A stretch of 25,163 bases of DNA from Candidatus Hadarchaeum sp. Lineage in GTDB: Archaea; Hadarchaeota; Hadarchaeia; Hadarchaeales; Hadarchaeaceae. The stretch is taken from positions 1-25,163 of the forward strand of contig NZ_JAVZIN010000015.1 in NCBI RefSeq assembly GCF_038871235.1, given 5' to 3'. The notes below the pieces were generated by a model, which did not search any database, was not told where the DNA came from, and saw only the letters and a list, made by a program, of their open reading frames with translations. A program made the translations under genes and the position numbers. How positions within the stretch are numbered: the stretch's first letter is position 1; each line of letters begins with the position of its first letter. Positions 1-25,163 of the stretch are shown one piece after another.

Positions 1-249
1 CGGGTCCTCAAAGTTAACGACGAGGGTGTCCTTTGGCTCAATGGTTCTCTGACTTCTCAGCTTCCGGATGAAGAGATATGCGAGAGAAGATTTACCGGCC
101 CTCCTTACCCCAAGCAGGATCGTGGCAGCTCCTTTGCCGAATATCTCTTCCAGTTTGGAAAGGTACGCGGTTCGCGCCCTGAGATCCTCCCTGAAACTCC
201 CCCAGAAGTTCCAATCGGTGAGAATTTCCATTATTTTCGCTTCTTCCAC
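1..249 (-). CDS. AAA+ ATPase, COG1373 / AAA_14-DUF4143 type; N-terminal part, runs off the window edge
   Basis: Not in the ORF track. Hand translation from GTG 249 (alternative ATG 231): (M)EEAKIMEILTDWNFWG...TILLGVRRAGKSSLAY...TLVVNFEDP. Walker A GxRRxGKS, the N-terminal WNxW motif and NFEDP are typical of the family. Confidence 0.85.
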   Translation of the reverse strand, partial: MEEAKIMEILTDWNFWGSFREDLRARTAYLSKLEEIFGKGAATILLGVRRAGKSSLAYLFIRKLRSQRTIEPKDTLVVNFEDP

Positions 250-251
250 GT

Positions 252-311
252 TTTGAAATGGGGTTTTCAAATATATAAGTATATCGGTTAATTTTTAATT
301 AAAATTACCGA
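252..311 (-). promoter_or_regulatory. TATA box of the ATPase gene flanked by two inverted repeats (putative operators)
   Basis: TTATATAT on the minus strand at 271-278, about 22 nt above GTG 249. Inverted repeats TTTGAAA-N6-TTTCAAA (252-271) and TCGGTAA-N14-TTACCGA (284-311). Confidence 0.6.
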
Positions 312-656
312 CATATTGAAATTTCGACCTCCTAAAAACCACTCAGACCGATCTGCGTGCAATTTCGTGCCTCCCCCTCCCCCCAGCAGGAAATGGTGAA
401 GAGATCAGGATCAACAGAATGCGCCGGGGGGGTCACCTACGACTTCGTTTAAAATGACGTATTTTATTAAACATGATAAATTTGGGGATTTACACCCGTA
501 GGTAGCTCCCTTTCATTTGCACCCTGCCTACAGTATGGCTCCACCTAGCTGGCCCCTCGTCACAATCCTCATCCGAAGCCTATCGACCAACTTTAACCTA
601 AATCTGCATGTGTTCGAAATTTTTGAAACAGGCGAAAAATGTTCAGCACCGACCTC

Positions 657-788
657 TCACCCTCCACGGCCACCCTCAAGTAGCCACCTCAACGGTGGCA
701 GGAACTTCACCTTTTCCCAAACTCCCTTCCCGCCTCCAGGGTTTTCGGTCAAAACCAACACCTTGCGCAGCCGAAACCCAAAGTCCAT
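657..788 (-). pseudogene. 43-codon ORF resembling the extreme C-terminus of a COG1373/DUF4143 ATPase (gene remnant)
   Basis: MDFGFRLRKVLVLTENPGGGKGVWEKVKFLPPLRWLLEGGRGG*. Resembles the recalled family ending 'liiT.d.e....i.fiPlwkWLL'. GGAGGT lies just upstream of the ATG. Confidence 0.4.
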
Positions 789-861
789 GAAAAATACCTC
801 CTCAAAGAAACTTACCCCAACTCAGCACGCCGATAAATCACGTCTCCAGCGCTTTCCGGCT

Positions 862-1632
862 TTATCCCTTCCTTCTGATCAGCTTCTTCAGCAGCAGCCG
901 CCGCCTGCTGACCACCGGCTTGATGTGCTTCCATTTCATCCGCTTCATCACCGCCTCCGCCAGCTGAAAGTCCATCTTGGTGTCAATGGTGATCGAGCGC
1001 TCCGGCGGCATCAGATAGGGACAGCTGATCCTCCCCTTGAATGAGTTCTGATTCACCAGCACGTCGCGCCTCACCGCGTAGATGGCCTCATTCCTCAGGT
1101 AAACTGGAGGCAGCAGCTTCTTGGGCATGTTCTCCACCTCCTCCTCCACATAGTCGATCAGCCGGTCGTGGACAATCTTCTTCATCCTCATCGGGTGGCA
1201 GGACCCAACCTTGGTCACCGAAATCACCGAATCAGCTCCGGTCTCGATCAGCTTGCGCAGCGCCCGGTCGATGTCAGCTGTGGTCCGGAGAGGAGTCGTG
1301 GGGGACAGCACCACCACATAATCGTACTTCTTGCCCTCCTGCTTCTCCACCTCCAGCACCGCATGCTTCACCACATCGGTGAGCAGCGAGAGGTCGTCGG
1401 CAAGTTCCTTGGGCCGGACGAAGGGGACCTCGGCGCCATAGTTCCTCGCCACCTCGAGAACCTCCTCATCCTCCGAGGAAACGACCAGCCGGGTAAGCAA
1501 CTTGCATTCCCGCGCCGGAACGATGGTATAAGCAATCAGAGGGCGACCCAGCAAGGATTTGATGTTCTGCTTGGGGATCGGCTTCGACCCGCCCCGAGCC
1601 GGTATCACGCCCAGTATCCGGTATCTCCTCAT
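862..1632 (-). CDS. neuA: NeuA-like acylneuraminate (CMP-nonulosonate) cytidylyltransferase homologue with altered active-site motifs
   Basis: IPARGGSK, PLIAYTI, FVRPKELADD, PTTPLR, ADSVISV, IDTxxDF. Start reassigned to ATG 1632, which has a GAGGAGG RBS and lies 10 nt after the neuB-like stop. Confidence 0.88.
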   Translation of the reverse strand: MRRYRILGVIPARGGSKPIPKQNIKSLLGRPLIAYTIVPARECKLLTRLVVSSEDEEVLEVARNYGAEVPFVRPKELADDLSLLTDVVKHAVLEVEKQEGKKYDYVVVLSPTTPLRTTADIDRALRKLIETGADSVISVTKVGSCHPMRMKKIVHDRLIDYVEEEVENMPKKLLPPVYLRNEAIYAVRRDVLVNQNSFKGRISCPYLMPPERSITIDTKMDFQLAEAVMKRMKWKHIKPVVSRRRLLLKKLIRRKG

Positions 1633-1642
1633 CTGGGCCTCC

Positions 1643-2593
1643 TCAGAATACCTTCTTTTCCTCCCAATTAAACACCACCATTCCTCTGACCCGGCTGGCA
1701 AACCGACCCCGGTAGTAGTCCCGGTTAAGCAGCTCTTCCTGACTAAGCTCCGGATGTCTGACCCCTTTCATCGCCTCAAACTCGGGAATTCGGCGTACCA
1801 GCTCCTCAAGCTCCTCCCTGTCCATCTTGGCATAGCTGACGAGTTCCTTCAACTGGACAGGGTCGACTGACATTGGCCCCTCAGATGTCAAGGTACGATC
1901 TAAGATGGTAAACGGTTTCTGAATGACATCAGCGCCGAGGTAGAGCGCGGCTATCGAGGCCTTCAGCCCATCGCGCTCGACCAGCGAGTGGTCGCTGAAC
2001 CCAACGCTCCTGGTGAACTTCCTCAGATAGTTCATCCGGGCCAGGTTCATCCTCTCCAGCGGCGTGGGGTAAAGGGCCACCGAGTGAAGTAAAGTAAAGC
2101 TACGCCCTTTCAATACCCTCGCGGCCCCCTCCACCTCCCCGTCAAGGGCAGCTTCGGTGGAAATGAAGAGGTGGTCAAAGCGCTCGGCCAGCTCCCTGAT
2201 CATCGGATAGCTGGCGCAGTCATAGCCGCACACGCCTATCTCCCGCCAAGGCAAGCTGGCCAGAAATGGTATCCTGGAGCGGGTGTAGACCGTCGTCAGC
2301 GGCTTTATGCCCGCCGAGCGGCACTCGTCGATGAAGATCTGATGAGCCTCATCGCTCAGGTCCAGCGGCTTCAGGCGCTGATACTCCTCACGGTAAGGGC
2401 GCTTGATCGCATACACCCTGCCCCTCTCCACTCGCCCCTGCTCAAACCGCTCCCGGTAGACGAGGTCATCGGCCTTCATGGAATGAATCAGAACATAGTC
2501 CGCCCCGGCCTCGGCGGCGGCCCGCACCATCTCCTTCAGCGTCTCCAAGCTTCCCCGGTGATTCTGGCCCAGGTCGGCTATTACCTTTGCCAT
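1643..2593 (-). CDS. neuB: NeuB-like N-acetylneuraminate/nonulosonate synthase homologue, short form without SAF/antifreeze domain, degenerate active site
   Basis: IADLGQNHRG, AGADYV, ISTE, LHSVALYPTP, GFSDHS, GADVIQKPFT match the NeuB TIM-barrel motif order. Start ATG 2593 or 2599; TTATTAAT box at 2625-2632. Confidence 0.88.
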   Translation of the reverse strand: MAKVIADLGQNHRGSLETLKEMVRAAAEAGADYVLIHSMKADDLVYRERFEQGRVERGRVYAIKRPYREEYQRLKPLDLSDEAHQIFIDECRSAGIKPLTTVYTRSRIPFLASLPWREIGVCGYDCASYPMIRELAERFDHLFISTEAALDGEVEGAARVLKGRSFTLLHSVALYPTPLERMNLARMNYLRKFTRSVGFSDHSLVERDGLKASIAALYLGADVIQKPFTILDRTLTSEGPMSVDPVQLKELVSYAKMDREELEELVRRIPEFEAMKGVRHPELSQEELLNRDYYRGRFASRVRGMVVFNWEEKKVF

Positions 2594-2644
2594 CCCCATC
2601 CACAGATTCAAAAATCAGCCGGCGATTAATAAGAGTTCTGAATT

Positions 2645-3304
2645 TCAACCGTAGAGCGCCCGGAGCTTGATCAACCGGAGGAAGATCCTGATGCCGCTGG
2701 CTATCGTCGTCCCCCTCGCCTTGGAATAATCGGTAAAATAGCACTTGACTGGTACCTCCCTGATCCTGAGGCCGTTTCTCCTAGCATTGATGACGATCTC
2801 AGAGGAGACCTCATAGCGATCACTCCTGATCTTGATGGTCTCCAGAGCCCTCCGGCTGAACGCCCTCATCCCTGACTGAGAATCCAGCAGGGGCCCACCC
2901 ATCAGCCTCGTGATCAGATTGAGCATGAAGTTGCCGAAGCGTTTATTCAGCGGGACATTGACGAACCGCCTAGAACCGATGACGAGGTCGGCCCCGTCAA
3001 TCGCCTCAACCATCCGCCTCACCTCTTTTGGGTCGTGCTGGCCGTCGGCGTCAAAGGTCACCGCACAATCCGCCCCGCGCCTTAGCGCCTCCTCAAGGCC
3101 GGTGCGGAGGGCCGCGCCCAGGCCCAAGTTCCGCTCGTGGCTGACGACCACCGTGCCCTTCGCCCTGGCAATCTCGGCCGTTCCATCCGTGGAGCCATCG
3201 TCAACCACGATAATGTTTTTCCAGCCCTCCCGGTGAAGGCCGTCAATCACCCCGCCGATGGTTCGCGCCTCATTTCTCGCCGGCATCACTATCCAGCACT
3301 TCAC
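2645..3304 (-). CDS. GT2 family glycosyltransferase, dolichol-phosphate sugar synthase-like
   Basis: MPARNE, VVDDGSTDGT, NLGLGAA, FDADGQHDP, GSR, DSQSGMRAF. GTG start overlaps the upstream TGA (GTGA). Confidence 0.92.
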   Translation of the reverse strand: MKCWIVMPARNEARTIGGVIDGLHREGWKNIIVVDDGSTDGTAEIARAKGTVVVSHERNLGLGAALRTGLEEALRRGADCAVTFDADGQHDPKEVRRMVEAIDGADLVIGSRRFVNVPLNKRFGNFMLNLITRLMGGPLLDSQSGMRAFSRRALETIKIRSDRYEVSSEIVINARRNGLRIREVPVKCYFTDYSKARGTTIASGIRIFLRLIKLRALYG

Positions 3305-4239
3305 CTCAAGACCCCCTGTGTCCGCAACAGCATCTTGACGCCGCTCTCGACTGACACCTTGGGCCTGAAGCCGAGCAGCTCCCGGGCCTTAGTGATGTCC
3401 GCCTGACTATGCCTGATGTCCCCAGGACGGGCGGCCTCGTATCTAGGCCTCAATTTGGGCCTTCTCGCCAGCTTGAGAAAGAGCTCACAGAGTTCATTTA
3501 CGCTCGTCCGCCTCATCGTCCCCACGTTGATTGCCTCCCCTTCCACCCCGGGCCTTTCCAGCGCCAGCAGCGTGGCCCCCACCACATCGGTCACGTAAAT
3601 AAAGTCCCGGGTCTGGTTCCCATCACCGTAGATCACCGGTGGTTGGTTCTCCCGCAATCTCTCGATGAACTTCAGCATCACCCCGGCATAATCACCGCCC
3701 GTCTGCCTAGGTCCGTAAACGTTGAAGTAACGGAGTGAAACCACGGGAAAAGCGTTCGCCTCAAAGAAGGCAAGACAGGCCCTCTCCGCCTCAAGCTTGG
3801 AGCTGGCGTAGGGCGACAGTGGTTCCGGTGGTGTCTCCTCCTTTATCGGCAGCTTCTTCGCCTCCCCGTAGATAGCACAGGAAGAGGCAAAGACGAACCT
3901 GGTGACGCCAGCTTCCAAGCTGGCTCTGAGTAGTGTGAGCGTCCCCTCCACGTTGACCTCATGGGTCAAGGCCGGCTCCTTGAGGGAAAGCGGCACGCTG
4001 ATCAGAGCCGCCAAGTGCACCACGGCCTCAGCACCATCCAAGGCACTTCTCACCGCCTCCTGATCCCTGACATCGCCCCTGACCAACCTGAAATTTTTAT
4101 TATCCAGATGGTGGGAGATGTTCCCCTCTGAACCGGTGGAGAAGTTATCCAGCACCGTGACGGAGTAGCCCCGGGACAGCAAAGCGTCAACCAGATGGGA
4201 GCCGATGAACCCGGCGCCTCCCGTGACCAGCACCCTCAT
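3301..4239 (-). CDS. NAD-dependent nucleotide-sugar epimerase/dehydratase (extended SDR, GalE/WbpP-like)
   Basis: Start reassigned to ATG 4239 (MRVLVTGGAGFIGSH). HLAA, SSCAIYG, catalytic YASSK, LRYFNVYGPRQ, GDGNQTRDF. Confidence 0.94.
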   Translation of the reverse strand: MRVLVTGGAGFIGSHLVDALLSRGYSVTVLDNFSTGSEGNISHHLDNKNFRLVRGDVRDQEAVRSALDGAEAVVHLAALISVPLSLKEPALTHEVNVEGTLTLLRASLEAGVTRFVFASSCAIYGEAKKLPIKEETPPEPLSPYASSKLEAERACLAFFEANAFPVVSLRYFNVYGPRQTGGDYAGVMLKFIERLRENQPPVIYGDGNQTRDFIYVTDVVGATLLALERPGVEGEAINVGTMRRTSVNELCELFLKLARRPKLRPRYEAARPGDIRHSQADITKARELLGFRPKVSVESGVKMLLRTQGVLR

Positions 4240-4306
4240 CTTATCCCTACCCCTATTTTCGTTTACGTTAAAATAGACAAAGTCATATTCAAGGTTTGGG
4301 AAAGAC

Positions 4307-4717
4307 ATGAAAACTTGGTCCAAGGAATTCACCATCTCCACGCGAAAGCAATGTGAAGTGGTCGACGTTACCGACAGGGTGCTTTCGGCCGTTCGCGAAT
4401 CGGGCGTCAAGAACGGGCTACTTCTAGTCCTGCTGCCCCACGCAACCGCAACCCTAGTACTCAACGAGGATGAAGGTGGCTTGAAGCAGGACCTCCTCGA
4501 CAGGCTCAACCATCTGGTACCTAAGGAAGGAGACTACCTCCACGATAGGATTGACGATAACGCTCACGCTCATCTCAAATCCGCCTTATTCAGCTCCGTA
4601 CCGGTGCTCCCAATCGTGGAGGGCAGGGTGATAAAAGGAACCTGGCAGAATTTTCTCCTCATCGAGGGGGACGGCCCCCGCAACCGGAGAGTGGTGGTTT
4701 TTGTCATGGGTGAATAG
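4307..4717 (+). CDS. yjbQ: YjbQ / UPF0047 family protein (secondary thiamine-phosphate synthase family)
   Basis: VDVTD, PHATA, NEDE, HDRIDDNAHAHLK, GTWQ, E.DGPRNR motifs. Confidence 0.92.
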   Translation: MKTWSKEFTISTRKQCEVVDVTDRVLSAVRESGVKNGLLLVLLPHATATLVLNEDEGGLKQDLLDRLNHLVPKEGDYLHDRIDDNAHAHLKSALFSSVPVLPIVEGRVIKGTWQNFLLIEGDGPRNRRVVVFVMGE

Positions 4718-5281
4718 ATGGCCGTACTTTACTTAGATATCGAGACCAGTGCCAAGACCGCCAACGAGGGGATGGTCATTGCCATTGGAGTGATGACTGA
4801 GGGGGAACCCGAGGTCAGATTCTGCGACACCTTTGAGGAGGAGCGGAGGACCTTGGAGTGGTTCAAGGAGAAACTGGAAAACTGCGACCTGCTGGTCACC
4901 TGGTTTGGCACGGGGTTCGATGTCCCCTTCCTGCTCAGCCGGGCTTTGATCCACGGCGTTGACCTGAGCCAGCTGGCCGAGGTTCCGATGCTGGACCTCT
5001 ATGAGTGGTCCCGGGCCAAGCTGCTGCTCTCCAGCTACAGCCTAGATTCGGTGGTCCGATTTCTCGGCATCAGCGGGGGCAAGGGATTCAAGGAATTCCA
5101 CGGCAGCGACATCCAGGCCCTTTTCAAGCTGGCGGAGCGCGGCGACTTGGAGTCACGACGTCTGATTGTCGAGCACTGCCGGGAGGACGTCAGGGTGCTG
5201 AAGTTGGTTCACGACAGGCTGAAGCCGCTGGTAGAGCGCTCGGGATGGGGATCGCCACGGAAGAGCTGGAGAGAAGAATAA
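4718..5281 (+). CDS. RNase H-fold DEDD-type 3'-5' exonuclease-like protein (RNase_H_2 / YprB-like)
   Basis: LYLDIET (Exo I), VTWFGTGFDVPFL (Exo II), HCREDV (Exo III). ATG directly follows the yjbQ stop. Confidence 0.85.
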   Translation: MAVLYLDIETSAKTANEGMVIAIGVMTEGEPEVRFCDTFEEERRTLEWFKEKLENCDLLVTWFGTGFDVPFLLSRALIHGVDLSQLAEVPMLDLYEWSRAKLLLSSYSLDSVVRFLGISGGKGFKEFHGSDIQALFKLAERGDLESRRLIVEHCREDVRVLKLVHDRLKPLVERSGWGSPRKSWREE

Positions 5282-5832
5282 GGACCTGCACCCTCTGCAG
5301 ACTTCACCGGAACCGGAAAAACGCGGTGCCGGGGGAGGGGCCGTATGATGCCCGCGTGATGCTGCTGGGTGAGGCTCCAGGAAGAAATGAAGATCTCCGA
5401 GGCATCCCCTTTTGCGGCGCGGCGGGTAAATTTTTGGACGAACTCCTAGAAATCGCCGGTCTGAAACGCGAGGAGGTTTACATCACCAACACGGTCAAGT
5501 GCCGTCCTCCTCAAAACCGTGCCCCCCGTGACGATGAGATCAAAATCTGCGCCTCAAAATACCTGAAAAAGCAAGTAAAAATTGTTAGGCCGGAGTTAAT
5601 CGTGGTGCTAGGCCGGACAGCCGCCAAAGCCCTGCTAGGTAAGGAGATCCCCATTACGGCAAACCATGGAAAAGTGATGACAGTTAAATTCGCGGGTTTG
5701 AATTTCCTGATCTTCCTCACCTACCACCCGGCCGCCGCTCTTTACGGAGCGAGAACGAGATCAAAATTGAGGGAAGATTTTGCCAAGCTCGCCGAGGTGC
5801 TGAAAACAGCCAGAATACCACGACCCAAATAA
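5245..5832 (+). CDS. udg: Family 4 uracil-DNA glycosylase (4Fe-4S)
   Basis: Start reassigned to ATG 5245. CTLC, VPGEG, GEAPGRNE, PFCGAAG, NTVKCRPPQNR, fourth Cys in KICAS, TYHPAA. Confidence 0.95.
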   Translation: MGIATEELERRIRTCTLCRLHRNRKNAVPGEGPYDARVMLLGEAPGRNEDLRGIPFCGAAGKFLDELLEIAGLKREEVYITNTVKCRPPQNRAPRDDEIKICASKYLKKQVKIVRPELIVVLGRTAAKALLGKEIPITANHGKVMTVKFAGLNFLIFLTYHPAAALYGARTRSKLREDFAKLAEVLKTARIPRPK

Positions 5833-5904
5833 AACCGATTTTAAAGCCAAAGCAGTGGTTATTTAAACGCTGAATATGAGTTTAAACCAAAATAAAAGGA
5901 GGAT

Positions 5905-7749
5905 GTGAATATAAGGGAAAAAGGATTGGCCACAGCTGCCGTAATAGTGATTGTCATTGTAATCGTTGCTGTTATCGCTGGAGCCGCTTTGATGCTGAGC
6001 CAACCAGCACCAACGACGACCACACCAACCACCTCGCCTACAACCACACCCACAACTACACCAACCACCTCACCCACGACCAAAATCGTGAAGAATCCGG
6101 ACACGCTGATCTACGCCACTATCGGTGAGCAGGAAACCTTAGATCCGGCTTGGGCATACGACACCGCTAGTTCTGAGGTCATCATGAGTGTTTACGAGAG
6201 CCTGATCGCCTTCGACGGCACCCACACCGATAGATTTATCCCCAAGCTGGCAACCGAGGTGCCAACCGTCGCCAACGGCGGGATATCCGCGGACGGTCTG
6301 ACCTACAGGTTCAAGATCAGGAGCGGTGTTAAGTTCCACAACGGAAATGACCTGACCCCGGAAGACGTCGAGTACTCATTTGAGAGGGCGATGGTGCAGA
6401 ACCGTGACGGTGGTCCAGTGTGGATGCTTCTGGAGCCACTGATCGGAATCGAGGCTGCCTACGAACCTCTGACCTTCGAGCAGATCGACCAAGCGGTGGA
6501 AGTGGAGGGAGACTATGTGGTCTTCCACTTGGCGCAACCATACCCGCCATTCATGGCCATACTGGCGCAATCTTGGTCCTCGATTGTTGACAAGGAATGG
6601 TGCATCGAGCATGGTGACTGGCCGGGAACAGCGGACACCTGGAAGGACTACTACAACCCAGAAACCCCACCGTTGCAGGAAATAATGAACGGCACCGGAC
6701 CTTTCAAGCTCGACCGCTGGGAGCACGGAGTTCAAACAGTGCTAGTGAGAAACGATGACTACTGGGGAGGACCAGCGAAACTCAAGAACGTGGTTATCCA
6801 AGTAGTCCCGGAGTGGACCACCAGAAAGCTGATGTTCTTGGCCGGTGATGCCGACATCGTTGACGTGCCCCGACCAAACATCGCGGAGCTTGAGGGTGTT
6901 GAGGGCATTCGAGTCACAAAGGATCTCCCAACATTGATTGTCGACGCCATGTTCTTCACCATGAACATTGACCCCACCAGTGAGTGGATAGGTAGCGGAC
7001 AGCTCGACGGAAACGGCATCCCGCCCGACTTCTTCTCCGATAAAGATGTCCGGCTTGCCTTCGCCTACTCCTTTGACTACGAGTCCTTCCTGCGCGATGT
7101 TTACCTCGGTGAGGCAATCCAGCCAGCCTCTCCGGTGATAGAAGGGCTACCCTACCACAACCCGAATCAGGAGAAATACTACTTTGACCTAGCCAAGGCC
7201 GAGGAACACTTCAAGAACGCCTTCGGTGGTGAGGTCTGGGAGAAGGGATTCAAGATGACAATTCTGTACAACACCGGCAACGAGCCCAGAAGGATTGCCG
7301 CGGAAATTCTCAAGAACAACATTGAGAGCCTCAACCCGAAGTTCTCCATTGAGGTGGCGGCAAGGGACTGGGGCACTTATCTCGGTGAAATGGTCCACAG
7401 CAAGCTTACCCTATACATAATAGGCTGGATGGCTGACTACCCGGATCCACACAACTTCGTTCACCCATTCATGCATAGCGCGGGTGCCTTCTCTGCCTGG
7501 CAGGGCTACTCGAATCCCACCGTGGATGAACTCATCCAGCGGGGAATAAGCGAAATTGATCCCGCAAAAAGGCAGGAGATTTACTATGAGTTGCAGCGAA
7601 TCTACCATGAGGATGTCCCGAGCGTCCCGATTGACCAAGCACTTGGGCGCCACTTCGAGAGAGATTGGGTGCAGGGTTGGATCTACAACCCGATATGGCC
7701 CGGCGAACCGGCACTTTGTGACCCCTACCTGCTTTGGAAAGGTTACTGA
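5905..7749 (+). CDS. dppA: Peptide/oligosaccharide ABC transporter substrate-binding protein (SBP family 5), class III-like signal peptide, Thr/Pro linker
   Basis: GGAGG RBS with GTG start; TLDPA, FKIRSGVKFHNG, EDVEYSFER, GTGPFKL, GWMADYPDP. Confidence 0.93.
   Translation: MNIREKGLATAAVIVIVIVIVAVIAGAALMLSQPAPTTTTPTTSPTTTPTTTPTTSPTTKIVKNPDTLIYATIGEQETLDPAWAYDTASSEVIMSVYESLIAFDGTHTDRFIPKLATEVPTVANGGISADGLTYRFKIRSGVKFHNGNDLTPEDVEYSFERAMVQNRDGGPVWMLLEPLIGIEAAYEPLTFEQIDQAVEVEGDYVVFHLAQPYPPFMAILAQSWSSIVDKEWCIEHGDWPGTADTWKDYYNPETPPLQEIMNGTGPFKLDRWEHGVQTVLVRNDDYWGGPAKLKNVVIQVVPEWTTRKLMFLAGDADIVDVPRPNIAELEGVEGIRVTKDLPTLIVDAMFFTMNIDPTSEWIGSGQLDGNGIPPDFFSDKDVRLAFAYSFDYESFLRDVYLGEAIQPASPVIEGLPYHNPNQEKYYFDLAKAEEHFKNAFGGEVWEKGFKMTILYNTGNEPRRIAAEILKNNIESLNPKFSIEVAARDWGTYLGEMVHSKLTLYIIGWMADYPDPHNFVHPFMHSAGAFSAWQGYSNPTVDELIQRGISEIDPAKRQEIYYELQRIYHEDVPSVPIDQALGRHFERDWVQGWIYNPIWPGEPALCDPYLLWKGY
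6010..6081 (+). repeat. Imperfect 12-nt tandem repeat encoding a PTT(T/S) linker, about 6 units
   Basis: Encodes PTTTTPTTSPTTTPTTTPTTSPTT; ACACCAACCACCTC occurs twice. Confidence 0.85.
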
Positions 7750-7753
7750 GATC

Positions 7754-7792
7754 GGGAAGGGTTAAACCAACCTTTCCCCTTTTTTATTTTTT
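7754..7792 (+). terminator. Stem-loop plus U-tract terminator after the SBP gene
   Basis: GGGAAGGGTT-aaacc-AACCTTTCCC (10 bp, one G-U pair) followed by CTTTTTTATTTTTT. Confidence 0.8.
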
Positions 7793-7844
7793 AAGCAATT
7801 AAAAGTAGCTAAAAAATTTGACTTCCAGCGGCAGGTAAACAGGC

Positions 7845-7852
7845 TTATATAT
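7845..7852 (+). promoter_or_regulatory. Probable TATA box for the permease/ATPase genes
   Basis: TTATATAT about 28 nt upstream of TTG 7881. Confidence 0.6.
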
Positions 7853-7880
7853 GCACTACACTTTTTAAAAAGGGAGAAAA

Positions 7881-8915
7881 TTGGAACTTAGGACATATAT
7901 CGCCAGGAGACTGCTGCTCCTAATACCGGTGATACTAGGCGTCGTTATCATCATTTTTGTCGTACTGCAATTTTTCAGCCCGACGCAGAGGGCAGCGCTT
8001 TACGTGAGGAACCCTCAGCAATTCAGGGAAATAGACCAGATAATCGAAAAATACCACCTGAACGATCCGGCCTATGTACAATTTTTCTACTGGATAAGCG
8101 AAGTTCTTAGCGGCAACTTGGGTTGGTCCAAGTCGGTTAACATGCCTGTCGCTGAGGCTCTGATGAGATTTCTCCCTGCGACGCTTGAACTAATGATATT
8201 CACCGTCCCGTTGACCATCTTCATCGGGATAAGGCTGGGGGTAACCTCCGCTATTCACCGGGACAAGCCCGTGGATCACATGACCCGGGGACTGGCCATC
8301 GCCGGATATTCCCTGCCAGCATTCTGGCTGGGACTGATGCTGCTGATGATATTTTACGGATTCCTCACTGGTTTATTCCCTCCAGGTAGGCTGGGTCTCG
8401 ATGCTGAGATGGTGGTGAGCTCAGCGTCCTTTGTCAAATACACCTCAATTAACACCATCGATGGGATTTTGAACCTCCGCTTTGACGTGGTCTTCGATGC
8501 CTTAAGACATCTAATCCTCCCCGTTGCCACGCTTACCATCATCAACTTGGCCTTCATCATGCGGATCATGCGCTCGAGTATGCTGGAGACGCTGAACAAG
8601 GACTACATTACGATGGCCCGAGCCAAAGGCCTTGACGAAAAGACGGTGATTAACAAGCACGCCAAGAGAAACGCGTTAATTCCGGCGGTGACCGTGGCGG
8701 GATATCTGGTGGCCTCGTTGATGGCCGGAGCCGTGCTAACCGAAACTGTCTTTAACTACAAGGGGCTAGGCTGGTGGTCAGTTAACGCCGCGGTCCAGCT
8801 TGACATACCTGCGGTTCTTGGATTCGTGCTTTTCATCGGCACCGTGATCGTGATAACCAACCTAATCGTCGACCTGCTCTACGCCAAGATTGACCCGAGG
8901 ATCAGGCTGGGGTGA
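7881..8915 (+). CDS. dppB: Peptide ABC transporter permease, DppB/OppB
   Basis: YIARRLL, GNLGWS, PATLEL, EAA loop DYITMARAKGL, ETVFNYKGLG, DPRIR. Confidence 0.94.
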   Translation: MELRTYIARRLLLLIPVILGVVIIIFVVLQFFSPTQRAALYVRNPQQFREIDQIIEKYHLNDPAYVQFFYWISEVLSGNLGWSKSVNMPVAEALMRFLPATLELMIFTVPLTIFIGIRLGVTSAIHRDKPVDHMTRGLAIAGYSLPAFWLGLMLLMIFYGFLTGLFPPGRLGLDAEMVVSSASFVKYTSINTIDGILNLRFDVVFDALRHLILPVATLTIINLAFIMRIMRSSMLETLNKDYITMARAKGLDEKTVINKHAKRNALIPAVTVAGYLVASLMAGAVLTETVFNYKGLGWWSVNAAVQLDIPAVLGFVLFIGTVIVITNLIVDLLYAKIDPRIRLG

Positions 8916-8919
8916 TGAT

Positions 8920-9972
8920 ATGATCCTAGAACTGCTGCTCTTTGCCATTATTTTCTCTGCGGTTCTATCAGTGCCGGCCCTTTTTATCCGTAGGATCGGG
9001 GCTGGAAAAATCTCAGAAGGTAAACCCCGGGAGACGAAAGAGAAGTTGAGCCGCTGGGGAAATTTCAAGGCCAATATGGGGCCCCAAGTCAAGGAGCTAA
9101 AGTTCTCGCTCAGAAGGATAAGGAAAAGCCCGCTTTCGATGGCCGGAATTTCCATCATCGTCTTCTTTGCCATCATCGCGGTACTAGCTCCAGTGCTCGC
9201 CCCACCCGCCGATCCCAACCGCCCTTACAATATCCCCCGCGACGGCTTTTCCCAGACTCCAAAGCCACCGAGCGAAGCCCACCCATTCGGAACCACCGAG
9301 GGGCAGTTCGACATCTACTACGGCGTCATCTGGGGCACTAGGACTGCTTTCACCGTCGGGTTATTGGTGGTAGGTGCCTCAATGGTGGTAGGTATAGCGC
9401 TGGGGGCCCTAGCGGGATATTTCGGCGGGATAATCGATGAAACAATCATGAGAGTTACGGATATCTTCTTTGCCGTCCCGGCCCTAATCCTGGCGATGGC
9501 CTTCGTGACCGCAATGGGTCCCGGCCTCGACAGCGTGATGAAGGCGCTGATTCTGGTGTGGTGGCCTGTCTACGCTAGGCTGGTCAGAGGTGAGGTGCTG
9601 CAGGCGAAGCAGGAGACTTACGTTGAGGCGGCGCGGGCAATGGGTGCCTCAAACTTTCGAATCATCACCAAGCACGTGCTCCCCAACACGCTGTTCTCAG
9701 TCTTGGTGATGGCATCCTTAGACTTAGGGGCAGTCGTACTCACCGCCGCAGGACTCAGCTTCATCGGTCTGGGTGCACCGCTGGGATACGCGGACTGGGG
9801 GCAGATGATTAGCTTCTCCAGAAACTGGATCGTGGGACCACCGGGGCAACCGTTCCTATACTGGTACACCGTCCTGATCCCCGGCCTATTCATCTTCTTC
9901 TTTGTGCTCGGGTGGAGCCTCCTTGGAGACGCCGTCCGGGACATCTTGGATCCAAAGCTGAGGAGGAAGTAA
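8920..9972 (+). CDS. dppC: Peptide ABC transporter permease, DppC/OppC, with an extra N-terminal hydrophobic segment
   Basis: Start reassigned to ATG 8920 (GGTGA RBS). HPFGT, YVEAARAMGA, KHVLPN, LSFIGLG, LGDAVRDILDP. Confidence 0.93.
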   Translation: MILELLLFAIIFSAVLSVPALFIRRIGAGKISEGKPRETKEKLSRWGNFKANMGPQVKELKFSLRRIRKSPLSMAGISIIVFFAIIAVLAPVLAPPADPNRPYNIPRDGFSQTPKPPSEAHPFGTTEGQFDIYYGVIWGTRTAFTVGLLVVGASMVVGIALGALAGYFGGIIDETIMRVTDIFFAVPALILAMAFVTAMGPGLDSVMKALILVWWPVYARLVRGEVLQAKQETYVEAARAMGASNFRIITKHVLPNTLFSVLVMASLDLGAVVLTAAGLSFIGLGAPLGYADWGQMISFSRNWIVGPPGQPFLYWYTVLIPGLFIFFFVLGWSLLGDAVRDILDPKLRRK

Positions 9973-11145
9973 ATGGCGAAAAAATCCGATCTGTTGGTTC
10001 AAGTCAGGGGGCTTGTGGTGAGGTTCTACACCTACGAAGGCATAGTCAAGGCCCTCAGCGGCATCAACTTGGACATCAAAGAAGGGGAAACACTGGGGCT
10101 GGTTGGAGAAACTGGTTGCGGGAAAAGTGTCACCGCCTTCTCCATCATCGCGCTACCACCACCGCCCGGAAAAATCGAAAAAGGTGAAATACTGCTGAAG
10201 AGCAACGGCGGCTTGATCAACGTCCTGAATCTGCCCAAGGAAAAGCTGCAGGACATTCGCGGGCACAAGATTTCCATGATCATGCAAGAGCCGAGCGCTG
10301 CTCTCAACCCCCTGTACACCATTGGCGACCAAGTCTCGGAGGTGCTGCTCAGGCACCGGGCGGAGACTTTCATCAAGATGGCACTCGAGGAACTTGAAAG
10401 GGACATTGCAGCCGCCGAAAGAAAAGGCTCAAGATTCAAAGCCCGGGTTTACCGCACTTACGCCGGAATCTACCGCAGCATGTTGAAAAATCAGAAATCC
10501 TTGAAGGCCAGAATTGCCTCAAAAATACCTTTTCTCAAGAGATACCGGCGCTGGTTAGATTCCGTGCTGAGAAAGGAGGTGGTCAGACTTTTGGAGGAGA
10601 TGAGGATAGCCAACCCTGGGGGCGTCTTTGACCTCTACCCGCATGAGCTGAGCGGCGGCATGCAACAGCGCGCCGTCATCGCCATGGCCCTCGCCTGCCA
10701 TCCAAAACTGCTCATCGCTGACGAACCGACCACTTCGCTGGACGTCACCGTGCAGGCGCAGATTCTGGATCTAATCCGAGAGCTGAAAAAAGAATTCGGC
10801 TCCTCGGTGCTCTACATAACCCATAACCTCGGAGTGGTGGCAGAAATATGCGACCGCGTTGCCGTGATGTATGCCGGACAGGTCTGCGAGATCGCCGAGG
10901 TAAAGGAACTCTTCAAGAGGCAGATGCATCCCTACACACGGGCCCTGTTCCAAGCCATACCGCGCCCGGGGAAAGGATTTATTTCGATCAAGGGTACGGT
11001 GCCCAATTTGGTCAACCCACCACCTGGCTGCAGGTTCCATCCACGGTGCCCTAGGACCATGGAAATCTGCTCCAAGGAAACGCCGAAGGCTGTTGAGGTC
11101 AGGAAAAACCACTTTGTGGCCTGCCACCTCTACAAGGGTGATTAG
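9973..11145 (+). CDS. dppD: Peptide ABC transporter ATP-binding protein, DppD/OppD
   Basis: [38 protein letters not shown]...C...C; long internal insertion. Confidence 0.94.
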
Positions 11146-12195
11146 ATGGAAGTAATGCTTGAAACACGTGGGTTGAAAAAATACTACCCAATACTGGGCG
11201 GGATACTGAGAAGGAAGAAGGGTGACGTAAAGGCCGTTGACGGTGTTGACCTCAAGATCTACCGTGGCGAGTTCTTCGGGCTAGTGGGGGAATCAGGCTG
11301 CGGGAAGACCACCTTCGGGAAGACGGTGCTTCGCCTGCAAAATCCAACGGCAGGCCACATCTTCTTTGAAGTGCCGGAAGAAATCAAGCTCAAAATAGAA
11401 GAGCTGGAAAATGATGGGAGAAAGTCACCCGAGCTGTCGAAACTTCTACGCGAGTATGATTTCGCCCGCTTCAGCGGAAAAAAGCTCAAACAAATGAGGA
11501 GAAAGCTACAGATAGTTTATCAGGACCCAACCACCTCGCTCAACCCCAGAATGCTCGTCAAAGACATTGTGGGGGAACCGCTCATCATCCATAAGCTAGC
11601 CAGAGGTCATGAACTAGAGGAGAGGGTGCTTGAGCTGCTTTACAGGGTGGGATTAACCAAAGACCACCTCCGCAGATATCCCCACGAGTTCAGCGGAGGT
11701 CAGCGACAGCGCATTGCCATTGCGAGGGCACTGGCAACCAATCCAGACTTCGTCGTGCTCGATGAACCGACTTCCGCTCTCGACGTCTCCGTCCAAGCGC
11801 AGATCCTCAAACTTCTCCAAGACCTGCAGCGTGAACTCAAACTGACCTATCTCTATATTACCCACGACCTCAGCGTTGCTCAATGCGTCTGCAACCGGAT
11901 AGCGGTGATGTACCTAGGCAAGATCGTGGAGCTGGCTAAAACAGAACTATTTTTCAAACGTCCGATGCATCCCTACTCCCGGGCTCTGCTTTCGGCAATC
12001 CCTGTCCCAGACCCCACGGTCAAGAAGAAGAAAATAATCCTGAGCGGAGAAGTGCCCAGCCCGGCCAATCCACCGACGGGCTGCACCTTCCATCCTCGCT
12101 GCCCTTATGCTGACGAAAAATGTCGGCGGGAGCTGCCACGACTGACTGAGGTAAAGAAAGAGCATCTCGTGGCCTGCTGGTATCCGCTGAAGTGA
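11146..12195 (+). CDS. dppF: Peptide ABC transporter ATP-binding protein, DppF/OppF
   Basis: VKAVDGV, GESGCGKTT, YPHEFSGGQRQR, LDEPTSALDVS, HPYS, CTFHPRC. Confidence 0.94.
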   Translation: MEVMLETRGLKKYYPILGGILRRKKGDVKAVDGVDLKIYRGEFFGLVGESGCGKTTFGKTVLRLQNPTAGHIFFEVPEEIKLKIEELENDGRKSPELSKLLREYDFARFSGKKLKQMRRKLQIVYQDPTTSLNPRMLVKDIVGEPLIIHKLARGHELEERVLELLYRVGLTKDHLRRYPHEFSGGQRQRIAIARALATNPDFVVLDEPTSALDVSVQAQILKLLQDLQRELKLTYLYITHDLSVAQCVCNRIAVMYLGKIVELAKTELFFKRPMHPYSRALLSAIPVPDPTVKKKKIILSGEVPSPANPPTGCTFHPRCPYADEKCRRELPRLTEVKKEHLVACWYPLK

Positions 12196-12444
12196 CGGTG
12201 ACACAACACCCTCTATTTCTAACGGCGAAACCACATTTTTGAGTTAGTCGTGACAACTTTTCACAGGTTCTTCTTAAATTAGTTTGGGTCAGCGAATAAC
12301 AGAAAGATCACATCCATCCTGTTTGCGTTAGGAAACCCGAAACTTTGAACGAGTTCGCTGAAAATGTTTTTTATCCTGACTATTTGCACGCTCTTTTTTA
12401 ACTGACATTTTTTACAAATCTGGTAGCCGCGGCTCACTCAGTCT

Positions 12445-13088
12445 TTAAAGAAGGGCCAATCCTTCCTCAGCATAATATGGATTATCACCGGCTGGACGCC
12501 AAGGATTCTTCCCAAACACGCCCCTGATGGCTTCACCAAGGGCACGTGAAGCGGCTTCCCAGCAGTGATGCGGTTCCTGTCCTTTCAAGATATCGAGGTG
12601 GATAGTTGCTTTTAGTCCTTGAGAAAGTCCCTCCAGAAATGCCACACAATCACTTGTGTATAAATCTTCAACACGCTCTGACTTTGCCCCTTCAGCATCC
12701 AGCCCAACAAAGATATTTCTTCTTCCTTCAACGCTGACCATCGCTCGAGCTAAGGCATCATCAAGCGCAAACAGGCCTGCCCCAGCTCCGTCGATTCCTG
12801 CTTTCGATTTAAGTTCAAATAGTTGCGACAGCGCCGCTCCGAGGGTGATTCCCACATCCTCGGTTATCGTGGCTGTGAGCTTTCTTTTCACATTTACTGA
12901 AACACCGACGCTCATGCAGGCTCCCCAAGCAATGGTCTCCAGCATATGATCCAGAAAAGCAAGGCCGGTAGCTATCTCAGTTTTTTCTTTTCTAGGCTGA
13001 CTTCAACCTCCACATCAAGTTCCTTCGTGCTTTTCACCAGCCTGACGTAAGAATCAGAAAGCTCCTTGATATCAAACAATTTGGGCAT
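12445..13088 (-). pseudogene. hisB: Imidazoleglycerol-phosphate dehydratase (HisB)-like gene interrupted by a 1-nt frameshift
   Basis: GGAGGTGA RBS (13095-13102) and ATG 13088 give MPKLF...STKELDVEVEVSLEKKKLR* (TAG 12972-12974). The -1 frame continues TEIATGLAFLDHMLE...EDVGITLG...PHHCWEA to 12445. One added base would give a 214-aa protein. Confidence 0.8.
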
Positions 13089-13107
13089 TTATTTTCACCT
13101 CCGTTTC

Positions 13108-13773
13108 CTAATTGCTTGATGAATTAATAAGTTTTTTAACATCCAAAATGCGCCTTCTCTTCAACCACATTAATTCTTGAGGAATATCCCACACTTTTTT
13201 GGCCCGCTCGATTACGGCGCGGTCGCTGCTCGCGACAACGTCAAATCCCCTGAGCTTTGTATCAACTCCACTCTCAGCAACGGCATCGCCACACAAACCA
13301 GCTTTTTTGATCCTGTCTCTGATCTCCGCTGCCAGCTCGCCGCTGTGGCTGACCTGTTTATCGAAGAACACAACCACCTCTTTAGGTTCTGCCCTTGCTA
13401 CCACCCCAATCAATTCCGCGATTGCACGAGGTGTGGCTGGGCCAGCCCGATACTTTCCGAAGATAGCCCTGAGGTCCCGAATAAAACCGTCGTTGCACAG
13501 GACGACCTGTTTACCCATCAGCAGACTCTCCATCGTTATCAACACGTTGTAACCGTCTATCCCCAATCTTCTGCCCCTGACGCCGCTCAAGCCAACCGCT
13601 TTCTTTCGGTGTTCGTTGACTTCCCTCTCCGAAAAAACGCATCTGGCCAGCAGATGCCTCTCTGCCAGAGGTAGCCGGTAGTGGTTGGAAACGAAGTTTA
13701 CCGCCGATTCTCGAGGGTAGCCCTGATTCAACAGATAAAGCAGGTCCCTCACGGCCCTTCTCACTTTAAGCAT
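13108..13773 (-). CDS. DUF434 family protein (PIN/NYN-like predicted nuclease fold)
   Basis: DLLYLLNQGY, FVSNHYRL, IDGYNVLIT, DGFIRDL, FDxxVSHSGEL, SSD. Confidence 0.85.
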   Translation of the reverse strand: MLKVRRAVRDLLYLLNQGYPRESAVNFVSNHYRLPLAERHLLARCVFSEREVNEHRKKAVGLSGVRGRRLGIDGYNVLITMESLLMGKQVVLCNDGFIRDLRAIFGKYRAGPATPRAIAELIGVVARAEPKEVVVFFDKQVSHSGELAAEIRDRIKKAGLCGDAVAESGVDTKLRGFDVVASSDRAVIERAKKVWDIPQELMWLKRRRILDVKKLINSSSN

Positions 13774-13780
13774 GGAGTTC

Positions 13781-16669
13781 TCACTCTAGATAGATGGCCG
13801 GCCTCAGCGGCAGGGACATCATGGCCCGTTTCTGGGGATCATAGCGAGCTGGATCATCTGCTTCAAACACATGAACCTCGCTCAAACCGAACTCTCCCCG
13901 GATGAAATCGGCCGCCTCCTTCAAGACCTGCAGCTCGTCCAGCGATTTTGAGGCGATAACATCAAGTTCCTGCTGCGGCATCTTCCTTATTTCCTGTACC
14001 ATCTGCTGGAGACACTTGGCTAAGTCGGCTTTTTGCAAGCCGGAGGCCAGCCTTTCTTCCACATCCTTCATCAACTTACCAAAATCAACCGCTCCAGCGC
14101 GCGAGTGCTCGACGGCGATCTGAAACGCCCGCCACTTCCACTCCGGAGCAACATAGAGACACAGTTTTTTCGGTTCCTTCCTCATCACCTTGGTTATTTT
14201 GCCGACGTCCTCAAGAACCCGGAGGAGAAAACTCTCGGCAAACTCCGCTTCCCTATCCACGAGCCCAACATCAACAGTGGGCCAATCCGCGATCGAAACA
14301 AACCTGCTTCTACCCAGCCTCTCCCAGAGCTCCTCACAGATGTGCGGGACCAAGGGAGCCAGCAACCTGAGCCAGACATCCAGCACTAGCTTGAGAACGT
14401 GGGCCCGCACCTCGAGTCTACTCTCCCGCTTCATAAACCAGCGGACGTCCTGAACCAGCATGAAAAAAGCATGTTGGGTTGCCTTTCTGGTCTCAAAGCT
14501 GTCGAGCGCCTCCGTCGCCCCACGGATATGCTCCTGTAACCTGCTCAACATCCACCTCGCCGGCTGGTCGAAGCTGGACACCTTTTCATCAGGTAATGAA
14601 ATTATCTCCTCAGCCAGTGAAACAAAGCGCTCCAGGTTTTTCTGCATGGCCAGGGCCTCGTTAGCTCGCCAGTCAAAATCCTGCCAGGGTTCCACAGTGG
14701 ACATCAAGTAAAGCCTGACGGTGTCCGCCCCATACTTCGCTACCGCCTCATTTATCGCCACGATATTTCCCTTGGATGATGACATCTTCTGGCCCTCCAG
14801 CACCGCGATGCCAAAGTTCACTATCCCCCGCGGACAGAGATCCGGGAACAACAGGGCGTGGTGAAAGATGTGGAAGGTGAGGTGGTTGGGGATCAGCTCG
14901 TTAGCCGACATCCGATAGTCAAGGGGATACCAGTAACTGAACTCCCGCCGCATCCGTTCCAGCTTCTCCAGCTCGATGTTGGTTGATCTAGACAAATCGA
15001 GAGGATCACCCTTTCCATAGAAGACGTAGTCAAAGACTTCGTCGCTCAGTGAATCGGGGTCGATCGTCTTCAGTATATGGGCGATGGTATAGTAGGCCAT
15101 GTAAATCGTTGAATCGCTGAGCGACTCAATTATCCAGCCCGGTGCCCAAGGCGCAGGAGTCCCCATGCCAACGAGACGGGTACAGGGCCATTCATGAAGC
15201 CAGTCAATCGTGTGCTCGAACTGCTCTCGTGTCTCGGGCGGAACAAGGTGCATCCGGGCGAGGCAGGCCCTAGCCTTGTTCTTCCACGCCTCATCCGCGT
15301 AGTTCAGGAACCACTGATCCTCAACAACCCTGACCACGACAGGACTGCCGCAACGACAGGTCACCGGCTTGGCCGAAAATTCAAACATGGTGGACCCCTC
15401 GTTTGCGGCAAGGAGCTCTTCACGCACGGCGATTTTGGCCTGAGAGACAGGCATCCCGGCATACTTCGGGACCCAATCCCTCATCCTGCCCTTGGCAAAC
15501 TCGTTCCGGTAGACCTCCGCGGTGGCCTCCTCCAGCTTGGGGTCTCTCTGGTGCTTAATCCCCAGGCGCCTGACGACGTCAACGGCAGGCGACTCACCAA
15601 ATCCTGCAACCTCGATCAGCGAAATCGGCCTGATACCTGCTACTTCCTCAGGGTCAATCCCATGCTTAAGCAGGGGTTCTGGGTTCTGCTGCAGTTCGAG
15701 TAACGCCACATAATCATAGGGAGCATGCGCCGGAACTGACCCGACAACTCCCGTGGCGTTGTCTGGGTCCACAAAGCTGGCGGGCAAAATCGGCACCATC
15801 TTGTGAATCAACGGCACCTCAACCTTTTTGTTGAAATCTATCTTCACCGGCTTAGTCTCCCCGAGGTCAAACCCCTGCTGGCGCAACTTGTTAACGGCTG
15901 ATTCGCTGACGATCCAACTCTCATCTCCCACCCTGACGCTGACGTAGTTAACCTCGGGATTGAGCCACAGATTGGTCACGCCGAAAACCGTCTCCGGGCG
16001 CAGGGTCGCGGCTGGCAGAATCTGGTCCCCATACCTGTATTTCAAAAGCGTGAACTCAACTATTTCCACGCCTTCGCCCTCAAGCAGGTCGTGGTCGGTG
16101 ACGGGATTACCATCGTTGGGGCACCACTTGACCGGATGTCTGCCCTTAACGATCAAGCCGGCACTCTGAATCTTGTGATACTGCCAGGTGATGAACTTGC
16201 TGTAAGCGGGATCGATGGTGGTGAACTCCCGCCGCCAATCTATGGAAAAGCCGAGTCTTTCCATCCCCTTTCGGTAGCTCAACTCGCTCTGCCGGGCAAA
16301 GTAGTTAGCAAAAAACCTCGGATTTTCAAATTCCTTGAGCATCTCCGGTGGTATCCGATAACGCTCAGTCAGGACCTTTACAAAACCTGGCTCACGTCTA
16401 GCGACGCGCTTGGCCGCCCCAACAATTGGTGTCCCGGTGAAATGATAGGCCATTGGATACAACACGTTGTAGCCGCGCATGCGCTTGTAGCGGGCGATCA
16501 CGTCGGGGACGGTGTAAGTTCGACCGTGACCTATGTGCATCGGTCCTGAGACGTAGGGGTAAGCAACCGTGAGATAAAACTTCGGCTTATCGCTGGGCTC
16601 GGATTCAAAGAGCCTCGCCTCCCGCCAGGCCGTCTGCCACTTGGCGTCAATTTCCGCCCAGTTCACCAT
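13781..16669 (-). CDS. leuS: Leucine--tRNA ligase, archaeal type
   Basis: YPYVSGPMHIGH, DWRREFTT, DHDLLEGE, CP1 editing motifs ATLRPET and ATGVVGSVPAHAPYD, IESLSDSTIY, KMSSSKG. Confidence 0.98.
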   Translation of the reverse strand: MVNWAEIDAKWQTAWREARLFESEPSDKPKFYLTVAYPYVSGPMHIGHGRTYTVPDVIARYKRMRGYNVLYPMAYHFTGTPIVGAAKRVARREPGFVKVLTERYRIPPEMLKEFENPRFFANYFARQSELSYRKGMERLGFSIDWRREFTTIDPAYSKFITWQYHKIQSAGLIVKGRHPVKWCPNDGNPVTDHDLLEGEGVEIVEFTLLKYRYGDQILPAATLRPETVFGVTNLWLNPEVNYVSVRVGDESWIVSESAVNKLRQQGFDLGETKPVKIDFNKKVEVPLIHKMVPILPASFVDPDNATGVVGSVPAHAPYDYVALLELQQNPEPLLKHGIDPEEVAGIRPISLIEVAGFGESPAVDVVRRLGIKHQRDPKLEEATAEVYRNEFAKGRMRDWVPKYAGMPVSQAKIAVREELLAANEGSTMFEFSAKPVTCRCGSPVVVRVVEDQWFLNYADEAWKNKARACLARMHLVPPETREQFEHTIDWLHEWPCTRLVGMGTPAPWAPGWIIESLSDSTIYMAYYTIAHILKTIDPDSLSDEVFDYVFYGKGDPLDLSRSTNIELEKLERMRREFSYWYPLDYRMSANELIPNHLTFHIFHHALLFPDLCPRGIVNFGIAVLEGQKMSSSKGNIVAINEAVAKYGADTVRLYLMSTVEPWQDFDWRANEALAMQKNLERFVSLAEEIISLPDEKVSSFDQPARWMLSRLQEHIRGATEALDSFETRKATQHAFFMLVQDVRWFMKRESRLEVRAHVLKLVLDVWLRLLAPLVPHICEELWERLGRSRFVSIADWPTVDVGLVDREAEFAESFLLRVLEDVGKITKVMRKEPKKLCLYVAPEWKWRAFQIAVEHSRAGAVDFGKLMKDVEERLASGLQKADLAKCLQQMVQEIRKMPQQELDVIASKSLDELQVLKEAADFIRGEFGLSEVHVFEADDPARYDPQKRAMMSLPLRPAIYLE

Positions 16670-16700
16670 ATCAACGCCACCTACAACTAGACAATCTACA

Positions 16701-16708
16701 ATTAAAAA
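16701..16708 (-). promoter_or_regulatory. Probable TATA box of leuS
   Basis: TTTTTAAT about 31 nt upstream of ATG 16669. Confidence 0.45.
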
Positions 16709-16840
16709 GGAAGTTCATCATTTTAGCCTAACCCTCATCCTGCAACCGTCGTCTAGTCGACCCTGGTAGAATGCTCAGGTCAATCGAGGCCTAATTTTAA
16801 GAACCAATTCTATTACTGGGCTTGAGACAACTTTGCCCGC

Positions 16841-19582
16841 CTAGGAATGCCGCGACAGCTGTTGCTCGAGGATTTTCCTTGCCCGCTTCAAAGCAGCAGC
16901 CAAATTCTCGCCCTCGGAACCGCCGCCCTGTCCCAGCTCCGGTTTGCCGCCTCCGCCTCCACCGATAACCTTCGCGGCCTCGGCAGCTATCTCCCCAGCA
17001 TCTACACCGCCTTTCACCGCTTCCTCGCCCGCCATCACTATCACCCTCGCCATGTCGGTGACTGACCCCAGAACCGCCACAAGCGACTTGTCATTCGAGA
17101 TGAGCGCGCTTCCGATCTTTATCAACTCGGTGGAACTTGCCCCTTCTATTTCATCCGAGAGGAACCGAACCCTACCGATTGGTTGTGCCCGGCTCCGGAG
17201 CTCGGCCAGCCTTAGCTCAGCAATCCTTTGGCTCAGCCTCTCCACCTCCTTCTCCGCAGCCTTCCACTCCTCAAATAACTTTTGTGTAGCTGAGGCTACC
17301 TTCTCTGGATGGACCTTCAGTATCCCGGCAACGCTGGCAAGCTGTTTCTCCAGCGACTGAACAAACTTTAGCGCCGCTTCACCGACCGCGAACTCCAGCC
17401 GTTCAATTCCATCCTGAATCCGCTCCGACCTAATGACCTTGATAAAACCAACCTCGCCTGTGCTCCTAAAGTGAGTGCCGGCGCAGGCTTGGGTGTTCCA
17501 TCCCTCTATGTCCACCACCCTGACCAGCTTACCAGGAACCACTCCACCCTGGTAGAGATCAAAACCATACTTCTGCTCCGCCTCGTTACGGTTCATCCAC
17601 TCAATCCTGACGGCCCGGTTTTGGGTGACGACCTCATTGGCCAAGCGCTCGATCTCCTGAAGGTCCTTGAGCTCAATCCTCTTATGGTGGGAGATATCCA
17701 AACGCGAGTGCTCGGTGCCTTTCTGAGCCCCCTGCTGCCAAACATGCGATCCCAGAACCCTCCGCGCCGCGCCGAGTATGATGTGGGTCCCTGTATGGTG
17801 GGCCATTAGCGCCCTCCGCCTGCTCCAATCTATTTTACCGACGACTCTCTGTCCCGGCCTGAGAACGCTGCCTTTGAACTGATGCAAAATTAAATCCCCA
17901 CCCTTCAAGACACTCTGAACCTCAGCTCTCATTCCATCGCTCTCAAGCACACCGACGTCGCTCGGCTGACCGCCACCCTCAGGATAGAAGGCAGTACGGT
18001 CCAAAATCGCAAAATTATCAACAACCCGCAGCACCTTGGCCGTGAACTCCCTCAGGTACTGATCCTCATAAAAGAGCATCTTGGTTGGTGGCAAACCCTT
18101 CAGCTTCTCCATCGGGACGGGAATGATCTGCTCAGGGACATGTCGGCTCTTGCTGTGAGACTTGGCAACTTTGATGTCAAAGTCCTCTGGGATTTCCACT
18201 CTGACGCCGAACTTGCTGGCCACCTCCTTCACTATCTCCGGCCTGAGCCCATGACTGTCGTAAAACTCGGTGAGCTTTTCCGGCGGTAGCGGCTCACCTC
18301 TAGCGCATAACTCCGCGGCGAGTCTCTCCACCAGCCTCGTCCCTCTGACGATGGCCTCCCGGTAGCGCTGCTCCTCAAGCTCAACTACTTCCAGAATGTA
18401 GCCGGAACGCTCCTTAAGTTCGGGGAACTGTCCATAAAGTGTGCCTAAGCAGAAACTCATGAGTTCCGAAAGCGGTTTCTGGATGCCCAACTTCCGGACC
18501 AGATCCAGCGTCCGTCTGAGAACCAGCCGAGAGAGATAACCCTCGCGAACGTTACTCGGAGTTATACCATCGCCAAACATGAAGGCAAGGCAGCGGAGGT
18601 GGTCGGATATGGCGTAGATGGACTCTAGCGGTGATAACAGCCTATCCACCTCCTCAACGTCCATCTTCATCCTCTCGGCAACTTTCAAACGCAACTGCCT
18701 GAGTTCCCTTCCACCCTCAATGTCGATGAGACCGGCGAGTCTAGAGTTTTCCTGCAGCAATTCTGCGGGAGGCATGGTTACACCCGCAAGCTGGGATAAA
18801 TGCTCAATCATTGGGGAAAAGACAGCCTCGTAGCTGGAGGGGCTGCCCTGCGACAACCAGGTCAGGCGCTCCATTCCATAACCGGTGTCCACTATTTTCA
18901 GGGGCAGGGGACGATATTTCCCACCCTCACCGGCATAATGCATGAAGACGAGCGTGGCCACCTCAAGTCCACGCACGACCACCTCAAAATCCTCACCGGC
19001 ATTCCCTCCTCCCTCCCAGACATCTTGGACATAGGAGATTTCACCGGGTTTTATTCCGAGTTCATCGGTGAGGAATTGGTGACAGAGCTCGACCGTTTCG
19101 TCCGTCCAGTAAATCCTCTGTCGCCTTGAGTTGAAGGCATGGTGGCCGCCCATGAAGAAAAGGGTCAAATGACGCCCGGAACGGCCCACGTTATCGATAT
19201 CCTTAAGGCGAATGCTCGGCTGGCTCACCACCAGAGGATTCGCCGGCGGAGGAACCAGGCCGCTGGTGACCCAAGGTTGAAAGTCCGCAATCGAAGCTAT
19301 CGTCAGGAAGATGTCATCGCGCCACCGGGAAACAACGGGATATCTCTTGATGATCTTATGACCATGCTTCTCAAAGAACTTGAGAAAAGTTCTCTCCATC
19401 TCAGCCAGTGTATACTTTCGCTTTGTCGGCGGGTTCCCGATAAAAGAATACTCATCGCAGGGGGTGTCCCCACAGGTGCTGCGGCCTGGGTCCGACGTCC
19501 AAAATAGCCTGCCGCACTTGGGGCACTTCTTCCGCTCGAAGCCCTTTTGCTTGAAGAGCCTTACCTGATAGATGTCCTTCAC
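16841..19582 (-). CDS. alaS: Alanine--tRNA ligase, archaeal full-length type
   Basis: N-terminal CPKC...CGDTPC, RYPVVSRWRDD, IASIADFQP, DTGYGMER, FYPEGGGQ, editing HHTGTH and CAGTH, C-Ala GGGGGGK. Confidence 0.98.
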   Translation of the reverse strand: MKDIYQVRLFKQKGFERKKCPKCGRLFWTSDPGRSTCGDTPCDEYSFIGNPPTKRKYTLAEMERTFLKFFEKHGHKIIKRYPVVSRWRDDIFLTIASIADFQPWVTSGLVPPPANPLVVSQPSIRLKDIDNVGRSGRHLTLFFMGGHHAFNSRRQRIYWTDETVELCHQFLTDELGIKPGEISYVQDVWEGGGNAGEDFEVVVRGLEVATLVFMHYAGEGGKYRPLPLKIVDTGYGMERLTWLSQGSPSSYEAVFSPMIEHLSQLAGVTMPPAELLQENSRLAGLIDIEGGRELRQLRLKVAERMKMDVEEVDRLLSPLESIYAISDHLRCLAFMFGDGITPSNVREGYLSRLVLRRTLDLVRKLGIQKPLSELMSFCLGTLYGQFPELKERSGYILEVVELEEQRYREAIVRGTRLVERLAAELCARGEPLPPEKLTEFYDSHGLRPEIVKEVASKFGVRVEIPEDFDIKVAKSHSKSRHVPEQIIPVPMEKLKGLPPTKMLFYEDQYLREFTAKVLRVVDNFAILDRTAFYPEGGGQPSDVGVLESDGMRAEVQSVLKGGDLILHQFKGSVLRPGQRVVGKIDWSRRRALMAHHTGTHIILGAARRVLGSHVWQQGAQKGTEHSRLDISHHKRIELKDLQEIERLANEVVTQNRAVRIEWMNRNEAEQKYGFDLYQGGVVPGKLVRVVDIEGWNTQACAGTHFRSTGEVGFIKVIRSERIQDGIERLEFAVGEAALKFVQSLEKQLASVAGILKVHPEKVASATQKLFEEWKAAEKEVERLSQRIAELRLAELRSRAQPIGRVRFLSDEIEGASSTELIKIGSALISNDKSLVAVLGSVTDMARVIVMAGEEAVKGGVDAGEIAAEAAKVIGGGGGGKPELGQGGGSEGENLAAALKRARKILEQQLSRHS

Positions 19583-19616
19583 AGCACCACTCCGTCAAGC
19601 AAATATCGGTGACAAA

Positions 19617-19624
19617 GTTTAAAG
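19617..19624 (-). promoter_or_regulatory. Probable TATA box of alaS
   Basis: CTTTAAAC about 34 nt upstream of GTG 19582. Confidence 0.5.
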
Positions 19625-19702
19625 TCTTCTCCGACCGGGTCTGGAACCTAATCCAACCTGCGCCTGAATCTTCTGAACAACTGCCAAGATGTGGACAAAA
19701 CT

Positions 19703-20005
19703 TTAGCCGAACAGCGCGCCAAGTCCAGCCAGAGCTTCCTCTTCCTTCTTTTCCTCGACTTTCTCCTCTTTCTTCTTCTCTTCTGCCTTGGCCGGAGCGG
19801 CGGGAGCAGTAGGTGCTGCAATCGCAGGTACGGCCGCGCTCTTGATCGCCTCGTCGATGTTGACGCCCTCGAGCGCTGCGACCATGGCCTTGACCCTGGC
19901 CTCATCAACCTGCAACCCTGCAGCCGCTATTACCTTCTTCAGGTTTTCCTCGCTGATAGGTTGTTTAGCGCTGTGCAGCAGCAGAACTGCGTGAACGTAT
20001 TCCAT
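19703..20005 (-). CDS. rpl12: 50S ribosomal stalk protein P1 (archaeal L12)
   Basis: Start reassigned to ATG 20005: [11 protein letters not shown], Ala/Pro hinge, acidic tail, GLGALFG end. Confidence 0.97.
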
Positions 20006-20036
20006 TTTCAAACCCCTTTTTCTTTGTGCACACACC

Positions 20037-20044
20037 AATATAAA
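20037..20044 (-). promoter_or_regulatory. Probable internal TATA box for rpl12
   Basis: TTTATATT about 31 nt upstream of ATG 20005, within the 97-nt rpl10-rpl12 gap. Confidence 0.55.
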
Positions 20045-20102
20045 TTGTTGCCTATTGGTCCTGCCCCTAGGTAGAAAGATACCTTGATTTCGTGTGACTG
20101 GA

Positions 20103-21032
20103 TCAGGCAGCGGGGATCGCGCTCAGCCCCAAAGCATTTCTCAGCTCTTCGTCCAGCGCCTGAGAATTTCTGCTCCCAATTGCCGCGGCCAGACCTCGCA
20201 TCTCAGCATTAGCCTTCGCCAGCAACAGAGGCAAGACCTCGGTCACCGGCAGGCAGGCGTTTATGGCCAGATTCTGAGCAGCGATGTTGGCCTTGACTAT
20301 CATCAGCCCTATGGTGAGCGCGGTCGGGTAGTTTATGTTCAGGGCCAAGTTGAAAGCGTTCAAGCTGCCGAGCTTTAGCTGCTCCAAGGTCTTCTTTTCG
20401 TCGATTTCTAAGGCCTCACCGGCAAAGATCATGCCTTTCTCATAAGCAGCGCGAAGTTTAAGGCCGAGCTCAAGAGGCATGATGCCGAACTTTGGTAAGA
20501 CATCAGCTATTTCCTTCGAGATCGTGTCACCGGCCTTGAGAAGATGACAGTCCTCTAAAATCACCACCTTGCCCGCCTGGATGCGTGCTTTTATTCCAAC
20601 GCGTTGTAGCTCACCCACCACTGGCCCCGGGGAAAAGTCGGTTTCGCCAGCGGGGATGACGACGTCCTTCATCGCCTTGGCTCCCGGTTTGGCTGGTGCA
20701 CTGATCTTGCTGTCGCGCAACAGCTTGCTCAGCTTGAAGGGATTCATCTCGGTGAAAATTACTCCCGTCTGTCCACGAAGAAAAGAAGTCAGCTCGCTCA
20801 GCTTCGGATCCTTTGTCTTCGACATTTCCCTAACCGCTAGGGAAACCAAGGTGTTTTTGGCAACGACGATCTCGGCCTGTCCCTTCAGTCTCTGCCGCAT
20901 CTGCTGAAACTGGCTGGCGGGAAGGTCCGCGATATCGAGAACTCCTATGACGGGATACCTCTCAATCAGCTTCTTTAGCTCGGCGACGACCTCTTGCTTC
21001 CACGCTGGAATCTCGGTCTTTCTCTCCCTCAT
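20103..21032 (-). CDS. rpl10: 50S ribosomal protein uL10 (P0), lacking the acidic C-terminal tail
   Basis: [34 protein letters not shown], and three P1-binding-type helices. Confidence 0.97.
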
Positions 21033-21685
21033 GCCTGTACCTCCAGCTCAACCGGCTTTCCCATCGTGGTCTTTATTTTCACCGAAGAAATTTTGGAAAG
21101 GTCTCCGCCGAGTTTTCTTTCCACTGCTTCCAGAACTGCCTTGGCGTTCGCGGCGATATCCTCATCGCTCATGGACTCAACTCCAATCTTGGCGTTTATC
21201 GCCAGTTGCTCTTTGGTCGCGATTCTCACGCTTTTCTTCAGCCTCTCGATGATCGGGGCGGGGTCAGCCGTCGGGGGGATGGGCTTCGGCATCTTGCCCC
21301 TGGTACCCAGCACCGGACCCAAGGCCTTCCCAATTAAAATCATTAAATCTGCCTGGGCAATTGAAAAATCAAAACTCTCCGCGAGCTTCTTAACCTGCTT
21401 TCGATCTTTCTGCAGCTCCGAGATCTCTTCTCTCCCCAAGACTCGAACGGCACCGGCTTCGCGCGCCCTGCGGGCAAGTTCGCCATCGGCAAAAACTATC
21501 ACCTTTTTGGGTTCTCCGGGATAGTGGGGAAGCACCACCTCTTCAACAATCTTTCCCTCTGGTTTTTTCGGGTCAATGTCCTTGAGCGCGATCTGGATTT
21601 CAAAGGACTGGCTGAACTTTCTCTTGGGGCTGGCAGACCTTGCCATCTGCACCGCGCTTAAAAGATCCTTGGCCTTTTCCGCCAT
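21029..21685 (-). CDS. rpl1: 50S ribosomal protein uL1
   Basis: RKFSQSFE, LPH, LGPVLGTRGKMPKP, KTTMG. Confidence 0.97.
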   Translation of the reverse strand: MAEKAKDLLSAVQMARSASPKRKFSQSFEIQIALKDIDPKKPEGKIVEEVVLPHYPGEPKKVIVFADGELARRAREAGAVRVLGREEISELQKDRKQVKKLAESFDFSIAQADLMILIGKALGPVLGTRGKMPKPIPPTADPAPIIERLKKSVRIATKEQLAINAKIGVESMSDEDIAANAKAVLEAVERKLGGDLSKISSVKIKTTMGKPVELEVQA

Positions 21686-22162
21686 TCACTTCAACTCCTC
21701 TTCATGTTTTCCCTCATCGATCTCCCTTTGAACTTCCTTAGCGCTCTTCCCGTCCACCGTCACGCCGAGGCTCACACAGGTCCCAAGAACCTCTTTGACC
21801 GCAGATCTCAGGGTCTTGGCCAAGCTGGTTCCTGACTTCAGCTTGGCTATTTTTACGACCTGCGCCAAGCTGAGATTCCCGACCACCTCGCTCCCAGGTG
21901 TCTTGGCACCCTTTTCCAGCCCCAGCTCCTTCTTTATCAGGGCTGCGGTCGGTGGTGATCCCACTTCGATTGAGAATTCCTTAGTCTTCTTTTTCACCAC
22001 TACCGTGACCGGAACTTTCATACCAGCAAAAGAGCTAGTAGCTTCATTTATCTTGGCGACGACCTGCGCCACGTTGACCCCTAGAGGACCCAAGGCTGGA
22101 CCCAGGGGTGGTCCGGGGTTCGCCTTGCCCCCTTCCACCATGACTTTCACTCTGGACTCCAT
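21686..22162 (-). CDS. rpl11: 50S ribosomal protein uL11
   Basis: [37 protein letters not shown]. Confidence 0.97.
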
Positions 22163-22212
22163 AACACAACCCCAAATCGACTGAACGTTCCCTCAAAAAT
22201 AAGCCTTGAACG

Positions 22213-22220
22213 TTAAAAAC
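22213..22220 (-). promoter_or_regulatory. Probable TATA box of the rpl11-rpl1-rpl10 unit
   Basis: GTTTTTAA about 50 nt upstream of ATG 22162. Confidence 0.45.
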
Positions 22221-22277
22221 ACTATTGTTTGACACCCCACTAATTTCCGCAAGCAATTGTCTATTCACCCAATACTG

Positions 22278-22568
22278 CTAAGTCAAAACTTCCAGCTTGC
22301 CGTAAATGCCGGAGCTGACGTGTATCTCGCCGCGGAAGAGCCTTGAGTAGCCGTTGGTTATCTTAATTCTGCTGCCAACCTTAACCCGGTCAACGTCGGC
22401 ATCCCACAGCGAGATCTTTATCCGCCCGGACTCATCCTCACCGGTGGCGGTGGCAACACGGCCCTCCCTGCCATCCCTTCTGGTATACGGCCTGGGCTCC
22501 TCCATCTCGACCACAGTCAGCTCCAGATCAATGCGCCTCATATCAGGCTTCACTTCACTTGCTTTCAC
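22278..22568 (-). CDS. Single OB-fold single-stranded nucleic-acid-binding protein (archaeal SSB/RPA-like)
   Basis: M-K-x-S-E-V-K-P start, RRDGREGRVA, DESGRIKISLWD, IKITNGY, GIYGKL match the archaeal SSB/RPA OB pattern. GTG start overlaps the spt5 3' end by 14 nt. Confidence 0.85.
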   Translation of the reverse strand: MKASEVKPDMRRIDLELTVVEMEEPRPYTRRDGREGRVATATGEDESGRIKISLWDADVDRVKVGSRIKITNGYSRLFRGEIHVSSGIYGKLEVLT

Positions 22569-23040
22569 CTTCTTCCTCCTTCTCCTTCTTCTGCAGAATC
22601 TTTACCGAGTCCCCGCGAACGGTCACCGGGATGGGAACGGTTGCCTCAAAGAGTTCCACCGTTATCTCCTCCTTTCCCTCATCAACCCTAATTATCCTAG
22701 CACGCTCGCCACGGAAGGGTCCGGAAATCAGCTCTACGATGTCGCCGATCTCCATACCAACAACGGCTGTCTTTGGGATCAAGAACTGCTCTATCTGAGT
22801 AATGGGAACCTCTCCAGCCACCATGCCCTTCCCATGTTTTATTCCCATCCGAGCCCGCTCGATGGTCGTCTTCCCCACCGCCTCCACGAAGATATATCCC
22901 CTGATGCCGGTAGGAGCAAGCACCACCTTAATCGGTAGCTTGAAATTCTTCGCCCGGGATGCGACCATGTCGGCGGTGTTTCTTTCCTGACCGATCGTCG
23001 TCCTGATGGCAAATATGGCTGGCTTTTGCGGCTCCTCCAT
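22555..23040 (-). CDS. spt5: Transcription elongation factor Spt5 (NusG family)
   Basis: IFAIRTTIGQE, RGYIFVE (NGN domain); GDIVELISGPFRGERARI (KOW domain). Confidence 0.97.
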   Translation of the reverse strand: MEEPQKPAIFAIRTTIGQERNTADMVASRAKNFKLPIKVVLAPTGIRGYIFVEAVGKTTIERARMGIKHGKGMVAGEVPITQIEQFLIPKTAVVGMEIGDIVELISGPFRGERARIIRVDEGKEEITVELFEATVPIPVTVRGDSVKILQKKEKEEEGESK

Positions 23041-23050
23041 AGTTCCCCCC

Positions 23051-23221
23051 TCAAGTTAACATTCCCTGAATAAAATAGCTGATTAGCATGATGACAAAAC
23101 CGACCAGCCCGATCAACAGGATACCTAAACCGGCTACCTTGGCAACCTGTAAGTATTCCTCCTGATCTGGTTTCCTCGCTACCGCAATTACCCGCTTGGC
23201 CTCGTGAAGAAACTTGCGCAT
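23051..23221 (-). CDS. secE: Protein translocase subunit SecE (Sec61 gamma), 56 aa
   Basis: Below the ORF-track cutoff. Hand translation: [59 protein letters not shown] overlaps the ftsZ TAA (TAATG); expected position between ftsZ and spt5. Confidence 0.95.
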   Translation of the reverse strand: MRKFLHEAKRVIAVARKPDQEEYLQVAKVAGLGILLIGLVGFVIMLISYFIQGMLT

Positions 23222-24369
23222 TATAAGTACCCCAGTCCTAAGTCGATGGGCTCACCCGGTTTGCCCGGTTTCTCACCTACTCCAGCCACATACGGGGAAT
23301 GGACGCCGGAAAGGACGACCATCACCCTTACTGAGTTCTTCATTTCCTGAGAAATTTGCGCGCCCCAAATTACATGGGCATTAGGATCCAAGGCCTCGCT
23401 GACCTTGGCCACAATTTTCTGAGCTTCCTCAAGCGTGAAGTCTGGGCTACCCACGATGTTGATCAAGGCCCCCTTCGCACCGGTGATATCTACGTCGAGG
23501 AGGGGGCTGTTAAGGGCCTCCTCAACTGCCTCCTCGCTCCTGTTGGCAACGTCGGATTCACCGATACCGATCATGGCCACACCGCCGTCCTTTAACACCG
23601 TGCGCACATCAGCGAAGTCCAGATTAATCAGACCCGGTAGCGTTATCATCTCAGTGATTCCTTTTATCGCATCTATCAACAATTGATCCGCCACCTTGAA
23701 CGCCGCGCCTATTGGGAGATCCGGTGCCAGCTGCATCAACTTGTCGTTGGGTATTACCACCACGGTGTCTGAAACAGCTCGTAACTTTGCCAAACCCATT
23801 TCCGCGTTACGTCTTCTCCTAGTTCCCTCAACGGTAAAGGGCAGTGTGACGACTGAAACGGTGAGCGAGCCAAGTTTTTTGGCGATTTCGGCTACCACGG
23901 GCGCTGAACCAGTTCCCGTGCCTCCTCCCAAACCACACGTGACAAAAACTAGGTCAGCACCGTAAATGTGGTCCTTTATGACTGCCTCGTCCTCCCTTGC
24001 CGCAGCTTCGCCCCTCTCAGGGTCGTTTCCAGCGCCAAGACCACCGGTTATGTCCTTACCGATCAGTATTTTTCGGTCGGCCGTTGTATACAGAAGATCT
24101 TGGGCGTCGGTGTTTATCGCTATGGTCTGGGCACCGCGGATGCCGACCCCCATCATGCGCGATATTGTGTTACAGCCAGCTCCACCGCACCCAACGGCAA
24201 TTATCCTCGCCTTGGCACGTTGAAGAATTTGCTCCAACTCCTCGGTGGTGACCGTCTTCGCCTCACTGCTCTTGGGTTTCTCCGGCGTTGCGAGAACAGC
24301 CTTAGTTAGGGGGGAAAACCCTGTTTCCGGCGTGAACACCGCATTCTCGATTCTGGTCAAACCATTCAC
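23221..24369 (-). CDS. ftsZ: Cell division protein FtsZ (FtsZ1-type by gene context)
   Basis: [46 protein letters not shown]. Confidence 0.98.
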
Positions 24370-24406
24370 TTCCGCTGTTTTTCGTTGTTGAGTTTCGCCC
24401 GTATCG

Positions 24407-24420
24407 ATTTAAAGCTTTTT
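24407..24420 (-). promoter_or_regulatory. Probable BRE/TATA of ftsZ overlapping the dtdA stop codon
   Basis: AAAAAGCTTTAAAT on the minus strand, about 37 nt upstream of GTG 24369. Confidence 0.5.
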
Positions 24421-25163
24421 ACGCTGGGCAATCTCACCCGCTCGTTCCACCCGAATCCCCAAAATTTCCGCCGCCCTCAGGCAGACCTTTCTCTGCAGCT
24501 CGCTCAAGCCCTTCCAGTCGAGCAGCAGCAAGTCGACACCGCCGCAGGTGCTCCGCACCGCCAGCTCCACCAACTCCTCATCAAAACTAACGTACTTGGG
24601 CAGGATGTGGCCTACGCCGACATCGGTGTTCAGCGTCACCTCGGTATGTCGCGGGGCATAATGTGGGCCGCCCAAACCCACGGCTTTCAAACACTTCACC
24701 TCGGAAGATATCGCCCGCATTATCGCGTGCGCCGCGGCCTCACCGGCCCTCTTATCAGCCCATTGCTCCGGCCTGCTGCCAATCTCAACGAAGGTTACTG
24801 GAACACCCAGCCCAGTGGGTCCGTGATGGGTGGCCTCAAGAGAAACGTCATACGGAAGTCCGAGTGATTCTACCTCCGTCTTCAAAGCGTTGAGAGCCAG
24901 CTTCATGGTCCTAGGGGCGGCCAACGCCAGCTCCCTTTTTTCAATGAAACCAGGAACATGCACGGTGAGGGAGGGTCTGCCCGTCTCACTCGCGTGCCTG
25001 GAGGCAACTATCACCTCTTCCGCATGTTGAGTCAAAGCAGTCGTCTCAGTAGATTCCTCTCTTATAATCTCCATCAGCGGTCCTCCATCCATCTGGAGAT
25101 GCCTCTCATCTGTTGTCTTTTCAAAGCCGTAGAGTTCCCGGAGCCATGAAACGATATTCATTG
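24409..25163 (-). CDS. dtdA: D-aminoacyl-tRNA deacylase, archaeal DtdA/GEK1 (DTD2) type; probably 5'-truncated by the window edge
   Basis: SRHAS, LTVHVPG, EATHHGPT, FVEIGS, GLGGPHY, HILPKY, DWK. The family normally has a short strand before 'MNI', so the true start likely lies beyond 25163. Confidence 0.93.
   Translation of the reverse strand, partial: MNIVSWLRELYGFEKTTDERHLQMDGGPLMEIIREESTETTALTQHAEEVIVASRHASETGRPSLTVHVPGFIEKRELALAAPRTMKLALNALKTEVESLGLPYDVSLEATHHGPTGLGVPVTFVEIGSRPEQWADKRAGEAAAHAIMRAISSEVKCLKAVGLGGPHYAPRHTEVTLNTDVGVGHILPKYVSFDEELVELAVRSTCGGVDLLLLDWKGLSELQRKVCLRAAEILGIRVERAGEIAQRKKL

What the first reader, a model, noticed from the sequence alone, without database searches (positions are those of the whole stretch)
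862..2599. Co-degenerated NeuB-NeuA pair: candidate pseudoenzyme or re-purposed module
Seen: two adjacent, co-oriented, full-length ORFs (10-nt gap, GAGGAGG RBS, own TATA-like box) with no stops or frameshifts. Their substitutions fall on active-site motifs while scaffold motifs are kept. Established: NeuB condenses PEP with a hexosamine and NeuA activates the product with CTP. Inference: random decay should not target the catalytic positions of two consecutive enzymes. The pair may be non-catalytic partner subunits of active paralogues (both families are dimers with shared active sites), metabolite sensors or scaffolds, or enzymes with a new chemistry. I know of no description of such a pair, but could not search.
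Basis: partly seen in the sequence, partly recalled or inferred. Interest (0 to 1): 0.78.

Follow-up and report, generated by a model that had tools for sequence, protein, structure and literature searches.

The report
Dead sialic-acid-type enzyme pair, kept
In one genus of hot-spring archaea, two neighbouring genes descended from a sugar-acid synthase and its activating enzyme have both lost the residues needed for that chemistry yet stay intact under strong selection, so they probably now do a different, still unknown job.

Summary
On the minus strand, a 316-aa NeuB-like gene (1643-2593) and a 256-aa NeuA-like gene (862-1632) lie 10 nt apart behind a GalE-like epimerase and a small GT2.

Both belong to a widespread SAF-less NeuB / cytidylyltransferase cassette. 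In 171 of 183 unique NeuB-like rows the active-site pattern is kept, with at most two differences. One clade of 12 rows has replaced the PEP-, metal- and catalysis-linked residues. It represents four species of the window's genus. The NeuA-like partner in those genomes has lost the catalytic Lys and the sugar/metal Gln.

The clade is nested among canonical sequences 75-79% identical. It also lacks the cassette's 2-hydroxyacid dehydrogenase, and the cassette's transferase was not found beside it.

The genes are not decaying. dN/dS is 0.09-0.25, like the neighbouring genes. The ORFs, the 10-nt gap, the GGAGG site and the TATA-like box are conserved in all four species.

Three of the four genomes have no canonical paralogue, so the "partner of an active paralogue" idea fails.

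Best reading: a selectively maintained pseudoenzyme pair with a non-catalytic role in a surface-glycan operon. Re-tooled chemistry is the main rival.

This scan has noted the canonical cassette, and other dead-enzyme pairs, on other DNA before.

The parts
1643..2593 (-). NeuB-like gene (316 aa). SAF-less NeuB-type TIM barrel with a family-specific C-terminal domain. The PEP, metal and catalytic positions are replaced.
   Evidence: AF2 model pLDDT 97.2. Foldseek top hits 1vli and 1xuu, TM 0.69-0.72.
862..1632 (-). NeuA-like gene (256 aa). CMP-ulosonate synthetase fold with the catalytic Lys replaced (Q22) and the sugar/metal Gln replaced (S110).
   Evidence: AF2 model pLDDT 92.6.
1633..1645 (-). 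Junction: TGA stop of the NeuB-like gene, GGAGG ribosome-binding site and 10-nt gap before the NeuA-like ATG.
   Evidence: The gap is conserved in four species; GGAGG is kept in three, and G035 has GGCGG.
2625..2632 (-). TATA-like TTATTAAT in the 51-nt spacer between GT2 and the NeuB-like gene.
   Evidence: The element and the CCGGCTGA that follows it are conserved in four species. Promoter function is not shown.
2645..3304 (-). GT2 glycosyltransferase (219 aa), polyprenyl/dolichyl-phosphate hexose(amine) synthase-like. Always directly upstream of the pair.
   Evidence: PF00535. PpgS, AglJ and Dol-P-hexose transferase models, all below cut-off..
3301..4239 (-). GalE-like NAD-dependent epimerase. 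Overlaps the GT2 start by 4 nt. First gene of the four-gene block.

Best explanation
The two genes are the surviving remnant of a three- to four-gene cassette for a CMP-activated ulosonic-acid-type sugar. That cassette holds a SAF-less NeuB-like synthase, a CTP_transf_3 cytidylyltransferase, a D-2-hydroxyacid dehydrogenase and often a TagF/BFO_1060-like transferase.

In the ancestor of four species of one Hadarchaeum-like genus, the dehydrogenase and the transferase were lost. The synthase lost its PEP-phosphate, metal and catalytic residues. The cytidylyltransferase lost its catalytic Lys and its sugar/metal Gln. The pair came to sit behind a GalE-like epimerase and a Dol-P-hexose(amine)-synthase-like GT2.

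Since then both proteins have been kept as folded, co-expressed, non-catalytic proteins, that is, pseudoenzymes. I infer that they act through their conserved surfaces: the barrel scaffold, the family-specific insert and the C-terminal domain of the NeuB-like protein, and the nucleotide-fold scaffold of the NeuA-like protein. The likely role is as an accessory or scaffolding pair of the surface-glycan operon they sit in, not as catalysts.

Shown: loss of the residues, single origin, loss of the cassette's dehydrogenase, the cassette's transferase not found beside the pair or with the cassette's own query, purifying selection, and conserved operon signals.

Inferred: absence of the ancestral activity, and the scaffold or accessory role.
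For: Residue loss against the pair's own subfamily.
- 12 of 183 unique NeuB-like rows are degenerate.
- Of the other 171, 151 show the commonest 19-position pattern and 20 differ from it at 1-2 places.
- Representative clusters down to about 33% identity keep the pattern.
- Lost family-invariant positions are E7, C9, K35, Q37, F103, K120, S123, G147, E225, H227, D238. Partly lost ones include T100, S200, H202 and R226.
- They map by alignment onto N. meningitidis E25, K53, Q55, F112, K129, S132, E234, H236, D247 and H215.
- H215 and H236 are the metal ligands (PMC11339185, passage).
- E25, Q55, F112, K129, H215 and E234 are on the catalytic-site list (PMC6795526, passages).
- E25, E134 and E234 are named as catalytic (PMC8208679, passages).
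- In the NeuA-like protein, K22 and Q110 are lost in 7 of 150 unique rows, and K17 and G182 are partly lost. Lys21 and Gln104 are functionally important in CMP-NeuAc synthetases (PMC2901514, passages).

Relaxed pocket, constrained rest.
- 7 of 11 lost positions vary inside the clade (K35 becomes L/A/E; K120 becomes G/M/R/A; H202 is H/Y/R).
- By comparison, 140 of 316 of all positions vary, and 9 of 56 of the other invariant positions.
- dN at the 11 positions is 0.19, against 0.10 elsewhere.
- NeuA K22 is Q or L, and K17 is E in the G038 lineage.

Single origin, nested among canonical sequences.
- SH-aLRT is 100 for the 12 rows.
- It is 98 after 29 active-site columns are removed.
- The NeuA-like tree gives 99 for 7 rows.

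Selection.
- NG86 dN/dS is 0.085-0.25 for the NeuB-like gene and 0.09-0.24 for the NeuA-like gene, at dS 0.44-1.0.
- Neighbouring genes give GT2 0.09-0.17, Epi 0.12-0.25, UPF0047 0.08-0.19, RNH 0.10-0.28, UDG 0.07-0.25.
- Simulated neutral 316-codon ORFs stay open in 0.6% of 2000 runs at 0.2 substitutions per site, and in 0 of 2000 at 0.4.
- The junction and the TATA-like box are conserved in four species.

Context.
- All 7 of 7 degenerate loci (four species) have Epi-GT2-NeuB'-NeuA', and 0 of 7 have the dehydrogenase or a TagF-like gene.
- Of 25 canonical loci with at least 3 kb on both sides, 19 have the NeuA-like gene, 12 the dehydrogenase, 11 a TagF-like gene and 0 the GT2/Epi orthologues.
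- The four genomes hold only 40%-identical dehydrogenase paralogues and no match to the cassette transferase.
- No remnant of either gene lies downstream.
- G000 has no PF02350 gene and no second PF03102 or PF02348 gene.

Both proteins model confidently as intact folds.
Against: - No activity, binding or expression data exist. The only possible RNA evidence is short contigs from two runs that the tool itself labels 'probably DNA'.
- Several new states are fixed in every degenerate row: D7, H37, Y103 and P227, plus G123, Q225 and E238 in 11 of 12. These could form a new functional site.
- dN/dS at the lost positions is about 0.2, not 1.
- Genes in variable surface-glycan islands are normally enzymes.
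- The pair is absent at the syntenic site in G036. It is also absent there in G033, the closest species by AlaRS (95% identity), so it is dispensable. G033 is only 71% complete.
- The biochemical function of the canonical subfamily is itself unknown, so 'catalytic' is inferred from homology to N. meningitidis NeuB and CNS.
- dS is near saturation for some pairs, so the ratios are approximate.
- All genomes are metagenome assemblies.
Confidence: 0.55

Rival explanations
1. Re-tooled enzymes. The pair still catalyses two consecutive steps, but with a new PEP-independent and CTP-independent chemistry. It would use newly fixed residues (His37, Tyr103 and Asp7 in the NeuB-like barrel; Asp79 and Lys172 in the NeuA-like protein) and make or modify a sugar for the Epi-GT2 glycan pathway.
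For: - The new states H37, Y103, P227 and D7 are fixed in all degenerate rows.
- The pair sits inside a glycan-biosynthesis operon at the edge of a variable glycan island, where retained genes are usually enzymes.
- Many polar invariant residues of the subfamily are kept: N11, H12, D125, S145, H170, Y175, R291, Y293, R297.
- Purifying selection is strong.
Against: - Other former active-site positions drift among chemically unlike residues inside the clade: L/A/E, G/M/R/A, H/Y/R, E/A/G. NeuA K22 is Q or L, and K17 is K/E/R. That is not expected of a pocket doing defined chemistry.
- Erosion continues after the stem. L035 still has E225 and D238. L034 still has G182 and N215 but has gained K17E.
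- No new conserved charged or metal-binding constellation is evident.
Confidence: 0.25
2. Still the ancestral enzymes. The pair makes the same CMP-ulosonic acid with lower efficiency, and the substitutions are tolerated.
For: - Fold and most scaffold residues are intact.
- The superfamily can lose its metal site and stay active: the metallo to non-metallo KDO8P synthase structures appear among the fold matches.
- The Q104A mutant of N. meningitidis CNS loses only about fivefold in kcat (PMC2901514, passage).
Against: - The NeuB-like protein has lost one or both metal histidines, two of the three catalytic glutamates (E25->D, E234->Q), and the residues at the K53, K129 and S132 equivalents. All of these are invariant in 171 canonical rows.
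- The NeuA-like protein has lost the catalytic Lys. In one lineage it has also lost the P-loop Lys.
- The cassette's dehydrogenase is gone, and no matching transferase was found with the cassette's own query. G038 has a weak PF04464 hit elsewhere on the same contig.
- G000 has no PF02350 gene.
Confidence: 0.07
3. Slow pseudogenisation. The genes are on their way out and only look intact.
For: - The pathway partners are lost.
- The pair is absent from the syntenic site in G033 and G036.
- The active site keeps eroding within the clade.
Against: - dN/dS of 0.09-0.25 equals that of housekeeping neighbours.
- Both ORFs are full length in four species at dS 0.44-1.0, and in further metagenome rows.
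- Neutral simulation leaves essentially no open ORF at such divergence.
- The RBS, the gap and the TATA-like box are conserved.
Confidence: 0.05
4. Non-catalytic partner subunits of active NeuB/NeuA paralogues.
For: G038 carries a canonical NeuB-SAF gene 5 kb away and two further PF02348 genes.
Against: G000 (94.75% complete), G032 and G035 have no other PF03102 or PF02348 gene. The canonical paralogues in the genus are only 26-33% identical.
Confidence: 0.03

Closest known systems
SAF-less NeuB-like / CTP_transf_3 / D-2-hydroxyacid dehydrogenase cassette of uncultured archaea and bacteria (uncharacterised; annotated 'N-acetylneuraminate synthase family protein', 'general stress protein' or 'legionaminate synthase')
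   Same: It is the direct parent family. Hadarchaeal members are 75-79% identical and bacterial members about 60% identical. Length is the same (316-317 aa), as are the family insert and the C-terminal domain. The NeuB-then-NeuA order and the short spacer are shared.
   Different: Differs at 11 of 19 active-site positions, among them 11 family-invariant positions lost in the NeuB-like protein, and 2-5 family-invariant positions are lost in the NeuA-like protein. The cassette dehydrogenase and the TagF/BFO_1060-like transferase are missing. The pair has a new neighbourhood behind Epi-GT2.
N. meningitidis sialic acid synthase NeuB (1XUU/2WQP), B. subtilis SpsE (1VLI), C. jejuni PseI (8H2C)
   Same: Same TIM-barrel fold. 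Foldseek E is 1.9e-17 to 5.5e-16 and TM is 0.69-0.72. phmmer E is 7e-20 to 5e-14. Y186, S213 and S154 are kept, and so is the E134-to-D state that is common in archaea.
   Different: There is no SAF domain and no R314. H236 is replaced by P, E234 by Q, E25 by D, K129 by G, K53 by L and Q55 by H. NCBIfam scores are far below the equivalog cut-offs.
CMP-N-acetylneuraminate synthetases (V. cholerae 6IFD, N. meningitidis 1EYR) and PseF
   Same: Same fold and P-loop: R13, S16, K17, N23, the PTTPLR motif and D217. phmmer E is 2.9e-30 to 1.6e-22.
   Different: The catalytic Lys21 equivalent is Q (L in relatives). The Gln104 equivalent is S (P in relatives). The Asp209 equivalent is T; it is N in the whole subfamily. 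The PseF score is 156 against a cut-off of 205.7.
Prokaryotic pseudoenzymes kept by selection, such as degenerate LytM factors (EnvC/NlpD) that activate amidases, and degenerate GGDEF/EAL receptors (recalled, not searched). Also dead-enzyme pairs noted earlier in this scan, e.g. a dead PurQ-PurL pair (e1-5646747).
   Same: An enzyme fold is kept under purifying selection after loss of its catalytic residues. Here, as in the PurQ-PurL note, two consecutive pathway partners died together.
   Different: No partner, ligand or phenotype is known here. The family (NeuB/NeuA) has, to my searches, no described dead member.
Metallo to non-metallo KDO8P synthase transition (2NXG, 2NXH, 2NXI)
   Same: Same alpha-carboxyketose synthase superfamily. 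Loss of a metal ligand without loss of fold.
   Different: As I recall, non-metallo KDO8PS keeps its PEP-binding lysines and its activity. Here the PEP-site residues are lost as well.

Membership tests
NeuB family (Pfam PF03102), fold level | Significant match to the NeuB TIM-barrel profile and the corresponding fold | tested here: met
   PF03102 E 5.6e-39, 134.5 bits against a cut-off of 22.1. AF2 model pLDDT 97.2. Foldseek hits 1vli and 1xuu, TM 0.69-0.72.
Functional nonulosonic acid synthase (NeuB/LegI/PseI) | Two metal-binding histidines (Nm His215, His236) | tested here: not met
   The H236 equivalent is Pro in 12 of 12 degenerate rows. The H215 equivalent is His in the window but H/Y/R (4/4/4) across the clade. 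The residue roles come from a PMC11339185 passage.
Functional nonulosonic acid synthase (NeuB/LegI/PseI) | Catalytic glutamates E25, E134, E234 | tested here: not met
   E25->D and E234->Q. E134->D is the normal archaeal state (PMC8208679 passages).
Functional nonulosonic acid synthase (NeuB/LegI/PseI) | PEP/substrate-site residues K53, Q55, K129, S132, N184 | tested here: not met
   The window has L35, H37, G120, G123 and A173. The parent subfamily has K, Q, K, S, T. Q55, K129 and N184 are on the site list in PMC6795526. The roles of K53 and S132 are recalled.
Functional nonulosonic acid synthase (NeuB/LegI/PseI) | C-terminal SAF (antifreeze-like) domain with R314 | tested here: not met
   No PF08666 match. 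It is absent from the whole subfamily. Canonical paralogues in the genus have it.
Functional nonulosonic acid synthase (NeuB/LegI/PseI) | Score above the NCBIfam equivalog cut-off | tested here: not met
   NeuB_NnaB 138.6 against 399.65. PseI 109.8 against 340.25.
CMP-ulosonate synthetase (PF02348; NeuA/PseF/LegF/KdsB) | Fold and nucleotide P-loop (Arg12, Ser15, Lys16, Asn22) | tested here: met
   PF02348 E 2.4e-20. R13, S16, K17 and N23 are present in the window. K17 is E or R in two relatives.
CMP-ulosonate synthetase (PF02348; NeuA/PseF/LegF/KdsB) | Catalytic Lys21 and Gln104 | tested here: not met
   Q22 and S110 in the window, and Q/L and S/P in 7 of 7 degenerate rows. The other 143 rows have K, and Q in 140 with H in 3. 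Roles from PMC2901514 passages.
CMP-ulosonate synthetase (PF02348; NeuA/PseF/LegF/KdsB) | Mg-binding Asp209 and Asp211 | tested here: inconclusive
   D217 (Asp211) is kept. The Asp209 equivalent is T here but N in nearly the whole, presumably active, subfamily. The position is therefore not diagnostic.
SAF-less NeuB cassette subfamily | Sequence membership (nested in the subfamily tree, same length and domains) | tested here: met
   79% identity to P0009/L037. The clade is nested among canonical Hadarchaeal rows, SH-aLRT 99-100.
SAF-less NeuB cassette subfamily | Invariant 19-position active-site pattern, and a cassette partner (D-2-hydroxyacid dehydrogenase nearby) | tested here: not met
   11 of 19 positions differ. 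The dehydrogenase is next to 0 of 7 degenerate loci, against 12 of 25 well-flanked canonical loci.
Pseudoenzyme (enzyme homologue without catalytic residues, kept by selection) | Loss of family-invariant catalytic residues | tested here: met
Pseudoenzyme (enzyme homologue without catalytic residues, kept by selection) | Purifying selection after the loss | tested here: met
   dN/dS 0.085-0.25, equal to the neighbours, with intact ORFs in four species.
Pseudoenzyme (enzyme homologue without catalytic residues, kept by selection) | Demonstrated lack of catalytic activity | not testable with these tools
   This needs purified protein assays.

The most novel reading that the evidence does not exclude
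The two dead enzymes have become a dedicated non-catalytic module. For example, they could form a NeuB'-NeuA' heterocomplex that docks onto, or gates, the epimerase / Dol-P-hexosamine synthase encoded in the same operon. Alternatively, they could make up a two-step pathway with PEP- and CTP-independent chemistry built on the newly fixed His37 and Tyr103. Either way, this would be the first case of two consecutive enzymes of a nonulosonic-acid-type pathway being jointly re-purposed.
Probability: 0.25. Interest if true: 0.75.

Novelty: new variant of a known kind. Interest (0 to 1): 0.55.

Why it matters
- **Annotation.** Public annotation calls these proteins 'N-acetylneuraminate synthase family protein' and 'cytidylyltransferase domain-containing protein'. 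Reading them as a sialic-acid-type pathway in these archaea would be wrong.
- **A dated natural experiment.** Canonical relatives are 75-79% identical, and four descendant species are available. Two consecutive enzymes lose catalysis together, the pocket keeps eroding, and the rest of each protein stays under selection. The case shows which parts of the NeuB and NeuA folds matter apart from catalysis.
- **A handle on a new function.** If a partner or ligand is found, it would add a prokaryotic example of joint re-purposing of pathway neighbours.
- **A scanning tool.** The 19-position pattern can flag inactive members in large NeuB surveys.

Tried and rejected
- **Complex prediction, NeuB' with NeuA'.** The queue was full every time and the job never ran. 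It yields no evidence either way.
- **Expression.** No RNA holder is listed. Two runs labelled metatranscriptomic but flagged 'probably DNA' give 151-nt contigs on both genes. I do not use this as evidence.
- **Remnants of lost genes.** I looked downstream of the NeuA-like gene in four genomes for traces of the lost dehydrogenase or transferase. There was nothing below E = 2.5.
- **Fused long forms of the subfamily.** Only two hits, both to canonical SAF-type NeuB fusions at 32-33% identity. The tool itself rates this as weak evidence.
- **Relatedness of canonical contigs.** I tried to place L037, L041 and L049 relative to G000 through their flanking genes. The flanks are glycan-island genes with no close G000 homologue, so this was uninformative.
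- **Rfam and promoter/terminator scans.** No Rfam match in the window. The sigma-70 and terminator scan found nothing above the shuffles and does not suit archaea.
- **Site-class dN/dS using 'kept' versus 'lost or partly lost' classes.** This is circular by construction. Only the 11 stem-defined positions are used.
- **YN00 estimates.** They failed (nan) for most pairs, so NG86 is reported.
- **Literature.** Four full-text searches found no description of a catalytically dead NeuB or NeuA, and none of this cassette. PMC8397731 and PMC12531865 held nothing relevant. The original NeuB structure paper (Gunawan et al. 2005) was not seen. Supplements were not consulted.
Full report
**What is there.** The window comes from a 1.2-Mb archaeal genome that is 94.75% complete. 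Its best named protein matches are to Candidatus Hadarchaeum, and the DNA is held in hot-spring metagenomes.

Four co-oriented genes lie on the minus strand:
- a GalE-like NAD-dependent epimerase (3301-4239);
- a 219-aa GT2 (2645-3304) that overlaps the epimerase by 4 nt;
- a 316-aa NeuB-like gene (1643-2593), after a 51-nt spacer;
- a 256-aa NeuA-like gene (862-1632), after a 10-nt gap.

The GT2 most resembles polyprenyl/dolichyl-phosphate hexose(amine) synthases, below the family cut-offs. The stop of the NeuB-like gene is embedded in GAGGAGG (1638-1644). A TTATTAAT element lies 32 nt upstream of its ATG. The genes are on the minus strand.

**Family assignment.** The two proteins match PF03102 (E 5.6e-39) and PF02348 (E 2.4e-20). 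They fall far below every NCBIfam equivalog cut-off. The NeuB-like protein has no SAF domain.

AlphaFold2 models are confident: pLDDT 97.2 and 92.6. The NeuB-like model matches SpsE, NeuB and PseI structures (Foldseek E 1.9e-17 to 5.5e-16, TM 0.69-0.72), followed by DAHP and KDO8P synthases.

**The decisive comparison is with the pair's own subfamily.** Homology searches found a large family of about 317-aa SAF-less NeuB-like proteins in archaea and bacteria, roughly 60% identical to the query. There is a matching family of cytidylyltransferases, often on contigs of the same length.

I pooled the search hits with proteins read from fetched loci, which gave 183 unique NeuB-like rows.
- 151 rows share one pattern at 19 positions that align with the N. 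meningitidis NeuB active site.
- 20 rows differ from it at one or two places.
- 12 rows differ at five or more.
- The window protein differs at 11 of the 19.
- 41 representative clusters, down to about 33% identity, keep the pattern at 0-2 differences (three truncated rows show 3-4).

The changes in the window, with N. meningitidis numbering from the alignment, are:

| N. meningitidis NeuB | Window |
|---|---|
| E25 | D7 |
| K53 | L35 |
| Q55 | H37 |
| F112 | Y103 |
| K129 | G120 |
| S132 | G123 |
| N184-equivalent | A173 |
| E234 | Q225 |
| H236 | P227 |
| D247 | E238 |

What I saw in print supports these roles.
- His215 and His236 are the metal ligands (PMC11339185, passage).
- E25, Q55, T110, F112, K129, N184, Y186, S213, H215 and E234 line the catalytic site (PMC6795526, passages).
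- E25, E134 and E234 are the proposed catalytic residues, and E134D is common in archaea (PMC8208679, passages).
- The roles of K53, S132 and D247 are from my recall of the original structure paper, which I did not see.

In the NeuA-like family, 7 of 150 unique rows have lost both the Lys21 and the Gln104 equivalents. Lys becomes Q or L, and Gln becomes S or P. All 7 come from the genomes or contigs that carry a degenerate NeuB-like gene. Three other rows have only Gln changed to His. Lys21 and Arg12 are described as important catalytic residues. Gln104 mutants lose up to 47,000-fold in kcat/Km (PMC2901514, passages). The Asp209 equivalent is Asn in nearly the whole subfamily, so its replacement here is not diagnostic.

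**How specific the loss is.**
- 67 NeuB-like positions are at least 97% conserved in the 171 canonical rows. The 12 degenerate rows keep 47 in every row, have lost 11 and have partly lost 9.
- The lost set is essentially the active site. The kept set includes the family-specific insert (R47, F50, G53, R65, P66, E70, R73) and the C-terminal domain (E287, R291, Y293, G296, R297, F298, N309, W310, E311).
- In the NeuA-like protein, 30 of 35 invariant positions are kept, 2 are lost and 3 are partly lost.
- On the stem of the clade, 19 of 316 NeuB-like positions changed. Eight of those are among the 67 invariant positions, against 11 of the other 249 (Fisher p = 0.037). Most of the rest lie next to active-site residues.
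- Inside the clade, 7 of the 11 lost positions vary among chemically unlike residues. That compares with 140 of 316 positions overall, and 9 of 56 of the other invariant positions.
- Their dN is 0.19, against 0.10 elsewhere.
- Erosion is progressive. G035 still has the E234 and D247 equivalents. G038's NeuA-like protein still has two ancestral states but has gained a Lys-to-Glu change in the P-loop.

**Origin.** The 12 degenerate NeuB-like rows form one clade (SH-aLRT 100, stem length 0.21). It is nested among canonical Hadarchaeal sequences. The clade survives removal of 29 active-site columns (SH-aLRT 98). The NeuA-like tree gives the same picture (SH-aLRT 99 for 7 rows).

Among 65 genomes of the order, close orthologues (80-88% identity) occur only in G000, G032, G035 and G038. 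These are four of the eight species representatives of the genus. All four share the order UDG, RNase-H-like, UPF0047, Epi, GT2, NeuB', NeuA'. Protein identities of the pair (80-91%) track those of AlaRS (84-86%).

**What was lost with the residues.** Canonical loci typically hold the NeuB-like gene, the NeuA-like gene, a D-2-hydroxyacid dehydrogenase, and often a TagF-like (PF04464; BFO_1060-family) transferase.

| Neighbour of the NeuB-like gene | Canonical loci with at least 3 kb on both sides (n = 25) | Degenerate loci (n = 7, four species) |
|---|---|---|
| NeuA-like gene | 19 | 7 |
| 2-hydroxyacid dehydrogenase | 12 | 0 |
| TagF-like transferase | 11 | 0 |
| GT2 and Epi orthologues | 0 | 7 |

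- The four genomes hold only 40%-identical dehydrogenase paralogues.
- They hold no match to the cassette transferase. One weak PF04464 hit lies elsewhere on a G038 contig.
- No remnants lie downstream.
- G000 has no second PF03102 or PF02348 gene and no PF02350 gene.
- Two earlier notes of this scan describe the canonical cassette on other DNA as widespread and uncharacterised. My counts agree with that.

**Selection.** Pairwise NG86 dN/dS among the four species is shown below. For the pair, dS is 0.44-1.0.

| Gene | dN/dS |
|---|---|
| NeuB-like | 0.085-0.25 |
| NeuA-like | 0.09-0.24 |
| GT2 | 0.09-0.17 |
| Epi | 0.12-0.25 |
| UPF0047 | 0.08-0.19 |
| RNase-H-like | 0.10-0.28 |
| UDG | 0.07-0.25 |

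Canonical Hadarchaeal comparators give 0.04-0.10, but at saturated dS, so a modest relaxation cannot be excluded. Simulated neutral evolution of the ORF leaves it open in 4.9%, 0.6%, 0.05% and 0% of 2000 runs at 0.1, 0.2, 0.3 and 0.4 substitutions per site. The 10-nt gap and the TATA-like element with the following CCGGCTGA are conserved in all four species; the GGAGG site is kept in three, and G035 has GGCGG. These are not decaying genes.

**Limits on importance.** The block sits at the edge of a variable glycan island.
- In G036, Epi-GT2 is followed by a B12-radical-SAM gene, GT4 genes and a canonical NeuB-SAF cluster.
- In G033, the GT2 is only 73% identical and is followed by a GT4 gene and dTDP-rhamnose genes. 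G033 is the closest species by AlaRS (95%).
- The pair is therefore dispensable in close relatives. G033 is only 71% complete.

**Interpretation.** The ancestral chemistry is very unlikely to survive. The synthase has lost metal ligands, two of three catalytic glutamates and the PEP-site residues. The transferase has lost its catalytic Lys. The pathway partners are gone.

The rest of each protein is constrained while the old pocket drifts. The two genes are kept together with fixed spacing and translation signals. I therefore think the most likely reading (0.55) is a co-expressed, non-catalytic pair that acts through its surfaces within the Epi-GT2 glycan operon.

The main rival (0.25) is re-tooled chemistry. 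It rests on the fixed new His37, Tyr103 and Asp7 and on the operon context. Residual ancestral activity (0.07), slow pseudogenisation (0.05) and partnership with active paralogues (0.03) are poorly supported. Three of the four genomes have no such paralogue.

**Novelty.** Pseudoenzymes are a known kind, and this scan has noted several dead enzymes and dead pairs on other DNA. Four full-text searches found no description of a catalytically dead NeuB or NeuA, or of this cassette. I rate it a new variant of a known kind. It is of moderate interest, limited by the unknown function and by its restriction to one uncultured genus.

**Not done.** The complex prediction never ran because its queue was full. 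No RNA evidence is usable. Branch codon models (PAML or HyPhy) were not available.

Noticed in passing
window 271-861: About 590 nt downstream of the NeuA-like stop have no plausible ORF. GC is lower here (0.49 for window 1-1000). There is no Rfam match. The stretch ends at a fragment of an AAA_14 ATPase gene at the contig start (1-270, minus strand). Its nature is unknown.
   Followed up: partly
L128 (G033:C58:1-5669) and G033:C107: G033 is the closest species by AlaRS (95% identity). Its GT2 is only 73% identical and is followed by a GT4 gene and dTDP-rhamnose genes. This suggests the glycan island was swapped by recombination. G033 also has a canonical NeuB-type frame with one in-frame TAG.
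   Followed up: partly
L035:6054-7406 (G035): An AAA_14/DUF4143 ATPase gene is inserted between Epi and GT2 in G035. In the window a related AAA_14 fragment lies at the other end of the block (1-270). The gene may be mobile.
   Followed up: no
L034:13253-19996 (G038): Five kb beyond the dead pair, G038 carries a canonical NeuB-SAF cluster with PIG-L, PHP, ATP-grasp, GT28-like and radical-SAM/SPASM genes. A separate PF02348 gene lies nearby. A live and a dead NeuB-type system therefore coexist on one contig.
   Followed up: partly
L037, L041, L049, L036 and many metagenome loci: The canonical SAF-less NeuB / cytidylyltransferase / PGDH-like 2-hydroxyacid dehydrogenase cassette, often with a BFO_1060-family (TagF-like) transferase, is widespread in archaea and bacteria. 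My searches found no characterisation of it.
   Followed up: partly
window 5905-7749 (+): An SBP_bac_5 solute-binding protein has a Thr/Pro-rich linker after its N-terminal hydrophobic segment. It heads an Opp/Dpp-type ABC transporter operon (7881-12195).
   Followed up: no
P0136 (NeuA-like, 65% identity): A separate NeuA-like row has the Arg12 equivalent changed to Gln and the Asp211 equivalent changed to Asn, but keeps Lys21 and Gln104. This may be an independent partial degeneration.
   Followed up: no
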